Positions 1 through 60,740 of a stretch of 60,740 nt of DNA are shown here, one piece after another. The stretch comes from Omnitrophica bacterium GWA2_41_15 (GTDB lineage Bacteria > Omnitrophota > Gorgyraeia > Gygaellales > Profunditerraquicolaceae). The stretch is taken from the NCBI GenBank assembly GCA_919902045.1, contig CAKKSP010000041.1, forward strand, positions 1 to 60,740, written 5' to 3'. The notes under the pieces were generated by a model. It ran no database searches and was not told the DNA's origin. It saw only the letters and a program-made list of their open reading frames with translations. Both the position numbers and the translations under genes were made by a program. Positions within the stretch are counted from its first letter, which is position 1; every line of letters starts with the position of its first letter.

Positions 1-2
1 AA

Positions 3-302
3 TTGTTTTCTTCTATAAAAGATTTGCCTTTTGATTCGCGGAAAACCGAATTGGTTGAGGGTAAGGGGTGCCAGGAATGCCGTTTTACCGGTTACCGCGG
101 CCGTACGGGAATTTATGAGATATTGCCATTAAGTGACCAGCTTCGGGAGTTGATTATTACCCGCGCTTCAAGCCAGCAGATTAAACAACTCGCGCTTTCG
201 CAAGGTATGCGCACGCTGCTTTATGACGGGTTACGTAAAGTCGGAATGGGACTTACTACGTTTGCAGAAGTCAAGCGCGTAACACAGCAGGATATAGTTT
301 GA
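3..302 (+). CDS. PilB/GspE-type secretion ATPase, C-terminal fragment (truncated by window edge)
   Basis: GxGCxxCxxTGYRGRTGIYE motif and GxTTxxEVxRV tail, typical of GspE/PilB. Confidence 0.9.
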   Translation: MFSSIKDLPFDSRKTELVEGKGCQECRFTGYRGRTGIYEILPLSDQLRELIITRASSQQIKQLALSQGMRTLLYDGLRKVGMGLTTFAEVKRVTQQDIV

Positions 303-1513
303 TGCCGCGATACCGCTATAGCGCAAAAAGCTCAAGCCAAGAAACAGTGCAAGGCTTAATTGACGCTGAAACTACCCAAGACGCAATCTTGCAACTTACG
401 CGCACAGGTTATTTTCCTTTAACTGTGGATGCGGCAGATTCTTCGCATTTAAATAATCGTCAAAGTATGCTTAAAACAAAAATAAGCAGGCGGGAACTGG
501 CGTTATTTACCCGTCAGCTTTCAAGCCTTACTGAATCCGGTATCAATATTATCAACGGGCTTATTATGGTTGCTAAGCAGATGCCGAATAAAGGAATGCA
601 GGCGCTGCTTGGCGAAATTATTGATAAGATCAAAGACGGTAGTTCCTTGGCAGAGAGCCTAAGTTTTTATCCTCAAGCTTTTCCGCGGCTTTATACGGCA
701 ATGATCCATTCCGGTGAATCAGGAGGAAAAATTGAACCTGTGCTCAGGGAGTTGTCGGATTATCTTGAAAAAGAGGAAGAGTTCAAGAATGCTGTCTGGG
801 CAGCGCTAACTTATCCGTTATTTGTGCTTATTGCCGGAATAGCAAGTGTTACGGTATTGATCGGTTTTGTAGTGCCGAGACTGGCCAGTATGTTTACGGA
901 TATGGGGGAAAGTTTGCCATTTCCTACCCGGGTAGTTATTTCATTTTCGCAAGGGATAGGAAAATTTGGTATAATTGTTGCGGCATTATTTGTAGTAGTA
1001 ATAATTTTATGGCAGAGGCTTCGCAGAACAAGCCGTGGAAGAGCTGTTATCGATACCCTGAAAATAAAAATTTTTCTGTCAGGGGAAGTTGTGCTAAAAA
1101 CTGAAATCAGCCGCCTAATGCGCACATTGTCGTTGTTACTTTCAAGCGGAATGCCGATTACTCCCAGCCTTGAAATTGCCTCTTTAGTTACAGATAACGC
1201 TGCCATAAGTTTACATATGCAAAAAGTAAGAGAGCAGATTTCAAAAGGCGCAAATTTATCCGGTTCTTTAAAAGAAACGAAATTTTTCCCGGATCTGGTA
1301 ATCAGTATTATTGCAGTAGGCGAAGAGACGGGCGCTCTTGATAAAGCGTTGCTTCGCGTGGCGTTAAATTATGAGCGGGATGTGGATGTTTTGCTAAAAA
1401 CTGTGGTGCGTTTACTTGAGCCTTCGATAATCCTGATAATGGGGTTGGTGGTGAGTTTTATCGTTTTTTCGATGCTGCTTCCGATTTTTCAAATTAATAT
1501 GCTGGTCAAATAA
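302..1513 (+). CDS. PilC/GspF inner-membrane platform protein
   Basis: FTRQLSSL, GESGG, ALTYP, GEETGALD and LLEP motifs; ATG at 302 overlaps the upstream TGA (TGATG). Confidence 0.92.
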   Translation: MPRYRYSAKSSSQETVQGLIDAETTQDAILQLTRTGYFPLTVDAADSSHLNNRQSMLKTKISRRELALFTRQLSSLTESGINIINGLIMVAKQMPNKGMQALLGEIIDKIKDGSSLAESLSFYPQAFPRLYTAMIHSGESGGKIEPVLRELSDYLEKEEEFKNAVWAALTYPLFVLIAGIASVTVLIGFVVPRLASMFTDMGESLPFPTRVVISFSQGIGKFGIIVAALFVVVIILWQRLRRTSRGRAVIDTLKIKIFLSGEVVLKTEISRLMRTLSLLLSSGMPITPSLEIASLVTDNAAISLHMQKVREQISKGANLSGSLKETKFFPDLVISIIAVGEETGALDKALLRVALNYERDVDVLLKTVVRLLEPSIILIMGLVVSFIVFSMLLPIFQINMLVK

Positions 1514-1517
1514 ATTT

Positions 1518-2897
1518 ATGAACAATCCTTATTTTATATTACAGTTCGCGCAGGATTCTTTAAAAGTGGTGCGAGTAAATAATAACGGCGATTTACAGGT
1601 AGAATCGCGCAGCTTGAATAAAGAGACTCTGAAGGAACAGCTGGCCGATTGTTTTAAAAAACTTAAATTTCATAATCATCCATGCGTAGTTGTGCTTGCG
1701 CGCAGTCAGGCAACATGCCGTTATCTTAAAATCCCCGGCACAAAAATTCAGGAAATAGAGCGCATGCTTACTATGCAGGCAGCGGTATTGTTGCCTTACC
1801 CACAGGATAAGCTGGTCTGTGGGTATCAAATTATCCAAACTGATAAAAGTAATTTCACGCATGCGGATTTAGTGATTGTGCATAAGGAACTGATTTTAAA
1901 AATTCTTGATCCGGTTTTAGAATTTAAACCGCGTAAGGTTTCAGTATTATTAAGCTCCTATGGTTTAGGTAATTTTGCGCGTTTTATAAAGCAAGAAAGC
2001 CAGAATCCTGTCATGCTTTCTGAATTTAACGATAATCAGGCTGAAGTAGCAATTGTGCAGAAAAATAAAATTCTTTTTGGCCGCTCTTTTCGGCTTGACC
2101 GCACGGCGCCTAGCTGGGAAAAGATTTTTTGCGAAGAGTTATTAAAAACAAAAGAAGCTTATCTTAAGGAAACTCAAGGCCTGCCTTTAGAAAAGCTCGT
2201 TCTTTTTTATCCGCAGGGGGCAGTTTTAGATAAAGAAAAATTTGCAAGCCTTTCGGGAATTTCCGTAGAAACTTTTGATTATACCGTCTCTTTAAAGTTG
2301 CCGGATGAATTTAAAAAAGATCCCGCATTTATTTTTAATGGATGGGCAGCGCTATTTGGTTTTAGCTTGGGCCTTCCTGAAAAATCTCTTAATTTGCTGC
2401 CTTTAGAGCTTAAAGAAAAACAAAAAAAACTAACCTCACTAAAAGATGCGGTTTTAATATTATCTTTTCTGTTCTTATCCTTTGTTTTGTGGGCGGTGAT
2501 TTTAAATCGCGGCGTTCAGGCTAAGGGAGATTATCTTAAGAAGATCCAGGCGCGTATTGCAGAAACCGCAAAAGAAGCCATGCCGCTTGAGGAGATGGAA
2601 AAGAGGTTTGAGAATCTTAATCGGTATACTGATAAAAAAAGTGTCAGCCTTGAAATATTAGGCGCATTGGGGGATTTAATTCCGCAGGAGGTTTTTCTTT
2701 CTAATTTTATTTATGCCCAGGAGGAGATAAGTTTACGCGGCCAAGCTAAAATAATCAGTCAGGTTTTGGAGTTTGTAAAAGCGCTTGAAAAATCTTCCGT
2801 GTTTAAGGGGTATGAGATAAAAATAAAATTTGCCACACAAAGAGGCGCAGCTAAAAATGAGGCAATTGATTTTGAGATTTCCTGCCTCAAATCATAA
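1518..2897 (+). CDS. PilM/PilN (GspL)-like alignment-complex protein
   Basis: Long cytoplasmic domain, LNLLP motif, one TM, coiled coil, then PilN-like ISLRGQA domain; operon context. Confidence 0.7.
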   Translation: MNNPYFILQFAQDSLKVVRVNNNGDLQVESRSLNKETLKEQLADCFKKLKFHNHPCVVVLARSQATCRYLKIPGTKIQEIERMLTMQAAVLLPYPQDKLVCGYQIIQTDKSNFTHADLVIVHKELILKILDPVLEFKPRKVSVLLSSYGLGNFARFIKQESQNPVMLSEFNDNQAEVAIVQKNKILFGRSFRLDRTAPSWEKIFCEELLKTKEAYLKETQGLPLEKLVLFYPQGAVLDKEKFASLSGISVETFDYTVSLKLPDEFKKDPAFIFNGWAALFGFSLGLPEKSLNLLPLELKEKQKKLTSLKDAVLILSFLFLSFVLWAVILNRGVQAKGDYLKKIQARIAETAKEAMPLEEMEKRFENLNRYTDKKSVSLEILGALGDLIPQEVFLSNFIYAQEEISLRGQAKIISQVLEFVKALEKSSVFKGYEIKIKFATQRGAAKNEAIDFEISCLKS

Positions 2898-2903
2898 AAA
2901 AAG

Positions 2904-3425
2904 ATGAAGATTCTAAGCCTAAGAGAAAAACGGATTCTTTGGGTGGTAGTAGGTTTATTGGCAGTCGGCCTTCCGGCGCAGATATTAGTTTTTCCGCTTC
3001 TTGAAAGCCACCGCGATCTTGATAAAAAAATCCTTGCTGCTCAAATTAAAGCGAATAAATATGAACGCCTGATACAGCGTAAAGATGCCTTGCAAAAGAA
3101 ATACCAGGCGATTTCCTTTGTTTTAAAAAATTCATCCGGAGCCCAGGAAACAATTGTTGAGGGCTTAAGTGAGCTTGAGTCATTGGCAAGAGAAAGCGGG
3201 ATTAGAATTTTAGATATCCGTCCGCAACTTTTAAAAAAAGACAGCTCTATTAAAGAGACGGGGATTGAGCTTAAGGCCGCAGCTAATATGGAAGGTTTTA
3301 TCCGTTTTATCTATAAAGTCGAGCGCTCGCTCACTTTATTTAAAATAAAGAAAATCCAACTTACCACCAAACCCGGCTCGCCCATGCTTGAAGGCTCCTT
3401 TAGTATCGCCCGCCTCGCGCTTTAA
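2904..3425 (+). CDS. PilO/GspM-like protein
   Basis: LSLREKR N-terminus, TM, coiled coil, LARESGI; follows the PilMN-like gene. Confidence 0.75.
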   Translation: MKILSLREKRILWVVVGLLAVGLPAQILVFPLLESHRDLDKKILAAQIKANKYERLIQRKDALQKKYQAISFVLKNSSGAQETIVEGLSELESLARESGIRILDIRPQLLKKDSSIKETGIELKAAANMEGFIRFIYKVERSLTLFKIKKIQLTTKPGSPMLEGSFSIARLAL

Positions 3426-3436
3426 ATAGATTAGAA

Positions 3437-3523
3437 TAAATTAGGGACAGACACCTATTTTTTTGAAAAGAACTCAAAAATAGAAAATTGTAAAATAGAA
3501 AATAGGTGTCTGTCCCTAATTTA
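3437..3523. mobile_element. Non-autonomous 87-bp element (MITE/REPIN-like) with perfect 25-bp inverted repeats
   Basis: TAAATTAGGGACAGACACCTATTTT (3437-3461) and its exact reverse complement (3499-3523); identical to the arms around the RAYT gene at 37698-38460. Confidence 0.85.
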
Positions 3524-3580
3524 ACATCACCATACCAAATACCAATCAGTAAGCGCTCACCAATTTTTTTAAAAAAAATC

Positions 3581-3608
3581 TTGACAAGTTTCGGGATTTG
3601 TTTATAAT
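3581..3608 (+). promoter_or_regulatory. sigma70 promoter of groESL
   Basis: TTGACA 3581-3586, 16 bp, TATAAT 3603-3608. Confidence 0.85.
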
Positions 3609-3634
3609 TGGCACTCTGCGGGTGAGAGTGCTAA
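3608..3634 (+). promoter_or_regulatory. CIRCE element (HrcA operator)
   Basis: TTGGCACTC-N9-GAGTGCTAA, one mismatch to TTAGCACTC-N9-GAGTGCTAA, directly upstream of groES. Confidence 0.95.
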
Positions 3635-3663
3635 GATACAACCTATTTAAGGAGGTGTGGGGA

Positions 3664-3954
3664 ATGAAGATTCAACCATTAGGTGACAGAGTAGTAGTAA
3701 AACCCTTGGAACCAGAGAGCAAGACCAAGGGCGGGATTGTTTTACCTGATACGGTTAAAGAAAAGCCTCAAGAGGGTGAAGTCATTGCCGTAGGTAAAGG
3801 TAAGGTTCTTGATAGCGGCGCCATTCAAGCTCTTGAAGTTAAAGCAGGCGATCGCGTGCTTTACGGAAAATATTCCGGGTCAGAAATTACTACCAAAGAC
3901 GGCCAGGAACTGTTGATTATGCGCGAGGAAGATATTTTAGCGGTGATGAAATAA
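3664..3954 (+). CDS. groES: Co-chaperonin GroES
   Basis: [12 protein letters not shown]...GGIVLPD; start moved to ATG 3664 after AGGAGGTG. Confidence 0.98.
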
Positions 3955-5622
<1,668 letters not shown>

Positions 5623-5650
5623 AACAGAGTGAAGAGTTAAGAATTAATAG

Positions 5651-5708
5651 AAACTAGGGGACGCTTCTGGGGTTTTGAAGAAAAAACTACCGAAGCGTCC
5701 CCTAGTTT
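5651..5708 (+). terminator. 17-bp inverted repeat after groEL followed by a T-run; likely terminator, related to the TAGGGGACG palindrome family
   Basis: AAACTAGGGGACGCTTC (5651-5667) / GAAGCGTCCCCTAGTTT (5692-5708). Confidence 0.65.
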
Positions 5709-5714
5709 TTTATC

Positions 5715-5743
5715 TTGCAAATATAAAATCTTTACGATAGAAT
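5715..5743 (+). promoter_or_regulatory. Putative sigma70 promoter
   Basis: TTGCAA-17 bp-TAGAAT ending 10 nt before the ROK kinase ATG. Confidence 0.55.
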
Positions 5744-5753
5744 AACAAACATT

Positions 5754-6680
5754 ATGAGCTCCACGTATACCATAGGGATAGATTTAGGTGGAACAAATCT
5801 CAAAATTGCTTTGGTTGAGGCGTCTAACCGTATTAAAGACAAGCAGGTATATGATACGCGTTCCTACCGAAATAAGGAAAGTTTAATCAACGCGATTACA
5901 ACTGCCTGTCAAAATATCATCGCCAAAAATAAACTTAATAAAAATCAAATTTCTGCCATAGGTCTGGGCCTTCCCGGCCCAATTAATTCAAAAAAAGGTT
6001 TAGTCCATTTTTTCCCGAATATTCCCGGATGGAAAGAAGTTTATTTAGGAAAGATTCTTAAAACGCGTTTAAAGAACGACATCTATTTAGATAATGATGC
6101 TAACCTTATGGCGCTTGCTGAACAGCGAGAAGGTGCTGCTAAGGGTTTTGCTAATGCTGTTTGCCTGACTTTGGGGACAGGAGTTGGCGGAGGACTGATT
6201 TTAGAGGGCAAACTTTTTAGAGGAACTGATTTTGCCGCAGGTGAAATTGGACATATTCCGTTAGGTATTAGTGGAGAGCAATGTAATTGTGGAGGCCGTG
6301 CCTGTCTTGAAAGATATATCGGCAATAACCGTCTTCTTGAAAAAGCAAAGAAATCTTTCGGCAAAAATATCAGCCTTGAAGAATTAAGCCAGTTATCTAT
6401 AAAAAGAAATAAAAAAGCAATTGCCTTTTGGCAGGAAACAGGTGTTTATTTAGGAGTAGTTTTATCCGGAGTTGTTAATCTTCTAAATCCTGGTATTATA
6501 GTGCTTGGCGGCGGAGTGGCAAATGCTGGGAAAATATTATTTGATTCAGTAAAAAATACTATTCGTCAACGCGCCATGCCTGTTCAATCAGAGAATCTGC
6601 GGGTTGTAAAAGCGAAATTAGGCAGAGACGCCGGAATGATTGGCGCAGGGATTTTAGCCAGAGAGAAAGGCAAGGTTTAG
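5754..6680 (+). CDS. ROK family sugar kinase (glucokinase)
   Basis: [24 protein letters not shown] and [10 protein letters not shown] motifs. Confidence 0.93.
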
Positions 6681-6681
6681 T

Positions 6682-7326
6682 ATGAAGATATTTATAGATA
6701 GCGCTAATATAAAAGAGATCAAAGAAGCGGTTAGCCTCGGGGTAGTAGACGGTGTAACTACTAATCCTACTCTTGTAGCCAAAGAATCGAGGCCGGCTAA
6801 ACAACTATTAGAAGAGATTTGCGCGCTCCTGCCAGGGCCGGTAAGCGCAGAAGTTATCAGTCTTGAGTCTAGTGGTATGGTAGCTGAAGCCAGAGAGCTT
6901 TCGCGTATTGCTAAGAATATTGTGGTCAAGGTTCCTTTGATCAAAGAAGGTTTAAAGGCTGCCGCGATATTAGCTAAAGAGAATATAAAAACAAATGTAA
7001 CTTTATGTTTTTCCGCAAACCAGGCTTTGCTTGCTGCTAAGGCAGGGGCAGATTATGTTTCTCCGTTTATCGGCAGGCTTGACGATATCAGTCAGGAAGG
7101 TATGGCATTAATTCGCGACATCCGTCAGATTTTTTTAAATTACAAATTTAAAACCCAGATCATCGTTGCTTCTATACGTAATCCCGTGCATGTCCTGGAA
7201 GCTGCTAAAATCGGAGCTGATATTGCCACTATTCCTTTTTCAGTTATCGAACAGTTAATCAAGCATCCGCTTACTGACATCGGAGTGCAGAGGTTTATAG
7301 AGGATTATAAAAAGATACCAAAGTAA
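6682..7326 (+). CDS. tal: Transaldolase (short fsa/TalC type)
   Basis: [30 protein letters not shown]. Confidence 0.93.
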
Positions 7327-7328
7327 AT

Positions 7329-9560
7329 ATGAAAGAGCTTCTTTTAACGCAGATTAACGCAAATCAAACGCAGATAAACGCAGATTTTCAAAGTAAATAT
7401 CTGCGACCATCTGCGTGCAATCTGCGGGAATCTGCGTTAAAATTTTTAATTTTTGTATTTGTTTTATATTCCTTTCCTTGCAACTGCGCAGCACAGGAGA
7501 AAATGGAAGCTCCGGTAACCGTAAACGGAGATACGGTTGAGTATGACGCAAGCGGCAAAGACGTCGTTGCGATAGGGAATGTCAGTGTCCAATATAAAGG
7601 CTCAAAGCTTACCTGTGACAAATTAACCGTTAATACTACTACTAAAGATAGCCAGGCAGAGGGGCATGTAAGGATAGAGGATGCTAAGGGTGTGATGGAA
7701 GGAGAGCGTGGGAAATATAATTTTAACGCTAAATCCGGATCAGTTGAAAATGCTGAATTTCGTTCATCTCCTTACTTTGGCAAAGCCAAAAACGTACAAA
7801 AAATAAGCGATGCTGAATTTATCGCAAATAGAGGTTATTTTACCAGTTGCGATTACCAGAAGCCTCATTATCGCATTAAGGCAAAAACTATTGATTTTTT
7901 CCAGGAAGATAAAGTTATAACAAAGAACGCTGTTTTTTATGTTCAGGACTTGCCGCTTGCTTATTTAAAAAAATATTCCCATAGTTTAAAAGAGCCGATG
8001 ATGCATGTGCAGTTTATGCCAGGAAAGAGCAAAGATTGGGGCGCATTTCTATTAAGTGCCTGGCGTTATCAAGTTACCGATCATGTGCAAGGCAGGATTT
8101 ATGCTGATTACCGTGAAAAACTAGGGTCAGCCGAAGGTTTTGGCGCAAATTATGATACGGATAATTTTGGCCGCGGTGATTTCAAATTTTATTATACCCA
8201 AGAGCGCCCGAAGAATTTTAATGAAGGAGATCCTGCGGAGTTTGAGCGTTACTTGGTGCGTTCGCGCCATAAGTGGGATATTGACGAGCGTACTAATTTA
8301 GTAAGTGAATATTATAAGATTACCGATTCAAAACGCGTTATTTACGGAGGCGAATACAGTATTCTAAAAGATTATTTTTATCGCGAATACGAAAAAGATA
8401 CCCAACCGTCTAGCTATGCTTTATATCATCACGCTTTTGATTATAGCGGGATAGATGTGATGGTACAAAAGCGAGTTAATAGGTGGTATTCCTCTTATAC
8501 CGAGAAATTGCCTGAAATAAAATACAATCTTTCTTCTGTACAAGTTGGAGAAACCCCGTTTTATTTTGAGCATAATTCTTCTCTTGCGAATTTAAATCAA
8601 AAAAATGCAGTGCATTCTTCTCCTGAAGGAGTAAATTTGACCCGATTTGATACCACGAATAAAATATCACTTCCTACTAAGGTGTCATTTCTGCAGTTTA
8701 GGCCTTTTGCCGGGACCCAAGAAACTTTTTATGATAAAGGTGCAGACGGAGAATCGATTGCGCCTCGGACAATGTTTTTAGCCGGAGCAGATGTGAGTAC
8801 GAAGTTTTACCGGGTATTTAATCTCAAGTCGGAATTTTTAAAGATGCAGTTTAATGGTTTACGCCATGTTATTACGCCTACAATCGGTTATACTTATCAG
8901 CATGATCCGACTGTTTCCTCAAACCATATCCGGCAAATTGATGGTATTGATTCTTTAAGCCGCTCAAATAGTGCCTCTTTGGGGCTTTCTAACAAATTAC
9001 AAACCAAGCGTGATAATAAGAGTGTTGATTTTGCGGATTTTAATATTACTAATGCCTATACTTTTAAGACAGAAGGTAATAACGGCGGCAATTTAGGAAA
9101 TTTCCTTTTTGACCTGACAGTTTTGCCATATTCATGGATGCGTTTTGATACCGATGCTACCTATGATCATCGCAACGATTATTTTACCAATGCCAATTAT
9201 GATGTTAACTTTAACTTAGCTTCTAACAAGACTATTGGATTAGGTCAGCGTTATCAGAGAAAAGGCGGTAATGAAATTACCAATAGTTTTGACTGGCGTT
9301 TTACTCCGAAATGGCGTTTGGCGCTTTATCAACGCAGAAATATCGGGCATGACCCTTCGGTAAAAAAAGGTTTACGCGAGCAGGAGTATACGATCTCCCG
9401 CGACTTACATTGCTGGCAGATGGATTTTAGTTATAATGTTAAGCGGGGAGAGGGAGAAACAATTTGGTTAATCTTTCGTTTAAAAGCGTTTCCGGAAATG
9501 GAATTTGTGCTTGATCAATCATACCATGGCCCAAAAGCAGGGTCGCAATCGAATTCGTAA
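7329..9560 (+). CDS. lptD: LPS-assembly protein LptD-like (OstA N-domain plus beta-barrel), with an in-frame palindromic insert in the signal peptide
   Basis: GNVSV...LTCDKL jellyroll, FTSCD..PHY motif, RDLHCW near the C-terminus, aromatic-rich beta strands. Confidence 0.8.
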   Translation: MKELLLTQINANQTQINADFQSKYLRPSACNLRESALKFLIFVFVLYSFPCNCAAQEKMEAPVTVNGDTVEYDASGKDVVAIGNVSVQYKGSKLTCDKLTVNTTTKDSQAEGHVRIEDAKGVMEGERGKYNFNAKSGSVENAEFRSSPYFGKAKNVQKISDAEFIANRGYFTSCDYQKPHYRIKAKTIDFFQEDKVITKNAVFYVQDLPLAYLKKYSHSLKEPMMHVQFMPGKSKDWGAFLLSAWRYQVTDHVQGRIYADYREKLGSAEGFGANYDTDNFGRGDFKFYYTQERPKNFNEGDPAEFERYLVRSRHKWDIDERTNLVSEYYKITDSKRVIYGGEYSILKDYFYREYEKDTQPSSYALYHHAFDYSGIDVMVQKRVNRWYSSYTEKLPEIKYNLSSVQVGETPFYFEHNSSLANLNQKNAVHSSPEGVNLTRFDTTNKISLPTKVSFLQFRPFAGTQETFYDKGADGESIAPRTMFLAGADVSTKFYRVFNLKSEFLKMQFNGLRHVITPTIGYTYQHDPTVSSNHIRQIDGIDSLSRSNSASLGLSNKLQTKRDNKSVDFADFNITNAYTFKTEGNNGGNLGNFLFDLTVLPYSWMRFDTDATYDHRNDYFTNANYDVNFNLASNKTIGLGQRYQRKGGNEITNSFDWRFTPKWRLALYQRRNIGHDPSVKKGLREQEYTISRDLHCWQMDFSYNVKRGEGETIWLIFRLKAFPEMEFVLDQSYHGPKAGSQSNS
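7342..7442. repeat. Periodic palindrome: 4x AACGCA(G/A)AT then 4x ATCTGCG, 14-bp perfect terminal inverted repeat
   Basis: Left units at 7346, 7356, 7367, 7377; right units at 7399, 7409, 7420, 7430; ends TTTTAACGCAGATT / AATCTGCGTTAAAA. Confidence 0.9.
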
Positions 9561-9572
9561 AAGAGGAAATTA

Positions 9573-10880
9573 ATGAAAATTTCAATTGTCGGTTCAGGTT
9601 ATGTCGGCTTAGTTAGCGGCGCCTGTTTTGCGCAACTCGGAAATAAAGTTATTTGTGTAGATAATAATAAAAAAAAGGTAGCTGCGCTTAAAAAGGGGCA
9701 TATACCGATATATGAGCCAGGCCTTAGTGAACTGATAAAAAGCAATGTTTTAAAAAAACGGCTGCACTTTACTGACAGTATCCGCGAAGGTGTAGAAAAT
9801 TCCGAAATAATTTTTATCGCCGTAGGTACTCCGCCTTCTGAAAACGGCGAAGCAGACCTTACCGGAATTGAAAATGTAGCTGCTAATATCGCTAAAAATA
9901 TGAAGAGTTACCGTTTAATAGTAGAAAAATCTACTGTTCCTGTTGAGACCGGCGAGTGGGTAAAACATACGATCAAATCATATATAAAAAAAGATGTTAA
10001 ATTTGATGTGGCTTCAAACCCGGAATTTTTGCGCGAAGGCCAGGCAATTGACGATTTTATGCATCCGGATCGGATTGTTGTGGGGCTGGAGTCTCAAACC
10101 GCACGCCAGAAGATGGAGCTGTTGTATAAGCCGCTTAATGCCCCGATTGTTTTTACCGACATAAAATCCGCGGAATTAATTAAGCATGCCTCAAATTCTT
10201 TTCTCGCCACGAAGATTTCATTTATTAACGCGGTTTCCTGTATTTGCGATAAAGTCGGGGCTGATGTTACAGAAGTTGCAAGAGGGATGGGTTTAGATAA
10301 GAGGATCGGCCCGGGTTTTTTAAGCGCAGGGATCGGTTACGGAGGATCATGTTTTCCTAAAGATTTAGAGGCTTTTGTTAAAATCTCTGAAAAATTAGGT
10401 TATAATTTTAAATTGCTTAAAGCCGTAAAAGAAATAAATGAAAACCAAAAAGATGAGTTTGTGCAAAAAATAAAGAACTCGCTCTGGATAATCAAGGATA
10501 AAAATATCGGAGTCCTGGGTATTTCTTTTAAGCCTGATACCGATGATATCCGCAGTGCTCCTGCCATAGATATCATTAAATCGCTGGAGGCTGAAGGGGC
10601 AAAAGTAAAAGTCTACGACCCTCAAGCAATGGATAAAACTAAGGGTATATTTAAGACTGTTAATTATTGTAAGGATCCTTATGCTGTGTGTAAAGGGGCG
10701 GAGTGTTTGTTGATTCTTACAGAATGGGATGAATTTAAAGAGCTGGATTTTTTAAAGATAAAAAAATTAATGCGACGCCCGATAATTATTGATGGCCGTA
10801 ATATTTATGATTCAAGGCGGCTGGAAAAAATAGGTTTTACTTATATCAGTGTTGGAAGAGGCGGCCTTTTAAGGAAATAA
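9573..10880 (+). CDS. ugd: UDP-glucose 6-dehydrogenase
   Basis: GSGYVGL, SNPEFLREG, GYGGSCFPKD. Confidence 0.93.
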   Translation: MKISIVGSGYVGLVSGACFAQLGNKVICVDNNKKKVAALKKGHIPIYEPGLSELIKSNVLKKRLHFTDSIREGVENSEIIFIAVGTPPSENGEADLTGIENVAANIAKNMKSYRLIVEKSTVPVETGEWVKHTIKSYIKKDVKFDVASNPEFLREGQAIDDFMHPDRIVVGLESQTARQKMELLYKPLNAPIVFTDIKSAELIKHASNSFLATKISFINAVSCICDKVGADVTEVARGMGLDKRIGPGFLSAGIGYGGSCFPKDLEAFVKISEKLGYNFKLLKAVKEINENQKDEFVQKIKNSLWIIKDKNIGVLGISFKPDTDDIRSAPAIDIIKSLEAEGAKVKVYDPQAMDKTKGIFKTVNYCKDPYAVCKGAECLLILTEWDEFKELDFLKIKKLMRRPIIIDGRNIYDSRRLEKIGFTYISVGRGGLLRK

Positions 10881-10882
10881 TT

Positions 10883-12193
10883 ATGAAATTTACTTTACAA
10901 GAATTTGAGAAAAAAATTAGAAATAAGGAGATTACGATTGCAGTTGTAGGTTTAGGCTATGTCGGCCTCCCGCTTGCGGTCGAGTTTGCCCGTAAAGGTA
11001 TTGATGTTTTAGGTATTGAAATAGATAAGGGCCGTATTGAAAAAATAAAGAAAGAAGAATCTTATATTACAGATATCAGCACTCAGGAGTTAAAAGAAGT
11101 AATCCGCAGTGGAAAATTTCATGCTGAATCCGATTTTATCGCGTTAAAAAAGGCTCAAGTTATAATCATCTGCGTGCCTACCCCGTTAAAGAAAAAATAT
11201 ACCCCGGATATTTCATTTATTAAAAGCGCTGTAAAAGAGATTTCAAAGCATATGGCTAAGGGGGCTCTTGTAATCTTAGAAAGTACCACTTTTCCGGGCA
11301 CGACCAATGAAGTTATCCTGCCGCTTTTAGAAACTAAAGGTAGAATTCACGGAGAGGATTTTTATTTAAGTTTTTCACCTGAACGTATTGATCCAGGTAA
11401 TGCAGCGTTTCCGGTAAATAAAATTCCTAAAGTTGTCGGCGGGATAAACGCAGATGCAACAGAGCGCTCGCGGTTAGTTTATAGTATAATTATTGATAAA
11501 GTAATTCCTGTTTCTTCTTCAAGAGTAGCTGAAACCGTCAAGCTTCTTGAGAATACCTTTCGCATCGTAAATATCGGCCTGATCGATGAGATTGCGATGA
11601 TGGCGCATAAGATGAAAGTGGATATCTGGGAGATTGTGGAAGCTGCTAAAACTAAACCTTTTGGTTTTATGCCATTTTACCCGGGGCCTGGAGTAGGCGG
11701 GCATTGTATACCTAAAGATCCGTTATATTTATTTTGGAAAGCCAAGAAATTCGGTTTTCATTCCCGCTTTATTAAGTTAGCCTCTGATATCATTACGCAT
11801 ATGCCAGGATATGTGGTAGATCGCGTCAAAGAGCTTTTAGCCGAAAGAAAAACTGATCTGGTAAAATCTAGAGTTCTTGTAATGGGGGTAACTTATAAAA
11901 AAGATATTATGGATTTGCGCCAATCTCCACCGTTAGATATAATAAAAATATTACAGGATAAAAAAGTCAACGTTTCCTATTATGACCCGATTATACCGTA
12001 TTTAAAATTTAGCGGTATAAATTTAAAATCTGTTTCTTTGAACGCGGAAACTTTAAAAAAATTTGATTGTGTAGTTATTGCCACGGATCATAGTTCGGTT
12101 GATTATGAGCTTTTACGCAAACATTCTAAGCTTATTTTTGATACGCGTAATGTGTATAAGAATGTTAAGGATTCTAAAGTAACCAAGTTATAA
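10883..12193 (+). CDS. UDP-N-acetylhexosamine dehydrogenase (WbpA/WecC family)
   Basis: GLGYVGLPLA, SPERIDPGN, GVGGHCIP. Confidence 0.9.
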   Translation: MKFTLQEFEKKIRNKEITIAVVGLGYVGLPLAVEFARKGIDVLGIEIDKGRIEKIKKEESYITDISTQELKEVIRSGKFHAESDFIALKKAQVIIICVPTPLKKKYTPDISFIKSAVKEISKHMAKGALVILESTTFPGTTNEVILPLLETKGRIHGEDFYLSFSPERIDPGNAAFPVNKIPKVVGGINADATERSRLVYSIIIDKVIPVSSSRVAETVKLLENTFRIVNIGLIDEIAMMAHKMKVDIWEIVEAAKTKPFGFMPFYPGPGVGGHCIPKDPLYLFWKAKKFGFHSRFIKLASDIITHMPGYVVDRVKELLAERKTDLVKSRVLVMGVTYKKDIMDLRQSPPLDIIKILQDKKVNVSYYDPIIPYLKFSGINLKSVSLNAETLKKFDCVVIATDHSSVDYELLRKHSKLIFDTRNVYKNVKDSKVTKL

Positions 12194-12279
12194 ATTAGTG
12201 ACATTTTTTAACGTTAGGGACATCTCTTAACAAGTAATTTGCCTGTCAAGAGATGTCCCTAAAGTAAAAGTGTCCCTAA
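12191..12279. repeat. Nested inverted repeats with TAGGGACA core
   Basis: Inner perfect TTAGGGACATCTCTT (12214-12228) / AAGAGATGTCCCTAA (12248-12262); outer imperfect TAAATTAGTGACATTTTT / AAAAGTGTCCCTAA. Confidence 0.8.
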
Positions 12280-12294
12280 AAAGAGAGGGAAAAT

Positions 12295-12450
12295 ATGATC
12301 GACAAAGAATTGCTTGAAATTTTGGCCTGTCCTGCCTGTAAAGGCGATGTTGAGCTTAAAAATGATTTAATAGCCTGCAAAAAATGCGGGAAGAAATACC
12401 CTGTTCGTGATGGAATCCCGGTAATGCTAATTGATGAAGCAAAGGATTAG
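12295..12450 (+). CDS. Trm112/YcaR family zinc-ribbon protein, 51 aa (not in the ORF track)
   Basis: MIDKELLEILACPACKGDVELKNDLIACKKCGKKYPVRDGIPVMLIDEAKD; GAGGGA upstream. Confidence 0.93.
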   Translation: MIDKELLEILACPACKGDVELKNDLIACKKCGKKYPVRDGIPVMLIDEAKD

Positions 12451-12454
12451 AAGC

Positions 12455-12895
12455 GTGAGCACAAGAATTTTAGTTATTCATGGCCCAAATCTGAATTTGT
12501 TAGGTACGAGAGAGCCGGGTATTTATGGGAAAACCACTCTTAAGCAGATAAATTTGGAATTAAAAAAAATCGCCAAAAATCGCAAGGTGATTTTGGTTAT
12601 AAAGCAATCAAACCATGAAGGAGAGATTGTTGATTTTATCACTAAAACAAAGCTAAAATATCAAGGTTTACTGATTAATCCTGCTGCCTATACCCATACA
12701 AGTGTAGCTATACGGGATGCTATTTCTGCTAGTAATATTCCTGCAGTGGAAGTACACCTTTCAAACATCTATAGCCGTGAAGATTTCCGGCATACTTCTC
12801 TAATAAGCCCGGTAGCAAAAGGAACAGTCCTTGGCTTTGGAGTAAAAAGTTATTTTTTAGGCCTTGAAGCGCTTATAGATCTAATTTCTAAATGA
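12455..12895 (+). CDS. aroQ: Type II 3-dehydroquinate dehydratase
   Basis: HGPNLNLLGTREPGIYG, QSNHEG, EVHLSN; start placed at GTG 12455 after the Trm112 gene. Confidence 0.96.
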   Translation: MSTRILVIHGPNLNLLGTREPGIYGKTTLKQINLELKKIAKNRKVILVIKQSNHEGEIVDFITKTKLKYQGLLINPAAYTHTSVAIRDAISASNIPAVEVHLSNIYSREDFRHTSLISPVAKGTVLGFGVKSYFLGLEALIDLISK

Positions 12896-13950
12896 ACCGG
12901 TTATCCGGGCTTTATAAATTACTTGATAACTCCTGCCTTGACGGACTGCTTTTAAGTAATCCTGCCAATATCAGCTATCTTTGTTGTTTTAGAAGCCGTG
13001 ATGCGTATTTATTGGTTTCAAGAAAAGGTAATATTTATATCTCTGATTTTCGCTACCGACAGGAAGCCAAAGAATTTTTAGCCAAAGATTTTAGTTTTCG
13101 TGAAGTAAATGGCTCGGTATTTAAAATCATAGCTCAGGAAATATCCGCTTTGAAGTTAGACAAAGTTGGTTTTGAGGAGCGAAATTTGCCTTTTGCAGAA
13201 CATAAGAAAATCTGCGAGGATTTAGGCAGAAGTGCTGAGTTAATTCCAACGCATAACTTGGTAGAAAGCCTTAGGCAGATTAAAGATAAGGATGAGCTGG
13301 CTAAAATTCGTAAAGCAACGCAGATAGCTTCCGATACTTTGAGGTACCTGCCTAAAATACTTAAGCCAGGGATACGAGAGCTTGAGGTGGCTGCGGAAAT
13401 TGAGCGTTTTATTCGTTATAAAGGAGCGTATGCGGCATCTTTTGACACTATTGTTGCTTCTGGAGCGAATTCCGCATTTCCCCATTATTTAAGCGGTAAG
13501 CGTAAGCTGGTGGAGGATGAACCTGTTCTGATAGATATGGGAGTGGATTACCAGGGTTATAAATCCGACTTGACAAGGGTATTCTTTTTAGGTAAAATAC
13601 CGGTTCTTGCGCGTAAGATTTATAATATAGTCAAGCAGGCGCAGGAGATGGCGATAAAAATGATTAAGCCCGGAGTTGAGATTCGCCGGGTAGACGAAGC
13701 TAGCCGCCAATATATAAGTAAAAGAGGATTTGGCTCTTTTTTTGGCCATAGTCTTGGTCATGGTTTAGGCCTTGAGGTGCACGAAGGCCCTAGTGTTTCA
13801 GGTAATGTTAAGGAAAAGTTAAAATCAGGGATGGTTTTTACCATTGAACCGGCAATTTACATCCCCAATAAATTTGGGATTAGATTAGAGGATATGGTGT
13901 TAGTTACCCCTAAAGGAGCGGAGGTTTTAAGTGGCACTCTCAATAAATGA
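12892..13950 (+). CDS. Xaa-Pro aminopeptidase (M24B)
   Basis: IDMG..YxSDLTR, HSLGHGLGLEVHE, TIEPAIY, GIRLED. Confidence 0.93.
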   Translation: MNRLSGLYKLLDNSCLDGLLLSNPANISYLCCFRSRDAYLLVSRKGNIYISDFRYRQEAKEFLAKDFSFREVNGSVFKIIAQEISALKLDKVGFEERNLPFAEHKKICEDLGRSAELIPTHNLVESLRQIKDKDELAKIRKATQIASDTLRYLPKILKPGIRELEVAAEIERFIRYKGAYAASFDTIVASGANSAFPHYLSGKRKLVEDEPVLIDMGVDYQGYKSDLTRVFFLGKIPVLARKIYNIVKQAQEMAIKMIKPGVEIRRVDEASRQYISKRGFGSFFGHSLGHGLGLEVHEGPSVSGNVKEKLKSGMVFTIEPAIYIPNKFGIRLEDMVLVTPKGAEVLSGTLNK

Positions 13951-14497
13951 AATAAAAAACGGGGTTACGATCTATGTTGAAGGTATAGTTTGGCAGTGTA
14001 CTGACGCCCAGCATGTCAAGCCCGGTAAGGGAGCGGCATTTGTCAGGGCAAAATTACGCAACATGAAGACTAATAATATTCAGGAAATGACCTTTCGCGG
14101 TGAAGAAAAGATAGAAGAAGCTTATGTCGAAGAAAAAAAGATGCAATATCAGTATAATTCCGGAAATATGTATCATTTTATGGATCAGGAAAATTACGAT
14201 GAGGTAGCTATTCCGGAAGAAGTTCTTTCGGACAAGAAAAAATTTCTTAAGGATAATGCTGAGGTAGCTGCTTATTTTTATAAAGAAGATGTATTGAGCG
14301 TTAGTTTACCTAATTTTATTGAATTTGAAATTACGCATACCGAGCCGGGGATTAAGGGAGATACCGCTAAAAGCGGCACAAAACCAGCGGAGATAGAAAC
14401 CGGAGCATCAATACAAGTCCCGTTATTCATCAATGTGGGGGACAGGATTAAAATAGATACTCGTAGCGGTACTTATGTGGAGAGAGTGGCGAAGTAA
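13931..14497 (+). CDS. efp: Elongation factor P
   Basis: HVKPGKGAAFVR, PGIKGDT, VPLFI. Confidence 0.97.
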   Translation: MALSINEIKNGVTIYVEGIVWQCTDAQHVKPGKGAAFVRAKLRNMKTNNIQEMTFRGEEKIEEAYVEEKKMQYQYNSGNMYHFMDQENYDEVAIPEEVLSDKKKFLKDNAEVAAYFYKEDVLSVSLPNFIEFEITHTEPGIKGDTAKSGTKPAEIETGASIQVPLFINVGDRIKIDTRSGTYVERVAK

Positions 14498-14566
14498 AGT
14501 TATCTATTTGAGCACCCGGCGCAAGCGGAATGTGCGCCGGTGTTGTCTAACTGACAAAGGAAAATT

Positions 14567-15022
14567 ATGAATCTTAAAGAAATCAAGGAAATGATCAATC
14601 TGATGAATGAGAATAGCCTTGTTGAGCTTGAGATTGAAAAAGATGGCAGTACCATCCGCTTGAAGAAGGCTAATTCTGAACAGGCAACTCCGATAATTTA
14701 TGAACACAAGCAGCAGGTAATGCCTAATTCACCTATGCCTCTGGATGCAGGGCAAACTTCGGCAGCTAAACCTATACCCAAAGGGATTGAAATTAAGGCG
14801 CCGATGGTTGGAACTTTTTATCGTGCTCCATCACCGGATTCTCCTCCGTATATAGATGTAGGCCAGATTGTTGAGCCCGGCCAGGTGATTTGTATTATTG
14901 AAGCAATGAAACTGATGAATGAAATAAAATCAGAGATAAAAGGTAAGGTACTTGAGGTGTTATCAGAAAACACCGAGCCTGTTGAATTTGGACAGTCGTT
15001 ATTTTTAATCGAACCGCTGTAA
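14567..15022 (+). CDS. accB: Acetyl-CoA carboxylase biotin carboxyl carrier protein
   Basis: APMVGTFYRAPSP, EAMKLMNE. Confidence 0.97.
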   Translation: MNLKEIKEMINLMNENSLVELEIEKDGSTIRLKKANSEQATPIIYEHKQQVMPNSPMPLDAGQTSAAKPIPKGIEIKAPMVGTFYRAPSPDSPPYIDVGQIVEPGQVICIIEAMKLMNEIKSEIKGKVLEVLSENTEPVEFGQSLFLIEPL

Positions 15023-15040
15023 ATTATAAATTATCCGCAC

Positions 15041-16396
15041 ATGTTCTCGAAGATCCTGATCGCTAACCGCGGGGAAATAGCCCTGCGAATAATTCGTGCC
15101 TGCAAAGATATGAATATTCGCACAGTTGCGGTATATTCAGAGGCTGATCGAAATAGCCTGCATGTGCGTTTTGCCGATGAAGCGGTTTGTATTGGCCAGG
15201 CAAAAAGTAGCTTAAGTTATTTAAATATTCCTGCCATTATCAGCGCAGCAGAAATTACCGATGTAGAAGCGATCCATCCCGGATATGGCTTTTTAGCAGA
15301 AAATCCTCATTTTGCCGAAATTTGTGAATCCTGTCATATTACTTTTATTGGGCCTACTGCAGATAATATGCGAATGATGGGCGATAAAATGGCTGCCCGC
15401 GCCAGTATGTTAAAGGCAGGCCTACCTATAGTTTCCGGAAGCACCGGTGCTATTAAAACCAAAGAAGAAGCAATTAAGATTGCCAAAAAGATCGGTTATC
15501 CTGTGATTATTAAAGCTGCAGCAGGTGGCGGCGGAAAAGGGATGCGTATCTCACATAATGATATAAGCCTGGCAAGTAATCTTATAGTAGCACAGCAGGA
15601 AGCAGAAGCTAATTTTGGTAATCCTGAAGTATATATTGAAAAATATATCGAGAAACCCCGCCATATTGAGATTCAGCTTCTTGGAGATAAATATGGGCAT
15701 ATTGTTTATCTTGGCGAGCGTGATTGTAGTATTCAGCGCCGCCATCAAAAATTACTTGAAGAATCTCCTTCTCCTGCCTTGGATGTAAAACTACGTAAAA
15801 AAATCGGTGAGCTTGCGGCAAAAGGGGCAAAATCAGTTAACTATGTTAATGCCGGAACAATGGAATTCCTCCTTGATTCAAAAAATAATTTTTACTTTAT
15901 GGAGATGAATACCCGCATTCAGGTAGAGCATCCGGTTACAGAGATGGTAACAGGTATTGACCTGATTAAAGAGCAGATCCGTATCGCAAGCGGTGAAAAA
16001 ATTAAATTTCAACAAGATCAAATTCAGGTTCGCGGAGCAGCTATTGAATGCCGGATCAATGCCGAAGATCCTGATAATAACTTTATGCCTTCACCCGGTA
16101 AAATTGAATCTTTGGCTCTTCCGGGCGGGCCTGGCGTGCGCCTTGATACGCATATTTATCAGGGGTATGAAATTCCTCCTTTTTATGATTCACTGATAGC
16201 TAAAGTCATTACTTTTGGCAAAACCCGCGAAGAGGCAATAAAAATTATGCGCAGGGCGCTAAGCGAGTTCTATATTTTCCCAATTAAGACTACGATACCA
16301 TTTCATCTGGCCTTGCTTGAGAATCCGTTATTTTTGAAAGGCGATATCTCTACGCACTTTGCAGAAGATATGCTTAAGAAACAAAAGGTAGAATGA
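15041..16396 (+). CDS. accC: Biotin carboxylase
   Basis: [36 protein letters not shown]. Confidence 0.98.
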
Positions 16397-16713
16397 TAAA
16401 GATACATAATAATGTTATTTCTTCGATTGCTTCCATAGCTGCGCAGGAAATTGAAGGCGTGCACAAAGTAGGAAGTAATTGTAAAGGAGATTATTTAGGC
16501 AGGATTATCGGCAGGACTTTCCCCTGTATCAAGGTGGAGATTGATAAAAACGAAGAAGTATTTGTCGAGATACCTTTAGTAATCAAATATGGATTTAATA
16601 TACCGGAAATTGCTGCTAAGGTTCAGGAAAATGTGCGCCAGGCGCTTGAGAAGATGACAAATTTAAACATAAAAGATATCAGCATAAACGTGCAGGGGAT
16701 AGAGAGGGGGTAG
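16393..16713 (+). CDS. Asp23/Gls24 family protein (YqhY-like)
   Basis: [25 protein letters not shown]...MT.L...INV. Confidence 0.88.
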
Positions 16714-16715
16714 AA

Positions 16716-17339
16716 ATGCGTATTTTTACTGTCTTAGGGATTGTTTTTTACGCAACAGTTTTGATACTTATTGGTATCGGCCTGATCACCCTTGCGATTA
16801 TTTTTTCTTTTGATACTACGGTTATTCAACCTGCGGATCTGGCAAACTCTCTTAATTATTTTCATACGAGTTTAAGCAGCCGTTTGATTTTAGGGCTTTC
16901 CGGGCTTCTCTTGATTTTAATTAGTTTTTCTTTTGCTCAATTGATCCTCGGCCGTTTTCAGAGAGAGAAAACTATTGCATTTAATACCCCGTCAGGGCCG
17001 GTTATGGTTGCTTTGACCGCTGTAGAAGATCTTATCCGGCGTTTAACCAACCTTCTTCCTGAAATAAAAGAACTGCGGCCGGATGTAAGGGCAACTAAGA
17101 AGGGAATTGAAGTAGATTTGCGTGTAGTTTTACGTTCCGAAGCTAATATCCCGGAGATCACTAGTAGATTACAGGAAATAACTAAATCTAAAATCCAGGA
17201 TGTTTTGGGTGTTGAGGGAGAAGTTTTAATTAATATCCATATCGTAAAGATCGTTACTACTGAAGAAAAGGATAAAAATAAGAAAACGCCGGATAAAGAA
17301 GAAACGGTTTTGCCGTTCGGCGGGTATACGAGAGTTTAA
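16716..17339 (+). CDS. Alkaline-shock membrane anchor AmaP-like protein
   Basis: Two TM helices then an Asp23-like domain (IPEITSRLQE); adjacent to the Asp23 gene. Confidence 0.75.
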   Translation: MRIFTVLGIVFYATVLILIGIGLITLAIIFSFDTTVIQPADLANSLNYFHTSLSSRLILGLSGLLLILISFSFAQLILGRFQREKTIAFNTPSGPVMVALTAVEDLIRRLTNLLPEIKELRPDVRATKKGIEVDLRVVLRSEANIPEITSRLQEITKSKIQDVLGVEGEVLINIHIVKIVTTEEKDKNKKTPDKEETVLPFGGYTRV

Positions 17340-17359
17340 ATTAAAAGGGAGAATAAAAA

Positions 17360-18400
17360 ATGTCAGAAGCAAAAAAAATTGGATTATTAACTGGTGGAGG
17401 GGATTGTCCGGGTTTAAATCCGGTAATTCGCGCGGTAGTACGTAAAGGTATAAATTCCGGATTTGAAATTATCGGTTTTAAAAATGGCTGGAAAGGCCTG
17501 ATTGAGGGGAATGCCTCAGCTTTAAATTTTGAAAGTATCGCCGGAATACTCCCTAAGGGAGGAACGATTCTAGGTACAAGCCGCACCAATCCTTACAAGA
17601 AAGAAGGCGGATTAGAAAGCGTAAAGGCAAATTTTAAAAAATTTGATTTGCATGCCCTTATTGCCGTTGGTGGTGAAGATACATTAGGGGTAGCTTCAAA
17701 GCTGATAAAAGACGGGATTACTAATGTTGTTGGTGTGCCTAAAACTATTGATAATGATCTTTCTTGCACTGATTATACTTTTGGCTTTGATACTACGATT
17801 AATATTGCTATGGAATGTATTGATCGTTTGCATACCACAGCCGAGAGCCATAATCGTATAATGGTAGTTGAAGTTATGGGCCGTCATGCCGGATGGATCG
17901 CGGTTGAGGCAGGTTTAGCTGGCGGAGCGGATGTGATCCTTATTCCGGAAGTTCCCATTGATATAGACGAAGTATGTGCTTTAATAAATCGCCGTCATAG
18001 TAGAGGTAAGACTTTTAGTATCGTAGTAGTTGCCGAAGGAGCTGAATTTAAAAAAGGAATGATGGTTACTCGGGAAGAAAAGCTTGATGAATTCGGGCAT
18101 GTGCGTTTAGGCGGAATCGGCGAAATCTTAGGTAAAGAAATTGAAAAGAGAACCGGGTATGAAACGCGGGTGAGTGTTTTGGGCCATATTCAGCGTGGAG
18201 GATCTCCTTCGGCATTTGACCGGGTGTTAGGGATTCGTTTCGGAGTAAAAGCAGTAGAATTAGTTATAGCTAAAAAGTTCGGGCGCATGGTTGCGCTTGC
18301 CGGAAATAAAATCGTAGACGTGTCTTTGGAAGATGCCGTTAAAGCTTTAAAAACTGTAGATATGGAACTTTATGGTATTGCCAAAGAATTCTTCGGGTAA
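17360..18400 (+). CDS. pfkA: 6-phosphofructokinase, probably PPi-dependent or mixed-substrate group III
   Basis: TGGGDCPGLN, GGEDT, PKTIDND, EVMGR, LGHIQRGG. Confidence 0.93.
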   Translation: MSEAKKIGLLTGGGDCPGLNPVIRAVVRKGINSGFEIIGFKNGWKGLIEGNASALNFESIAGILPKGGTILGTSRTNPYKKEGGLESVKANFKKFDLHALIAVGGEDTLGVASKLIKDGITNVVGVPKTIDNDLSCTDYTFGFDTTINIAMECIDRLHTTAESHNRIMVVEVMGRHAGWIAVEAGLAGGADVILIPEVPIDIDEVCALINRRHSRGKTFSIVVVAEGAEFKKGMMVTREEKLDEFGHVRLGGIGEILGKEIEKRTGYETRVSVLGHIQRGGSPSAFDRVLGIRFGVKAVELVIAKKFGRMVALAGNKIVDVSLEDAVKALKTVDMELYGIAKEFFG

Positions 18401-18405
18401 ATCAT

Positions 18406-18975
18406 ATGCGTGAACGAGTAAAAGAAATAATTCTTGAGAGCATTCAGGTAAAAGAAGAGCTTCTGCGCAATAAAGGTGTGGATGTAATATTAGATATTAC
18501 CAATATGGCTATAGACTGCCTTAAAAAAGGCGGCAAGTTAATTGTTTTTGGTAATGGAGGGTCTGCAAGTGATAGCCAGCATATTGTGGCTGAACTTGTC
18601 GGCCGTTTTAAAAAAGAGCGCCCGGCATTACCTGCGATTGCGCTTACTACCAACAGTTCAATAATTACAGCGCTTGCAAACGATTATTCATATGAGATTG
18701 TTTTTTCCCGTCAGGTTGAAGCTTTAGGGCAGAAAAATGATCTAGTTTTAGGTATTTCAACCAGCGGAAAAGCAAAAAATGTGGTTAGTGCTTTTAAGCA
18801 GGCAAAAAAAATGGGGATTAAAACCGTGCTTTTTACCGGCGGTGACGGTGGCGAGGCTGCTAAAACCGCTGACCTGGTGTTTACTGCTCCGTCAACTATT
18901 ACAGCGCGTATCCAGGAAACACATATTACAGTCGCACATATTATATGCGAGCTCATCGAAGAAGCCTTTGTTTAG
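18406..18975 (+). CDS. gmhA: Phosphoheptose isomerase
   Basis: GNGGSASDSQH, ANDY, STSG, IQETH. Confidence 0.95.
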   Translation: MRERVKEIILESIQVKEELLRNKGVDVILDITNMAIDCLKKGGKLIVFGNGGSASDSQHIVAELVGRFKKERPALPAIALTTNSSIITALANDYSYEIVFSRQVEALGQKNDLVLGISTSGKAKNVVSAFKQAKKMGIKTVLFTGGDGGEAAKTADLVFTAPSTITARIQETHITVAHIICELIEEAFV

Positions 18976-19454
18976 ATAAAAAGATAAAAACGTCTGTTGT
19001 TTTACTTTCTATTTTAAGAAAATTGCGCGTAGAAGGTAAAAAGATAGTTTTTACTAACGGATGTTTTGATATCCTGCATTACGGCCATGTAAAATATCTT
19101 CAGGATGCCCGTAATAAAGGAGACATTTTGATTGTGGGCTTAAATCGCGATATATCAGTACGCCGGATTAAAGGTAAAGATAGGCCGATTAATAATGAAT
19201 TAGACCGGGCAGGAGTGTTAGCGGGGCTTGAAAGCGTAGATTTTATAGTTTTTTTCTCAGAAGATAATCCCCTCAAGCTTATCCGTTTGCTTAAGCCCGA
19301 CTTGTTAATAAAAGGCGCTGATTGGAAAGATAAAGAAATTATCGGCGCAAATGAAGTTTATGGATACGGAGGAAAAGTAGAAACTATTCCTCTTGCTTAC
19401 GGCCGATCTACCTCAAACCTGATTAAAAAAATTGTCCGCTTATACAAAAGATAA
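18945..19454 (+). CDS. rfaE2: D-glycero-beta-D-manno-heptose 1-phosphate adenylyltransferase (RfaE domain II)
   Basis: VFTNGCFDILHYGH, KGKDRP, KGADW, STS. Confidence 0.93.
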   Translation: MRAHRRSLCLDKKIKTSVVLLSILRKLRVEGKKIVFTNGCFDILHYGHVKYLQDARNKGDILIVGLNRDISVRRIKGKDRPINNELDRAGVLAGLESVDFIVFFSEDNPLKLIRLLKPDLLIKGADWKDKEIIGANEVYGYGGKVETIPLAYGRSTSNLIKKIVRLYKR

Positions 19455-19875
19455 GGCTATTTTGCGCATTATTGATGCAAATGCCAACCGCTTAAAAGAA
19501 GGTTTGCGCGTTTGCGAAGAAGTAATGCGTTTTTTTCTTGGTAACCAAAAGCTTACAGGCCAGCTAAAACGCATGCGTCATGAGGTAGATAGCACGGTTA
19601 TTTTATTAGCTAATGAAAATTTACGTTTAAAAGCAAGAGATAGCGTAAAAGATTTGGGCCGCAGTCAAGCTGAAACGGAATTTTTACGCAAGGATATCAA
19701 TGATATTTTTTTTGCTAATTTAAGCCGCGCCAAGGAGTCTCTTAGGGTTCTTGAAGAATTTAGTAAGTTGGATAAATCCAGCGCTTCTATAAAATTCAAA
19801 CAATTACGTTATACTGCTTATGAGATTGAAAAACAGGCAACTATTCTACTCAGGCCTTTACGTCATTCTAGATAA
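19432..19875 (+). CDS. ThiD2-like helical domain (stand-alone N-terminal part of extended ThiE)
   Basis: RIIDANANRLKEGLRVCEE and ANLSRAKESLRVLEEFSK repeats; directly upstream of thiE. Confidence 0.8.
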   Translation: MSAYTKDKAILRIIDANANRLKEGLRVCEEVMRFFLGNQKLTGQLKRMRHEVDSTVILLANENLRLKARDSVKDLGRSQAETEFLRKDINDIFFANLSRAKESLRVLEEFSKLDKSSASIKFKQLRYTAYEIEKQATILLRPLRHSR

Positions 19876-20452
19876 GGGCATACTCGGGACTTTTGAAAAT
19901 ATCATCAGGGTTTTAAGGCTTATTAAGAAAGTAAAACCCGGGATTATCCAATACCGCAACAAAGACGGCTTGCCTTATGATATGTTAAAAGATTGCCTTT
20001 TAATAAAACGCCTTGCCCATGCACAAAAAGCGTTTTTTATCGTGAATGATTATCCTGAAATTGCCGTAATAACCGATGCTGATGGTCTGCATCTTGGACA
20101 AGATGATATTTCGATTAGTGTTGCGCGAAAGATTCTTTCTCCGGATAAGCTGATCGGTAAATCTTGCCATAGCTTAAAGCAAGCGCTATCTGCGCAAAAA
20201 GAAGGCGCAGATTATCTTGGTATAGGCCCTATTTTTTCTACTCCTACTAAGCCTGAATATCAACCGGTCGGTTTAGGTTTAATTAATAAAGTTAAAGAAA
20301 AAATTAACCTACCTATTTTTGCAATCGGGGGAATTAATGCGGATAATGTAAAATTAGTTATGGATGCCGGCGCGACAGGCGTGGCAGTATGCCGGGCTTC
20401 CTATCAAAATACAACTTTAAAAAAACTCAGCCAGGTTTTAGGGAAAGGATAA
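19820..20452 (+). CDS. thiE: Thiamine-phosphate synthase
   Basis: QYRNK, IVND, DGLHLGQDD, GPIFSTPTK, AIGGI. Confidence 0.94.
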   Translation: MRLKNRQLFYSGLYVILDKGILGTFENIIRVLRLIKKVKPGIIQYRNKDGLPYDMLKDCLLIKRLAHAQKAFFIVNDYPEIAVITDADGLHLGQDDISISVARKILSPDKLIGKSCHSLKQALSAQKEGADYLGIGPIFSTPTKPEYQPVGLGLINKVKEKINLPIFAIGGINADNVKLVMDAGATGVAVCRASYQNTTLKKLSQVLGKG

Positions 20453-21700
20453 ATGATTAATAAGATAGCAAAAGAAGAGATAAAAAAAGGTACTGTGGTG
20501 GTGCTTTGTAACCGTAAGCATAAACTTAAGAAGCCTTGTGCTGTAGGTAGCGGCCTAAGGACTAAAGTTAATGCCAATATCGGTACTTCAGCAGAAAAAA
20601 TAAGTATTAAAGATGAGCTTAAAAAATTGGATGCTGCCCAAAAAGCCGGAGCAGACGCGGTAATGGATTTAAGTACCGGGGGAGATATAGTCAAGGTGCG
20701 GCAGGAGATTATAAGCCATTCCACTGTTCCTGTAGGGACCGTGCCAATATATGAGATAGCAATTAATGCTAAAAAAAGAAGTAGAAATAAGGATTTCCTT
20801 TCTTTTACTGCTGAAGATATCTTTGAGGTTCTGGAGCGGCAGGCCAGAGAAGGGGTTGATTTTTTTACCATTCATGCCGGAGTTACCCGAAAGAGTATTT
20901 TGGCGTTAAAAAAGCATCCGCGGTTGATGGGGATAGTCTCGCGCGGAGGGGCAATTTTAGCGAGTTGGATGTTGCGCAATAAGAAAGAGAATCCATTTTA
21001 CGAGTATTTCGATAAAGTTTTGCATATTGCCAAAGATTATGATATAACTATAAGCTTGGGAGATGGTTTAAGGCCTGGCGCAATTGCAGATTCTACGGAT
21101 AAACCACAGCTCACGGAGTTAAAGATCCTTGGAGAGCTTGTAGATCAGGCGCGTAAAGCAGGTGTCCAGGTGATGGTTGAAGGGCCTGGGCATATTCCGC
21201 TTCCTCAGATTGAAAAAAACATTGCTCTTGAGAAAAAATGGTGTAAGGGCGCGCCTTTTTATGTGCTTGGGCCGCTGGTAACGGATATTGCCTCTGGTTA
21301 TGACCATATCAGTTGCGCAATCGGTGGAGCATTGGCAGCCTGGAAAGGGGCAGATTTCTTATGCTATGTTACAGCTTCTGAACATCTGCGGCTTCCTGAT
21401 TATAAAGATGTCTACGAAGGGGTAATTGCTTGCCGGATTGCTGCTCATGCCGCGGATATTGCTAAAAATGTACCCGGGGCAAGGCAGTGGGATAATAAAA
21501 TGTCGCATGCCAGGCGATTGCGTGATTGGAAAACTCAAATAAGCTTAAGCATAGATCCGGAAAAAGCAGCCCGGTATCATGGGCTTAAACACGCAAAAGC
21601 AGGAGATATCTGTACGATGTGCGGGGAGTTCTGTTCTATAAAAATCAACGAAGAATGTTTTGCAGGTAGCCAACAGGCAGTTCCTGCAATGCGGGTGTAA
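20453..21700 (+). CDS. thiC: Phosphomethylpyrimidine synthase
   Basis: TKVNANIGTS, MDLSTGG, LGDGLRPG, EGPGH, CTMCGEFC. Confidence 0.96.
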   Translation: MINKIAKEEIKKGTVVVLCNRKHKLKKPCAVGSGLRTKVNANIGTSAEKISIKDELKKLDAAQKAGADAVMDLSTGGDIVKVRQEIISHSTVPVGTVPIYEIAINAKKRSRNKDFLSFTAEDIFEVLERQAREGVDFFTIHAGVTRKSILALKKHPRLMGIVSRGGAILASWMLRNKKENPFYEYFDKVLHIAKDYDITISLGDGLRPGAIADSTDKPQLTELKILGELVDQARKAGVQVMVEGPGHIPLPQIEKNIALEKKWCKGAPFYVLGPLVTDIASGYDHISCAIGGALAAWKGADFLCYVTASEHLRLPDYKDVYEGVIACRIAAHAADIAKNVPGARQWDNKMSHARRLRDWKTQISLSIDPEKAARYHGLKHAKAGDICTMCGEFCSIKINEECFAGSQQAVPAMRV

Positions 21701-21795
21701 TTTTCCGCCGTATAATTAAATACAAGGCGGAATCCCGACGCAGGAAAAAAGAAGAGGCGACGGGACAATGGTAGAATGGCAGCCTTTTGTGTTCT

Positions 21796-21866
21796 GCGAG
21801 AGTAGTTCAGTGGCAGAACACCAGCTTCCCAAGCTGGATATGGGGGTTCGATTCCCCTCTCTCGCT
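21796..21866 (+). tRNA. tRNA-Gly (anticodon CCC), CCA not encoded
   Basis: Acceptor GCGAGAG/CTCTCGC, D-arm GTTC-AGTGGCA-GAAC, anticodon arm CCAGC-TTCCCAA-GCTGG, T-arm GGGGG-TTCGATT-CCCCT. Confidence 0.93.
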
Positions 21867-22508
21867 TTAGCTATTTGTTTATTTATTTTAGCGGGTTGCG
21901 CGACAGTACCCAAAACAGCGTCATTACCTAAACCGCCTAGCGGTTTGAATGGTTTTTATCATAGAGTAGAAAAGGGCCAGACCCTTTGGGGAATATCTAA
22001 ACAATATAATATTGATTTAGATCAGTTAGTAGAGATAAATCGTATTACTGATAAGACTGCGCTTGAAGTAGGGCAGATGGTTTTTATATCATCTGTATTG
22101 CAGGAAGAAGTTAAGAAAATTAATCTAAACCTTATAAAGGCAGAAGATAATTTTATTTGGCCGTTAAAGGGGAGGCAATTAGGTAATTTTGGAGAAGTAA
22201 TTAACGGCCGGGTTAATAAAGGGATCAATATTGTTTCATCCGGAGCAAACACAATTGTATTTGCTGCAAGAAGCGGAAAAGTAGTTTTTTGCGCTCCAAG
22301 TTTTAAGAGTTACGGTTCTACGGTAATAATTGATCATGGCGATGGTTTTTTGACTGTTTATGCGTTTAAAGCGGAATTGCTTGTTAAAGCAGGAGACTCT
22401 GTTTTGCAGGGTGCTTCTATTGCAAGGTTAGCGGGTCAAAGACAACTATATTTTGAACTCCGTAAAGGGCATATTCCGCAGAATCCAACTTTTTTTCTGC
22501 CGCGGTAA
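21840..22508 (+). CDS. LysM + M23 peptidase-like lipoprotein (NlpD-like); start codon inside the tRNA gene
   Basis: Signal MGVRFPSLALAICLFILAG-C, LysM HRVEKGQTLWGISKQY, FIWPLKG, NKGINI, YFELR. Confidence 0.85.
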   Translation: MGVRFPSLALAICLFILAGCATVPKTASLPKPPSGLNGFYHRVEKGQTLWGISKQYNIDLDQLVEINRITDKTALEVGQMVFISSVLQEEVKKINLNLIKAEDNFIWPLKGRQLGNFGEVINGRVNKGINIVSSGANTIVFAARSGKVVFCAPSFKSYGSTVIIDHGDGFLTVYAFKAELLVKAGDSVLQGASIARLAGQRQLYFELRKGHIPQNPTFFLPR

Positions 22509-22513
22509 ACATT

Positions 22514-24106
22514 ATGGTAAAAGAGATATTCTTAGGCCGAAGCCTTCAGCGCGAGCTTATTGAAAAACGAATTATTGATTTAAAAAACGGTTATCGTCAG
22601 AATATCGCGATTATCGGCGATGAGCTGGTTGGTAAAACTTCGCTTATTTTTAATTTTATCCGCAACTTCTCCGATCCTCATATTTTACCCCTCTATCTTG
22701 AAGTTAGGCCCGAGCCGTTTAAAGATTTTAAGCGCCGCTTTATGGGCGTGCTTTTATATGCATTCTTAGATAACAGCAGTATAAGCCTCCAGGAAAATCT
22801 TGATTTTCTTATTGAAAAATCCCGTAATTTTATACCTAAAACCGCCGATAAAATAACCGACTTATTAAGAAATCCTGTTAGTAAGAAGAAAGCGGATAAT
22901 TTTTTTGAGCTGCTTGAAGTCTGCGACCTGATTTATCAGGAAAGTGGAAAGCGCTGTGTTGTCATCTGGGATGAATTCCACAATCTTGAATATATGGGTA
23001 TTAAAACTTTATACGCCGAATGGTCAAAGGCCCTTATTACCCATAAAAATACGATGTTTATCATCACCAGTTCCCTGCCATCTAAAGCAAAAAAGATTCT
23101 TGCGCATAACCTGTCGCTTTTATTCGGGAATTTTCAGTCGATCAGCTTAGAACCTTTTGATGTGCATACCAGCGAGGTGTATTTAGATATTAAATTTGAA
23201 GGTAATCATTTAGATAAGGGCCTGCGGAACTTTTTAGTACATTTTAGCGGAGGTTATCCATTTTATCTTAATCTGTTAAGCGAAGGGATGTTAAAGCATG
23301 AAAAAATGCCGCTTACGCAGGTACTTGTTGAGTTGTTGTTTAGTTCAACGGGAATTTTAAATCAGCGTTTTAATAATTATTTAAAACGTTTGGTTTCTTT
23401 GCCAAATAGCCAGGATTATTTGTCGCTCTTGTACTCTATTGCCAGCGGCCATAATCGCCTTAAAGATATTATGCACATAAGCCATAAAACCGCAAAAGAG
23501 ATAAACGTCCGGCTTAATTATTTATTGGAACTGGATGTAGTTACAAGAAGCGGTGATTTTTTTAAGATTAACGACCGTCTTTTTGGTTTTTGGCTAAAGT
23601 TTGTTTATCAAAAAAAGGCAAATGCCCTGACCTTTGATGCTAAAAATCAAAAACAGCATTTTACGTCTTATCTCGATGTTGTGATTAAAGAATTTATAGT
23701 GTCTTCTGCTAAGCCGATACCCGAGAGAATGATTGAACTTTTAAGGCTTTTTGAAGACGATATAATTCAAGTTGAAGAAAAGAAATTCAGGCTAAACCAT
23801 TTTAGGGAATTAAAACAGCTTGAGTTTAATAGCCGGGGATTAGGGGAAGGTGTGTTAGGCCGTTCCGAAGATAGCGTCTGGATCATGGCTTTTAAAAATA
23901 AGAAATTAACAGAAGAAGATGTTACAGAGTTTGCTAGGGAATGCAAAAAATACCGTAATAAACTTCAGCAGAAAATCATTATTTCTCTTGATGAGATAGA
24001 TATTAATGCCAGGTTGCGGGCTTTAGATGAAAAAATTTTAACTTGGGGATTAAGCCAGGTAAATGAACTAATGGATTTATACGCAAAGCCAAGGATAGTT
24101 ACATGA
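22514..24106 (+). CDS. Archaeal-ATPase-like P-loop protein with winged helix and C-terminal alpha/beta domain
   Basis: FLGR..., Walker A GDELVGKT, Walker B VIWDEFH, SGGYPFYL, DRLFGFW. Confidence 0.75.
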   Translation: MVKEIFLGRSLQRELIEKRIIDLKNGYRQNIAIIGDELVGKTSLIFNFIRNFSDPHILPLYLEVRPEPFKDFKRRFMGVLLYAFLDNSSISLQENLDFLIEKSRNFIPKTADKITDLLRNPVSKKKADNFFELLEVCDLIYQESGKRCVVIWDEFHNLEYMGIKTLYAEWSKALITHKNTMFIITSSLPSKAKKILAHNLSLLFGNFQSISLEPFDVHTSEVYLDIKFEGNHLDKGLRNFLVHFSGGYPFYLNLLSEGMLKHEKMPLTQVLVELLFSSTGILNQRFNNYLKRLVSLPNSQDYLSLLYSIASGHNRLKDIMHISHKTAKEINVRLNYLLELDVVTRSGDFFKINDRLFGFWLKFVYQKKANALTFDAKNQKQHFTSYLDVVIKEFIVSSAKPIPERMIELLRLFEDDIIQVEEKKFRLNHFRELKQLEFNSRGLGEGVLGRSEDSVWIMAFKNKKLTEEDVTEFARECKKYRNKLQQKIIISLDEIDINARLRALDEKILTWGLSQVNELMDLYAKPRIVT

Positions 24107-24591
24107 AAATCGGGGTAATATCTGATACGCATATTCCGGAACGCGCTGCAGGGATCCCGGATGAAATTTTATATGCCTTTAAAAAAGTTGATATGATCAT
24201 TCATGCAGGAGATTTGGTTGAGGTAGGCGTGCTTGATCAGCTTAAAGCGGTATGTCCTAATTTAAAGGCTGTCTGCGGCAATATGGATCCCGAGGATATA
24301 CGTAAGATCTTACCGGAAAAAGAAATTATAAAAGTCGGCAAATTCCGTATCGGCGTAATGCACGGCCAGGGGCATCCGGATAGGTTAATTCTTGCGGCAG
24401 AAAAATTATTTAAACAAGATAAAGTAGATATGGTTATTTTTGGGCATTCGCATTTGCCGGTCAATGAAGAAAGAAACGGGGTAATTTATTTTAATCCCGG
24501 CAGCCCAACAGATACGATTTTTGCTCCGTATAAATCGTACGGAATTATTGAGATTAATGATAAGATTGAAGCTAAGATTGTAAAGTTATGA
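24103..24591 (+). CDS. YfcE/MJ0936 metallophosphoesterase
   Basis: SDTH, HAGD, GNMD, FGHSH, NPGS. Confidence 0.93.
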   Translation: MKIGVISDTHIPERAAGIPDEILYAFKKVDMIIHAGDLVEVGVLDQLKAVCPNLKAVCGNMDPEDIRKILPEKEIIKVGKFRIGVMHGQGHPDRLILAAEKLFKQDKVDMVIFGHSHLPVNEERNGVIYFNPGSPTDTIFAPYKSYGIIEINDKIEAKIVKL

Positions 24592-25076
24592 ACCAGCTTT
24601 GGGCGCCCTGGAGGACAAAATATATCCAAGCTAAAACTAAACCGAAAGGATGTATTTTTTGCATTGCCGCGTGTAATAAAAAATCCAGTGATTCGTTAAT
24701 TTTTACAACCGCGCATTCACTTGTTATATTGAATAAGTTCCCTTATAATAATGGCCATCTGATGGTTTCGCCACTTCGCCATACAAGCGATATCGCTAGT
24801 TTAACTCAAGAAGAAATTACGGATCTTTGGAAAGCATTAAAATCAGCCAAAAGGATTCTAGATAAACTATTAAAACCGCAGGGTTATAATATCGGGATTA
24901 ATTTAGGAGATGTTGCAGGCGCCGGGATAACAGGGCATCTGCATATTCATATTGTGCCGCGATGGAAAGGCGATACAAATTTTATGCCGGTTTTAGCGGC
25001 AAATAAAGTGATTTCGCAATCACTTGAAGATTTAAAGAAAAAATTAAGATATGCTTACGCAAAATCAAATTCATAA
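24588..25076 (+). CDS. HIT family hydrolase (Fhit/Ap4A type)
   Basis: LWAPWR, CIFC, PYNNGH, HLHIHIVPRW. Confidence 0.93.
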   Translation: MNQLWAPWRTKYIQAKTKPKGCIFCIAACNKKSSDSLIFTTAHSLVILNKFPYNNGHLMVSPLRHTSDIASLTQEEITDLWKALKSAKRILDKLLKPQGYNIGINLGDVAGAGITGHLHIHIVPRWKGDTNFMPVLAANKVISQSLEDLKKKLRYAYAKSNS

Positions 25077-26205
25077 ATTTGAGGAAAAATTTCTGGCTTC
25101 GTATGCAATGAAAAGCCAGGATACCGCAGGCAGGGCTCATAAAGAAGAAGAGCATCCGTATCGATCGGTGTATCAGCGCGACCGTGACCGGATAATCCAT
25201 AGTGCGGCATTTAGAAGGCTTGAATATAAGACCCAGGTTTTTGTAAATCACGAGGGAGATTATTACCGCACCCGGCTTACGCATACTCTCGAAGTTGCGC
25301 AAATTGCGCGTACTGTCGCAGCCGCCCTACGTTTAAATATTGATTTAACAGAGGCAGTATCTTTGGCGCATGACCTTGGCCATACGCCTTTTGGCCATGC
25401 CGGAGAAGATGCGCTTGATGAATTAATGCGCTCTGAAGGAGGGTTTAACCATAATCTCCAGGGATTAAGGGTGGTAGATTTGCTTGAAGAGCGATACCCG
25501 AACTTTCCGGGTTTAAATTTGAGTTGGGAGGTGCGGGAGGGGATAGTCAAACATTCTTCTGAGTTTGACCAGGCAGTAGTTCTTAAAAGTTTTAAGCCCG
25601 ATCAGATGCCGACGCTTGAGACCCAGCTTGTGGATATTGCCGATGAAATTGCTTATGATAATCATGACTTAGATGACGGTATCACATCCGGGTTATTAAA
25701 AGAAGAAGACTTGGCGCGGCTTCCTATCTGGGAAAAGTTGATTAAAAGGCTCAAAGCCAATTATTCATCTCTTGACCAGGAGAGAAAAAAATACCTGATT
25801 ATCCGCTCTTTGATCGATATGCAAGTTACGGATCTAATACAACACACGGAAAAAATTATCAGTTCTGCCAAGATAGATTCATCACTTAAGGTGCGTAAAC
25901 TAGGAAAAAAAATTATAAGTTTTAGTGAAGAAATGAAGGCATTGCGCCTGCCTCTAAGAGAATATCTTAAAGAAAAGCTTTACCGGCATTATCGCGTAGT
26001 CAGGATGAGCTATAAAGCCAAGAGGTTTATCAAAGAGCTTTTTGAAGTATATATAAAAATACCCAATGCGCTTCCGGCGCATGTGCAAAAGCGCATTCCA
26101 CAGGATGGAGTACGCCGGGCAGTATGTGATTATATTGCCGGAATGACAGATAGGTACGCCTTAGATGAATACAAAAAGTTATTTGACCCCTACGAAAAAG
26201 TATAA
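25051..26205 (+). CDS. dgt: Deoxyguanosinetriphosphate triphosphohydrolase
   Basis: RDRDRIIHS, RTRLTHTLEV, HDLGHTPFGH, DYIAGMTD. Confidence 0.95.
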   Translation: MLTQNQIHKFEEKFLASYAMKSQDTAGRAHKEEEHPYRSVYQRDRDRIIHSAAFRRLEYKTQVFVNHEGDYYRTRLTHTLEVAQIARTVAAALRLNIDLTEAVSLAHDLGHTPFGHAGEDALDELMRSEGGFNHNLQGLRVVDLLEERYPNFPGLNLSWEVREGIVKHSSEFDQAVVLKSFKPDQMPTLETQLVDIADEIAYDNHDLDDGITSGLLKEEDLARLPIWEKLIKRLKANYSSLDQERKKYLIIRSLIDMQVTDLIQHTEKIISSAKIDSSLKVRKLGKKIISFSEEMKALRLPLREYLKEKLYRHYRVVRMSYKAKRFIKELFEVYIKIPNALPAHVQKRIPQDGVRRAVCDYIAGMTDRYALDEYKKLFDPYEKV

Positions 26206-27229
26206 AACGCTAGTTTCTGCGATACATAGTGTATATCGCCTGGTGAGCTCTACTTTTGAGTTGAAAGATTTAATTTCGCGTTTAAGCAGGCTGATGAATC
26301 AGGTCTTTGATGCGCAGTATTGCCAGATTATCCTGCTTGATCCCAGTAAAAAATATTCGATATTACGTTGCGTAACAAGCTCCCGTAAAAAATATCTCTC
26401 CGATAAAAAATTGAAATTACAAGGCAACCTTGAAAAAAGGATCGTGCAGAGGATTTCCGCGACGCGCAAAGATTATCTTATCGGAGTGCCGCTTGTTTGC
26501 GAAGATATTATTGGTTTAATTATATTAAAACGATTATCCGGTAAATTACCTTTTGACCGTTTTGACCAGGAGATAATAATGACCATGGTTGAACAGGTGA
26601 TTATCGGGATTAAAAATTTACAGCTTTATGAAGAACAAGGGCGCATTGTTTTAGGCAGCATTAAGTCGTTAGTCAAACTTCTTGATACTCGCGTTCCTCA
26701 GGAATATACACATTCTCCGTATTTTAGCCGTCTTGTAGTAAGTATCGCCCAGCAGATGCGGTTAGACGAAAAACAGGTTGAAAGTATTAAATACGCAAGC
26801 CTGCTTCATGATGCCGGAAAAATTGATATACCTATGGAGATTCTTACTAAGACTACGAAGCTTACGGCAAAGGAGTATACGATCATTAAGCGGCATCCTT
26901 TAAAAAGTGCGCAGATCTTGCAGCCCTTACTGATCCTTAAACCGGCAATTCCGATTATTATGTATCATCATGAAAAATACGACGGAACCGGCTATCCTTC
27001 AAGATTAAAGAAACGCCAGATTCCTCTCGGTGCCAGGATAATGGCAGTAGCCGATGCTTTTGAAGCCATGGTTTATGGCAGGCCATACCGAGAGCGCAAA
27101 GATATAGCTTCCGCAGTAAAAGAAATTCGTAAGAAAAGCGGCAGCCAATTTGATCCTAAGGTTGTAGAAGCCTTCCTTAAAATTTCCAAAAAGATCAATG
27201 CAAAAAATTACTTGAAAGTTTCAGAATAA
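26165..27229 (+). CDS. GAF + HD-GYP c-di-GMP phosphodiesterase-like protein
   Basis: LHDAGK, HHEKYDGTGYP, AVADAFEAM, QFDP. Confidence 0.88.
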   Translation: MNTKSYLTPTKKYKTLVSAIHSVYRLVSSTFELKDLISRLSRLMNQVFDAQYCQIILLDPSKKYSILRCVTSSRKKYLSDKKLKLQGNLEKRIVQRISATRKDYLIGVPLVCEDIIGLIILKRLSGKLPFDRFDQEIIMTMVEQVIIGIKNLQLYEEQGRIVLGSIKSLVKLLDTRVPQEYTHSPYFSRLVVSIAQQMRLDEKQVESIKYASLLHDAGKIDIPMEILTKTTKLTAKEYTIIKRHPLKSAQILQPLLILKPAIPIIMYHHEKYDGTGYPSRLKKRQIPLGARIMAVADAFEAMVYGRPYRERKDIASAVKEIRKKSGSQFDPKVVEAFLKISKKINAKNYLKVSE

Positions 27230-27241
27230 GAGATATTATAG

Positions 27242-27661
27242 ATGGAAAAAGATAATTACGGGCAATTAGAACTTTTTACAGCCGACGGAGTAGCGGCTCA
27301 GGCTCCGGAGCGTTTTTCTAAGGTAGTTTTAAAGCGGATAAAGGCTTTTGAGAAAGCCATAATTCTAGTTTTGCTTTTAGGGATAACCGGTATTATTTGT
27401 TATGCGTTTGGTTTTGATAAAGGTAAAAGCTCAAACCAAGTTTCTTCAAAATTTTTGATTCAAGTTGCTGCTTATAGTGTGAAGGCTAACGCCGAAGAAG
27501 AAGCCAGATTTTTAAATAAATATGGTTATCAAACGGCAATGTTAAAACAAAAAGGTAAAACTATACTCTTAGTGGTTGGTTTCTCAAGCGAAGAAAAAGC
27601 GCGCGTAGCGCTTACTCGGTTACAGAAACGCTACAAAGGGTGCATTTTGAGGAGGTTGTAA
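27242..27661 (+). CDS. Membrane-anchored SPOR-domain protein
   Basis: One TM then FLIQVAAY...NAEEEA...GFSSEEKA. Confidence 0.75.
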   Translation: MEKDNYGQLELFTADGVAAQAPERFSKVVLKRIKAFEKAIILVLLLGITGIICYAFGFDKGKSSNQVSSKFLIQVAAYSVKANAEEEARFLNKYGYQTAMLKQKGKTILLVVGFSSEEKARVALTRLQKRYKGCILRRL

Positions 27662-27666
27662 AAGAT

Positions 27667-27957
27667 ATGTCTATTCATCCATCGTTAAGTTCTTCGGATA
27701 GTAATAAAAAGCAGCGTTCGGTTATGAAGCGTAATGAACGTTTACGTATGATGCTTGACAAAAACCAGTGGAAAGATGGAGATTCGGTTTTTGGTTTGCC
27801 TAAAATAAAAACAGTGCGGATTAGGATTAAGAAAGAAAAGACTGCCGAGAAACCAGCTGAAGGCGCTGCTGCTGAAGGCGCTGCTCCAGCTGCTGCTCCT
27901 GCTGCAAAGGCTGCTGCTGCGAAAGCACCGGCGGGGAAGGCTGCTGCGAAGAAATAG
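27667..27957 (+). CDS. PVC-superphylum signature small basic protein with Ala/Lys-rich tail
   Basis: MSIHPSL...RSVMKRNERL...W..GDSVFGLPK pattern; start at ATG 27667. Confidence 0.88.
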   Translation: MSIHPSLSSSDSNKKQRSVMKRNERLRMMLDKNQWKDGDSVFGLPKIKTVRIRIKKEKTAEKPAEGAAAEGAAPAAAPAAKAAAAKAPAGKAAAKK

Positions 27958-27961
27958 TCGA

Positions 27962-28777
27962 ATGAAAAAAATAATATTAGTAATAGGGATAATTATACTG
28001 ATAGCAGCTTCAAGAGTTTTTGCTGAAGATATACCGACTCTTTATGAAGCGAAGGTTTTATCTGATGATATTAATGTGCGCGCAGATTCTACTGTTACTG
28101 CTGATAAAATAACTACACTTCCCAAGGGAGAGGTTGTTGAGGTAGTAGTTGAAAAGTATGATTGGTGCCGCATACGCCTGCCTAAAGAGGCTCCTGCTTA
28201 TATACGTAAAGATCTGGTAGAGATTATTGATGACCAGACTGCAAAAGTAGTAAAAGATGTAATTAATGTCCGCCTAAGTTCTGATGAAAGTTCGATAATC
28301 TTAGGAAAAGCCGGGCGTGATGAGGTAGTAATTATTCTTAGTGAGAAACAGGGTTGGTATGCGATTGAACCAACAGCTAACAGTTTTGGCTGGGTTAATA
28401 AGAAGTTTATTGAACGTATTGCGGTCCGCGAAGCTTCTGCGGTTGTAGAAAAAGATAAAAAAGTTGAGCCTAAGAAAAAAGAAAAAAGAAAACCCGTAAA
28501 AACGATAGAAAATAAAACCACTGAAGAAGAGATTATTCTCCCCGCAAAAGAAGAAGTTATAATTGAAGGCATAATTCAGTCTTATGGAAGAGTTTTTAAG
28601 CGTGTTGCTACTCATAAACTGCTCACCTTAGATGAAAAAACCTACCTATTAAAAGGAAATAAGAAAAGCTTAGATGACCTTGTCTATCGCCATGTAAAAA
28701 TAAGCGGCACCATTATTAGCGCTCCCGATCAAAAACTCCCCATTATTGAAGTTTCTAAAATCGAGGCGCTGGATTGA
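27962..28777 (+). CDS. Secreted tandem SH3b-domain protein
   Basis: Signal peptide; two INVR...W repeats. Confidence 0.8.
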   Translation: MKKIILVIGIIILIAASRVFAEDIPTLYEAKVLSDDINVRADSTVTADKITTLPKGEVVEVVVEKYDWCRIRLPKEAPAYIRKDLVEIIDDQTAKVVKDVINVRLSSDESSIILGKAGRDEVVIILSEKQGWYAIEPTANSFGWVNKKFIERIAVREASAVVEKDKKVEPKKKEKRKPVKTIENKTTEEEIILPAKEEVIIEGIIQSYGRVFKRVATHKLLTLDEKTYLLKGNKKSLDDLVYRHVKISGTIISAPDQKLPIIEVSKIEALD

Positions 28778-29379
28778 GCGCAATCGTTAATCTTTTAATT
28801 AATTTAGGAATTTTAGCAATATGTATGGCATTGCATGAGTTTGCTCATGGCTGGACTGCAAACCGCCTGGGTGATGATACTGCAAAAAGGATGGGCAGGC
28901 TCACACTTAACCCTTTGGCGCATATTGATCCTATTGGTACAGTAGCATTGCCGATTATTCTTTATTTTTTGACTTCCGGGCGGTTTGTTTTTGGCGCGGC
29001 AAAACCAGTGCCGATTAATTTCCTTGCTTTAAAAAATCCTCGTAGGGATATAATGTTGGTCGGCTTTAGCGGGCCGCTTGCTAATATTTTATCTGCAGTA
29101 TTAGCCGCTGTTTTATTCCATATTACAAAAGCTCCGGTACTGATTATATTCATAGGAATAAGCCTGTCTTTAGGGATTTTTAATCTTATCCCGCTTCCTC
29201 CGCTTGATGGATCGCGTATTGTAGCGGGAATTCTTCCTCCGCAGCTTGCCAGTAAGTATATGCGTATTGAACCTTTTGGTTTTATTATTCTTTTAATTCT
29301 TCTGCAGTTTGGGCCGGTGAACCGGGTTATCTGGTCGGTAGCTGATGCGGCGTTTAAACTTTTGGTCAGCCCATTTTAA
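28774..29379 (+). CDS. Site-2 protease (M50)
   Basis: HEFAHG, GPLAN, FNLIPLPPLDG. Confidence 0.93.
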   Translation: MSAIVNLLINLGILAICMALHEFAHGWTANRLGDDTAKRMGRLTLNPLAHIDPIGTVALPIILYFLTSGRFVFGAAKPVPINFLALKNPRRDIMLVGFSGPLANILSAVLAAVLFHITKAPVLIIFIGISLSLGIFNLIPLPPLDGSRIVAGILPPQLASKYMRIEPFGFIILLILLQFGPVNRVIWSVADAAFKLLVSPF

Positions 29380-29381
29380 AT

Positions 29382-30467
29382 ATGAAATCAATAAAAGTAG
29401 ATCTAGGAAATCGTAGCTATGATATTAAGATCGGCTCTGGAATTTTATCTCAGGCAGATAAATTTATTTCCCCACTTGATTGCGGTAAAGATGCCGTTAT
29501 TATCACTAATTCATTAATAAAACAGAAGTATGGCAAAGTATTAAATAAAGCAATCAATAAATTAGGAGGGGAAAGCCGCTTTTTCTTAATTGCTGATACG
29601 GAAAAATCTAAATCCGTAGCATCTGTTATCGCCATACTTAAGCAATTAGCCGTTTTCGACCACAAAAAAGATATTTTTATTATTGCCTTAGGCGGCGGGG
29701 TAGTAGGAGATTTAGCCGGGTTTGTGGCTTCAATTTATAAACGAGGAATTAATTATGTACAAATTCCTACGACCTTACTTTCTCAGGTAGATTCTGCAAT
29801 CGGAGGAAAAACTGCAGTAGACCTTCCGGAAGGTAAAAATTTGGTTGGTACATTTTATCAGCCAAGAGTTGTTTTAAGCGATGTGGATACGCTTTCTACC
29901 CTTAGCTTGAGGCAGGTGCGTAATGGAGTAGCTGAAGTGATTAAATACGGTTTAATAAGGGATAAGGAACTCTTTGTTTTTCTTGAGAATAATTATCAGA
30001 AAATCCTGAAATTAAATCCACAGGCGCTGGAGTGCATTATTAACCGTTGCGCGGCTATAAAGGCATCCGTAGTAGCAAACGATGAGTTTGATAAGAAAGA
30101 TATCCGGGCTATGCTTAATTTCGGCCACACAATTGGCCATGCTATTGAGGTAGCTTTAGGGTATGCTTTATATCAACATGGTGAGGCTATTAGTTTAGGT
30201 ATGCTCGTAGCTTCTGGTATTAGCCAGAGAATCGGATGGCTAAATAGAGAAGAGCTCTTGCGGGTAGAAAATATTATTAAGTTATTTGGCCTGCCTTCGC
30301 GAATTGAAGGAGTATCTTTTGAAAAAGTTTTCAAGGCGCATTACCGTGATAAGAAGTTTCGCGCAGAATTAAACAAATTTGTGTTACTTAAGGGTATAGG
30401 TAGGGCTGAAGTAAAAGTAGGTATTGATAAGGCAATAATTTGTTCTGCGCTTAAAGAACGTTTTTAG
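29382..30467 (+). CDS. aroB: 3-dehydroquinate synthase
   Basis: GGGVVGDLAGF, PTTLLSQVDSAIGGKT, LNFGHTIGHAIE, HGEA. Confidence 0.97.
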   Translation: MKSIKVDLGNRSYDIKIGSGILSQADKFISPLDCGKDAVIITNSLIKQKYGKVLNKAINKLGGESRFFLIADTEKSKSVASVIAILKQLAVFDHKKDIFIIALGGGVVGDLAGFVASIYKRGINYVQIPTTLLSQVDSAIGGKTAVDLPEGKNLVGTFYQPRVVLSDVDTLSTLSLRQVRNGVAEVIKYGLIRDKELFVFLENNYQKILKLNPQALECIINRCAAIKASVVANDEFDKKDIRAMLNFGHTIGHAIEVALGYALYQHGEAISLGMLVASGISQRIGWLNREELLRVENIIKLFGLPSRIEGVSFEKVFKAHYRDKKFRAELNKFVLLKGIGRAEVKVGIDKAIICSALKERF

Positions 30468-30871
30468 CGGGGAATATTTAATGATAGACGTATGTTTTGG
30501 TCCTGCCAGGAAAGTTCTACTGTTTCGGGGGTAATCCTTTTAATTACTGCGCCGTCAATTTTATCACCTTCTTTTAATACGCGATTATTAATCAGGGCAA
30601 GGCCTTCATCATTAGAAAAGAAAATTCCGCTTAAAGTAAGAGAAGGCGGCGTAAGATTTTCTGGAGCAATAGGAGGAGCTTGAATAGGAATGTTCTGTTC
30701 TACGGGTAATTCCGGCGTTTCTTTCTTTAAAATATTATTTTGTTTGATTACCGGCGCAGGAGTTTTTAAATTAGATTTAACTCGGTTAAATCCCTGTTGA
30801 GCTAAAGCGAAGCCGCAGGCAGCTAATATTACAAAAAATAATGTCTGTCCAATTTTTGGAATGATTTTCAC
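30464..30871 (-). CDS. GspB/PilP-like membrane-anchored protein
   Basis: TM, Pro-rich linker, LSGIFFS...ALINNRVLKEGDKIDGAVIKRI. Confidence 0.6.
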   Translation of the reverse strand: MKIIPKIGQTLFFVILAACGFALAQQGFNRVKSNLKTPAPVIKQNNILKKETPELPVEQNIPIQAPPIAPENLTPPSLTLSGIFFSNDEGLALINNRVLKEGDKIDGAVIKRITPETVELSWQDQNIRLSLNIPR

Positions 30872-30883
30872 AAAACTTATTAT

Positions 30884-32719
30884 ATGGCAAATCTCTTGTT
30901 AAAACAACTTTTTTTATTTGACCCGCTATCAATATTTTTTCTTATTGTTATCGGGATCGTGTCTTTACCTTCTGCAATATACTCGATTGGTTATATGCGC
31001 GGGGAATATAAGAGAGGAAAATGCATATTAGCTGCCGCGCTGTTAATAGTTTTTGTTTTCTCTATGTGCATGGTGGTGACTGCGGGAAATATTTTTTCTT
31101 TTCTGGTGTTCTGGGAGATTATGTCTTTAGTTTCGTATTTTCTGGTTATATTTGATACAAAACATGTTAAATCTGTTCAAGCCGGCCTTATTTATATCGT
31201 AATGACCCATATTGGAACTGCATTTTTAATCGGCGGATTCATGATTTTATATAAACATGCAAATTGCCTTGATTTTTTCACAATAAAGAACATTTGCCAG
31301 ACTATCCCTTTCCAAACCAAAAACATTATATTTTTATTGTTGTTAGTCGGTTTTGGTACTAAAGCAGGCATTGTGCCGTTACATATTTGGCTTCCGTATG
31401 CTCATCCGCAGGCGCCCAGCCATATTTCAAGTATCATGTCAGGGGTAATGATCAAAACTGCCATATACGGTTTGATCCGGTTTGTGATATTTATTCTCGG
31501 GGTAAATCAAACCTGGTGGGGAAGCCTGGTGCTTGTTTTAGCAACCATTACTTGCTTAGCCGGGATCATCTATGCGCTTATGGAACGCGATCTTAAGCGT
31601 TTGCTTGCCTATTCTAGCGTGGAAAATATCGGGATAATTTTGCTAGGCGTTGGATTGTCTATGTTTTTTATTAGCATAAATAAACCTTATTTAGCCGTAT
31701 TTTCGTTAATTGCCGGATTATATCACCTTATAAACCACGCAGTTTTTAAAGGGTTATTGTTTTTATGCGCAGGAAGCGTTTATAAAGCTACAGGAACGCG
31801 TGATATTGAAAAATTAGGAGGTTTGATCAAAAAAATGCCACAGACTGCGGCCTATTTTTTATTAGGCGCAATGGCGATTTCTGCGCTGCCTCCGCTTAAT
31901 GGTTTTATAAGCGAATGGTTGACTTTGCAGGCATTTTTTTTAGGGGCGCTTGATGTTACAGGAGGAACTAAGCTTTTTTTAGGCCTTTGCGCAGCGATGC
32001 TTGCCTTAACAGGAGGATTAGCTGCTGCTTGTTTTGTTAAAGCTTTTGGAATAACATTCTTAGCCCAACCCAGAAGCCATTACGCTAAAGAGGCAAAAGA
32101 AGTTTCTTTTTCTATGAAAGCAGGTATGTTCTTTTTGTCAGCACTTGTGGTAATATTAGCTTTAAATGCTTTAAAAATCATAAAATTATTAGCGAAGGTT
32201 GCAAGCGTATCTACCGGAATTGACATCGGTAACATGAGTTTTTCTCTAAATAATTTTATTTTAACTCCGCAAATAGCAAATAATGTTTATCTTTCCGCGC
32301 CATTACTAGCGGCAATACTAATTATTTTTGCAATTGTGGCTTACGCTGTATATATGTCATTTGGCAGGCAAAAGGCAGTAGTTTATAAAACATGGGATTG
32401 CGGTTATTATAAATTAGACGCGCGTAATGAATATACCTCTACGGCATTTTCAAAACCTTTCAGGATTGCTTTTAGTTTCTTCTTACAGCCATATCGTAAG
32501 ACGCAAAAAATCAGGGAGTCGTTTTATCATGTCAAATCATTTACTTACGAAACGCATACTACCCAGGTATTTAAAAAATATATATACGACCCAGTACTTG
32601 CGTTAGTCTTAAAATCAGCTAAGGCTATGAGAAGAATGCAGCCGGGAAGTATTCATCTTTATTTAGGATATATTTTTATTACGTTGTTATTATTAATCGT
32701 ATTTATGCGGAAATTCTAA
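30884..32719 (+). CDS. hyfB: HyfB-like antiporter subunit of the Ehr complex
   Basis: FWEIMS, KAGIVPLHIWLPYAHPQAP, LAYSSVENIG, WDCGY. Confidence 0.88.
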   Translation: MANLLLKQLFLFDPLSIFFLIVIGIVSLPSAIYSIGYMRGEYKRGKCILAAALLIVFVFSMCMVVTAGNIFSFLVFWEIMSLVSYFLVIFDTKHVKSVQAGLIYIVMTHIGTAFLIGGFMILYKHANCLDFFTIKNICQTIPFQTKNIIFLLLLVGFGTKAGIVPLHIWLPYAHPQAPSHISSIMSGVMIKTAIYGLIRFVIFILGVNQTWWGSLVLVLATITCLAGIIYALMERDLKRLLAYSSVENIGIILLGVGLSMFFISINKPYLAVFSLIAGLYHLINHAVFKGLLFLCAGSVYKATGTRDIEKLGGLIKKMPQTAAYFLLGAMAISALPPLNGFISEWLTLQAFFLGALDVTGGTKLFLGLCAAMLALTGGLAAACFVKAFGITFLAQPRSHYAKEAKEVSFSMKAGMFFLSALVVILALNALKIIKLLAKVASVSTGIDIGNMSFSLNNFILTPQIANNVYLSAPLLAAILIIFAIVAYAVYMSFGRQKAVVYKTWDCGYYKLDARNEYTSTAFSKPFRIAFSFFLQPYRKTQKIRESFYHVKSFTYETHTTQVFKKYIYDPVLALVLKSAKAMRRMQPGSIHLYLGYIFITLLLLIVFMRKF

Positions 32720-32723
32720 GATT

Positions 32724-33539
32724 ATGACAATTATTTTGAAAATAATTTTATTTATCGTTTTAGCTCCGTTTTTAAGCGGCCTGATTTCAAAAATTAAGAA
32801 TAATCTTAGGTTGCGTAAGGGTCAAAGCATTTTTCAGCCATATTATAATTTAGCTAAGCTGTTCTCAAAGGCAGAGGTGGTTTCAGAGCATGCTTCATGG
32901 ATATTCGGGGTTACTCCGTTTATCGTGATCTCTTCAGCGCTTACGGCAGCGTTGTTCATTAATAGTATAAGCGGCCTTTTACTGCTTATTTTTGTATTTG
33001 CTTTAGGCCGATTCTTTTTAGCGCTTGCTGCGCTTGATGCCGGGAGTTCTTTCGGAGGCATGGGTGCATCAAGAGAGATGTTTATTTCAAGCCTGGTTGA
33101 GCCGGCATTTTGTTTAGTGATATTTTCCTTATTCTTGCAATCTGGCTCAACGAATCTTACCGTCGCTTCTATAGTATCGGGAATTGCGTTGTTTCTTATT
33201 ACAGTTGCAGAAACTTCCCGTGTCCCGGTAGATAACCAGGAGACGCATCTTGAGCTGACTATGGTGCATGAAGCAATGGTGTTAGAATATTCGGGAAGAT
33301 CGCTTGCCTTACTTGAGTTGGCTTCTTATATTAAGCAGATGATTTTAGTAATTCTTGTTGCTCGGATTATTTTTCCTGTCACTATGCCGGTATTCGCTGG
33401 AATAATTATAGTAGCAGCAGTTGTTGCTTTGCTGGAAGTTTCGGTAGCAAAAATGCGCTTATTCAGGGTAGCGGATTTTTTGGGAGTGGCTTTCGTCTTG
33501 GGAATTATTGCGGTAGTTTGCGCTATATTAGGAGTTTAA
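32724..33539 (+). CDS. hyfC: HyfC/NuoH-like membrane subunit
   Basis: FGGMGASRE, ETSRVPVDN, HLELTMVHEAM. Confidence 0.88.
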   Translation: MTIILKIILFIVLAPFLSGLISKIKNNLRLRKGQSIFQPYYNLAKLFSKAEVVSEHASWIFGVTPFIVISSALTAALFINSISGLLLLIFVFALGRFFLALAALDAGSSFGGMGASREMFISSLVEPAFCLVIFSLFLQSGSTNLTVASIVSGIALFLITVAETSRVPVDNQETHLELTMVHEAMVLEYSGRSLALLELASYIKQMILVILVARIIFPVTMPVFAGIIIVAAVVALLEVSVAKMRLFRVADFLGVAFVLGIIAVVCAILGV

Positions 33540-33545
33540 TCTGTT

Positions 33546-34178
33546 ATGATAGAGTTAATTTTATTCGGGATTCTTGCTGCTACGTATCTGCTTGTTATTG
33601 TTAAAAGAATGCCCGCATTGATCCAGGGATTTCGATACCAATCTTTTTTTATTTTTTTGATCACTTTGATTGCAGGACTAACAGAAAATCAGCCTGGTTT
33701 ATTGATCGTTGCCTTACTTATCCTTGCGCTAAAAGTTTTTATCATACCGTTTGTTTTAAATTCGATCGCTAAAAAAATAAGCGTTGATGAGAATCTTGGC
33801 CTTCTTATTAATGCGCAACTTTCCCTCGTCGTAGCACTTTTGCTTACTTATTTTTCCTGGGTTTTTTCCGGGATGCTTGGATTTAATAATGGCCACATAT
33901 CAATAGCCATTACGGTGGCTTTCTCGGTTATTTTTATCGGAGGGTTCCTTATGATATCCCGCATGAAAGCCTTTACTCAGGTGTTGGGGCTTTTGATCAT
34001 GGAAAACGGGATCTTTCTTTTTGCTTCATTTTTATCAGGGGGAATGCCGTTTTTTGTGGAGATCGCCATATTTTTAGACGTGTTTGTCAGCGTAATTATT
34101 ATGGGGCTTTTTGTTTACAGGATCAATAAACTCTTTACGCATATTGATGTGAATAAGCTTTCGCGGTTAAGAGGATGA
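33546..34178 (+). CDS. hyfE: HyfE-like membrane subunit
   Basis: GLLIMENGI, MPFFVE..FLD, L.G end. Confidence 0.85.
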   Translation: MIELILFGILAATYLLVIVKRMPALIQGFRYQSFFIFLITLIAGLTENQPGLLIVALLILALKVFIIPFVLNSIAKKISVDENLGLLINAQLSLVVALLLTYFSWVFSGMLGFNNGHISIAITVAFSVIFIGGFLMISRMKAFTQVLGLLIMENGIFLFASFLSGGMPFFVEIAIFLDVFVSVIIMGLFVYRINKLFTHIDVNKLSRLRG

Positions 34179-34188
34179 AACTTTACAA

Positions 34189-35643
34189 ATGATAAATATT
34201 ATTTTAGGTATTCCGGTTTTACTTGCAATATTAACTTTGTTAATTAAAAAGCAAAGGATTCTTGGAATACTTACTAGTATCGGATACCTGGCTGTGTTGT
34301 TTGATAGTATTTTGCTTTTTAGAAGGGTATTGATATCAGGGAACATTAAATTATACGCAGATTTTATATATATTGACGCGTTGAGCGCATTTTTTATTTT
34401 TGTAATAGCAATTGTAGCTTTTGCGTCTTCGTTTTATTCAGTGGGTTATATCGAGAGGGATATAGAGAAGGGGATAATTTCCGATAGAAAAGCCAAGATT
34501 TATTACCTGCTGTTTAACTTATTTTGTTGTTCTATGTTATTTGCTCCGGCAGTAAATAACTTAGGCATTCTTTGGGTTGCTATTGAAATGACTACGCTAA
34601 TTTCTGCGTTTCTTGTGGGATTCTATAATTCTAAAGAATCGGTTGAGGCTGCATGGAAATATATTATTATTTGTTCAGTAGGTATAATCTTTGCGCTATT
34701 AGGCACTATTCTTTTTTCTTATGCCTTTTCTTTACTTGGCGGGGCAAAGACGCTTAATTGGTCAGAAATAGTAGCCAATGCTGCAAATTTGGACAAGAAT
34801 ATCCTAAAAGTAGCGTTTATTTTTATATTAGTCGGATACGGAACTAAAGCAGGGCTTGCGCCGATGCATACATGGCTGCCAGATGCCCATAGCCAGGCAG
34901 TTGCTCCGATTAGCGCGTTACTCTCCGGAGTGCTGTTAAAGACGGCAATATATGCCATTTTAAGGTTTGGGATTATTATAATTAAGGCAGTAGGAATAGC
35001 TTATTTTTCTCACCTAATGATCCTCCTGGGTTTAGTTTCTTTGGGGATATCCTGCGCTTTTATTTTAGTGCAAAAAGATTTAAAACGCCTGCTTGCTTAT
35101 AGCAGTATCGAGCATGTCGGTATAATTGCTATTGGTTTTGGATTAGGTTCTCCATTAGCTATTGCCGGAGCAATATTCCATATTTTTAATCACGCTGTAA
35201 CTAAATCGTTTATGTTTTTTGGGGCAGGCAATATCGTCAGTGTTTATAAAAAGCATAATATTAACGCTATCAGAGGAGTGATTAAAGTGTTGCCTTTTAC
35301 GGGGATCATGGTTCTTATAGGTGTATTTGCGCTTACGGGGTTTCCGCCGTTTGCCATATTTTTAAGTGAGATTCTAATTATCGCCGCGGCGTTTACCAGT
35401 GATTCGTATTTAATTGCAGCCTTATTGTTATTATTCCTTTCGATTATTTTTGGCGCATTTATTTATCATTTTGGAAAAATGCTTTTTGGCAATCTTCCTA
35501 AAGGTATGACGCGGATAGGAGAGCCTTTAAGCGGGAAAATCGTATTTTTATTTTTACTACTCCCGATAACTATATTAGGAGTAGCAGTTCCGTTTATAAA
35601 AGAGGATTTATTGTGGATAGCACAGAGATTATTACAAGGATAA
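34189..35643 (+). CDS. hyfF: HyfF-like antiporter subunit
   Basis: WVAIEMTT, EAAWKY, GYGTKAGLAPMHTWLPDAHSQA. Confidence 0.88.
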   Translation: MINIILGIPVLLAILTLLIKKQRILGILTSIGYLAVLFDSILLFRRVLISGNIKLYADFIYIDALSAFFIFVIAIVAFASSFYSVGYIERDIEKGIISDRKAKIYYLLFNLFCCSMLFAPAVNNLGILWVAIEMTTLISAFLVGFYNSKESVEAAWKYIIICSVGIIFALLGTILFSYAFSLLGGAKTLNWSEIVANAANLDKNILKVAFIFILVGYGTKAGLAPMHTWLPDAHSQAVAPISALLSGVLLKTAIYAILRFGIIIIKAVGIAYFSHLMILLGLVSLGISCAFILVQKDLKRLLAYSSIEHVGIIAIGFGLGSPLAIAGAIFHIFNHAVTKSFMFFGAGNIVSVYKKHNINAIRGVIKVLPFTGIMVLIGVFALTGFPPFAIFLSEILIIAAAFTSDSYLIAALLLLFLSIIFGAFIYHFGKMLFGNLPKGMTRIGEPLSGKIVFLFLLLPITILGVAVPFIKEDLLWIAQRLLQG

Positions 35644-37190
35644 AAAATAAATTACCGGGTTTTGATGCGTTATCAATTGCGCAAAATTATCCTGATGAGA
35701 TCTGTATTAAAATAAGCCCACAGATTTTTAAGGATACCTGCTATGTTTTACATAAAATACTTTTATCACCTGTGATGATGCTTTTTGCTTGCGATGAGCG
35801 TAAAACTGCCTCTAAATTCGTGATCAACTCTGTTTTTGTCAGTTTAAAAAGCGGGCAATGGGTTACTGTAAGTATGGACCTGCCGCAGGAAAATCCTTCT
35901 TTTGATTCATTAGCAAAAACTATACATTCTGCCGGTTTATTTGAAAGAGAAATTTATGAGATGTTTGGTATAGAGCCCAAAGGGCATCCTGATCTAAGAA
36001 GGTTAAGGCTTCATGATGAGGTTTGGCCTCAAGGAAATTATCCTTTGCGCAAGGATTTTAAGCAAGCCTGCGAAGGAAATTTAAATGAATATAAGTTTAA
36101 CAGAGTAGAAGGAGATGGAATATTTGAAGTTTCGGTTGGGCCGGTGCATGCCGGAATTATCGGGCCGGGGCATTTTAGATTTAGCGTTGCAGGGGAGCCG
36201 ATTGTAAATTTAGAAATCAGGCTGGGTTTTACCCATCGAGGAGTAGAAAAACTTTTTGAAGATAAAAACTGTTTTGTAGCTATGCGTTTGTCAGAATGTA
36301 TTTCAGGAGATTCGAGTTTTGCGCACAGTTTGTCTTTTGTTCAGGCAATAGAAAAGATTTGCGGCTCTGTAATTCCCGCACAAGCAGTTTATATAAGAGC
36401 TATCTTTTTAGAGCTTGAACGTTTATATAATCATGTAAACGATATCGGAGGAATGGCTGTTGATGTAGGTTTTAGCTTTCCTGCTGCCTATGCTTCGGTA
36501 TTAAAAGAAGCAATCCTGCAATTAAACTATAATCTTACCGGAAGCAGGTATCTTAAGAAGATTAATGTAGTTGGCGGGATTTTAATAGATATAGATGATG
36601 CAAAAAAACAGCTGTTGCTTAAATCTCTTGAGAATATAAAGCAGGATTTTAATGAACTGGTTAAAATGCTTTACTCAAGTGTTTCTTTTATGGATAGAGT
36701 TGATAGCACGGGAGTTTTGCGTAAAAAAACCGCGGAAGATTTAGGGGTAGTTGGTATCGCAGGCCGCGCTTCAGGAATCCCTCTCGATTTAAGAAAATAT
36801 TTTCCCAGTGTATATAAAGAAGCCAAATTTAAAATGGCAATACAGGAATCAGGTGATGTTTTGGCAAGGTTGCGCATCAGGATCTTTGAATTTACTGAAT
36901 CTTGCCGCTTGATTGATGAGTTTACGCAAAAGTTAAGCGAAGGCCAAAAAATCAGCGTTACTCCGGAACTTAAGGAAGGTGTTGCCTTAGGTTATCAAGA
37001 AGGGTGGAGAGGGCCTGTTTTATATTGGCTGAAAATTGATTCCGCAGGTTTGATCCAAAGATGTAAAATTGTAGATCCTTCTTTTAATAATTGGCAGGGG
37101 CTGTCTTATGCAGTATTAGGCAATATTATCCCTGATTTTCCGCTTTGTAATAAAAGTTTTGATTTATCCTATTCGGGGAACGATTTATGA
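35613..37190 (+). CDS. Ehr large subunit (NuoC-NuoD/HyfG-like) lacking NiFe-binding cysteine motifs
   Basis: FEREIYEMFGI..GHPD, GPVHAGII.PGHFRF; L1 region ECISGDSSFAH and C-terminus NKSFDLSYSGNDL lack the CxxC pairs. Confidence 0.88.
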   Translation: MDSTEIITRIKNKLPGFDALSIAQNYPDEICIKISPQIFKDTCYVLHKILLSPVMMLFACDERKTASKFVINSVFVSLKSGQWVTVSMDLPQENPSFDSLAKTIHSAGLFEREIYEMFGIEPKGHPDLRRLRLHDEVWPQGNYPLRKDFKQACEGNLNEYKFNRVEGDGIFEVSVGPVHAGIIGPGHFRFSVAGEPIVNLEIRLGFTHRGVEKLFEDKNCFVAMRLSECISGDSSFAHSLSFVQAIEKICGSVIPAQAVYIRAIFLELERLYNHVNDIGGMAVDVGFSFPAAYASVLKEAILQLNYNLTGSRYLKKINVVGGILIDIDDAKKQLLLKSLENIKQDFNELVKMLYSSVSFMDRVDSTGVLRKKTAEDLGVVGIAGRASGIPLDLRKYFPSVYKEAKFKMAIQESGDVLARLRIRIFEFTESCRLIDEFTQKLSEGQKISVTPELKEGVALGYQEGWRGPVLYWLKIDSAGLIQRCKIVDPSFNNWQGLSYAVLGNIIPDFPLCNKSFDLSYSGNDL

Positions 37191-37696
37191 TCCATATATT
37201 AAAAAACAGAATATTAAAAGGAATCGTAACCAGGCATATAGATCTGGGATTACCGATAGAAATAAATGCCGCAGGTTCTGAATTAAAAATTTTAATTCAG
37301 AAAAGATTTGGCAGGTCTTTAAATATCCGAGAAGTTGACACCGGATCATGCGGCGCTTGCGAATCGGAGATAATTTCGGCAAATAACCCGATATATGATT
37401 TGCAGCGGTTTGGGATAAATTTTGTCGCTTCACCCCGGCATGCCGATGCGCTTTTGGTCACTGGCCCGGTATCTAAAAATATGTTGATTGCTTTAAAGAA
37501 AACCTATGATGCAATGCCTGAGCCAAAATTTGTCATTACCTGCGGAGATTGCGCTTTAGACGGAGGCCCGTTCAAAGATTCTTATTATGTTGAGAAGAAA
37601 GTTAAAGATATAATCCCCGTAGTGCTTCATATCCCCGGTTGTCCCCCAAGCCCGACAAACATAATCCAATCCCTGCTCTCATTTCTAATAAATTAG
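37187..37696 (+). CDS. Ehr small subunit (NuoB/HyfI-like, one 4Fe-4S cluster)
   Basis: GSCGACE, SPRHAD, GDCA, PGCPP. Confidence 0.9.
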   Translation: MIHILKNRILKGIVTRHIDLGLPIEINAAGSELKILIQKRFGRSLNIREVDTGSCGACESEIISANNPIYDLQRFGINFVASPRHADALLVTGPVSKNMLIALKKTYDAMPEPKFVITCGDCALDGGPFKDSYYVEKKVKDIIPVVLHIPGCPPSPTNIIQSLLSFLIN

Positions 37697-37723
37697 GTAA
37701 ATTAGGGACAGACACCTATTTTA

Positions 37724-37752
37724 TTGACATGCTGCTTTCTTCATGATAGCAT
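37724..37752 (+). promoter_or_regulatory. sigma70 promoter of the RAYT gene (probably leaderless)
   Basis: TTGACA-17 bp-TAGCAT with TG extension; ATG 6 nt later; no SD. Confidence 0.6.
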
Positions 37753-37758
37753 TGTTTC

Positions 37759-38442
37759 ATGCCACGTATAGCCAGATTAGTTGTTCCAGGATATCCCCAC
37801 CATATTACTCAGCGAGGTAACTATCGTCAGAATATATTTAGTGATGATACCGATAGAAGGCGTTACCTCAATCTTGTAGCTGATTATAGCCAGAAATTCC
37901 GCCTCAAGCTGTTGGCCTATTGCCTCATGGATAACCACGTTCATTTTATTGTTATGCCGGATAGCGAAGAATCTATTGCAGATACATTTCATATTGTGCA
38001 TACCGTATATTCGCAGTACTTCAATAAGAAAAATAGCGTTACAGGCCATCTTTTGCAAGGTAGGTACTATTCTTGTGTGTTGGATGAGCGGCATCTCTTG
38101 GCAGCGGCCAGATACGTAGAGCGCAATCCTGTAAGGGTCAAGACGGTTAAAGATCCCACAGGTTATATATGGTCAAGTGCGAGAGGCCACGCTGCTGTTT
38201 CAAATCACGATATAATAAACACCGATTCTTTGTTTGACTATATCGAAATCAAACAAAACAAATGGAAAGATTTCATTAATCAAAGCGATGATCCGGATGA
38301 AGTATCGGTTATTCGTAAATGCACAGCAAGCGGTAGGCCATTAGGAAATAATATATTTGTACAAAAACTCGAGAAGATATCCGGTCAAATATTACATGCG
38401 TTGCCGGTTGGCAGGCCAAAGAAGCTAAGTAGTAAAAAATAG
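37759..38442 (+). CDS. REP-associated tyrosine transposase (RAYT; IS200/IS605 Y1 HUH superfamily)
   Basis: MPRIAR...HHITQRGN, YCLMDNHVH (HUH), GHLLQGRY, RYVERNPVR, Y.WSS. Confidence 0.93.
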   Translation: MPRIARLVVPGYPHHITQRGNYRQNIFSDDTDRRRYLNLVADYSQKFRLKLLAYCLMDNHVHFIVMPDSEESIADTFHIVHTVYSQYFNKKNSVTGHLLQGRYYSCVLDERHLLAAARYVERNPVRVKTVKDPTGYIWSSARGHAAVSNHDIINTDSLFDYIEIKQNKWKDFINQSDDPDEVSVIRKCTASGRPLGNNIFVQKLEKISGQILHALPVGRPKKLSSKK

Positions 38443-38493
38443 GTGTCTGTCCCTAATTTAGTAATTTATGGGGCAAGCTGTATACTAAAGATA

Positions 38494-38522
38494 TTGACAG
38501 GGTGGAATTACTGTGCTAGAAT
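38494..38522 (+). promoter_or_regulatory. sigma70 promoter upstream of the PilZ gene
   Basis: TTGACA-17 bp-TAGAAT with TG extension. Confidence 0.7.
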
Positions 38523-38530
38523 TCGTGTCG

Positions 38531-38869
38531 ATGAGAAATTTTGAGCCGGATCAGCGCAGGCAGACACGTTTTAAATTGGAAACACCGGTTAGTTTTCAAG
38601 TCCGGGGAAGGCCTGAGTTTGTAACGACCCTAACCTCGGATATCAGCAATAACGGCTTAGGTTTTGATTCCGACGCTTTTATCCCCAATAATACCCTCAT
38701 TATGCTTGAGGTTCCGGTATTGGCGAAAGTAATACATCCTGTAGGCAGGATTGCATGGTCAGCTTCGATGGTGCATTCTGATCGTTACAGGATAGGGGTT
38801 GAATTTATGGAAATGGATCCCGCAGAAAAGCATTATCTGAAAGATTATCTTTCATTAAAAGAGCAATAA
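38531..38869 (+). CDS. PilZ-domain protein
   Basis: QRRQTRF (RxxxR), DISNNG, GVEF; start at ATG 38531. Confidence 0.88.
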   Translation: MRNFEPDQRRQTRFKLETPVSFQVRGRPEFVTTLTSDISNNGLGFDSDAFIPNNTLIMLEVPVLAKVIHPVGRIAWSASMVHSDRYRIGVEFMEMDPAEKHYLKDYLSLKEQ

Positions 38870-38885
38870 GAAAGGAAAATAACAA

Positions 38886-39059
38886 ATGGCAGATGAAGTA
38901 AAAAAGGAAGAAGTGAAGGAAAAACAGACAAATTGTCCATCTTGTAATAAACTGTTAAAGAAAATTCGCCGTTATTATCGTAATGGTAAACTTTATTGCG
39001 CTAAGAGATGCTGGATCAAGGTTGCTAAAACCCCGAAAGAGGAGAAAGCCAAGGAATAG
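38886..39059 (+). CDS. 57-aa TRASH/YHS-like zinc-ribbon protein (not in the ORF track)
   Basis: MADEVKKEEVKEKQTNCPSCNKLLKKIRRYYRNGKLYCAKRCWIKVAKTPKEEKAKE; AAAGGA upstream; fills the gap between two PilZ genes. Confidence 0.8.
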   Translation: MADEVKKEEVKEKQTNCPSCNKLLKKIRRYYRNGKLYCAKRCWIKVAKTPKEEKAKE

Positions 39060-39061
39060 GC

Positions 39062-39442
39062 ATGAAAAAAACTTCATCAAGGGAACGCCGTTTACACCCG
39101 CGTCTTGAGCATAAGCTGCCGGTTAAGATCGTTGCTAATGGTTATGATTTTGTAACCAGTACCCATAATATCAGCTGTTTAGGGGCTTATTGTAACGTGA
39201 ATAAATATGTTCCGCCTTTTACGAAGATTTCCGTGCGCCTTGACTTACCTTTAGCTGCGAAAGAAACATCAAATCACATATCTATAGTTGAGTGTAAGGG
39301 TGTGATTGTGCGCACAGAAGATGATCCTGCCGGAGGTTTTAATGTCGCGGTATTTTTTAATGAAATCAAAGAGCCGGATCGTAATAAGATAAATCAATAT
39401 ATTAGCCAGTTCCTTCCTAAAGAAGCCGCAGTAAAAATTTAA
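39062..39442 (+). CDS. PilZ-domain protein
   Basis: ERRLHPR, NISCLG, GVIVR. Confidence 0.85.
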   Translation: MKKTSSRERRLHPRLEHKLPVKIVANGYDFVTSTHNISCLGAYCNVNKYVPPFTKISVRLDLPLAAKETSNHISIVECKGVIVRTEDDPAGGFNVAVFFNEIKEPDRNKINQYISQFLPKEAAVKI

Positions 39443-39451
39443 ATTAATGCC

Positions 39452-39979
39452 GTGGGAAACGTTACTATTCCTAAACCGGTAAAATTAATCATAACCTTTA
39501 TTTTTAAGGAAGAGGATACTTTTCTTAAGATAAAACCTTTACTTATGCGCCGTTTCGGGAAGGTTGATTTTGAAAGCCCGTTTCTTGAATTTACCCATAC
39601 TGATTATTACGCCGAAGAATTTGGCGTTGGGCTCAAAAGAAAAATATTAAGTTTTAAAAAAAATATCCCTGCGCAAACTCTTGCCGATATAAAGTTATAT
39701 ACCAATAAATTAGAATTAAAGTTTTCCTCCGCAAACAAAAGAAAGATTAATATTGATCCGGGTTATTTAGATGAGGCTAAGCTTGTGCTTGCTTCTTCTA
39801 AAGATTTTTACCACCGTATTTATATTAATAAAGGGATATACGCGGAAATTACGCTTTTTTATAGAGGCAGGAATTTTCGCGGTTGGGAGTGGAGTTATCC
39901 TGATTATACGAGTAGCGAATATTTAGGATATTTTAACCATATTAGGGAGCTTTACCGTAAGCAAAAAAATGCCACCTAG
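39452..39979 (+). CDS. DUF4416 family protein
   Basis: TDYYAEEFG, INIDPGYL, HRIY..GIYAE, W.YPDY. Confidence 0.82.
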   Translation: MGNVTIPKPVKLIITFIFKEEDTFLKIKPLLMRRFGKVDFESPFLEFTHTDYYAEEFGVGLKRKILSFKKNIPAQTLADIKLYTNKLELKFSSANKRKINIDPGYLDEAKLVLASSKDFYHRIYINKGIYAEITLFYRGRNFRGWEWSYPDYTSSEYLGYFNHIRELYRKQKNAT

Positions 39980-40955
39980 ATATCTGACAGCTTTTAGTGA
40001 CGGCAGTTTACTTAAACTTTCCAGTGCCTTAAAAGACAGGCTTAATAATTGCGATATCTGTCCGCGTAAATGTAGGGTTAACCGGTTAAAAGAAGAGGTT
40101 GGATTTTGTAAGACAGGCTCACTTGCGCAAGTTTATAGCTATATGGCGCATCATGGCGAAGAGCCCCCGGTTTCAGGATCTCGCGGTTCAGGTACGATAT
40201 TTTTTTCACACTGTAATATGGGTTGTTTATATTGTCAAAATTATGAATTTAGTCAAAAAGGGGAAGGTAACGATGCAGCTCCCGGAGAACTTGCCAAGAT
40301 AATGCTCCGGTTACAGAAAATGGGTTGTCACAATATTAATTTTGTTACGCCAACCCATGTCCTTCCTCAAATTATTGAGAGTTTGCTTCTTGCAATTCCG
40401 GATGGATTAAAAATACCTTTAGTATACAATACCAGCGGTTACGATCTTTCTGAAGTTATCCGGTTACTTGATGGGGTTATAGATGTTTATCTTCCTGATA
40501 TGCGTTATTCAAACGAGGAGATGGCAAAAAAATACTCCTGCGCTCCGGGATATCCTGAGTTTAACCGGAAGGCGGTTTTAGAAATGCACCGGCAAGTAGG
40601 TATTGCGCAGATGGAGGAAGTTGACGGCGTTGAGGTGATAAAACAGGGGATGATCGTGAGGCACCTAGTTTTACCGAAGAATATTTCAGGTACCGATGAG
40701 GTTATGCGTTTTTTGGCAGAAGAAATTTCTTTGGATGCTTATATATCCTTGATGAGCCAATATTTTCCCTGCTATAAGGCAGATAATTTTTCGGAGATTG
40801 CGCGGCGCATCACCATAGAGGAGTATGAAAAAGCTCAACAATTTATGTCGCAAAGGCAATTGTATAATGGTTGGATTCAAGAGTCAGGAGGGTTAGCGCG
40901 TTTTGCCGGAACTAACATTAAACCAATAGTTATCCACAGGGTAGGGGACGTTTAA
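39969..40955 (+). CDS. Radical SAM protein, PflX-like
   Basis: CDICPRKC, HHGEEP, CNMGCLYCQN, HNINFVTP, VRHLVLP. Confidence 0.9.
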   Translation: MPPRYLTAFSDGSLLKLSSALKDRLNNCDICPRKCRVNRLKEEVGFCKTGSLAQVYSYMAHHGEEPPVSGSRGSGTIFFSHCNMGCLYCQNYEFSQKGEGNDAAPGELAKIMLRLQKMGCHNINFVTPTHVLPQIIESLLLAIPDGLKIPLVYNTSGYDLSEVIRLLDGVIDVYLPDMRYSNEEMAKKYSCAPGYPEFNRKAVLEMHRQVGIAQMEEVDGVEVIKQGMIVRHLVLPKNISGTDEVMRFLAEEISLDAYISLMSQYFPCYKADNFSEIARRITIEEYEKAQQFMSQRQLYNGWIQESGGLARFAGTNIKPIVIHRVGDV

Positions 40956-40967
40956 ACGTCCCCTACA
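40928..40967. repeat. DnaA box + perfect 26-bp GTAG palindrome
   Basis: TTATCCACA 40930-40938, then GTAGGGGACGTTTAAACGTCCCCTAC 40941-40966. Confidence 0.85.
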
Positions 40968-40976
40968 GGTAACATT

Positions 40977-42530
40977 ATGGAATTAAATAACTTAGGCGAA
41001 CTTTTAAATTTTAGCGCAAAGCGGTTTCCAAAAAAAACCGCTTTAATTTTTGGCAGTAAAAAAATAACTTATGCGCAGCTTGAAAGTGCAGCTCTTTATT
41101 TAGCGGCAGGGCTTAGAAAGATGGGGATAGATAAAGGGGATAGAGTAGCGTTATATCTTGATAATTGCCCGGAGTTTGTAATCGGATACTATGCAATTCT
41201 TAAAGCCGGGGCAGTAGTTGTTCCGATTAATTATATGTTTAAGTCTGAAGAGACAGAGCACATATTAAACGATAGTAGTGTAGTTGCGGTTTTAACAAGC
41301 CGGGCATATTTAGATTTCATCATTTCATTAAAAAAGAGGATTAAAACTTTAAAATTTATCGTCAGCGCGCAAAAAGTATACCAGGAGATCCCGGATTTTC
41401 TTTCTGTTTCCGGTGATTTGAGCCTGCCAGAACAAACTGTCGTCATGCAAAAAGAAGATTTAGCAGTAATACTTTATACTTCGGGCACAACCGGGAAACC
41501 AAAAGGCGCTATGCTGTCACATGAAAACCTGATTTCTAACGCCGTAGATTCTTCCCGCGCTATCCGGGTAGGCAGGAAAGATACATTTATTTGTATCCTT
41601 CCTTTGTTTCATTCATTTGCTGCTACTGTTTGTATGAATATCCCGCTTCTAATTGGAGCAAAGATTGTTTTGATGAAGTCAGTAAGGCCTTTCCGCAGGG
41701 TAATCCGCTTGATCCGCCGTCACCGAGTCAGTATATTTACGGCTATTCCGTCAGTTTATAGCATACTTAAAGATACAAAGCTGCCCTGGATCTTATCAAC
41801 TCCGTTTATCAAATTAGTTAATCCTGTGCGTGTGTGTATTTCAGGTGCTGCGGCATTACCAGCGCAAACTTTTCGCGATTTTGAAAATAAGTTTAAACTG
41901 CCGCTGCTTGAAGGTTATGGTTTAACTGAAGCTTCTCCGGTAGTAACGCTTAATCCTTTAAGAGGAATTAGAAAAGCTTCTTCAATAGGCCTTCCTGTCA
42001 GTTCGCGGATAAAAGTGCGTATAGTTGATGAAAACGGTAAAGATCTTCCGCCGGGGGATGTTGGTGAACTTATTGTCAGCGGCCCCAATGTTATGCGGGG
42101 GTATTATCTTCAGGAAGAAGCAAACAGGCAGACTTTACGCGATGGCTGGCTTTATACCGGCGATATGGCAAAGTTTGATAGCGAAGGTTATATTTATATC
42201 GTTGACCGTAAGAAAGACATGGTCAATGTGCGCGGCTTAAATGTTTATCCTCGCGAAATTGAAGAGGTGCTTTGCCGGCATCCGGAAATAAAAGAAGCAG
42301 CGGTTGTGGGGATTGCAGATGCACATAAAGGCGAAGTTCCTAAATGTTACCTGGTTTTAAAAGAAAAAAGCAAGCTGACAGAACGCGATGTTACCGCTTA
42401 CTTAAAAAATCACCTGGCTTCCTATAAAATCCCCAAATATGTGGAGTTCCGTCAGCTTTTGCCAAAAAGCGCAACCGGCAAGATCCTTAAGCGCGCTTTA
42501 TCCGGCGACGAGGAGGCAGTTAATGCGTAA
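40977..42530 (+). CDS. Long-chain fatty acid-CoA ligase
   Basis: YTSGTTGKPKG, EGYGLTEASP, TGD, DRKKD, GKILKR. Confidence 0.92.
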   Translation: MELNNLGELLNFSAKRFPKKTALIFGSKKITYAQLESAALYLAAGLRKMGIDKGDRVALYLDNCPEFVIGYYAILKAGAVVVPINYMFKSEETEHILNDSSVVAVLTSRAYLDFIISLKKRIKTLKFIVSAQKVYQEIPDFLSVSGDLSLPEQTVVMQKEDLAVILYTSGTTGKPKGAMLSHENLISNAVDSSRAIRVGRKDTFICILPLFHSFAATVCMNIPLLIGAKIVLMKSVRPFRRVIRLIRRHRVSIFTAIPSVYSILKDTKLPWILSTPFIKLVNPVRVCISGAAALPAQTFRDFENKFKLPLLEGYGLTEASPVVTLNPLRGIRKASSIGLPVSSRIKVRIVDENGKDLPPGDVGELIVSGPNVMRGYYLQEEANRQTLRDGWLYTGDMAKFDSEGYIYIVDRKKDMVNVRGLNVYPREIEEVLCRHPEIKEAAVVGIADAHKGEVPKCYLVLKEKSKLTERDVTAYLKNHLASYKIPKYVEFRQLLPKSATGKILKRALSGDEEAVNA

Positions 42531-43500
42531 GTTTTTTACTCCTTTTTATTTTCTTTACCGTAAACTTGTATTGGTCGATGATACGCCGCACCGGATTGCA
42601 TTGGGCGCAGGAATCGGGATTTTTACCGGAGTTCTTCCCGGAGTAGGCCCCCTGGCTGCCTTGGCTCTGGCATTTCTTCTGCGCGCAAATCGCGCTGCCG
42701 CATTAATGGTCAGCCTGTTTACTAATACTTGGTTTACCCTGATTACCTTGGTAGCTTCAATAAAAATCGGCGCGTTTGTTTTAGGCAATGACTGGAATCA
42801 AATTTATAGCGAGTGGAAATTTTTTTTGAAGCATTTTCAATTTTTTAAACTTTTTGAGAGCTCAATTTTAAAAATTTTACTTCCTGTTATTCTGGGATAT
42901 ATAATACTTGCGTTGATAGGTGCAGTAGTAGTATACTTACTAATAAGGGTGGTATTTTATATGCAAAAAAGAAAAAAAATATTATTAACGCTATTAATTG
43001 CTGTAGGCGTTATTTCTTTGGGCACGGCATTGCTGCCAGCAGCTGATGATAGCGAATTATATTCTCAGGCGCGCAGTTTTTTTTCTTCCGGAGAAGATGA
43101 TTTTGGTTATTTACAGCTAACTTTGTTGTTAGAGGAACATCCTGAATCGCGGTTTGCTGAACCGGTATTATTTGGGATTGGTGAGTATAATTTTAAAGTT
43201 AATAATCCCGGCGATGCCCGAAAGGCTTTTGAAGAATTTTTAAAAAAATATCCGTCTTCTCCGGCAAGGCCTTTTGCGTATGCATATCTGATTTCTCTTG
43301 CCCGAAAAAATAGCAATCTGGCTGTATCACAGGAACTTGAGAAAGAATTAGTTTCCAGCCAGCAGCTTAGTTTAATTTTCCGCGACCGAAAAGAGAAACG
43401 TTATCGCTCCGTAGCTTCTAAAAAGTACCGAGCGCTTTTGTATATTAATAAGGCCCAATTTTACGCAGATGGCGCGCTTTTGGTCGAAGTCTCCTACTAA
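42523..43500 (+). CDS. DUF2062 membrane domain fused to a TPR/BamD-like domain
   Basis: DTPHRIALG...NxW (DUF2062); internal MQKRKK signal-like segment then TPR-like YPSSP motifs; AGGAGG before ATG 42523. Confidence 0.72.
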   Translation: MRKFFTPFYFLYRKLVLVDDTPHRIALGAGIGIFTGVLPGVGPLAALALAFLLRANRAAALMVSLFTNTWFTLITLVASIKIGAFVLGNDWNQIYSEWKFFLKHFQFFKLFESSILKILLPVILGYIILALIGAVVVYLLIRVVFYMQKRKKILLTLLIAVGVISLGTALLPAADDSELYSQARSFFSSGEDDFGYLQLTLLLEEHPESRFAEPVLFGIGEYNFKVNNPGDARKAFEEFLKKYPSSPARPFAYAYLISLARKNSNLAVSQELEKELVSSQQLSLIFRDRKEKRYRSVASKKYRALLYINKAQFYADGALLVEVSY

Positions 43501-45433
43501 ATTATTCCTCCAGTTTTTCTTAGTTTTATTACTCCTTGCTGTAATAGTAACGTTAGTTACTAATTTCATTCTGTTCTCTAATCGCGAGGAAATCCTTAAA
43601 CTTAATAATGAATCGGGGTCTGTTATCAATGCCAAAAACATTTGGTATATCCCGCCGTACTTTTTAAGCTTACAGGGGCTGATAGTAATAGAAAAAGACG
43701 GGCCATATCCGTTTCTTAAGGCCGGAATTATCACTGCCAGGTTTTCTTTAAAAGATCTTTTTATTAAGCGTAAATTGACTTTACTTAAAATCCGCGCTTC
43801 AGAGTTAAATCTGGATTTCCCGCGTTTGCGTAAATTCCTTAAGGATAATTACCGCCAATCACTGGATTTTATAAGCCTTTTACCTAAAGTGGAAAAGGCT
43901 ATTTTCGAATTTCCTAAGATACGATTTGATAAATTTTCAGGCAACAATAACCTGAACGCTAATTTTAAGTTTTGGATTGACGGAGATTTAGTCCGCGGGG
44001 AAGGTAAATTTCAGAGTGATGGCCTGCTGTTTATTAATCAGCCTACTGAGTTTATAGGGCAGGGGAGATTTATCCAATCGGGTATGGCTATCGAGAGTTT
44101 TGAGCTTTTTCAGGAAAATGCTTATCTTAAACTATGGGGAGATTGGAGCGCCCAGGAGCTCTCTTTACAGGGTTTTTCTTTTCTTAATGATTTCTTTGCT
44201 CCTTTAAAAAATACTCCCGAAAAAAAAGAGCCTCCGGCTAACTTATTCTCCCGGATCGGGCTGATGTGGCGGAGCAAACCCGTGTCTCCGTCGCTAATAG
44301 AGCTCTCTAAGGATGATTTGAATATATTTGATATCAACGCTAAAATCCGCTTAAGTTTCCCGGAAGTCAAAATAAGGCAGCTTAATTTTTCTTTGAATAA
44401 TATCCCGGTTCAATCAAACGGAAGCATTTGGTTAATTCCTCAGCCTTCAATGCAGCTTTATTTTTCCAGTAAAAATATCAATTCTTCCCTTGCTGGTACT
44501 ATCAAGGATTCAGCTTTTAATGGAGCACTTGAAGTGTTAATTGATAACGATGATTCTGAGGTTAAGTCCCAGGAGAAAGTAAAAATTACTACGGATAGGT
44601 TCTCTTTTTCACTTAAAGAGTGGCCTTATTTGAAATTCCGTTTTGATCAGGGTGATTTTTATTATAGCTCCGATAATAAAAATTACGAGATTGCATTAAA
44701 TGATCTCAAAAGTAGCTTATTTTTGGGTAACAGGCGATATAAAACTCTGCAATTCGAAGGTAATTGCGCCGGTGGAGAAATTAAGGGTGAGGGAAAAATT
44801 GATACTGCTTATTTTCCTTTTCGGTCTAATTTTGATGTTAAACTTGAAGGCCAGTCAGCGCAAGCGCTATCAAATGCGGTTGAGTATTTTAAAAAAGTTG
44901 AAGGCGGGGTTTCTACAACATTTACTTATTCTAATTATCCGGAGCATAATCTGGATGGGGCGCTTCAGTTGTCAAAAGGCGTGCTGAATAAACTTGATTT
45001 TTTTCAATGGTTAGGCGATCAGTTTGCTTTGCCTTCTTTAGAAAAGCTGAATTACGACACATTTTCTTTAGCTTATAAAATCACTCCGGAAGGGGTTTTT
45101 TTGAATGATATTGATTTAAAGGCGGATAAGGTAAAGCTTTCAGGTAAGTACGGATTAAGAAAAGATAATTTTGTTTCTAGTAGGGTGACATTAACCATGG
45201 ATAGGGAGTTACTAGAAGAATCAGATAAATTTACTAAGTTGCTTAATTTAGTAGGTCAAGATTTAAAAGTATTTGATTTTGATTTTCAGATTTCCGGGCC
45301 TCTTGAGACAATGAACTTTCAATGGAAAGAATCGGAGTTTAAAAATAAGCTTAAGCATTCAATTCCGGGGTTTATAGAGCGGCGGATTGAGAAAAATGTA
45401 GAAGAGGCAATTGCCTCGATTGTAGCAAAGTAA
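43469..45433 (+). CDS. AsmA-like protein
   Basis: N-terminal TM, beta-strand-rich body, C-terminal FQISGPL. Confidence 0.55.
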   Translation: MARFWSKSPTKLFLQFFLVLLLLAVIVTLVTNFILFSNREEILKLNNESGSVINAKNIWYIPPYFLSLQGLIVIEKDGPYPFLKAGIITARFSLKDLFIKRKLTLLKIRASELNLDFPRLRKFLKDNYRQSLDFISLLPKVEKAIFEFPKIRFDKFSGNNNLNANFKFWIDGDLVRGEGKFQSDGLLFINQPTEFIGQGRFIQSGMAIESFELFQENAYLKLWGDWSAQELSLQGFSFLNDFFAPLKNTPEKKEPPANLFSRIGLMWRSKPVSPSLIELSKDDLNIFDINAKIRLSFPEVKIRQLNFSLNNIPVQSNGSIWLIPQPSMQLYFSSKNINSSLAGTIKDSAFNGALEVLIDNDDSEVKSQEKVKITTDRFSFSLKEWPYLKFRFDQGDFYYSSDNKNYEIALNDLKSSLFLGNRRYKTLQFEGNCAGGEIKGEGKIDTAYFPFRSNFDVKLEGQSAQALSNAVEYFKKVEGGVSTTFTYSNYPEHNLDGALQLSKGVLNKLDFFQWLGDQFALPSLEKLNYDTFSLAYKITPEGVFLNDIDLKADKVKLSGKYGLRKDNFVSSRVTLTMDRELLEESDKFTKLLNLVGQDLKVFDFDFQISGPLETMNFQWKESEFKNKLKHSIPGFIERRIEKNVEEAIASIVAK

Positions 45434-45486
45434 TATTCTTTGTAAAATGAATTGAAAGTTTTTACTATTAAAACACTGAGGGAAAA

Positions 45487-47721
45487 ATGAAAAGAATACT
45501 TATATTTATTCTGCCGATTCTGATAATTGTTACTTTGGGCTTTACTGTTTTTGGCGTTATTCAAGCCCGATTTACCGAAGACCGGCTTATGGATGATCTC
45601 AAGCGTAAAGCTAAGACCGTTGACGAAAGCCTAGAGTTATCTGCTAAGTTTATACTTTTAAATAATGATTTAAAGTCCGCTAACCGATTAGTCGAAAATT
45701 TCCAAAAAAGAGAACGGTTCCAAGGATGTGTTATATACGATAAAAACGGCCAAATCATTGCCATTACCGAGCGTTTTTCTGATTGGAAGAATAAAGAAAA
45801 AATGTATCTTGAAGACATCTTAACGGCTAAAATTCCGCGCGGTGCTTTAGAGAAATTTAAAGATTATTCGGTTTATAGCTATATTATCCCCGTGCTTGAT
45901 GACGACAATAACATATTGGGCCTGGTTGAGGTAATATATGATACTTCATATCTTTTTAATGCCCTGACAGAGCTTTGGCGCAGGATAAGCGTCACTTTGA
46001 TTACCCTTATTTTTCTTATAACTTTAGTTACTTTTTTAATTCAAAGGCAGATCTTTATCCTTCCTGTTCGCCGATTAACCAAATGGTTTGGGCATTTTCA
46101 GCGGGGAGAAACCGATAAATTACGCCCTTTTGAAGAAAAAGGGGAATTCGGAAAACTTGTTAGCGAGGTGGAGCAGGTTGCTTTGAGTTTAAGGGTTGCA
46201 AGGAAGGTGGTTTCTGATGAGGCACAGGTACGTATTAAGAAAGACGAATTATGGACTGAGTCAAAATTAAGAGATCTTGTGCATGCAAAACTGGGAGAAA
46301 ATGCGTTGGTCGTTGTTTCTAACAGAGAACCCTATATGCACATTATACAGGAATCAACCGGGAAGCCTAAATGTGTGCGGCCTGCAAGCGGGGTAGTTAC
46401 GGCAATAGATCCGATCTTGCGCGCTTGTGGAGGGACTTGGGTTGCGCACGGAAGCGCTGCCGCTGATAGAAGTTTTGTAAATTCAAAAGATAAACTTGGA
46501 GTGCCTCCGGAAGATAATCGCTATATACTAAAAAGAGTCTGGCTGTCAAAAGAAGAGGAGGAAGGTTATTATTACGGTTTTGCAAACGAAGGCTTGTGGC
46601 CATTGTGTCATGTAACTCATACTCGTCCAATATTTAGAGAATCTGACTGGCAGATGTATAAAAAAGTAAATCATAAATTTGCCCAGAGTGTTTTGGATGA
46701 GCTTCCCGTGAAGAATCCTTTTGTGTTTATTCAGGATTATCATTTTACCTTGCTTCCTAAAATAATTAAAGAAAAGCGGCCGGATGCGATAATCGCGCTT
46801 TTTTGGCATATCCCTTGGCCGAATCCAGAAGTATTTGCTATATGTCCGTATCATCTTGAGATTTTAGACGGGATGCTTGGATGCGACCTGATCGGGTTTC
46901 ATGTGCAGAATCACTGTAATAATTTTCTTGATACCGCTAATAGGTTGATCGAGTGCCGGGTAGATACGGAAAAATTCAGCGTGGTAAGCAAAAATAAAGA
47001 AACATTTATCAGGTCTTTTCCTATAAGTGTTAATACTCCTGCAGTAAGCGGAAAATCAAAATTAGCCGCGGAAGAAATAAACAAAATTAAAAATGAGTAT
47101 GATCTGCAAGATAAAATTATAGGAGTAGGTGTTGAAAGGATTGATTACACCAAAGGGATTATCGAACGCATTATGGCAATTGATAGATTTCTTGAGAAAT
47201 ATCCCGAATATAGAAAAAAGTTTGTATTTATACAGTTAGCCGCGCCCAGCAGAACTCATATAAAGCGTTATCATGAACTGATGGGGGAGATCGATGAATT
47301 AGTGGAAAAGAAGAACTGGAAATATTCTGAGGGAAGCTGGAAGCCGATTATATATCTAAAACGCCACTTTTCTCCGGAAGAGATTGAACCGTATTATGCG
47401 CTGGCAGATTTTTGTGTGGTTAGTTCGTTGCATGACGGCATGAATCTGGTAGCAAAAGAATATGTTGCATCAAAAACTGATGCCAGTGGCGCATTGATCC
47501 TAAGTAAATTTACCGGAGCAGCTAGAGAGTTAACAGACGCAGTATTGATAAATCCCTATTCCATTGAAGAATTTGCTGATGCGATAAAATTCACTGTCGA
47601 TATGCCTATTGATGAAAAAAGAAAGCGTATGGAAAATATGCGCAAGGCCGTTACCGAAAATAATGTCTATAAATGGGCAGGGAATATTATTACCGAACTT
47701 ACTGCGCTGAAAAAAACGTAA
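45487..47721 (+). CDS. otsA: Trehalose-6-phosphate synthase with N-terminal TM-sensor-TM-HAMP module
   Basis: VVSNREP, LWPLCH, QDYH, FWHIPWP, RIDYTKG, DGMNLVAKEY; first ~260 aa have two TMs and a HAMP-like PVRRL...GEFGKL. Confidence 0.92.
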   Translation: MKRILIFILPILIIVTLGFTVFGVIQARFTEDRLMDDLKRKAKTVDESLELSAKFILLNNDLKSANRLVENFQKRERFQGCVIYDKNGQIIAITERFSDWKNKEKMYLEDILTAKIPRGALEKFKDYSVYSYIIPVLDDDNNILGLVEVIYDTSYLFNALTELWRRISVTLITLIFLITLVTFLIQRQIFILPVRRLTKWFGHFQRGETDKLRPFEEKGEFGKLVSEVEQVALSLRVARKVVSDEAQVRIKKDELWTESKLRDLVHAKLGENALVVVSNREPYMHIIQESTGKPKCVRPASGVVTAIDPILRACGGTWVAHGSAAADRSFVNSKDKLGVPPEDNRYILKRVWLSKEEEEGYYYGFANEGLWPLCHVTHTRPIFRESDWQMYKKVNHKFAQSVLDELPVKNPFVFIQDYHFTLLPKIIKEKRPDAIIALFWHIPWPNPEVFAICPYHLEILDGMLGCDLIGFHVQNHCNNFLDTANRLIECRVDTEKFSVVSKNKETFIRSFPISVNTPAVSGKSKLAAEEINKIKNEYDLQDKIIGVGVERIDYTKGIIERIMAIDRFLEKYPEYRKKFVFIQLAAPSRTHIKRYHELMGEIDELVEKKNWKYSEGSWKPIIYLKRHFSPEEIEPYYALADFCVVSSLHDGMNLVAKEYVASKTDASGALILSKFTGAARELTDAVLINPYSIEEFADAIKFTVDMPIDEKRKRMENMRKAVTENNVYKWAGNIITELTALKKT

Positions 47722-47734
47722 ACAGGATTAAGCT

Positions 47735-48538
47735 ATGGAACACATATTTAGGAATTGGGAAACGTTAAAAGAAAAACTTAGAGGGAAATATTTGTTTATT
47801 TTTCTTGATTACGATGGCACGCTTACCCCTATTGTAAAAACTCCAGAGCAAGCGGTATTATCAAAGGAAATCAGGGAAATACTAAAAATATTATCAGAAA
47901 ATCCTTACTGTAAAATAGCAATTATCAGCGGCCGGTCGTTAGAGGACGTAAAAAATAAATTTAACTTAAGAAATCTTGTCTATTCTGGCAACCATGGATT
48001 AGAAATCGAAGGCCCAAAAATCAAATACATAACTTCGGTTTCATCGGGATATAGAAAAATTATTAATCAGATAAAAGACGAGTTAAGTAAAAAAATTATT
48101 CCTTTTAAGGGTGCTTTTATAGAAGACAAAGGGTTATCTATTGCGCTGCATTTTCGGAATGTAGATCAGAAACAGGCCTCTATAATAAAAACTATTTTTC
48201 ATGAAGTTATAATTGTTTATTTGGTGAAAAATAAAATTAAAGTTAAGCCAGGAAAAAAAGTACTTGAAGTCAGGCCGCCTTTGGAATGGGATAAGGGTAA
48301 GGTTGTGTTGTGGCTCTTGGCAAGGCAGAAGTTTGCAAGGATAAAAAAGGAAATTTTATCGGTTTATATAGGAGATGATACCACTGACGAGGATGCTTTT
48401 AAAGCGATTCAGCGCATAGGTATCACTATTCTTGTGGGTAAAACAAAAGGCTCTCACGCGCGTTATTGCTTAAGAAATCATGATGAAGTTAAAGAGTTTC
48501 TTGAAAGGATCGTAAAGTTGCAAAAGGAGGCAATCTAA
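47735..48538 (+). CDS. otsB: Trehalose-6-phosphate phosphatase
   Basis: FLDYDGTLTPI, SGR, GNHGLE, WDKG, GDDTTDEDAF. Confidence 0.95.
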   Translation: MEHIFRNWETLKEKLRGKYLFIFLDYDGTLTPIVKTPEQAVLSKEIREILKILSENPYCKIAIISGRSLEDVKNKFNLRNLVYSGNHGLEIEGPKIKYITSVSSGYRKIINQIKDELSKKIIPFKGAFIEDKGLSIALHFRNVDQKQASIIKTIFHEVIIVYLVKNKIKVKPGKKVLEVRPPLEWDKGKVVLWLLARQKFARIKKEILSVYIGDDTTDEDAFKAIQRIGITILVGKTKGSHARYCLRNHDEVKEFLERIVKLQKEAI

Positions 48539-49209
48539 TGGCGGAATTACGAGAAGCTAAAGAGCCGTTTAGATTTCATACCAGACTGCATTTGACAGAG
48601 CTAACCGGATTTAAGGCCGGAACGTTAGAACAACTTTTGTTCTTAATTAAGAAAGTGCCCGGTTCAAGCATTTATCATCATACTCATCGATTTCTGCAGC
48701 AGCATCAATACTTGTCTCCTGAGCCACCGAACGATTTTGCCTATTGGGTTACGGAAGTTATGGGGGAGGACGAATTGGGGGAGAAATTAGCAAGTATTGA
48801 TACTATCCAATATCATGCAATTCGGAACCTAAGAGAGAGAATAGTTTTTACTATCGACGATCATCTTAAAAAATCATCTTCCGCTAAACTGAAGTTTTCT
48901 AGGAAAGACGAAGAATTTTGTTTTATGAAGTCGGTCAGTTTTATTGTCCCTACGGCATATATTGCGGTTAATTTAAAACAATTTGCAGAAACGCTTGAAA
49001 AAGTAACATTCGATTCCATTTATTTTCACATTTTTGAATCTCGGCTTAGGTTGGAGCGCAGTAGCAATGATTTTTCAAATTGGATAGAAAATTCTTTAGG
49101 GGATAAAAAATTAGCAAATGATATAAGCAGGTTTGATCCGTATACTCAAACATTAGAAAATCTCAAGAAAATCCTGATAAGAATCGTTAAAAAAAGAATA
49201 GAGGAATAA
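48538..49209 (+). CDS. DUF5752 family protein (internally duplicated)
   Basis: Two repeats of SIY.H...NDF..W; sits upstream of TreT. Confidence 0.78.
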   Translation: MAELREAKEPFRFHTRLHLTELTGFKAGTLEQLLFLIKKVPGSSIYHHTHRFLQQHQYLSPEPPNDFAYWVTEVMGEDELGEKLASIDTIQYHAIRNLRERIVFTIDDHLKKSSSAKLKFSRKDEEFCFMKSVSFIVPTAYIAVNLKQFAETLEKVTFDSIYFHIFESRLRLERSSNDFSNWIENSLGDKKLANDISRFDPYTQTLENLKKILIRIVKKRIEE

Positions 49210-49211
49210 AA

Positions 49212-50423
49212 ATGGCGCAAATAAGAGAATATATTCCTATCGTTGGCCAATCGGTTATTGAGGATTTGCAGCTTCTTGCCGATAGATTACGCGGTAAGAT
49301 AATACAGCATATTAATTCTACGGCTGTAGGCGGAGGAGTTGCTGAGATATTAAACCGCATGGTTCCTTTGTTAAAAGAGCTGGGTGTTGATACCCGATGG
49401 GATCTGATAAAAGGAGGCGAGCAGTTTTTTGAGGTTACTAAAAAATTCCATAACGCTTTACATGGCAGGAAAGAGAGCATAACTCAACGTGATTTTGATA
49501 TATTTATGGATGCAAGTTCTAAAAATATTGAGGAAGTAGTAATAACAGGTGATATTGTTTTTGTCCATGATCCGCAGCCAATAGTGTTGGTTAAAAAGAA
49601 ATCCGATAATAAATGGATCTGGCGTTGCCATATTGATGTGTCTAATCCCAATCAAAAAGTCTGGAATTTCTTAAAGGAGTTTATCGGTAAATATGATTCT
49701 GTTGTGTTTTCTGCGCCTAGTTTTTCGCAACCGCTACCAATAAGGCAATTTTTGATTTCTCCGTCCATTGATCCGTTAAGCGATAAAAATAAAGATCTTC
49801 CGCAAGAAACAATTGATGTGGTTTTGCGTAAATACGGAATATCTAAAGATAAGCCTATATTGACGCAGATCTCTCGTTTCGATCGCCTTAAGGATCCGGT
49901 TGGCGTTATTGAAGCTTATCAGCAGGTAAAACGTTATATTGATTGTCAGTTAATTTTAGCAGGAGGGGCTGCTGTTGATGATCCTGAGGGGATAGAAGTT
50001 CTGGAAGAAGTCAAGGAAAAAGCTAAAAAGGATCGGGATATACATATCTTGTTGTTATCTCAAAACGATATTGAAATAAATGCTTTACAGCGAGCCTCAA
50101 CGATTATAATTCAGAAGTCTCTCAAGGAAGGGTTTGGCCTTACGGTTTCGGAAGCGCTTTGGAAGGCTAAGCCGGTGGTGGCTTCGAACGTCGGGGGCAT
50201 TCCTTTACAAATAAAACATAAATATTCCGGCTTGCTTTGTCATTCGATTGACGGAGCTGCCTTTGCCATAAAGCAACTACTTAACAGCCCGGAATATGCC
50301 AAAAAATTAGGGGAAAACGGTAGAGAGCATATTAAAAATAATTTTCTGTTAACGCGCCATTTACGCGAATATATGCTGTTGTTTCTTTCATTGTATCATC
50401 AAGGGGATGTTGTTTATCTGTAA
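49212..50423 (+). CDS. treT: Trehalose glycosyltransferring synthase TreT (GT4)
   Basis: HINSTAVGGGVAEIL, HDPQP, WRCHID, SRFDRLKDP, QKSLKEGFGLTVSEALWK. Confidence 0.88.
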   Translation: MAQIREYIPIVGQSVIEDLQLLADRLRGKIIQHINSTAVGGGVAEILNRMVPLLKELGVDTRWDLIKGGEQFFEVTKKFHNALHGRKESITQRDFDIFMDASSKNIEEVVITGDIVFVHDPQPIVLVKKKSDNKWIWRCHIDVSNPNQKVWNFLKEFIGKYDSVVFSAPSFSQPLPIRQFLISPSIDPLSDKNKDLPQETIDVVLRKYGISKDKPILTQISRFDRLKDPVGVIEAYQQVKRYIDCQLILAGGAAVDDPEGIEVLEEVKEKAKKDRDIHILLLSQNDIEINALQRASTIIIQKSLKEGFGLTVSEALWKAKPVVASNVGGIPLQIKHKYSGLLCHSIDGAAFAIKQLLNSPEYAKKLGENGREHIKNNFLLTRHLREYMLLFLSLYHQGDVVYL

Positions 50424-50455
50424 AATTTTAACGGGGAGAAAGAAAAAAAACAAAG

Positions 50456-50484
50456 TTGACATCCACACAAATGTGTGGTATATA
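50456..50484 (+). promoter_or_regulatory. lexA promoter with candidate operator CCACACA-AA-TGTGTGG in the -35/-10 spacer
   Basis: TTGACA 50456-50461; palindrome 50463-50478; TGn-TATATA 50479-50484. Confidence 0.7.
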
Positions 50485-50490
50485 GGAGGT

Positions 50491-51084
50491 ATGGTTGAGC
50501 TAACTCCTAAACAAAAACAAGTCCTCGATTTTATCCGCCAAAAGAGCGCGCAGGGTATTCCGCCGACTATTCGCGAAATTGCCGCTCAATTCAAGGTGTC
50601 TTCAACAGGCACAGTGCGTGATTATTTGACTGCGCTTCAGAAAAAAGGGTATCTTAAGATAAATCAGAAGATCTCCCGCGGTATTGAGCTGTTGCGGCAT
50701 CCGTTAAAAATTCCGATTTTAGGTAATATCCCTGCCGGTAATCCTCAGGATGCTTATGAAGATATTCAAGGATATGTTGATTTAGAGGGTATTTTCCCTG
50801 TTGAGAGAGCAGGGGAGGGAATCTTTGCTTTACGGGTGAAAGGTGAGAGCATGGTTGAGGCCGGGATTATGGATGGAGACCTGGCAGTGATCCGGCGCCA
50901 AAGCCTAGCAGCAGAAGGGGAGATTGTGGCAGCAATTTTAGAAGGAAATAATGAAGTAACTTTAAAGCGCTTGAGGCGAAAAGGGAGTCAGGTTTTTCTT
51001 GAGCCTGCCAATCCGCATTTTGCGCCGATTTATGCGGATTTTAATATTCTGGGGAAGTTGATTACAATTCTGAGGAAATACTAA
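50491..51084 (+). CDS. lexA: SOS repressor LexA
   Basis: LTPKQ...PPTIREI, AG cleavage site (IPAGNP), GESM serine, VTLKRL lysine; start moved to ATG 50491. Confidence 0.95.
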   Translation: MVELTPKQKQVLDFIRQKSAQGIPPTIREIAAQFKVSSTGTVRDYLTALQKKGYLKINQKISRGIELLRHPLKIPILGNIPAGNPQDAYEDIQGYVDLEGIFPVERAGEGIFALRVKGESMVEAGIMDGDLAVIRRQSLAAEGEIVAAILEGNNEVTLKRLRRKGSQVFLEPANPHFAPIYADFNILGKLITILRKY

Positions 51085-51090
51085 CTTTAA

Positions 51091-51131
51091 TGTAGGGGAG
51101 GTTTAAACCTCCCCTACACCTGTGGATAACT
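51091..51131. repeat. Perfect 28-bp GTAG palindrome + DnaA box (inverted copy of 40928-40967)
   Basis: TGTAGGGGAGGTTTAAACCTCCCCTACA 51091-51118, then CCTGTGGATAAC. Confidence 0.85.
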
Positions 51132-51134
51132 TTT

Positions 51135-51437
51135 ATGCTACTTTCCGGTTTCAACCCTAACGCGCGTTGGGATAGGAATATCGAAGGCGCCTACGATGAC
51201 CCTGATAAGCTTAAGGCAAAAATCCAGGTGCTTGCTTTTTTTAGCGGGGCTAAAGTATATCCGCGTATTTTTATGATGAGCGGAAAGCGCTACCGGATCA
51301 GGAAACTCAATTACACCTGGCAAAAGCGCCAAGGTAGCGAGCTCATCAGTTGTTTTTCAGTCAGCACTGCCTGCGATATATACCAACTTTCTTTCAATCA
51401 CTCTTCTTGTGCCTGGAAATTAGATAATATATTTTAG
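51135..51437 (+). CDS. Hypothetical protein between lexA and dinB
   Basis: 100-aa ORF; P..F...G.RY.I....W and terminal W.L pattern. Confidence 0.7.
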   Translation: MLLSGFNPNARWDRNIEGAYDDPDKLKAKIQVLAFFSGAKVYPRIFMMSGKRYRIRKLNYTWQKRQGSELISCFSVSTACDIYQLSFNHSSCAWKLDNIF

Positions 51438-51481
51438 GGACACTTTTTGAAATTTAATTTTCATGTTAAAAAGTGTCCCTA
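51435..51481. repeat. 14-bp inverted repeat with TAGGGACA core
   Basis: TAGGGACACTTTTT (51435-51448) / AAAAAGTGTCCCTA (51468-51481). Confidence 0.8.
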
Positions 51482-51526
51482 TTTGTCACTTGTAACTTGT
51501 CACGTGGTAACCAGTTAATTTTTTAT

Positions 51527-52684
51527 ATGATCCTCCACATCGACATGGACGCTTTTTTTGCCTCTATAGAGCAGGCAATTAATCCCCGGCTCAAAGGCAA
51601 ACCTTTGATTGTCGGCTCCCGCAATAGCCCGCGTTTTACCGTGGTTTGCGCAGCAAGCTATGAAGCTAAAGCTTTAGGAATTACTTCCGGCATGCGTTCC
51701 CAGGATGCCTTCAGAATATGCCCTAATTTATCTTTTGTACCTGCCCAACAAGACCGCTACATCTGGACATCCCGGCAAATTTTTACATTTTTAAAAGGCC
51801 TGGGGTATCCTATACAATATTGTTCTATTGATGAGTTTACACTGGATATTGGCGATACCCAAAATTGCCATAAATTAAGCAGTGGAATTCAGGAAAAAAT
51901 TACCCAGGATTTCGGGATTACTGCTTCAATAGGTATAGGAAAAAACTATCTTTTAGCAAAGCTTGCCTCTAAACTTAAAAAGCCTGCTGGATTCCTTGAA
52001 ATTAACGAAGAAAATCTGGAAGATATTCTTAAGGGAGTTCCTGCAAAAAAAATATGCGGGGTAGGGGAGGCAACTAATTTACTTCTTGAGAATTTAGGGA
52101 TAAATACTTGCCTTGATCTTTATCAGAAAGATGTTCTTTTTCTAAAAGAATATTTAGGCCAATATGGTATTAATCTTTATTTTGGTTTACATACAAAAGA
52201 AGAAATTTCTATTTCAGAGCATGAAGATTTGCCTAAGTCAATTGGGCATTCATATACATTAAGTAAGCCTAACCAAAACCCCGGGTTTATAAGCGCTTGG
52301 TTTAGGCTTTTATCTGAAAAAGTAGCCGAGCGTTTACGTGCGCAAGATTTACTGGCCAAAACAGTGCATCTTTGGCTTGAGCTGCCTGAATTTGGGCATT
52401 TTAGCCGCCAAAAAAGCTTTTCTAATGCTACTGATGATGGAGCTCTAATTGCCACTAGAGCAATGGAAATAATGGCTAAAAATGGCCTAATATGGCCTAA
52501 TATTAGGGCTATTGGGGTGACTTGTTCAGGGCTTATTTTGAAGGAGTATGAACCGTTATTTTTAGAGGATAAAAAAAGAAATAACCTGCTTAAGGCAGTT
52601 GATCGGATTAATCAGCGTTTTGGAGAAGAAGCAATTTTTCCTGCGGTGATTAAGCTAACTAATCCAACCACAGGGACACTTTAA
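51527..52684 (+). CDS. dinB: DNA polymerase IV (Y family)
   Basis: ILHIDMDAFFASIE, ASYEAK..G, SIDE, AKLAS..KP; start at ATG 51527. Confidence 0.95.
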   Translation: MILHIDMDAFFASIEQAINPRLKGKPLIVGSRNSPRFTVVCAASYEAKALGITSGMRSQDAFRICPNLSFVPAQQDRYIWTSRQIFTFLKGLGYPIQYCSIDEFTLDIGDTQNCHKLSSGIQEKITQDFGITASIGIGKNYLLAKLASKLKKPAGFLEINEENLEDILKGVPAKKICGVGEATNLLLENLGINTCLDLYQKDVLFLKEYLGQYGINLYFGLHTKEEISISEHEDLPKSIGHSYTLSKPNQNPGFISAWFRLLSEKVAERLRAQDLLAKTVHLWLELPEFGHFSRQKSFSNATDDGALIATRAMEIMAKNGLIWPNIRAIGVTCSGLILKEYEPLFLEDKKRNNLLKAVDRINQRFGEEAIFPAVIKLTNPTTGTL

Positions 52685-52781
52685 GTTAAACAAGCAAAAA
52701 ATACGATATGAACGTTAAAAAAATAATCATTGTAACACTATATTACAAAAAGAGATAAATCAAGTACTTCCTAGATTGGCA

Positions 52782-52809
52782 AGTTTACATAAGATATATT
52801 ATAGGCACT
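52782..52809 (-). other. Chromosome dimer resolution (dif) site
   Basis: Minus strand AGTGCCTATAA-TATATC-TTATGTAAACT, 11-6-11 XerC/XerD layout; intergenic; coincides with the gene-strand switch. Confidence 0.85.
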
Positions 52810-52843
52810 AGTGCGACATAAGAAGATAAAGAAAATAGGCTGT

Positions 52844-53050
52844 TTATAAGGAAGATTTTATGCTCGCTTGCTTTATATAGGCGTTTATTTGAGTCAACTG
52901 TTCTCTGCTTGGTTTATTCTTATCTTTGAACCATCTTTGGATTGTTCTGGGACTTATCTTTAAATAATCAGCTAATTCTTTTGTCTGAAAACTCCCCGCA
53001 TAAAAATGAAGTTTATGTAATTTATACCACTCTTCTAGTTCTCTTTCCAT
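52844..53050 (-). CDS. Small HTH protein
   Basis: KELADYLKISPRTIQRW...P; GGGAGG upstream. Confidence 0.75.
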   Translation of the reverse strand: MERELEEWYKLHKLHFYAGSFQTKELADYLKISPRTIQRWFKDKNKPSREQLTQINAYIKQASIKSSL

Positions 53051-53064
53051 ATATCTAGCCTCCC

Positions 53065-53910
53065 TTAAGGTGTCTTACAGCCTTCTAAAAATCGCTTATA
53101 TTTTCGCTCTAAAAAAAGCCCATTTTGGGTATTTTTATATATAATATCAAAAAGTTTTAAGCTATCTGTATGTTCATATATAAACATGTAATTCCAGCCG
53201 TTCTTGGTTTTTTGTTTATAAATTGTCCTTTTTGGCATGCCAAGATTTGTTAAATTATTCTCCAAGCTGTTTATAAAATCTTCGGAACCGCTGACAAATT
53301 TTGCTCTTAAAGGGAAATTTATCCGGCATTTATTAAAGAATACACTGCCATCGCCATCAAAAACACCTCTTATAAAATCAGATAAATATTCTTGCGGAAC
53401 TTTCGGAAACTTGACTATAAGGCTTTTTTTGGGTATAACACACAAAGTTTCTAAGTCATGCGCTAGTTTTTCTCTTGCAAAGTGAAAATAATACAAGCCT
53501 TTTTGGTGCCTAGAAGCTGATATATTATGCGCAGAATTCAAAACCTTTTTAACTTTTTCAAGCAGCTCCAGATCGTTAATAGATAAAGAAACAGTGCCTG
53601 TTTTAGATACGCACCCATCCGTAATAATCAAACCTAAAACATATGCCATTTCAGATGACCAGGTGCTAAAAAAATTCTCGTTTATATCATAAAAATTTTG
53701 AGGAAGTTTATATTGTTTTTGTGCTTCAATTCGCGCTTCTGACTTAGTTCGCTGCGCTATGCCGTATTTTTTGAGTTTTTTATAAATTGCAACCCGTGAG
53801 ACTGAATATAGTCCGGCTATTATATCCTCTAAGGATTTTTTCTCATTTATGTATAAATTATATAGCTTCTCTTTTGTTAATTCGCTCAGTTTCTTCATCT
53901 TTATTAGCAT
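53065..53910 (-). CDS. Free-standing double-motif LAGLIDADG endonuclease-like protein with N-terminal HTH
   Basis: YVLGLIITDGCV and FIRGVFDGDGSV motifs; L.RKY tail; N-terminal LY....SL..I..LYSVS. Confidence 0.82.
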   Translation of the reverse strand: MLIKMKKLSELTKEKLYNLYINEKKSLEDIIAGLYSVSRVAIYKKLKKYGIAQRTKSEARIEAQKQYKLPQNFYDINENFFSTWSSEMAYVLGLIITDGCVSKTGTVSLSINDLELLEKVKKVLNSAHNISASRHQKGLYYFHFAREKLAHDLETLCVIPKKSLIVKFPKVPQEYLSDFIRGVFDGDGSVFFNKCRINFPLRAKFVSGSEDFINSLENNLTNLGMPKRTIYKQKTKNGWNYMFIYEHTDSLKLFDIIYKNTQNGLFLERKYKRFLEGCKTP

Positions 53911-54023
53911 TTTGTATTTTGATTATTTTACCATTAATTAAGCCATCTGCTACTTTTTTATGCGCTTTTTTTTATGATTCGATTTAGAGCAGGTTCTTGC
54001 CAAAAATATGCTATACTTTAGCC

Positions 54024-55316
54024 ATGGATGTCAGGCAAAAATTACAACTTAGAAGATTACTAATCCCCCATTTGAGCCAATCTTTAAAGATACTTGCCCT
54101 GCCTTTAACGGAATTAAGAGGGCTTGTGGAAGCAGAATTAGAGCAAAATCCTTTTTTAGAAGAGGTTCGGCCTCCTCCCTCCTCCACTTTTTCAAATGTA
54201 ACCCAGGAAGAACAGGATTATCGTATTAGCCAGATAACCCGGCCCAAGACTCTTCAGGATAGCCTGCTTGAACAATTAGGAATTGCCGCAACTAATGATG
54301 AGGAATTACGAATAGGCCAGGAACTTATCGGGAATATTGATCAAAATGGATACCTAAAAGCAAGCCTTGAATATATTGCATCGACCTTACAGGTAAGTTT
54401 AGAAAAAGTCAAATCTACGCTTGAGATTATTCATGATTTTGAGCCCGTAGGCATTGGGGCCCTAAATCTTGAAGAATGCCTTTTGCTCCAGCTTGAAGCC
54501 GCAGGTTTTGATGACCCCAGGCTTATTGAAATAATAAGAAACCACCTGCCGGATATTGCTAAGAAAAATTATACCCATATTGCCAAAGCCCTTAAAATCA
54601 GCCTTGAAGAAGTAAAACCGCTTATCAGCCGGATTGCTTCTTTAGATCCTAAACCGGGGCTTATTTATTCCCAAGAAGAGTTACCCATAGTGGTTCCGGA
54701 TGTTACTATTGAGGAAAAAGATAAAGGTTTTGAAATCAGCATTTCTAACGGCCAGATGCCAATTTTTAGGATCAATGATGAATATCGTGATGCGATGCGG
54801 GAAAATCCGATGTCAGATGAGGAAAGAGCAATTTTAAAAAAACAGCTTGATGAGGCGTTGTTTTTAGTAAGAGCGGTTGCAAAACGTAAAGAAACATTAG
54901 TCCGGGTTGTTGAATCTTTGGTGGGAATACAATCACAGGCTTTGCGCCATGGCCTCACGCATCTTAAGCCGCTTACTTTTCGGGAATTAGCCCGTCAACT
55001 TGGGCTGCATGAAACTACTATTGGCCGGACAGTCGCCCATAAATACATAAAACTTAAAAATGGCACTGTAGCATTAAAAGATTTTTTTTCCGGGAAGCGC
55101 CAGGATAAAAATGGGCATACTTTGTCAGCTACCTATATTAATAGCCTTATCCGGTCTTTAATAGATGTTGAGGATAAAACAAAACCGCTTAGTGACCAGG
55201 ATATTGCTGGTATTATTAGCCATAAATATCAGGTAGATATTCCAAGGCGTACTATCGCGCAATATCGTAGGCAGCTTAGAATTGCATCTTCTTCTTACAG
55301 AAAAAACGTTAAATAA
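54024..55316 (+). CDS. rpoN: RNA polymerase sigma-54 factor
   Basis: LKILAL...ELEQNPFLE, IDQNGYL, LDPKPG, LKPLT, KPLSDQ, RRTIAQYR; start moved to ATG 54024. Confidence 0.92.
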   Translation: MDVRQKLQLRRLLIPHLSQSLKILALPLTELRGLVEAELEQNPFLEEVRPPPSSTFSNVTQEEQDYRISQITRPKTLQDSLLEQLGIAATNDEELRIGQELIGNIDQNGYLKASLEYIASTLQVSLEKVKSTLEIIHDFEPVGIGALNLEECLLLQLEAAGFDDPRLIEIIRNHLPDIAKKNYTHIAKALKISLEEVKPLISRIASLDPKPGLIYSQEELPIVVPDVTIEEKDKGFEISISNGQMPIFRINDEYRDAMRENPMSDEERAILKKQLDEALFLVRAVAKRKETLVRVVESLVGIQSQALRHGLTHLKPLTFRELARQLGLHETTIGRTVAHKYIKLKNGTVALKDFFSGKRQDKNGHTLSATYINSLIRSLIDVEDKTKPLSDQDIAGIISHKYQVDIPRRTIAQYRRQLRIASSSYRKNVK

Positions 55317-55322
55317 ATTTAT

Positions 55323-55348
55323 GTAGGGGAGGTTTAAACCTCCCCTAC
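55323..55348. repeat. Perfect 26-bp GTAG palindrome between convergent genes
   Basis: GTAGGGGAGGTTTAAACCTCCCCTAC, identical to 51092-51117. Confidence 0.88.
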
Positions 55349-55370
55349 GCCGTGCAAATTTTTTATTTGA

Positions 55371-56339
55371 TTAAGACTTTAAGGCGAGTGCGGTCAGGTT
55401 GATTAAGCGGTTGACGAGCTTTAGGTTTTCCAGAGTAAATTTCTTTTCAGAGCTTTTAAGCGTTCCCAGGTTCATTACTCCCTTTAGTTCATCCTGTAAG
55501 CTAAACGGTACTACCATAGAAGAGTTAAGATGAGGCCGGTTAAGATAAGGCAATATTCGGTTGTCAGAAGTCTTATCGTCAATAACAAACGACTCCCCTT
55601 CTTTTAACGCCAATCCCGAAATACCCTCTCCTATCCTGACTTTAGTCTTTTTTACCACATCTTCAGATAATCCGCGCGCTACCTTGATGGTGAGGTATTT
55701 TTCGTTTTTGTCGGCAAACATAATAGAGCCGATATCAGCGCGGCTGACTTCAAAAACTACCTCTAAAAGGGCTTCCAGTATCAAAATTTCTTCACTTTCC
55801 TTATGATGTTTAATGTTGTCGTAAGCAAGTGTCAGCGTATAACCAAGCATTTTCTTGAGTAATTCTACCAGGGAAAATGTATTTTTTAAAGAGATAGTTT
55901 TTATCTTTAACAATGCGCTCCAAAGTTCCTCTTCGTTGATATTGAAGCGTTGAGAAAGTTCGCGGCAGTATTCCCGGGAAGGCCGGTTTATGATCATCGG
56001 CCCGAGAATGATGTATCCTAAGGCAGGCGCGCCGTTAATCTGCAGCGGTACGGCACAATGCGTTAAACCCCATTTGCAAACGTAACTTAAATTTTTATCA
56101 ATTTTTCCTTCTCCACCAAGAAATGTAGGCAGGCAGGAATATTCAAAGCGCGGTGAGGCGCTGCGCATGATCTGGCAGAAACTGTGCTCTATGCTTGCGG
56201 CTGTAAGAAATTTACCTTCGGCATCAACAAGGCGGATATCAATTTCTGCGAATGATGCAAAATTATCCTGAATTTCTTTCCAAAGTTTAAGATCAAGCAG
56301 TTTTGATAAAGAGTAGTTTGTATTATTTTCTTTTTTCAT
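55371..56339 (-). CDS. PocR ligand-binding + GAF domain protein with no output domain
   Basis: EIQDNFA...HSFC...C..YVCKWGL..AVPL (PocR), then GEGISG GAF; start moved to 56339. Confidence 0.8.
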   Translation of the reverse strand: MKKENNTNYSLSKLLDLKLWKEIQDNFASFAEIDIRLVDAEGKFLTAASIEHSFCQIMRSASPRFEYSCLPTFLGGEGKIDKNLSYVCKWGLTHCAVPLQINGAPALGYIILGPMIINRPSREYCRELSQRFNINEEELWSALLKIKTISLKNTFSLVELLKKMLGYTLTLAYDNIKHHKESEEILILEALLEVVFEVSRADIGSIMFADKNEKYLTIKVARGLSEDVVKKTKVRIGEGISGLALKEGESFVIDDKTSDNRILPYLNRPHLNSSMVVPFSLQDELKGVMNLGTLKSSEKKFTLENLKLVNRLINLTALALKS

Positions 56340-57717
56340 TTTTAAGCAACCCGAATTTACACATCTTTTTATATAAAGTAGTCCGATTGATCCCCAAAAT
56401 TTTTGAAGCTTCTTTGCGGCTTCCTTGCACGGCTTCAAGCGCCTGGATGATTGCTTCTTTTTCAGGTGATTCAAGCGCGGTTTTAAGTTTAAAAGCTCCC
56501 TTATTTTCCTGGGATTTTATGCGCAGGAATTCCGGTAGATCCTCAACTTTTATTTCAGTGTTTTTACTTAATACTGTGGCTCTTTCAATAATATTCTCCA
56601 GTTCCCGGATGTTTCCCGGCCATTGGTAGTTTATCAAATGCATAAGCGCGTCTTCAGTTATCTTGTCAATTTTTTTACTGATATTTTTAGAATGTTTTTT
56701 GATGAAATGCCTTACAAGCAGCGGAATATCTTCTTTACGTTCTCTAAGAGGCGGTAGATTGATGGAAATTATATTTAGGCGGTAATAAAGGTCTTTACGG
56801 AATTTGCCTTGGATAATCAGGTCTTCAAGATGTTGATTAGTGGCAGAAATTATTCTGACATCTATCTGGCGGGTTTTGTTTTCGCCGACGCGTTCAAATT
56901 CTCCGTCTTGAAGTACGCGTAAAAGTTTTACCTGCAAAGTAAGAGAAAAGGCGTCGATTTCATCAAGGAATATCGTCCCGGTATTTGCTGCTTCAAAGCG
57001 GCCTTCTTTATCTTTTATTGCTCCGGTAAAAGAGCCTTTGGCGTGCCCAAAGAGTTCGCTTTCAAGCAGGGTATCTGTAAGTGCTCCGCAACTTACTTCT
57101 ACAAAAGGCTTGCCTTTTTCCTGCTCATTACATTTGTACAGGGCATGCGCAATCAGGCGTTTACCGGTACCGCTTTCACCTTGTATGAGTACGGTTGAGC
57201 GGCTTTTAGAAATCGCTTCAATCAGCGAGTATATTTTTTGCATCTTAAGAGATTTTCCGATTATCTGATGAAAATTTTCGCGATTGGTAGTAGATAGCGC
57301 TTCTTTAAGCTCAATATTTTCTTCTTTGAGCCTTTCCTGCTCAAGCAGGCGCGAGATGAGTATTTTTATTTCTTCATCCGCTATGGGCTTTGTGATGTAA
57401 TCATAGGCGCCTAATTTTATTGCCTTTACCGCGTTTTCTATGCTGGCATAGCTTGTCATTAAAATTACCGGTGTATTTTTATTGATTATTTTTATTTGTT
57501 TAAGCAGTTCGATACCGTCCATATGCGGCATTTTTATATCGGTAAGTATCAGGTGGGCGTGGTGCTGTTTTAAGGTATCAAGCGCTTCTTTACCGTCTGA
57601 ACAAGCAGTTACGGCGTAGCCGCAGTGGCTTAAGAGTTCGCGCAGGGAATGCCTGATAAGGGGCTCATCATCCACAACCAGGATGTGAGGTTTTCCGTTG
57701 AAATCGTTGTTATGCAT
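56323..57717 (-). CDS. NtrC-family sigma54 response regulator
   Basis: ILVVDDE receiver, GESGTGK, GSFTGA, DLYYRL, WPGNIREL, Fis HTH; start moved to 57717. Confidence 0.95.
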   Translation of the reverse strand: MHNNDFNGKPHILVVDDEPLIRHSLRELLSHCGYAVTACSDGKEALDTLKQHHAHLILTDIKMPHMDGIELLKQIKIINKNTPVILMTSYASIENAVKAIKLGAYDYITKPIADEEIKILISRLLEQERLKEENIELKEALSTTNRENFHQIIGKSLKMQKIYSLIEAISKSRSTVLIQGESGTGKRLIAHALYKCNEQEKGKPFVEVSCGALTDTLLESELFGHAKGSFTGAIKDKEGRFEAANTGTIFLDEIDAFSLTLQVKLLRVLQDGEFERVGENKTRQIDVRIISATNQHLEDLIIQGKFRKDLYYRLNIISINLPPLRERKEDIPLLVRHFIKKHSKNISKKIDKITEDALMHLINYQWPGNIRELENIIERATVLSKNTEIKVEDLPEFLRIKSQENKGAFKLKTALESPEKEAIIQALEAVQGSRKEASKILGINRTTLYKKMCKFGLLKNEKRK

Positions 57718-58912
57718 TTTCCAGGTATTTTTTAGGTATGAATACGGTAAAGGTAGTTCCGGTTCCTTCTTTGCTTTCAACCCGGATCTTTCCGTCGTAT
57801 TTATTGATTACCTCTTTACATATCGAAAGGCCTAAACCTGTGCCTTTATCTATACTTTTTGTAGTGAAAAATGGCTCGAAAATCTCTTCTTTAATGTCCG
57901 GGGGGATCCCAACGCCACTGTCTTTAAAACTAAAATTCAACCCTTCTTCTATGATTTTAGCTTCTATTTCTAGCCTACCACCATCAGGCATAGCGTCAAA
58001 TGCATTTTTTATTATATTTACCACTACATGCGATAGCCCAAAATCAAGCACGCGGGGAAGATTTTCCATAATTTTATTATCAATTTTAACTGCCGTGTGC
58101 ATACGATTGTGGAAAATATCCAGAGAATCATTGATCAGCTCGCGGATATCGGTATAGATTTTTGTTTTAGGAGCAGTTGAGTTAACCTGGCTGGAAAATT
58201 CTAAAAGCGATTTGGTGGTATTTGCAATGCGGTGCAGGCCTTTTTTGATTTCAAGCAGGTATTCACGCACTACTGATTCTTGAGTTACTTTTTCAAGCAG
58301 CATGTTGGTATAGCGGATTATGCCGTCAAGTGGATTATTGACTTCATGGACTATGCCTGCGGCTAATTTTCCTACCGAGGCGTATTTCTCAAGAAGTACT
58401 TTATGCTTGTCAAAGGCAGCCTTCTCTTCTTTTAGGTAATCTGATTGTAATAAGTGCTCTGCAGCAAGGCAGGCATATTGACAGATAGTTTCCGCGAAAT
58501 TTAAATCTTTTTCATCAAAAGGCAGCCCGCTTGATTTATCCGCGATATTCATAATTCCAAGAAGCTTGTTATCACTAACAAGTGGTATCGAGATAAAAGA
58601 ATCAGTGCGGTAATGCTTAAACCCATTTTTCTTAAAGCGGATATCAGATTTAAGGTCTTTTACAAGCACTGCTTTTTTGATGTCAGCTACTTTTCCGGTA
58701 ATTCCCTCTCCTATTTTTTGCGTAAAATGCGTAATCGGAAGAGCCCCGGAGTTATAAAAAGAATCAAGCACCAGCTCTTTTTTTTCGGCATTAAAAAGGA
58801 AAAGCGAGCCGCATTCGGCAGAAAGTATGTTCATTAGCTTGCGTAGGGTAATTTTTAGGAAATCGTTTATTGCTTGTTTATTATCTTGGGTAATGGTGTT
58901 AGGGCCTGTCAT
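57710..58912 (-). CDS. Cytoplasmic GAF sensor histidine kinase
   Basis: GAF, HEVNNPL, NAFDAM, DSGVG, FFTTK, GTGLGL. Confidence 0.93.
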   Translation of the reverse strand: MTGPNTITQDNKQAINDFLKITLRKLMNILSAECGSLFLFNAEKKELVLDSFYNSGALPITHFTQKIGEGITGKVADIKKAVLVKDLKSDIRFKKNGFKHYRTDSFISIPLVSDNKLLGIMNIADKSSGLPFDEKDLNFAETICQYACLAAEHLLQSDYLKEEKAAFDKHKVLLEKYASVGKLAAGIVHEVNNPLDGIIRYTNMLLEKVTQESVVREYLLEIKKGLHRIANTTKSLLEFSSQVNSTAPKTKIYTDIRELINDSLDIFHNRMHTAVKIDNKIMENLPRVLDFGLSHVVVNIIKNAFDAMPDGGRLEIEAKIIEEGLNFSFKDSGVGIPPDIKEEIFEPFFTTKSIDKGTGLGLSICKEVINKYDGKIRVESKEGTGTTFTVFIPKKYLENA

Positions 58913-59766
58913 GGGGCATCTTTGGAGATCTTATCAAGAAAAGCTTCCGCTGTTTTCTTGAGTTTAGTCTTGGGGTATTCTTTAAGTAGTGCTTCTACGG
59001 TTTCTTTGGCTTTATCCTTATCTTTTAACTGGTGTAGGTATATTAGCGCTTTGTTAAGGTAAAGTTCTTCAAGGTTTATCTTTCCTTTATATTTTTCTAA
59101 AATCAGATCCATAATGGCCACGGTTTGCGGCCAGTCTTTGATCGCGCTGTAACATTGTACAGCTAGGATGTGCATATTAAAAGAAATCGGTGTATTTGGG
59201 TATTTATTTGCTAAGCCAAGGTAATGATTAGCAGCATCTTTAAAAGCTTCTATAGACTTATCAGGCTGAAATTTGCTGTAGTAATATTCTGCAATATAAG
59301 TAGGGATTGAAATTCCCCGCACAGTAGTGGGAAATTTTTCTATTATTGCCCGATATCCGTTTAGAGCCTCTCCCCACTTATTTTCTTTTTCAAATGTGTT
59401 CGCGCTAAAGAATGAGATTTCAGCAAGCAGGTTATCGTTATCTGTGTGGCGAGAAGCCATCTCCTTAAGGAATTTGCGGCAGTCGGAGTACTCCTTTTTT
59501 GCTAAATATAATTTCGCGATTTCAAATTCGGCGTCTATGCTTAAATTATTTTTTGCATGATCAGTATAAAATTTTTTGAAAAGCTCGACGGTGCGTTGAA
59601 GCTCATTTGGCGGCGATGCATCAGGATTTTGGTAGATTTTTTGAGCCTTCTGTTTTAAGTGCCAGAACTTTTTTTCTATTGCGTAGGTATCATTCCCGCA
59701 CCCAGAAAGCATGATCAAAGCAACAAGTAAAAAAACCGGAAGTTTAATTAGTTTATACTTATTCAT
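58909..59766 (-). CDS. TPR-repeat lipoprotein
   Basis: Lipobox LSGC; repeated helical TPR units ending YP/FP. Confidence 0.8.
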   Translation of the reverse strand: MNKYKLIKLPVFLLVALIMLSGCGNDTYAIEKKFWHLKQKAQKIYQNPDASPPNELQRTVELFKKFYTDHAKNNLSIDAEFEIAKLYLAKKEYSDCRKFLKEMASRHTDNDNLLAEISFFSANTFEKENKWGEALNGYRAIIEKFPTTVRGISIPTYIAEYYYSKFQPDKSIEAFKDAANHYLGLANKYPNTPISFNMHILAVQCYSAIKDWPQTVAIMDLILEKYKGKINLEELYLNKALIYLHQLKDKDKAKETVEALLKEYPKTKLKKTAEAFLDKISKDAP

Positions 59767-60650
59767 TTTTGTGTGTTTTGTTCCCTGTTTTTTAAATAGA
59801 ATAAAGTTGTAGCGATAGTAACTACAGGGTCAACGATTAATGAGTTAACTATTATTGCAAATATCGTAAGTAAAACCGTGATCTCAGGAAAAAATTTGTT
59901 CATTAGCAGGCTTGTCTGGTAATTAAGCACTATTACCGGTATTAAAAGCATCATCGGAAGCCCTACAAGCATAACAGTAGGAAAAAATCTTTTTGCGCAA
60001 AATACAAAAGATTTCATTATTGCAGGCAAAAATTTTTCTTTTCCAATCAGAATGAACGGGAAAGCGTAAACAAAAAATGACTGGATCAATACAGCCATAA
60101 AAAAATTAATCACAATCGGTATCGGGCCGAACCAATATCTGGGGCCGGCGAAAAGCAGCTTCCGGTAACCATTACGAAAATAAAATTTAAGGAAATACTC
60201 AAGCAGGTTCCCGAATAGGACAAAGATTATAACGATAAGTGTTGCCAGTAAAAAAAGTGAAACGTAGTTTTTTGCGGAGTGTGCAAAAACGCTTTTAAAT
60301 TTAGAAGTTTTATTATGAAAGTAATCAGCGGTATAATTAATCGCTATCGCAGTCAGCAATGCCCCCGCAACAGTTGAAAGTACCATCCTTAAATTTGCGG
60401 AAAGTTTTGGTATTAAAATAAAATTAGCCGGATAATGCAAATAAATTTCTCCGAAAAAAGTGCGGATAAAAGGCGCGGTAATTACGTGTAAAGGCATGCG
60501 CGGGTAAAAATAAATGAATATTAACGCGATAGCTTCAATTCCGGCAAATACTAAGAAAGGGGCATAAATTTTAGGGTTTTTGAAGAAACTTTCTTTTGTT
60601 TCGGAGAAAGTTTCAAAAATTAAGGAGAAAATCGATTTTTTTTCAGGCAT
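59763..60650 (-). CDS. Multi-pass membrane protein, function unknown
   Basis: About six hydrophobic segments. Confidence 0.75.
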   Translation of the reverse strand: MPEKKSIFSLIFETFSETKESFFKNPKIYAPFLVFAGIEAIALIFIYFYPRMPLHVITAPFIRTFFGEIYLHYPANFILIPKLSANLRMVLSTVAGALLTAIAINYTADYFHNKTSKFKSVFAHSAKNYVSLFLLATLIVIIFVLFGNLLEYFLKFYFRNGYRKLLFAGPRYWFGPIPIVINFFMAVLIQSFFVYAFPFILIGKEKFLPAIMKSFVFCAKRFFPTVMLVGLPMMLLIPVIVLNYQTSLLMNKFFPEITVLLTIFAIIVNSLIVDPVVTIATTLFYLKNREQNTQK

Positions 60651-60697
60651 ATTGCTTAAAGGATGTTATGTTTATAATTTTAAACAAAAGTCTTTGA

Positions 60698-60725
60698 AGT
60701 ATAACATAATTTTTGCTCTTGTCAA
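60698..60725 (-). promoter_or_regulatory. sigma70 promoter for the minus-strand operon
   Basis: Minus strand TTGACA-16 bp-TATACT with TG extension. Confidence 0.65.
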
Positions 60726-60740
60726 GTGTATAACTAGTTT

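Follow-up and report, generated by a model that had tools for sequence, protein, structure and literature searches.

A 93-bp palindromic element is present close to the 5' end of an lptD-like gene in the window, which is the whole 60,740-nt stretch of DNA analyzed here from Omnitrophica bacterium GWA2_41_15. The element (7346..7438) is very likely a gene-less miniature of a GxxExxY cassette that arrived as a miniature, sits in frame in the lptD leader, and is tolerated there. In the full-length cassette, a GxxExxY/PDDEXK_3 nuclease gene of about 135 aa is placed between two arms, and four CGCAGAT heptamers in helical phase make up each arm. The window copy has both arms and a 13-nt loop, is inserted in frame and stop-free between lptD codons 5 and 37, and lengthens the signal-peptide n-region by 31 polar residues. 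A previous sequence-only reading had described a selfish-looking palindrome in frame in the n-region of the LptD signal peptide. This description holds, as the palindrome recurs in the genome and in relatives and is missing from orthologues. Judged by sequence, the palindrome can further be assigned to the two arms of a GxxExxY/PDDEXK_3 cassette without its gene, which goes beyond the earlier description.

Arms and gene of the parent cassette

The core of the element (7346..7438, no strand assigned) runs from AACGCAGAT to ATCTGCGTT and its length is divisible by three. Arm A (7346..7385, + strand) is AA followed by CGCAGAT-taa-CGCAAAT-caaa-CGCAGAT-aaa-CGCAGAT. The 13-nt loop, TTTCAAAGTAAAT (7386..7398, + strand), is located where full-length copies contain the gene (about 400 bp). 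Arm B (7399..7438, + strand) is ATCTGCG-acc-ATCTGCG-tgca-ATCTGCG-gga-ATCTGCG followed by TT. The CGCAGAT-type units start at 7348, 7358 (CGCAAAT), 7369, and 7379. Counted with their AA prefix they begin at 7346, 7356, 7367, and 7377, a spacing of 10, 11, and 10, and the ATCTGCG units at 7399, 7409, 7420, and 7430 are spaced likewise. The mirrored sets of four units and their spacing had been listed in the sequence-only reading and are confirmed, as is TTAA on both sides (7344-7347 and 7437-7440). As an inverted repeat, the arms extend over 7342-7388 and 7396-7442 (47 nt, 79% complementary, separated by 7 nt). There were 24 matches to AACGCAGAT with at most one mismatch in the window, compared with 13.3 ± 2.9 in shuffles, and 24 was reached in 0 of 100 shuffles. 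Six of these matches fall within the 93-bp element.

Arms of the window type were found to flank a PF13366 gene of about 135 aa, GxxExxY/PDDEXK_3, at two loci in related genomes, L227 (G397:C58) and L092 (G259:C21). The 5' side of both is AACGCAGAT-nnn-CGCAGAT-tgca-CGCAGAT-ggt-CGCAGAT, followed by the PF13366 ORF, and the 3' side is ATCTGCG-nnn-(A/G)TCTGCG-ttng-ATTTGCG-nnn-ATCTGCGTT. The ATG of the gene is within the 5' arm at both loci, and the stop codon is within the 3' arm in L227. The window arms are in the same order. Arm A is the reverse complement of the cassette 3' arm, with the CGCAAAT variant second from the outside as in L227 and L092. Arm B is the reverse complement of the cassette 5' arm, and its TGCA and GGT spacers are identical to those of the two loci. 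Since the window arms equal the cassette arms, spacer quirks included, the window element appears to be a gene-less miniature of the cassette. It has inverted arms of at least three heptamers, homology to the arms of a PF13366 gene, and dispersed copies. The cassette gene belongs to the GxxExxY family (NCBIfam TIGR04256, Pfam PF13366 PDDEXK_3), whereas the window copy has no gene. The ends of the element, TTTTAAC..GTTAAAA, resemble the core sites of integron attC. An attC identity was rejected because the gene is located between the arms and not outside a complete palindrome.

The GxxExxY gene looks active from its sequences and predicted structure. E35, Y38, D74, E84, and K86 are invariant in 33 GxxExxY sequences. 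An AF2 model of the protein has a pLDDT of 90, and the folds closest to it are those of Cas4 SSO0001 and lambda exonuclease. A sequence search of the PDB with the L227 protein had 0 matches at E <= 1. One report lists the family as one of unknown function and notes multiple transfers (PMC3424549). The heptamer-flanked layout of PF13366 genes is general. Among 28 PF13366 loci, as picked by the tool, 16 have a heptamer that is present at least twice upstream and, as its reverse complement, at least twice downstream, and the heptamer sequence varies among loci.

Copies and their possible movement

The genome that contains the window (G000, 1.14 Mb) has three copies of the element, with identities of 100, 87, and 78%. 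Its array pattern had 9 + 7 matches and the reversed control had 0. The other two copies are intergenic; one separates the proA stop from the nadD start, and the other is upstream of an atpC-like gene. Of 41 relatives, 6 have arrays, and a wider sample of the phylum has them in 38 of its 401 genomes; the reversed control had single hits in four genomes. The motif is not unique in the genome or its relatives, and uniqueness would have spoken against the sequence-only reading. The distribution is patchy with bursts; array matches reach 62 in one genome (G052), and the copy number of the element ranges from 0 to about 30 per genome. Similar arrays also occur in many other bacterial and archaeal phyla (some archaea). 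Most of the relatives' copies, like the two others in G000, are intergenic and located 7-25 nt from start codons. The copies adjoin unrelated genes (nadD, atpC, coaBC-like, aspC-like, and parA-like), and no recurrent neighbor besides GxxExxY was found among 1206 flanking ORFs at 80 loci. Coding insertions are rare. The window copy and a candidate, L039, are the cases among 50 hairpin copies, and for the L039 candidate in-frame insertion no orthologue was found that spans the site.

The sequence-only reading had also suggested that TTAA might be a duplicated target. This is less well supported, as TTAA is present within 6 nt on both sides in only 5 of 59 hairpin-type copies, and TTAA is not a consistent, family-wide target duplication. 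The AA..TT at the ends is part of the conserved termini. In 26 of the 59 copies the palindrome continues into the flanks for 3 nt or more.

The phased heptamers would most likely be cis sites for the nuclease that the cassette itself encodes. In that case, miniatures would spread for as long as a full-length copy is there and decay later. PF13366 was found in 21 of 38 array genomes and in 45 of 363 array-free genomes (odds ratio 8.7, p 6e-9, for genomes that are related and non-independent), and 17 of the 38 array genomes are without it. G000, which is 82% complete, had no PF13366 match at E <= 0.01, so its three copies are probably stranded. G052 is 99% complete and has its 62 array matches with no PF13366 match. 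The nuclease is therefore unnecessary for keeping copies, and its mobilizing role is put forward as a proposal. A broader idea can be offered tentatively, that the heptamer-array hairpins are the non-autonomous form of a new minimal class of mobile element, whose sole protein is a PD-(D/E)XK nuclease of about 135 aa that reads phased heptamers, and whose 5'-end insertions are tolerated in, or recruited as, signal peptides. The sense strand of one arm encodes polar residues and that of the other often hydrophobic ones, so insertions at the 5' ends of genes could be tolerated or recruited in this way. By a count of inverted repeats, 6 of 96 lptD loci of the clade have a palindrome in the leader region, and none of the 96 has one in an internal stretch used as a control.

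It is unlikely that the hairpins depend for their movement on a different enzyme, such as RAYT/IS200-like Y1 transposases acting on hairpin DNA, with GxxExxY as cargo. G000 has seven PF01797 matches, one of which is in the window (37798-38127), and PF01797 was present in 5 of 5 genomes tested. However, this domain is near-universal in the phylum (320 of 401 genomes) and does not discriminate between array genomes (34 of 38) and array-free genomes (286 of 363). The many copies in G052, with four Y1 genes and no PF13366, agree with a Y1 enzyme, but G027 (90% complete) has clear copies and PF13366 with no PF01797 match. In addition, none of the seven Y1 genes of G000 adjoins a CGCAGAT array, and cargo status does not explain why the GxxExxY start and stop are inside the arms.

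The cassette and its miniatures can be compared with known systems. RAYT is a Y1 HUH transposase gene that is flanked by single REP palindromes of 20-40 nt. As with REP/REPIN and RAYT, there are dispersed, intergenic short palindromes and a single-gene parent with the same flanking repeats, and the gene-less copies outnumber the gene. In contrast, the gene between the heptamer arms has a PD-(D/E)XK fold (PF13366) and not a Y1 HUH transposase, each array has 3-4 phased heptamers in place of one palindrome, the Y1 genes of G000 are away from the arrays, and array presence is unlinked to PF01797. The miniatures are also like MITEs and mobile insertion cassettes in that they are non-autonomous and short, have inverted ends and a longer gene-bearing relative, and occur patchily with bursts. 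They differ in that the parent has no recognized transposase and only the PD-(D/E)XK-fold gene and that the ends are internally reiterated, and no target-site duplication could be defined.

The literature was searched by sequence, by family name, and by the topics of PDDEXK/inverted repeats and Omnitrophota palindromes, and neither the heptamer arms nor the miniatures were found described there. The nuclease-gene cassette family is widespread and apparently undescribed in print. The in-frame insertion into the leader of an essential gene is new. With it, this very widespread family of small nuclease genes between phased-heptamer arms gains a case in a coding region. The mechanism of mobility would be new as well, if it depends on the nuclease.

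Insertion into the lptD leader

The host of the insertion is an intact lptD-like ORF of 743 aa (7329..9560, + strand). Its product matches Pfam PF04453 (LptD, E 1.2e-10) and PF06835 (LptC-related, E 2.4e-6) and has both the LptD beta-barrel domain and the OstA/LptC-like N-terminal domain. This is the one LptD match in G000, and LptD was found in 40 of 41 genomes. The upstream gene, tal, encodes a protein of the transaldolase/fructose-6-phosphate aldolase family (6682..7326, + strand; PF00923, E 1.3e-60), and its stop codon is 2 nt upstream of the lptD ATG. The translation of lptD begins MKELLL[TQINANQTQINADFQSKYLRPSACNLRESA]LKFLIFVFVLYSFPCNCAAQEK, in which the element occupies codons 6-36. From the translation and the orthologue N-termini, the part that encodes the signal peptide (7329..7493, + strand) consists of MKELL, the 31-codon insert, and LKFLIFVFVLYSFPCNCAA.

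Excision of 7344-7436, or equally of 7346-7438, takes out exactly 31 codons and leaves the N-terminus MKELLLKFLIFVFVLYSFPCNCAA, which is like those of orthologues such as MKSKILKIFLILLFF.. in G003. The sequence-only reading was right that removal of 7344-7436 restores the signal peptide. It had also asked whether orthologues carry a similar extension, and the 31-aa stretch is present in 0 of 27 readable genome orthologues and 0 of 77 metagenome orthologues (about 104 in all). Since the stretch is absent from orthologues and the N-terminus without it is like theirs, it was inserted and is not native to the gene. Two further, independent samples have contigs that match with 0 differences, those of X8 over 6900-7409 and 7396-7900 and those of X7 over 6900-7375, 7358-7425, and 7397-7900. 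Thus, both junctions of the element are real and do not represent an assembly artefact. For foreign contigs, the match ends at 7342/7347-7348 on one side and at 7438/7441-7442 on the other. An empty site, joined without the element, was found in no contig (contigs drop rare variants), and the nearest LptD relatives, metagenomes included, are just 59-61% identical.

That the palindrome is untranslated, with the true lptD start downstream and the element serving as the 5' leader or as a terminator of tal in intergenic DNA, is quite improbable. Such a position would match that of the intergenic copies, which lie 7-25 nt from start codons, and the hairpin is followed by TTTTTAATTTTTG. However, no ATG, GTG, or TTG occurs in frame between codon 1 (7329) and M59 (7503), and M59 comes after the hydrophobic core. 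Translation from a downstream start would thus leave LptD without a signal peptide. MKELL joined to LKFLIF.. rebuilds an orthologue-like leader, and the frame used by lptD is one of just two of the six reading frames that are open through the element. A terminator scan made no call at the site, with a loop limit of 8 that is below the 13-nt loop of the element.

In the translated leader, the Kyte-Doolittle profile has its hydrophobic core peak (2.5) at residues 37-47. The insert is polar (-0.4 to -1.3), and the n-region that contains it has 37 residues. Orthologue N-termini have (Y/F)AQ-type sites followed by ..P(I/V)IVNGDTVEY, and cleavage of the leader is predicted before Q56. If the leader is removed on export, mature LptD would be unchanged, which probably explains how an essential gene for an outer-membrane protein accommodates the insertion. 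A gene-bearing copy of 0.5 kb would break lptD. The element therefore most likely arrived as a miniature and was presumably moved in trans, and the lptD case argues for independent movement of the 93-bp hairpin form.

Rickettsia palindromic elements (RPEs) are described in a review as short palindromic repeats that insert in frame into unrelated coding genes, where the additional peptide segment is tolerated (PMC10969869). The window element is like them in being in frame, stop-free, a whole number of codons, and missing from the orthologues of its host. Compared by description and not by sequence, RPEs differ in their length of about 150 bp and in being without phased heptamer arrays or a known gene-bearing parent. 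About half of RPEs are in ORFs, whereas coding insertions are rare for the heptamer-arm elements. In the lptD insertion, selfish DNA persists inside an essential gene by occupying the part of the protein that is discarded, a clear natural case from outside Rickettsia.

The palindrome folds strongly as RNA (-48 kcal/mol, z -9.1, equalled in 0 of 200 shuffles) and also as DNA (-31.5 kcal/mol, z -7.3). This strength, and a likeness of the small ORF between inverted repeats to the Coxiella 23S rRNA intervening sequence as given in PMC4990558, could mean that the arms act chiefly in RNA, as a stem around a small ORF that is processed by RNase III, with the lptD miniature as a processing or attenuation site. 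There is only a slim chance of this. In the clade the spacers between heptamers are non-complementary, the stem breaks up into four short helices separated by internal loops, and what is conserved across copies is the heptamer sequence and not the pairing, while spacers drift (a partly circular result, as units were picked by their likeness to CGCAGAT). Cleavage within the lptD mRNA would also be costly. Rfam had no match to the palindrome at the gathering score, with only sub-threshold matches to miRNA hairpins. The hairpin may also tune translation, as the sequence-only reading had suggested. The 5' ends of lptD have no general excess of structure in 170-nt MFE folds (median -36 compared with -41 kcal/mol internally, a comparison confounded by GC). 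Least probable is an operator array that controls lptD through a host regulator, for example of the OmpR/PhoB type, whose direct repeats are spaced by about 10.5 bp. The 10-11 bp period, which puts the sites on one face of the DNA, and the conserved heptamers (with the circularity above) are in favor of this. Against it, the element is in none of the about 104 orthologous lptD loci, adjoins unrelated genes with no recurring neighbor but GxxExxY, and varies in copy number from genome to genome.

A further repeat was observed at the start of the host gene. The 12-nt CAAAGTAAATAT (7319..7330, + strand) spans the tal stop and the lptD start and has an exact second copy in the hairpin loop (7389-7400). 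In a post hoc test, 2000 shuffles of the 100 nt upstream gave a match of at least 12 nt once.

A 93-bp insertion in the leader of lptD

The lptD reading frame of the window (7329..9560, + strand) encodes 743 aa (Pfam LptD, E 1.2e-10, plus an LptC/OstA-like N-terminal domain) and has no second LptD match beside it in the genome. Upstream is a transaldolase-family gene, whose stop codon is separated from the lptD ATG by 2 nt. A palindrome at 7342-7442, with a 93-bp core, occupies lptD codons 6-36 in frame. After codon 1, the first in-frame ATG/GTG/TTG is M59, past the hydrophobic core, so export of LptD requires that its leader be translated across the element. The insert adds 31 polar residues (3 K/R, 2 D/E) immediately before the hydrophobic core. 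This copy is open in only two of six frames, the lptD frame among them.

The stretch is an insertion that is absent from orthologues. LptD is present in 40 of the 41 related genomes, and 30 of these loci were read; one was the window's own, two were cut at a contig end, and 27 were usable. Their leaders consist of M, a few residues, a hydrophobic core and (Y/F)AQ, then ..P(I/V)IVNGDTVEY. None of the 27 has the 31-aa stretch. It had been proposed from the sequence that excision would restore an ordinary signal peptide. The window's LptD without the 93 bases begins MKELLLKFLIFVFVLYSFPCNCAA followed by QEK, close to the MKSKILKIFLILLFF... leader of a related genome (G003), which agrees with the proposal. 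Among 80 metagenome lptD loci (best identity 61%, N-terminus readable in 77), none carried a CGCAGAT-type array near the lptD 5' end. No close relative was found in the collections, and hence no exact empty site. In two further samples (X7 and X8, from two studies and not flagged as source), contigs with no differences span both junctions. No contig skipping the element was seen in these samples; contigs drop rare variants, so an empty allele may still exist.

Four CGCAGAT-type units (window 7348, 7358, 7369 and 7379, the second being CGCAAAT) are mirrored by four ATCTGCG units (7399, 7409, 7420 and 7430), both at spacings of 10, 11 and 10, and TTAA is present at 7344 and 7437, as the sequence-only reading had described. 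An inverted-repeat search of the window found 47-nt arms at 7342-7388 and 7396-7442, with 79% complementarity and a 7-nt gap. With at most one mismatch, the array 9-mer has 24 matches in the window, six of them inside the element, against 13.3 +/- 2.9 in shuffles (24 was reached by 0/100). The RNA fold is -48 kcal/mol (z -9.1, equalled by 0/200 shuffles) and the DNA fold is -31.5 kcal/mol (z -7.3). The non-complementary 3-4 nt spacers that separate the heptamers break the fold into four short helices with internal loops between them.

The suggestion that TTAA is a target duplication does not hold across the family. Only 5/59 hairpin-type copies have it on each side within 6 nt, and the AA and TT belong to the conserved termini. 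In 26/59 the palindrome simply continues into the flanks for 3 nt or more. Since no exact empty site was available, a target duplication cannot be defined. The sequence CAAAGTAAATAT in the loop of this copy (7389-7400) is an exact 12-nt copy of 7319-7330, the junction of the transaldolase stop and lptD ATG 70 nt upstream; a match of at least 12 nt arose in 1/2000 shuffles in this post hoc test.

Copies in the genome, the phylum and beyond

A motif search of the genome and its relatives found that the element is not unique. The window's genome (G000; 1.145 Mb, 51 contigs, 82% complete) has three copies: the window element (C41:7342-7442), C11:22434-22530 (87% identical) and C3:4651-4742 (78% identical). 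The latter two are intergenic, one in the gap from the proA stop to the nadD start, the other 19 nt ahead of an atpC-like gene. The array pattern gave 9+7 matches in this genome versus none with a reversed control. A genome-wide scan for phased heptamers flagged 67 arrays; judged by eye, the only inverted pairs of four-unit arrays were the arms of the three copies.

The distribution is patchy, the array (at most two mismatches) being found in 6/41 relatives and 38/401 sampled phylum genomes, G000 counted. Bursts of matches are present in G052 (62), G397 (46), G414 (34) and G042 (26); the reversed control gave a single match in each of four genomes. Two Candidatus Omnitrophota records contain the four-unit 10/11/10 arm, L130 as one arm only and L160 as the full 4+4 hairpin. 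In sample X7, about 110 contigs stack on 7342-7443 at a depth of about 300, whereas the flanking depth is about 9. The matches of these contigs end at 7342/7347-7348, 7385, 7396, 7438 and 7441-7442, which indicates the unit and arm boundaries of the element.

An exact array scan of one genome per species returned at least 123 stretches. Among the matches listed are Cyanobacteria (including isolates of Nodularia, Dolichospermum and Sphaerospermopsis), Planctomycetota, Verrucomicrobiota, Acidobacteriota, Nitrospirota, Chloroflexota and Proteobacteria, and the archaea Methanoperedens, Methanosarcinales and Methanobacteriota. The usual form outside the phylum has three units, period 10 and complementary spacers (..AAC-CGCAGAT-GAA-CGCAGAT-AAA-CGCAGAT ... 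ATCTGCG-TTT-ATCTGCG-TTC-ATCTGCG-GTT..). At three loci of other phyla (L120, L164 and L181), ACTCCGC tandem repeats and CACAGAG/CTCTGTG hairpins adjoin CGCAGAT arrays. These neighbouring heptamer families suggest a larger repeat superfamily.

Arms around a GxxExxY gene

A total of 1206 ORFs from the flanks of 80 array loci were clustered. The only recurrent neighbour evidently tied to the arrays encodes a GxxExxY protein of about 130 aa (TIGR04256 / PF13366 PDDEXK_3, E 1e-35 to 1e-43). The larger clusters belonged to common families (glycosyltransferase-, TPR- and response-regulator-like), whose distances from the arrays were scattered. An HMM built from three GxxExxY proteins picked up 12 frames next to arrays in the loci examined; these are 11 distinct genes, since two loci overlap.

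Two Omnitrophota loci, L227 (G397:C58) and L092 (G259:C21), are decisive as to what the arms belong to. The 5' arm, AACGCAGAT-nnn-CGCAGAT-tgca-CGCAGAT-ggt-CGCAGAT, is followed by the PF13366 ORF and then by the 3' arm, ATCTGCG-nnn-(A/G)TCTGCG-ttng-ATTTGCG-nnn-ATCTGCGTT. The ATG is in the third unit of the 5' arm, and in L227 the first spacer of the 3' arm contains the stop codon. Seen from its minus strand, the window element carries exactly the two arms just described, including the spacers TGCA and GGT and the variant unit CGCAAAT, with a 13-nt loop in place of the gene. This makes it a gene-less miniature of the GxxExxY cassette.

Genome G397 has a miniature 1.1 kb from its full copy with identical 5' arm spacers, and TGCA and GGT are common to 5/5 of its loci listed. 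Spacers vary widely among the copies of G052, a genome with no PF13366 match. Of 28 PF13366 loci picked automatically across the phylum, 16 have at least two exact copies of one heptamer upstream and at least two of its reverse complement downstream; the heptamer varies by locus (CACAGAG, CACGAAG, CACGGAT, CACTGAA, GATTACA, CGCGAAA and others). At L226 (G414:C64, about 1860-2070), a GxxExxY gene adjoins a long tandem array whose unit is the 23-nt ATCTGCGtcATCGGCGtttactt, and the heptamer arm has grown to about nine paired units.

An alignment of 33 sequences shows no variation at E35, Y38, D74, E84, K86, Q98, N115, F116 and R125, so the PD-(D/E)XK catalytic pattern is intact in copies with window-type arms. 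The AlphaFold model is confident (mean pLDDT 90). The nearest solved folds are Cas4 SSO0001 (E 4e-4, TM 0.55) and lambda exonuclease, and Hjc resolvases score lower. The protein is thus predicted to be a nuclease of Cas4/lambda exonuclease-type fold, and this fold says nothing on mechanism. PDDEXK_3 is listed as of unknown function, with many transfers (PMC3424549).

Possible movement and other leader palindromes

PF13366 is present in 21/38 genomes with CGCAGAT arrays versus 45/363 without (odds ratio 8.7; Fisher p 6e-9 over 401 genomes, which overstates the case because related genomes are not independent). The heptamers lie on one DNA face, and their sequence is conserved while the spacers drift, a comparison that is partly circular because units were defined by likeness to CGCAGAT. 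On this basis they would be sites bound by a protein, the simplest candidate being the nuclease of the cassette itself. PF13366 has no match in G000 (82% complete) or in G052 (99% complete), which counts against simple dependence on the nuclease. The main rival explanation is that a Y1 (RAYT/IS200-like) transposase moves the element, and G000 has seven PF01797 matches, one inside the window. However, these genes are not adjacent to arrays, and PF01797 is present in 320/401 phylum genomes and does not discriminate (34/38 with arrays versus 286/363 without, counted from tables). No PF01797 match was found in G027, a genome with both arrays and PF13366. The window's Y1_Tnp gene, in the region 37750-38439 (+ strand), is flanked by a 21-nt inverted repeat; with the six further sites there are seven such genes in 1.14 Mb.

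Returning to the miniature of the GxxExxY cassette, the hairpin form itself probably inserted into lptD, because a full-length copy would have interrupted lptD, which is essential. Mature LptD would be unaltered, because the leader would be cleaved on export. As a coding insertion the element behaves like the Rickettsia palindromic elements (PMC10969869). As a system, the cassette resembles REP/REPIN-RAYT and a MITE with its parent, but the enzyme fold differs and the cassette ends are reiterated. Searches of the literature outside subscription journals, by sequence strings, family names, Omnitrophota/palindromic-repeat terms or topic words, gave no description of the heptamer arms. What is new is that the insertion lies in frame within the leader of an essential gene.

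A shorter copy with 3+3 units is found in frame at L039 (G027:C103, about 1501-1558, minus strand), encoding the 20 aa TPIHADSQDNKSESISDHLR in a 430-aa ORF with HEAT-like and TolB-like parts. From its sequence it is possibly a second coding insertion; no orthologue spanning the site was found.

A palindrome is present in the lptD leader region of 6/96 loci, the window's included, versus 0/96 in an internal control stretch. The five others differ from the window's: L269:1369-1487, L233:1358-1496 (L233/L234), L237:1396-1490, L274:1329-1440 and the 5' 170 nt of L255. The four looked at (L269, L233/L234, L237 and L274) are of the heptamer-array type. These palindromes lie within the part encoding the signal peptide or directly upstream of it, with, for example, AAATTCC four times opposite a GGAATTT-type arm. 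In L269, it is the 3' arm that encodes the hydrophobic core.

Follow-up and report, generated by a model that had tools for sequence, protein, structure and literature searches.

Can a bacterial tRNA gene that still works also encode the start of a protein? To our knowledge, bacterial annotation generally assumes that protein genes and tRNA genes share no nucleotides on one strand. In the window, that is, the whole stretch of 60,740 nucleotides analysed here (contig C41), a tRNA-Gly(CCC) gene is followed immediately by the hydrophobic core of a lipoprotein signal peptide. A preliminary description of the locus proposed that the protein must start either within the tRNA or upstream of it, reading through all of it. 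The questions are whether both genes are functional, whether relatives have the same overlap, which start codon is used, and what the arrangement would mean for the RNA that carries both genes.

The locus and its genomic setting

The assembly containing the window is 82% complete, with a length of 1.14 Mb and a G+C content of 40%, and belongs to an uncultured member of Candidatus Omnitrophota. According to their labels, the sequencing runs that contain the stretch are groundwater and aquifer metagenomes. Positions 21600-22100 are covered without differences by a 9-kb contig of run X2, which is a possible source, and positions 21732-21999 are covered, again without differences, by a 268-nt contig of run X9, which comes from a separate study. 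The junction between the tRNA and the open reading frame (ORF) is therefore not an assembly artefact.

The tRNA-Gly(CCC) gene sits within an operon-like array, directly after thiC (Table 1). All ORFs of 100 residues or more between 16716 and 27229 are on the plus strand, except for two minus-strand ORFs nested in plus-strand ones, and the gaps between the plus-strand ORFs are a few bases long or are replaced by small overlaps. Upstream of thiC no TPP riboswitch was found, nor did 17000-21000 yield a match to any other Rfam family, and a scan for promoters and terminators gave no promoter-like site between thiC and the tRNA. The sequence TGGTAGAAT (21769-21777) was considered as an extended -10 box and rejected, being the D arm of a fossil tRNA half (see below), although it may still act as a promoter.

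Table 1. Coordinates of the features discussed in the text, as positions in the window.
Feature	Position	Strand	Evidence or remarks
thiC (phosphomethylpyrimidine synthase)	20453..21700	+	Pfam ThiC_Rad_SAM, 603 bits; conserved in relatives just upstream of the tRNA
Fossil of tRNA positions 1-12	21691..21702	+	Last two thiC codons and thiC stop (21698-21700)
Insertion of 63 nt, splitting the fossil tRNA half	21703..21765	+	Two predicted hairpins, ViennaRNA MFE -23.4 kcal/mol
Fossil of tRNA positions 13-30 (D arm, 5' strand of anticodon stem)	21766..21783	+	Contains ATG 21768
ORF of LysM and degenerate M23 (dLytM) lipoprotein	21768..22508	+	Pfam; open through the tRNA
Candidate start 1 (favoured), ATG	21768..21770	+	28 nt 5' of the tRNA; lipobox Cys after 43 codons
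tRNA-Gly(CCC), 71 nt, no encoded CCA	21796-21866	+	ARAGORN; Rfam RF00005
Candidate start 2, GTG	21810..21812	+	tRNA positions 15-17 (D loop); 29 codons before the Cys
Candidate start 3 (choice of the preliminary description), ATG	21840..21842	+	Where the variable loop meets the T stem; 19 codons before the Cys
Hydrophobic core of signal peptide and lipobox L-A-G-C (predicted)	21867..21899	+	Cys codon 21897-21899; Cys conserved in orthologs

The tRNA gene

ARAGORN identifies a single tRNA in the window, Gly(ccc), and the same gene scores 71 bits with Rfam RF00005 (gathering score 29), matching model positions 1-71 of 71 without truncation. The preliminary description had called an intact tRNA-Gly(CCC) at this position, and this is borne out: the score is that of a canonical tRNA and not of a pseudogene. 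It is the only tRNA with a CCC anticodon among the 26 in the 82%-complete assembly. A pattern made from the 9 nt of the anticodon loop gave as many matches as its reversed control, and the search for further copies therefore used BLAST with the whole tRNA. No second close copy was found by this method in this genome or in four other genomes with an overlap; the next-best matches in the five are 73-83% identical, and the one in G000 is a tRNA-Gly(UCC) called by ARAGORN. The tRNA-Gly(CCC) gene has no encoded CCA, and the same is true of 20 of the 25 tRNA genes examined in the assembly.

It could be argued that this is not a working tRNA at all, and that a tRNA-like sequence has been kept only as coding sequence or as RNA structure. 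The sequence does lie within an ORF, and the assembly also has a tRNA-Gly(UCC), which could read GGG by wobble. Such a reading is hard to reconcile with the full-length match at 71 bits, with tRNA scores that are much the same at loci with the overlap (62-75 bits) as at loci without it (67-73 bits), or with the finding that the CCC tRNA is the sole copy both here and in the four other overlap genomes (completeness 93-97% in three of them). We consider it most unlikely.

RNase P RNA is present in 27 of the 31 genomes searched. It was not found in this assembly, which we attribute to the assembly being only 82% complete. The equivalog model for RNase Z matched nothing in G000, and gave nothing above the cut-off in the 31 genomes.

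The lipoprotein

Pfam identifies two domains in the ORF, a LysM domain (46.4 bits, approximately 21960-22088) and a Peptidase_M23 domain (63.5 bits, approximately 22212-22487). Active M23 enzymes have H and D plus HxH as active-site motifs. In the alignment, the corresponding positions of the protein are degenerate, and fall in the stretches NKGINI and QLYFE: N and N replace H and D, and Q..Y replaces HxH. The closest solved chains, found with phmmer against the PDB, are an unnamed M23 peptidase (8tzk) followed by DipM and EnvC, the last two being murein hydrolase activators. As judged from its sequence, the protein is a LytM factor (dLytM), having a degenerate M23 fold together with LysM, as in NlpD and DipM. 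The preliminary description had called it NlpD-like, and the two domains, with DipM and EnvC among the best solved matches, agree with this.

The lipobox motif is defined as [LVI][ASTVI][GAS]C. In the predicted protein LALAICLFI precedes L-A-G-C, which thus appears to be a lipobox following a hydrophobic core, and a lipobox after a hydrophobic core is also found in more than 100 orthologs. In its combination of LysM, M23 and a predicted lipoprotein signal the protein resembles NlpD, DipM and EnvC; we know of no member of that group with a signal peptide encoded in a tRNA gene.

The presence of a tRNA-Gly beside an M23 protein also raised the idea that the tRNA serves in the synthesis of cell-wall cross-bridges. 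This was dropped because no match to the FemAB family was found in the 82%-complete genome.

Absence of a start codon after the tRNA

The ten in-frame codons between the end of the tRNA and the lipobox Cys (21867-21896) are TTA GCT ATT TGT TTA TTT ATT TTA GCG GGT. A codon by codon check confirms the earlier statement that none of them is ATG, GTG or TTG. With no canonical start after the tRNA, the start must be ATG 21768, GTG 21810 or ATG 21840. The preliminary description was therefore right that the protein starts within the tRNA or at 21768, where the ATG is in frame and reads through the tRNA, but it did not contain the third in-frame candidate, GTG 21810 in the D loop. It had also placed ATG 21840 correctly: the A and T are in the variable loop, the G is the first base of the T stem, and the frame from there reads MGVRFPSLALAICLFILAGC. 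The overlap amounts to 27 nt or more, and may extend over 99 nt (21768-21866). Whichever of the starts is used, the ORF very probably overlaps a working tRNA.

The three candidates would give rather different signal peptides. In orthologs the signal peptide has a median length of 22 residues (5th-95th percentile 17-39), and the shortest are about 16-17. A short positive N-terminal region is found or not according to the start: from 21840 the peptide begins MGVR and has one positive charge, while from 21768 the N-terminal region is 28 residues long and, by residue count, net negative, having four acidic residues (three Glu, one Asp) and two basic ones (one Lys, one Arg).

A non-canonical start after the tRNA would avoid the overlap, and there are in-frame ATT codons at 21873 and 21885. 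From these, no more than 8 residues would precede the Cys and a charged N-terminal region would be lacking, whereas even the shortest signal peptides of orthologs have about 16-17 residues. The chance that either is used appears to be very small.

Distribution of the overlap in relatives

Orthologs of the lipoprotein were found in all 61 genomes searched. Thirty orthologous loci were fetched, and in 28 of them a tRNA-Gly(CCC) lies directly upstream on the same strand, the other two being cut by contig ends. Further loci were added from metagenomes (80), from species-representative genomes (80) and from a phylum-wide tRNA pattern (34). After merging of identical sequences there are 125 distinct arrangements in which tRNA-Gly(CCC) is followed by the gene for the LysM lipoprotein.

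In 115 of the 125, the gene is provided with a start codon of its own (ATG, GTG or TTG) downstream of the tRNA. The gap from the tRNA to this start has a median of 18 nt; 52 of the 115 gaps do not exceed 15 nt, and 72 do not exceed 30 nt. Where the gap is short, it is A/T-rich and in most cases has no Shine-Dalgarno motif. Such gaps are too short for a separate promoter, from which we infer that tRNA and gene are normally transcribed together.

The remaining 10 rows have no usable start after the tRNA, and to these can be added, by hand, L198 and the contig-cut L032. The preliminary description had suggested looking for the overlap in relatives, and it is thus present there, in a minority of loci. 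In family f1, the overlap is found in G000, in the G026 group (L002, L037 and L111, which are one sequence, with L031), in L032 and in L061, and the T arm and acceptor strand are read in the same frame as in the window. L194, L195, L196 and L198, of family f11 in the same class, also use the same frame as the window, with ACG at the tRNA position that corresponds to ATG 21840. L105 has the frame of the window and lacks the variable-loop ATG. In L082 and L109 the variable loop is one base longer, and the T arm is consequently read in another frame. Four further loci (L076, L089, L096 and L097) were rejected as overlap loci on the basis of stops or starts of their own after the tRNA. L153, which is ambiguous in having an ATG after the tRNA and a non-lipoprotein signal, and L201, which is cut by a contig end, were left out of the counts.

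The overlap loci therefore fall into at least two deep clades and two T-arm reading frames. A tree of 124 orthologous proteins is poorly resolved, with five changes of overlap state, and its well-supported branches allow a single origin. For the f1 overlap group alone, a single clade is not rejected, and fits better than the free search (AU p 0.877). From the difference in frames and the existence of the f11 group, the number of independent origins would be at least two or three, and on these grounds it seems that the overlap arose, and was kept, more than once. The loss of the start after the tRNA recurs in relatives, and the overlap is thus beyond chance.

A further possibility to consider is that the lipoprotein gene is dead in this genome, having recently lost its start, and that only the tRNA works. 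This would account for the absence of a canonical start after the tRNA. However, the ORF is full length, both its domains score well, and the hydrophobic core and lipobox are intact. The architecture also persists at a divergence from the window's gene at which synonymous sites are saturated (pS 0.78-0.89). In the sister group, dN/dS is 0.075 at a dS of 1.28 between the overlap species L002 and L032, the proteins of which are 82% identical. The low dN/dS and the saturated synonymous sites indicate that the overlap is old and that the gene has been under purifying selection while overlapped, and a dead gene is hardly to be expected here. Across the phylum, the comparison of sequences shows the overlap to be a recurrent and selected feature.

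These distributions suggest how the arrangement could have come about. The ancestral Omnitrophota layout would have been thiC, tRNA-Gly(CCC) and the lipoprotein gene in that order, with an ATG of the lipoprotein's own approximately 5-20 nt after the tRNA. The present lineage would then have lost this start together with the charged N-terminal region of the signal peptide, leaving the hydrophobic core and lipobox to abut the 3' end of the tRNA.

The 5' end of the tRNA and fossil tRNA pieces

The tRNA is also shared at its other end. Of 116 distinct related loci, 94 have a ThiC C-terminal motif immediately upstream of the tRNA, and in 33 of these 94 the thiC stop codon is inside the tRNA, at tRNA positions 8-10 in 30 cases and at positions 19-21 in 3.

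In the window, thiC ends within the first of two fossil tRNA pieces. Six relatives have a living tRNA-Gly(CCC) whose first 30 nt agree with the two pieces taken together (21691-21702 and 21766-21783) at 30 of 30 positions, whereas the window's own tRNA agrees with them at only 22 of 30. In the predicted fold of the insertion between them, the loop of the second hairpin would carry a purine run with GAGG at 21754-21757. Similar fossils are found in many relatives: 5' halves (positions 1-33) approximately 100-170 nt upstream of the tRNA, and 3' pieces (positions 51-71 or 37-71) between the tRNA and the region encoding the lipoprotein signal peptide, 75-186 nt downstream of the tRNA. The fossils are probably overlaps that have been resolved by partial duplication or insertion, in which case each flanking gene would keep the piece of tRNA on which its dependence had grown.

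Choice of start codon

The reading that we favour, with a confidence that falls a little short of an even chance, is that translation starts at ATG 21768 and reads through all 71 nt of the tRNA. The GAGG at 21754-21757 is 14 nt upstream of this ATG, and falls within the zone (-16 to -9) at which Shine-Dalgarno-like motifs peak approximately five-fold in this genome. An in-frame ATG no more than 45 nt upstream of the tRNA, with no intervening stop, is found in 7 of the 10 overlap rows and in 16 of 111 others, and an ATG at exactly -16 before the tRNA is found in 5 of the 10 and in 1 of 115, as well as in L198; these counts come from related sequences with perhaps only two or three origins, and overstate the independence of the observations. 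The leaders around the -16 ATGs have diverged and the ATG itself has been kept. Several of these ATGs lie close to the stop of the upstream gene: in L002 the thiC stop (TGA, at -15) begins one nt after the ATG begins, in L061 the thiC stop is at -26, and in L195, L196 and L198 a stop codon overlaps or closely precedes the ATG. Translational coupling requires a start that overlaps the upstream stop or lies within a few nt of it, and in the window the thiC stop is 67 nt before ATG 21768. L194 has 50 codons between the tRNA and the Cys that contain neither a stop nor a canonical start, a stretch that is difficult to account for if ribosomes do not come in from the side of the tRNA.

Several observations tell against ATG 21768. 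It would give a signal peptide of 43 residues, longer than the 95th percentile (39) of orthologs and far from their median, and the net-negative N-terminal region would be unusual for an export signal. It is the D-loop ATG of the fossil tRNA half, and could be a by-product of this. The counterpart of the -16 ATG of L061 is out of frame in the window, at -20. In addition, stop codons just before the tRNA in L082 and L105 force these two to start within it, and not every overlap locus can thus rely on an upstream start.

ATG 21840 is a possible but less likely start. It would give a signal peptide of 19 residues with an Arg in the N-terminal region, which is the best fit to the ortholog distribution, and in the three f1 overlap lineages that carry the variable-loop ATG the Cys follows it by 17-20 codons. 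The tRNA would have to be unfolded, or not yet folded, for this ATG to be used, as it is buried in the folded tRNA, and there is no purine-rich, Shine-Dalgarno-like motif upstream of it. Moreover, an ATG of this type is a generic feature of the tRNA, being present in 64 of 115 non-overlap rows as against 4 of 10 overlap rows, and the f11 overlap lineages have ACG in its place. A start here also leaves the enrichment of upstream in-frame ATGs unexplained. The preference for ATG 21840 in the title of the preliminary description is consequently not supported.

A start at GTG 21810 is improbable in the window. The sole candidate start common to all 10 overlap rows is nevertheless the one at tRNA positions 15-17, an in-frame ATG or GTG, and a TCG variant at these positions, found in 37 of 115 other rows, is found in none of the 10. 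In L082 there is an ATG at tRNA position 15, preceded by GAGGG and a 7-nt spacer, and upstream starts are excluded in L082 and L105. The purine-rich 5' strand of the acceptor stem would act as a weak ribosome-binding site, used co-transcriptionally before the 3' strand has been made. On the other hand, the window has a GTG here, preceded by no more than GAGAG, the tRNA dictates the D-loop sequence regardless of where translation starts, and the missing TCG variant may reflect shared ancestry. For the window, then, ATG 21768 is placed first and ATG 21840 a possible second, GTG 21810 is improbable, and so are all remaining readings taken together.

A model for the shared RNA

On this basis the 5' end of the lipoprotein gene and tRNA-Gly(CCC) share the same DNA on the same strand, very probably with both remaining functional. 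Initiation at ATG 21768 would be served by the GAGG in the hairpin loop, with the start clear of the tRNA fold. The 43-residue signal peptide would be cleaved off by signal peptidase II, and the mature protein would for this reason be unchanged.

A transcript would then have one of two fates. Either it is translated, with ribosomes holding the tRNA unfolded, or RNase P and 3' processing would cut out the tRNA and sever the start from the rest of the ORF. Excision of the tRNA removes the start codon or the first 9-33 codons, and translation requires ribosomes to melt part or all of the cloverleaf, so that one transcript cannot yield both products. That tRNA maturation and translation are mutually exclusive for each transcript is thus a logical consequence, rather than an observation, and it holds for every candidate start. 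The idea that the arrangement is regulatory is speculation.

Comparison with known systems and significance

The thrU-tyrU-glyT-thrT-tufB operon of E. coli is a bacterial tRNA-mRNA co-transcript. As at the present locus, its tRNAs and protein gene are on the same strand with no room for a separate promoter, and the mRNA is presumably released from, or translated on, a precursor that contains tRNA. The tRNAs and coding sequence of the tufB operon are however separate, whereas here the coding sequence crosses part or all of the tRNA, and in many Omnitrophota relatives the upstream gene ends inside the tRNA as well.

The other close parallel is the tRNA punctuation of mitochondria, a compact polycistronic layout with tRNAs flush with, or overlapping, protein genes. 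There too the genes concerned share a strand, and maturation of one product cuts the other short. The differences are that the host here belongs to a bacterial phylum of free-living type, with genomes of 1-2 Mb, and that the shared stretch is 27 nt or more in length, up to possibly the whole tRNA, and affects the start region instead of a few terminal bases. We know of no repair by polyadenylation for an overlap of the bacterial kind.

In plants, dicistronic tRNA-mRNA transcripts combine a tRNA with the protein-coding gene next to it in one unit, with a proposed role in RNA mobility, according to the available part of PMC13293983; as described there, they differ in being eukaryotic and in that the genes do not share nucleotides. 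The literature searched, available in part and mostly mitochondrial or eukaryotic, contained no bacterial precedent for an overlap between a tRNA and a protein gene, and nothing on Omnitrophota, which is not proof of absence. We class the case with the known phenomena of same-strand gene overlap and tRNA-mRNA co-transcription, to which it would add the encoding of an export signal by a working tRNA gene in bacteria.

The locus is a case in which an intact tRNA present as a sole copy is overlapped, under purifying selection over deep divergence, and in which this state has been reached in more than one way. It offers a natural system for the study of competition between ribosomes, RNase P and 3' processing for one RNA. 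It bears on the origin of overlaps by deletion of a very short spacer, and, to judge from the fossil tRNA pieces next to thiC and the lipoprotein gene, partial duplication may later resolve them. There is also a practical consequence, in that the usual assumption of annotation means that genes like that of the lipoprotein may be called short, called wrongly or dropped.

The broadest reading, which we put forward tentatively and do not regard as probable in its entirety, is that tRNA-Gly(CCC) is a dual-use element within its operon-like array. In one lineage out of three, the 5' end of the tRNA would provide the stop codon of thiC; in two clades or more, the tRNA body or 3' half would encode a signal peptide, that of a cell-separation factor. 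Transcripts would be divided between message, while ribosomes are on them, and tRNA, when ribosomes leave and the RNA is folded and cut. The GGG codon at 21843-21845 lies inside the T stem of tRNA-Gly(CCC) and is read by that same tRNA, which could add feedback. If this reading is true, the supply of a tRNA, the synthesis of thiamine and the splitting of the septal wall would be tied to the translational state of the cell.

Genetic context of the tRNA gene

The tRNA-Gly(CCC) gene lies within thirteen plus-strand ORFs in succession (counted at a minimum of 100 residues), whose neighbours are separated by a few bases or overlap slightly. The widest gap in this array is the spacer between thiC and the tRNA, at 95 nt.

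Fossil tRNA sequences

The final codons of thiC, together with its stop codon, are a fossil of tRNA positions 1–12, and positions 13–30 of the same fossil come after an insertion of 63 nt that forms two hairpins. When joined, the two pieces are identical at 30/30 positions to the living tRNA in each of six relatives, but at only 22/30 to the tRNA of the window itself. The tRNA now in place is therefore no mere twin of the fossil. Elsewhere in the same genome assembly (G000) there are 24-nt copies, 88–92% identical, of a segment of the insertion's first hairpin (see the table).

Fossil pieces are also found at the equivalent loci of relatives. Upstream of the living tRNA, at a distance of about 50–170 nt, there are 5′ halves that end in the anticodon loop. 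Downstream, there are 3′ pieces, comprising positions 51–71 or 37–71, which are located 75–186 nt from the living tRNA and stand ahead of the signal-peptide region of the lipoprotein. These fossil pieces may be resolved overlaps, or integrase-type recombination at this tRNA may have left them behind.

Features of the window, of its genome (G000) and of related loci (L-numbers)
Feature	Location or loci	Remark
Array of ORFs	window 16716-27229	
Fossil tRNA pieces at thiC end	window 21691-21783	
GGG codon after ATG 21840	window 21843-21845	lipoprotein frame
24-nt hairpin copy	G000 C2:11634-11657	~33 nt past 3′ end of tRNA-Pro, same strand
24-nt hairpin copy	G000 C19:106-129	
24-nt hairpin copy	G000 C45:2691-2714	between tRNA-Gly(UCC) and tRNA-Tyr
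Upstream fossil 5′ halves	L004, L038, L042, L058, L064, L069, L075, L087, L143	
Downstream fossil 3′ pieces	L011, L069, L080, L092, L107, L114, L140	
thiC stop at tRNA positions 8-10	L020, L022, L024, L035, L078	examples
thiC stop at tRNA positions 19-21	L034, L048, L122	examples

The tRNA as coding sequence

Acceptor stems that begin with GCGAG occur in 8/10 of the loci with no usable lipoprotein start after the tRNA, versus 22/115 of those that have their own start there. Where the hydrophobic core begins, this stem encodes Leu in the lipoprotein frame and the common GCGGG stem encodes Pro. The excess may come from selection acting via the peptide or from common descent.

In one relative (L194, genome G111), about 37 extra in-frame codons separate the hydrophobic core from the tRNA, and the whole run of 50 codons leading from the end of the tRNA to the Cys is free of stops and of ATG, GTG and TTG. 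The extra codons contain inverted repeats. In the window, the GGG directly following the internal ATG is the one that tRNA-Gly(CCC) decodes, and it is formed by the T stem of that same tRNA.

Processing of the tRNA ends

In G000 and 30 relatives, CCA is not encoded in most tRNA genes; in G000 this holds for 20 of 25 examined. Yet among these 31 genomes no protein reached the cut-off of the RNase Z equivalog model; its matches were all weak ones of about 260 residues, presumably metallo-beta-lactamase-fold proteins.

At the 5′ end, the thiC frame enters the tRNA and stops there on TAG or TAA in 33 of the 94 distinct related loci that have thiC upstream. Cleavage by RNase P would therefore strip the thiC mRNA of these 33 loci of its stop codon.

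Follow-up and report, generated by a model that had tools for sequence, protein, structure and literature searches.

Gene and repeats at the locus

In contig CAKKSP010000041.1 of Omnitrophica bacterium GWA2_41_15 (assembly GCA_919902045.1) we analysed a stretch of 60,740 nt, referred to below as the window. It contains a gene for a RAYT-like HUH/Y1 protein of 227 aa, located between a NuoB-like gene and a PilZ gene, with no tnpB adjoining. The gene is bracketed by 25-bp terminal inverted repeats (TIRs, also called arms here), and the same pair of repeats occurs without the gene at the other end of a 34-kb interval. The features are as follows:

3437..3523, no strand assigned: gene-less inverted doublet, a REPIN-like TIR dimer of 87 bp with a 37-nt spacer at 3462-3498 (25-mer pair)
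37689..37697, + strand: truncated repeat, TAAATTAGG, in tandem with the left arm and matching its outer 9 nt (sequence inspection)
37698..37722, + strand: left terminal inverted repeat, with core AGGGACAG (25-mer match)
37724..37752, + strand: sigma-70-like promoter (TTGACA-17-TAGCAT) whose -10 box is preceded by TG (promoter scan)
37759..38442, + strand: TIRYT/RAYT-like HUH-Y1 gene, 227 aa (Pfam Y1_Tnp, catalytic residues)
38436..38460, - strand: right terminal inverted repeat, exact reverse complement of the left arm (25-mer match)
38462..38468, - strand: incomplete repeat of the right arm's outer end, TAATTTA, set off from the arm by one base (sequence inspection)

The 25-mer TAAATTAGGGACAGACACCTATTTT was found at 3437-3461 (+), 3499-3523 (-), 37698-37722 (+) and 38436-38460 (-), with 0 mismatches in all four copies. 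Allowing up to three mismatches, no further copy was seen in the window, and 0 of 100 shuffles gave a match; allowing up to four, no copy beyond these four was found in the whole assembly searched (1,144,951 bases in 51 contigs, 82% complete). The count across the assembly for inverted pairing, which had been proposed as a check, thus yielded four copies forming two inverted pairs at two loci only.

The arms around the Y1 gene are perfect inverted repeats 713 nt apart and carry no GTAG; their core AGGGACAG agrees with the published motif GGGGWSAS at 7 of 8 positions. The promoter-like site starts two bases past the left arm, and the distance from the end of this arm to the ATG is 36 nt. Because the ATG follows the -10 box at a distance of only 6 nt and lacks a Shine-Dalgarno sequence, the mRNA of the gene is probably leaderless. 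At the other end, the right arm covers the last two codons of the gene and its stop codon TAG (38440-38442). The stop codon of the upstream NuoB-like gene (37694-37696) lies inside the left partial duplication. A preliminary description of this DNA had reported a RAYT-type gene between perfect 25-bp inverted repeats, an identical gene-less copy of the pair 34 kb away, a promoter abutting the left arm, a stop codon in the right arm and partial arm duplications at both ends. Each of these observations was reproduced: the four 25-mers are exact and enclose a Y1_Tnp ORF in one of the two pairs, and the promoter, the stop codon and the two duplications (TAAATTAGG and TAATTTA) are found at the positions given above.

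The enzyme

The ORF at 37759-38442 matched the Pfam family Y1_Tnp with an E-value of 1.6e-15. We aligned 44 of the 80+ homologues (L077 was left out, as it has an in-frame stop); the residues H60-V61-H62, Y119 and N123 were invariant in 44 of 44 sequences, in agreement with membership in the HUH/Y1 superfamily. A search against solved structures with the single sequence (phmmer) produced no match; for this reason a profile of the 44-homologue alignment was needed. The best match of the profile was E. coli TnpA_REP (RayT, 4ER8; E-value 9.6e-7), and the transposases of IS200, IS608 and ISDra2 were found in the same search with weaker E-values of 6e-4 to 6e-3. The HUH motif, the tyrosine and the asparagine following it are aligned with H59/H61/Y115/N119 of 4ER8 (residue numbers as in Messing et al. 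2012, PMC3479197). This alignment covers residues ~40-142 only; the ~100-aa C-terminal extension of the protein differs from the E. coli enzyme.

Against the NCBIfam equivalog model REP_Tyr_transpos the protein scored 60.9 bits, below the cut-off of 80 that defines a canonical RAYT, and against the NCBIfam IS200 model 21 bits, with a cut-off of 55. Since both scores are below the cut-offs, the protein can, as judged from its sequence, be called RAYT-like, and it belongs neither to the canonical RayT proteins nor to the IS200 transposases.

The C-terminal ~100 aa are conserved among the homologues, with the motifs WSSA..H, W169, TGRPLG..F..LE and GRPKK, and no Pfam family matched this extension in any of the 44 homologues. 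A search of the Protein Atlas with residues 125-227 returned unnamed clusters and Y1_Tnp-bearing proteins only. Subclass 2.1 of TnpA-Y1 is marked by a C-terminal HTH-like domain, Bac_DnaA_C, HTH_23 or HTH_28 (Quentin et al. 2018, PMC6006769). In sequence-profile searches of Pfam at E<=0.1 these three families were found in 0 of 44 homologues, and the C-terminus of the 227-aa protein itself gave nothing at E<=10; by this feature the protein and its 44 homologues probably fall outside the subclass, although a more distant HTH may escape such profiles.

The gene-less doublet

The doublet at 3437-3523 is located between a PilO-like gene, which ends at 3425, and groES. In single-stranded form its two arms pair into a hairpin with a 25-bp stem (-25.1 and -25.3 kcal/mol, z about -10). 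Its spacer had been characterized as a 37-bp A-rich filler; the length of 37 nt (3462-3498) holds, but the filler is non-random, as it contains tandem degenerate copies of the inner 7-mer of the arm (AAAATAG at 3477-3483, AAAATTG at 3484-3490 and AAAATAG at 3492-3498), followed directly by the arm. Rfam searches gave, for the doublet, only sub-threshold matches to generic hairpins (miRNA precursors); the gene locus gave no match.

Homologous loci

Among 41 genomes (that of GWA2_41_15 and 40 relatives of the same family or order) homologues of the protein were present in 27, with the best non-self match 50% identical. With each species represented by one genome, a scan yielded 202 relatives; 80 of them were retained. 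In this set identity reached 72%, with 72%, 72% and 67% for the closest three, and the MAG titles name Omnitrophota, Planctomycetes, Nitrospirae, Elusimicrobia and others, these phylum labels being unverified.

The anatomy described above recurs in this set. In 63 of 79 testable homologous loci (L106 was excluded, its flank being too short) the gene is flanked by an inverted repeat that scores above the maximum of 237 shuffled controls. In the 63 flanked loci the left arm lies mostly 33-44 nt from the ATG (mode 37-40 nt), the right arm is at or over the stop codon, and the arm-to-arm distance over the homologous loci is 678-914 nt; in many of these loci TTGACA directly follows the left arm. 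GGGACAG is present in 48 of the 63 flanked loci, and 51 of the 63 TIR pairs agree with GGGGWSAS at 7 or more of 8 positions, 13 of them strictly.

In a comparison of six elements whose proteins are 51-72% identical, sequence similarity begins and ends at the arms, and ~18-22 columns of the arm are invariant. As the arm core is invariant between elements with such divergent proteins, the 100% identity of the arms in GWA2_41_15 points to constraint and cannot date activity. The suggestion that the pair was recently active, given this identity, is not upheld for that reason; nor was any empty-site contig found in the four runs considered below.

Seven Y1 genes, all different, are present in the 1.14-Mb assembly of the same genome. 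The Y1 paralogues have arms and doublets of their own, with two other arm families giving 25 and 114 hits. Some doublets of these two commoner families lie in the same 60,740-nt window.

Structure and self-pairing of the arms

A single arm can be written as AAATTAGG-GACAGACA-CCTATTTT, in which 4 bp (TAGG/CCTA), a T.T mismatch and three A-T pairs surround the loop GACAGACA. The fold is weak, at -1.4 or -1.1 kcal/mol with z about -2. By published rules a REP has a 5' GT[AG]G foot and a G+C-rich imperfect hairpin of at least 7 bp (PMC6006769); with its foot TTAG and an A/T-rich stem of 4+3 bp the arm is not a canonical REP.

Self-pairing was assessed on 124 homologous arms. Since a MAFFT alignment of these arms is ungapped and misaligns the 3' halves of the stems across different loop lengths, we used a script with variable loop borders, the controls being optimised alike; the script ignores bulges and thus undercounts stems such as AAAT-A-GG/CC-ATTT. 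The set excludes L132 and L133 entirely, as no anchor was found in either arm, as well as one arm each of L100 (left) and L129 (right), which were mis-anchored or short. The mean perfect stem around the GACAG loop was 4.0 bp. When the 3' halves were dealt among the arms the mean was 3.48 +/- 0.13 bp (maximum 3.86), so that 0 of 500 permutations reached 4.0, and shuffling within arms gave a mean stem of 2.47 bp. Stems of at least 6 bp were observed in 35 of 124 arms, with compensating types. The compensating stem types recorded in the 124 arms are:

AAATAG/CTATTT; AAGTAGG/CCTACTT; AAATTAG/CTAATTT
AAAGG/CCTTT; AATAGGGG/CCCCTATT; AAATGG/CCATTT

Kinship among arm sequences can inflate permutation tests, and more weight attaches to the existence of distinct stem types. 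In form the arms resemble REPs: they are imperfect palindromes, weak in the GWA2_41_15 copy. The view that the arms are not themselves hairpins is therefore right in so far as the single arm of this copy folds weakly, but does not stand for the family, where self-pairing and compensating variants are seen.

Distribution and mobility of the arm family

The pattern TAGGGACAG-N3-5-CTATTT was present in 39 of 151 genomes of the order, while the reversed-pattern control gave 0-1 matches per genome. The largest number of copies, 46, was observed in one genome (G013), where by hand count 17 short doublets with arms in +/- orientation (34 of the 46 arms) accompany one gene-bracketing pair and 10 singles. 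The arms of the 17 doublets are identical and their spacers are unrelated in sequence, with whole doublets measuring 46-61 bp between the outer TAGGG ends; because the spacers are unrelated and variable in length, simple copying of one master doublet is inadequate as an explanation. In the genomes of the closest homologues the numbers are smaller: arms of the subtype of GWA2_41_15 occur 1-3 times in G174, G176 and G178 and several times in G177, and the pattern has no match in G175.

Inverted doublets, the REPINs, were proposed as the replicative, mobilised unit of RAYT systems (Bertels & Rainey 2011, PMC3116915). The features that define a REPIN, namely two inverted repeats with a spacer, a hairpin in single-stranded DNA and doublets in excess over singlets, are found in the fold of 3437-3523 and in the counts for G013.

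An orthologous intergenic site in the genus g24 allows a direct comparison between relatives (21 loci, of which 20 are readable, L184 reading N). Seven of the 20 readable loci are empty, with 19-21 nt; three hold TAGGGACAG-type doublets (G107, G090 and G099), eight hold doublets of other GGGGAC-type families, and two hold a ~600-bp RAYT gene with flanking repeats, with a ~600-bp gap in five more genomes. The RAYT insert at this site is of a short, hairpin-flanked type, unlike the 227-aa type. These states are direct comparative evidence that doublets and RAYT units have been gained or lost in g24, favouring the same spot. Mobility of the arm family is supported by this comparison of relatives.

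Classification of the locus

RAYT-like genes flanked by long TIRs instead of REP hairpins were described as 'TIRtrons', with enzymes named 'TIRYTs', by Di Nocera, De Gregorio & Rocco (2013, BMC Genomics 14:522, PMC3733652); the kind is also described by Quentin et al. (PMC6006769). According to the 2013 report the majority of TIRs, though not all, contain GGGGWSAS; TIRs are located at similar distances from the gene, may overlap the gene ends, and are found elsewhere as singles, dimers and groups; the TIRYTs are divided there into four groups. At the GWA2_41_15 locus we observe long TIRs, not GTAG REPs, around a Y1/HUH gene, a distance of 36 nt at the 5' side and overlap with the stop codon at the 3' side, a further dimer at 3437-3523, and dimers and singles in relatives. 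We consider it very probable that the locus is a TIRtron, i.e. a single-copy TIRYT gene with its own promoter and two 25-bp TIRs as predicted recognition sites, and that at 3437-3523 there is a gene-less dimer of the same repeats, 87 bp long, the analogue of a REPIN.

The likeness to published TIRtrons, as far as the accessible text of PMC3733652 describes them, includes the RAYT-like HUH/Y1 gene with long TIRs, a GGGGWSAS-like core, a fixed distance from the gene and the 3' overlap, as well as the presence of the same TIRs elsewhere as a dimer at low to moderate copy number. The differences are that the motif in GWA2_41_15 is matched at 7 of 8 positions, that there is one extra dimer only in the genome, and that the host belongs to an uncultivated small-genome lineage which was probably unsampled in 2013.

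With REPIN-RAYT systems, in the accounts available to us (PMC3116915; Bertels et al. 2017, PMC5581495), the locus shares a single-copy Y1 gene flanked by its own repeats, gene-less inverted doublets that form long hairpins in single-stranded DNA, a separate repeat family for each paralogue and, in relatives, doublets in clear excess over singlets (in G013 they comprise 34 of 46 arms). However, the GWA2_41_15 arm has neither a GTAG foot nor a G+C-rich palindrome and its single-arm fold is weak; doublet spacers vary here in length and sequence, whereas the REPINs of these two reports keep a fixed spacing; and the 227-aa protein is below the NCBIfam RAYT equivalog cut-off. Similarly, E. coli TnpA_REP (PMC3479197) is the best solved relative of the protein, with the HUH motif, the tyrosine and the following asparagine aligned, yet the C-terminal extension has no match in Pfam, and the predicted site of the 227-aa protein is A/T-rich with a GGGACAG core rather than GTAG with a G+C-rich stem.

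The preliminary description had regarded the two loci as an autonomous and a non-autonomous member of one pair, and this is borne out by an enzyme-bearing Y1/HUH unit and a gene-less inverted pair of the same ends. Its premise that RAYT substrates are only self-palindromic REPs and that Y1 elements have no terminal inverted repeats is out of date in the light of PMC3733652, and novelty beyond known RAYT systems has to be given up in view of the TIRtrons and TIRYTs of that report and the REPINs of PMC3116915. The arrangement was already described in 2013 and is common; the locus is a clean example and no new kind of element. As a find it is modest, one more clean TIRtron in a lineage full of them. 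Its value is rather that of material, as one intact enzyme, four identical arms and one natural 87-nt hairpin make a minimal defined set of substrates. The comparative data add compensating stem variants, recurrent duplications at arm ends and the g24 hot spot with its empty, doublet and RAYT states, which lead to testable predictions on recognition and cleavage.

Alternative explanations and movement of this copy

The locus could instead be a domesticated, immobile system, in which the enzyme and a few arms are kept for a host role (hairpin-dependent ending or stabilisation of transcripts, or structuring of the genome) and the doublet is a fixed regulatory hairpin; we consider this rather unlikely. 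Host roles of REPs have been reported (PMC3733652), and both copies of the arm pair are located at operon ends. Arms are few in this genome (four) as well as in G174, G176 and G178 (1-3), and the sequence of the arm is conserved far past the divergence of the proteins. The public run data are in the same direction. These data comprise 15 runs, all available as contigs, and four of them, each from a different study, were compared: contigs of three of the four bridge one arm of the same filled, gene-bearing site, no contig in the four runs joins 37697 to 38461 across the element, and no movement of this copy was seen in these contigs, a result which is silent on rare excision because contigs drop rare variants. 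Still, no terminator-like site was called within 37600-38600, the flanks of the doublet hairpin are not T-runs, and the enzyme retains all its catalytic residues. In relatives, doublets of this family have been gained or lost and the arm pattern reaches up to 46 copies, which further argues against an immobile system.

In two of the runs, three small contigs of low depth carry this pair of arms, with 19-25 different letters between them and different flanking sequence. These are further doublets present in those communities, from the unassembled part of this organism's genome or from relatives.

Orthologues of the genes upstream of both elements were found in other genera, but synteny stops at the two insertion points. 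The downstream gene (PilZ after the NuoB-like gene) was kept at 0 of 16 orthologous loci in other genera, and groES/groEL follow the PilO-like gene in 0 of 19 relatives.

It is unlikely, in our estimate, that the 763-bp unit as a whole transposes like a member of IS200/IS605, as an autonomous insertion sequence with the 87-bp element as its MITE; this would be the preliminary description taken at its word. In favour of it, a conserved unit bounded exactly by the arms was seen in six genomic contexts. The closest homologues (72%, 72% and 67%) come from MAGs whose labels name Omnitrophota or other phyla, and among the 40 genomes of the same family or order identity does not exceed 50%; this fits horizontal spread, a reading which rests on MAG record titles with unverified phylum labels. 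A RAYT gene with flanking repeats is also present or absent at one orthologous site in g24, although, as noted, that insert is of the short hairpin-flanked type. Similarity to IS200/IS605 (IS608, ISDra2) extends to the Pfam Y1_Tnp fold family and, presumably, to single-strand 'peel and paste' chemistry. Against this reading, the protein is nearer to TnpA_REP among solved relatives, with the weaker PDB matches and the 21 bits versus 55 given above; insertion sequences of this family have several near-identical copies, often with tnpB, but the genome has one copy of the unit, set between the NuoB-like and PilZ genes with no tnpB adjoining, and its seven Y1 genes are all different; and the unit ends in TIRs, whereas IS200/IS605 elements have unlike subterminal hairpins at the two ends. 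Furthermore, REPtrons are said not to move as units, and RAYTs to be single-copy and mostly vertically inherited (PMC5581495, PMC6006769).

Chance similarity or an artefact of assembly has a negligible probability and was rejected: contigs of other runs do often end close to the arms, as is usual at repeats, but four perfect 25-mers stand against 0 expected, every arm-flank junction is spanned by independent contigs of other runs, and the same anatomy is present in 63 of 79 homologous loci.

Possible mechanism and duplications at the arm ends

For the proposed TIRtron, we infer the chemistry and the position of cleavage by analogy with E. coli TnpA_REP and IS200/IS605; this copy may still be active. 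The enzyme would bind the arm on transiently single-stranded DNA; in the arm a conserved (A/T/G)TAG 'foot' adjoins the GGGACAG core, and CCTATTT closes a weak stem. Y119 together with the HUH-bound metal would then cut the strand, with formation of a 5'-phosphotyrosine link, and the strands would be rejoined. Inverted pairs of arms would fold into a long hairpin, which would be the unit excised and reinserted in trans.

Of the 124 homologous arms, 20 have a truncated copy of the outer 9 nt just upstream, where 1.05 would be expected. The left arm of the GWA2_41_15 gene unit is among the 20, with TAAATTAGG directly before TAAATTAGGGACAG; the weaker TAATTTA copy beyond the right arm is below the threshold of the duplication script. 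By our count, some 9 of these 20 copies break off immediately before GAC.

One could speculate that these staggered, truncated tandem copies of the arm ends are footprints of the cut-and-rejoin chemistry of the enzyme, an idea to which we give little credence at present. If it were true, cleavage and joining would take place at the border of stem and loop, after TAGG; the (A/T/G)TAG by the core would be a guide-like foot comparable to the GTAG of E. coli REPs; and each insertion would build doublets with unrelated loops from scratch instead of copying them from a master. This would provide a first handle at the sequence level on the workings of TIRYT enzymes, for which the accessible text of PMC3733652 reports no biochemical assay. 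The end duplications and the 7-mers of the spacer may instead be iterated half-sites for protein binding.

At one homologous locus (L067) the inverted-repeat match extends through the duplicated part on both arms.

Y1_Tnp genes and arm families of the genome

Seven distinct Y1_Tnp (RAYT-like) genes were found in the window's own assembly (G000; 1.14 Mb, 82% complete), on contigs C14, C17, C32 (two genes), C41, C43 and C50. The six paralogues are 163–379 aa long and share 23–36% identity with the window's own Y1 protein; some of them are accompanied by separate arm families, and others lack obvious repeats at their flanks. Hairpin doublets, i.e. gene-less inverted pairs of arms, were observed to be unusually abundant in this genome. 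Besides the arms that bracket the window's transposase gene and form its gene-less doublet, the following doublets and other repeat copies were located:

Window 5652–5712, inverted doublet of a second arm family (CTAGGGGACGCTTC type), immediately 3′ of groEL
Window 51434–51482, doublet of AGGGACACTT-type arms (a third family)
Window, near 12266 and near 52672, two single copies of the AGGGACACTT type
G000:C33:5449–5502 and C20:41875–41925, inverted doublets with TAGGGACAG/GGGGACAG heads and differing tails, 5–6 mismatches to the window's arm
G000:C2:2763–3520, GGGACAGTCCC repeat present as two inverted double units on either side of ~700 bp

A genome search with at most one mismatch allowed gave 25 matches to the CTAGGGGACGCTTC-type arm, chiefly as +/− pairs, and arms of this family flank the Y1 gene on contig C17. 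With the same threshold, 114 matches to the AGGGACACTT-type arm were counted in the 1.14-Mb assembly; this family is linked with the pair of Y1 genes that contig C32 carries. The doublets on C33 and C20 are diverged members or sister families of the window's arm family. The ~700-bp stretch on C2, where we saw no obvious gene between the GGGACAGTCCC double units, contains a G+C-rich segment that is itself closed by a long inverted repeat.

Hot spot in a related genus

One intergenic site in genus g24 (loci L170–L190, orthologues of G107:C21:13366–14823) is a hot spot. Among 20 readable congeneric loci the site was empty in seven, 11 carried doublets, belonging to at least five different arm families, and two carried an entire short-type RAYT gene.

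Truncated arm copies

The outer end of the arm is repeated in tandem, in truncated form, in 20 of 124 homologous arms, with 1.05 expected; in the window such a copy lies at 37689–37697, and other loci with such copies include L064, L067, L069, L086, L102, L103, L104, L125 and L129. In the window's own doublet, the spacer is filled by tandem copies of the inner 7-mer (3477–3498). Both kinds of copies could be footprints left by the enzyme or iterated sites of protein binding.

Transcription signals and gene neighbours

The −10 box of the window's transposase gene ends just 6 nt before the ATG (37752–37761) and no Shine–Dalgarno sequence precedes this ATG, so that the mRNA is probably leaderless. 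The arm-to-ATG distance is 33–44 nt in most homologues, which is consistent with a conserved promoter of this kind.

In another genus, at locus L040 (G006:C5, ~44900–45990), a short-type RAYT-like gene is situated, on the opposite strand, directly 3′ of an orthologue of the NuoB-like gene found upstream of the window's transposase gene; this RAYT-like gene differs from the window's gene (38% identity across 141 aligned residues).

Upstream of groES we observed:

Window 3570–3640, promoter-like TTGACA...TATAAT and inverted repeat TTGGCACTC-N9-GAGTGCTAA, 5′ of groES

This inverted repeat has what we take to be a resemblance to the heat-shock operator CIRCE.
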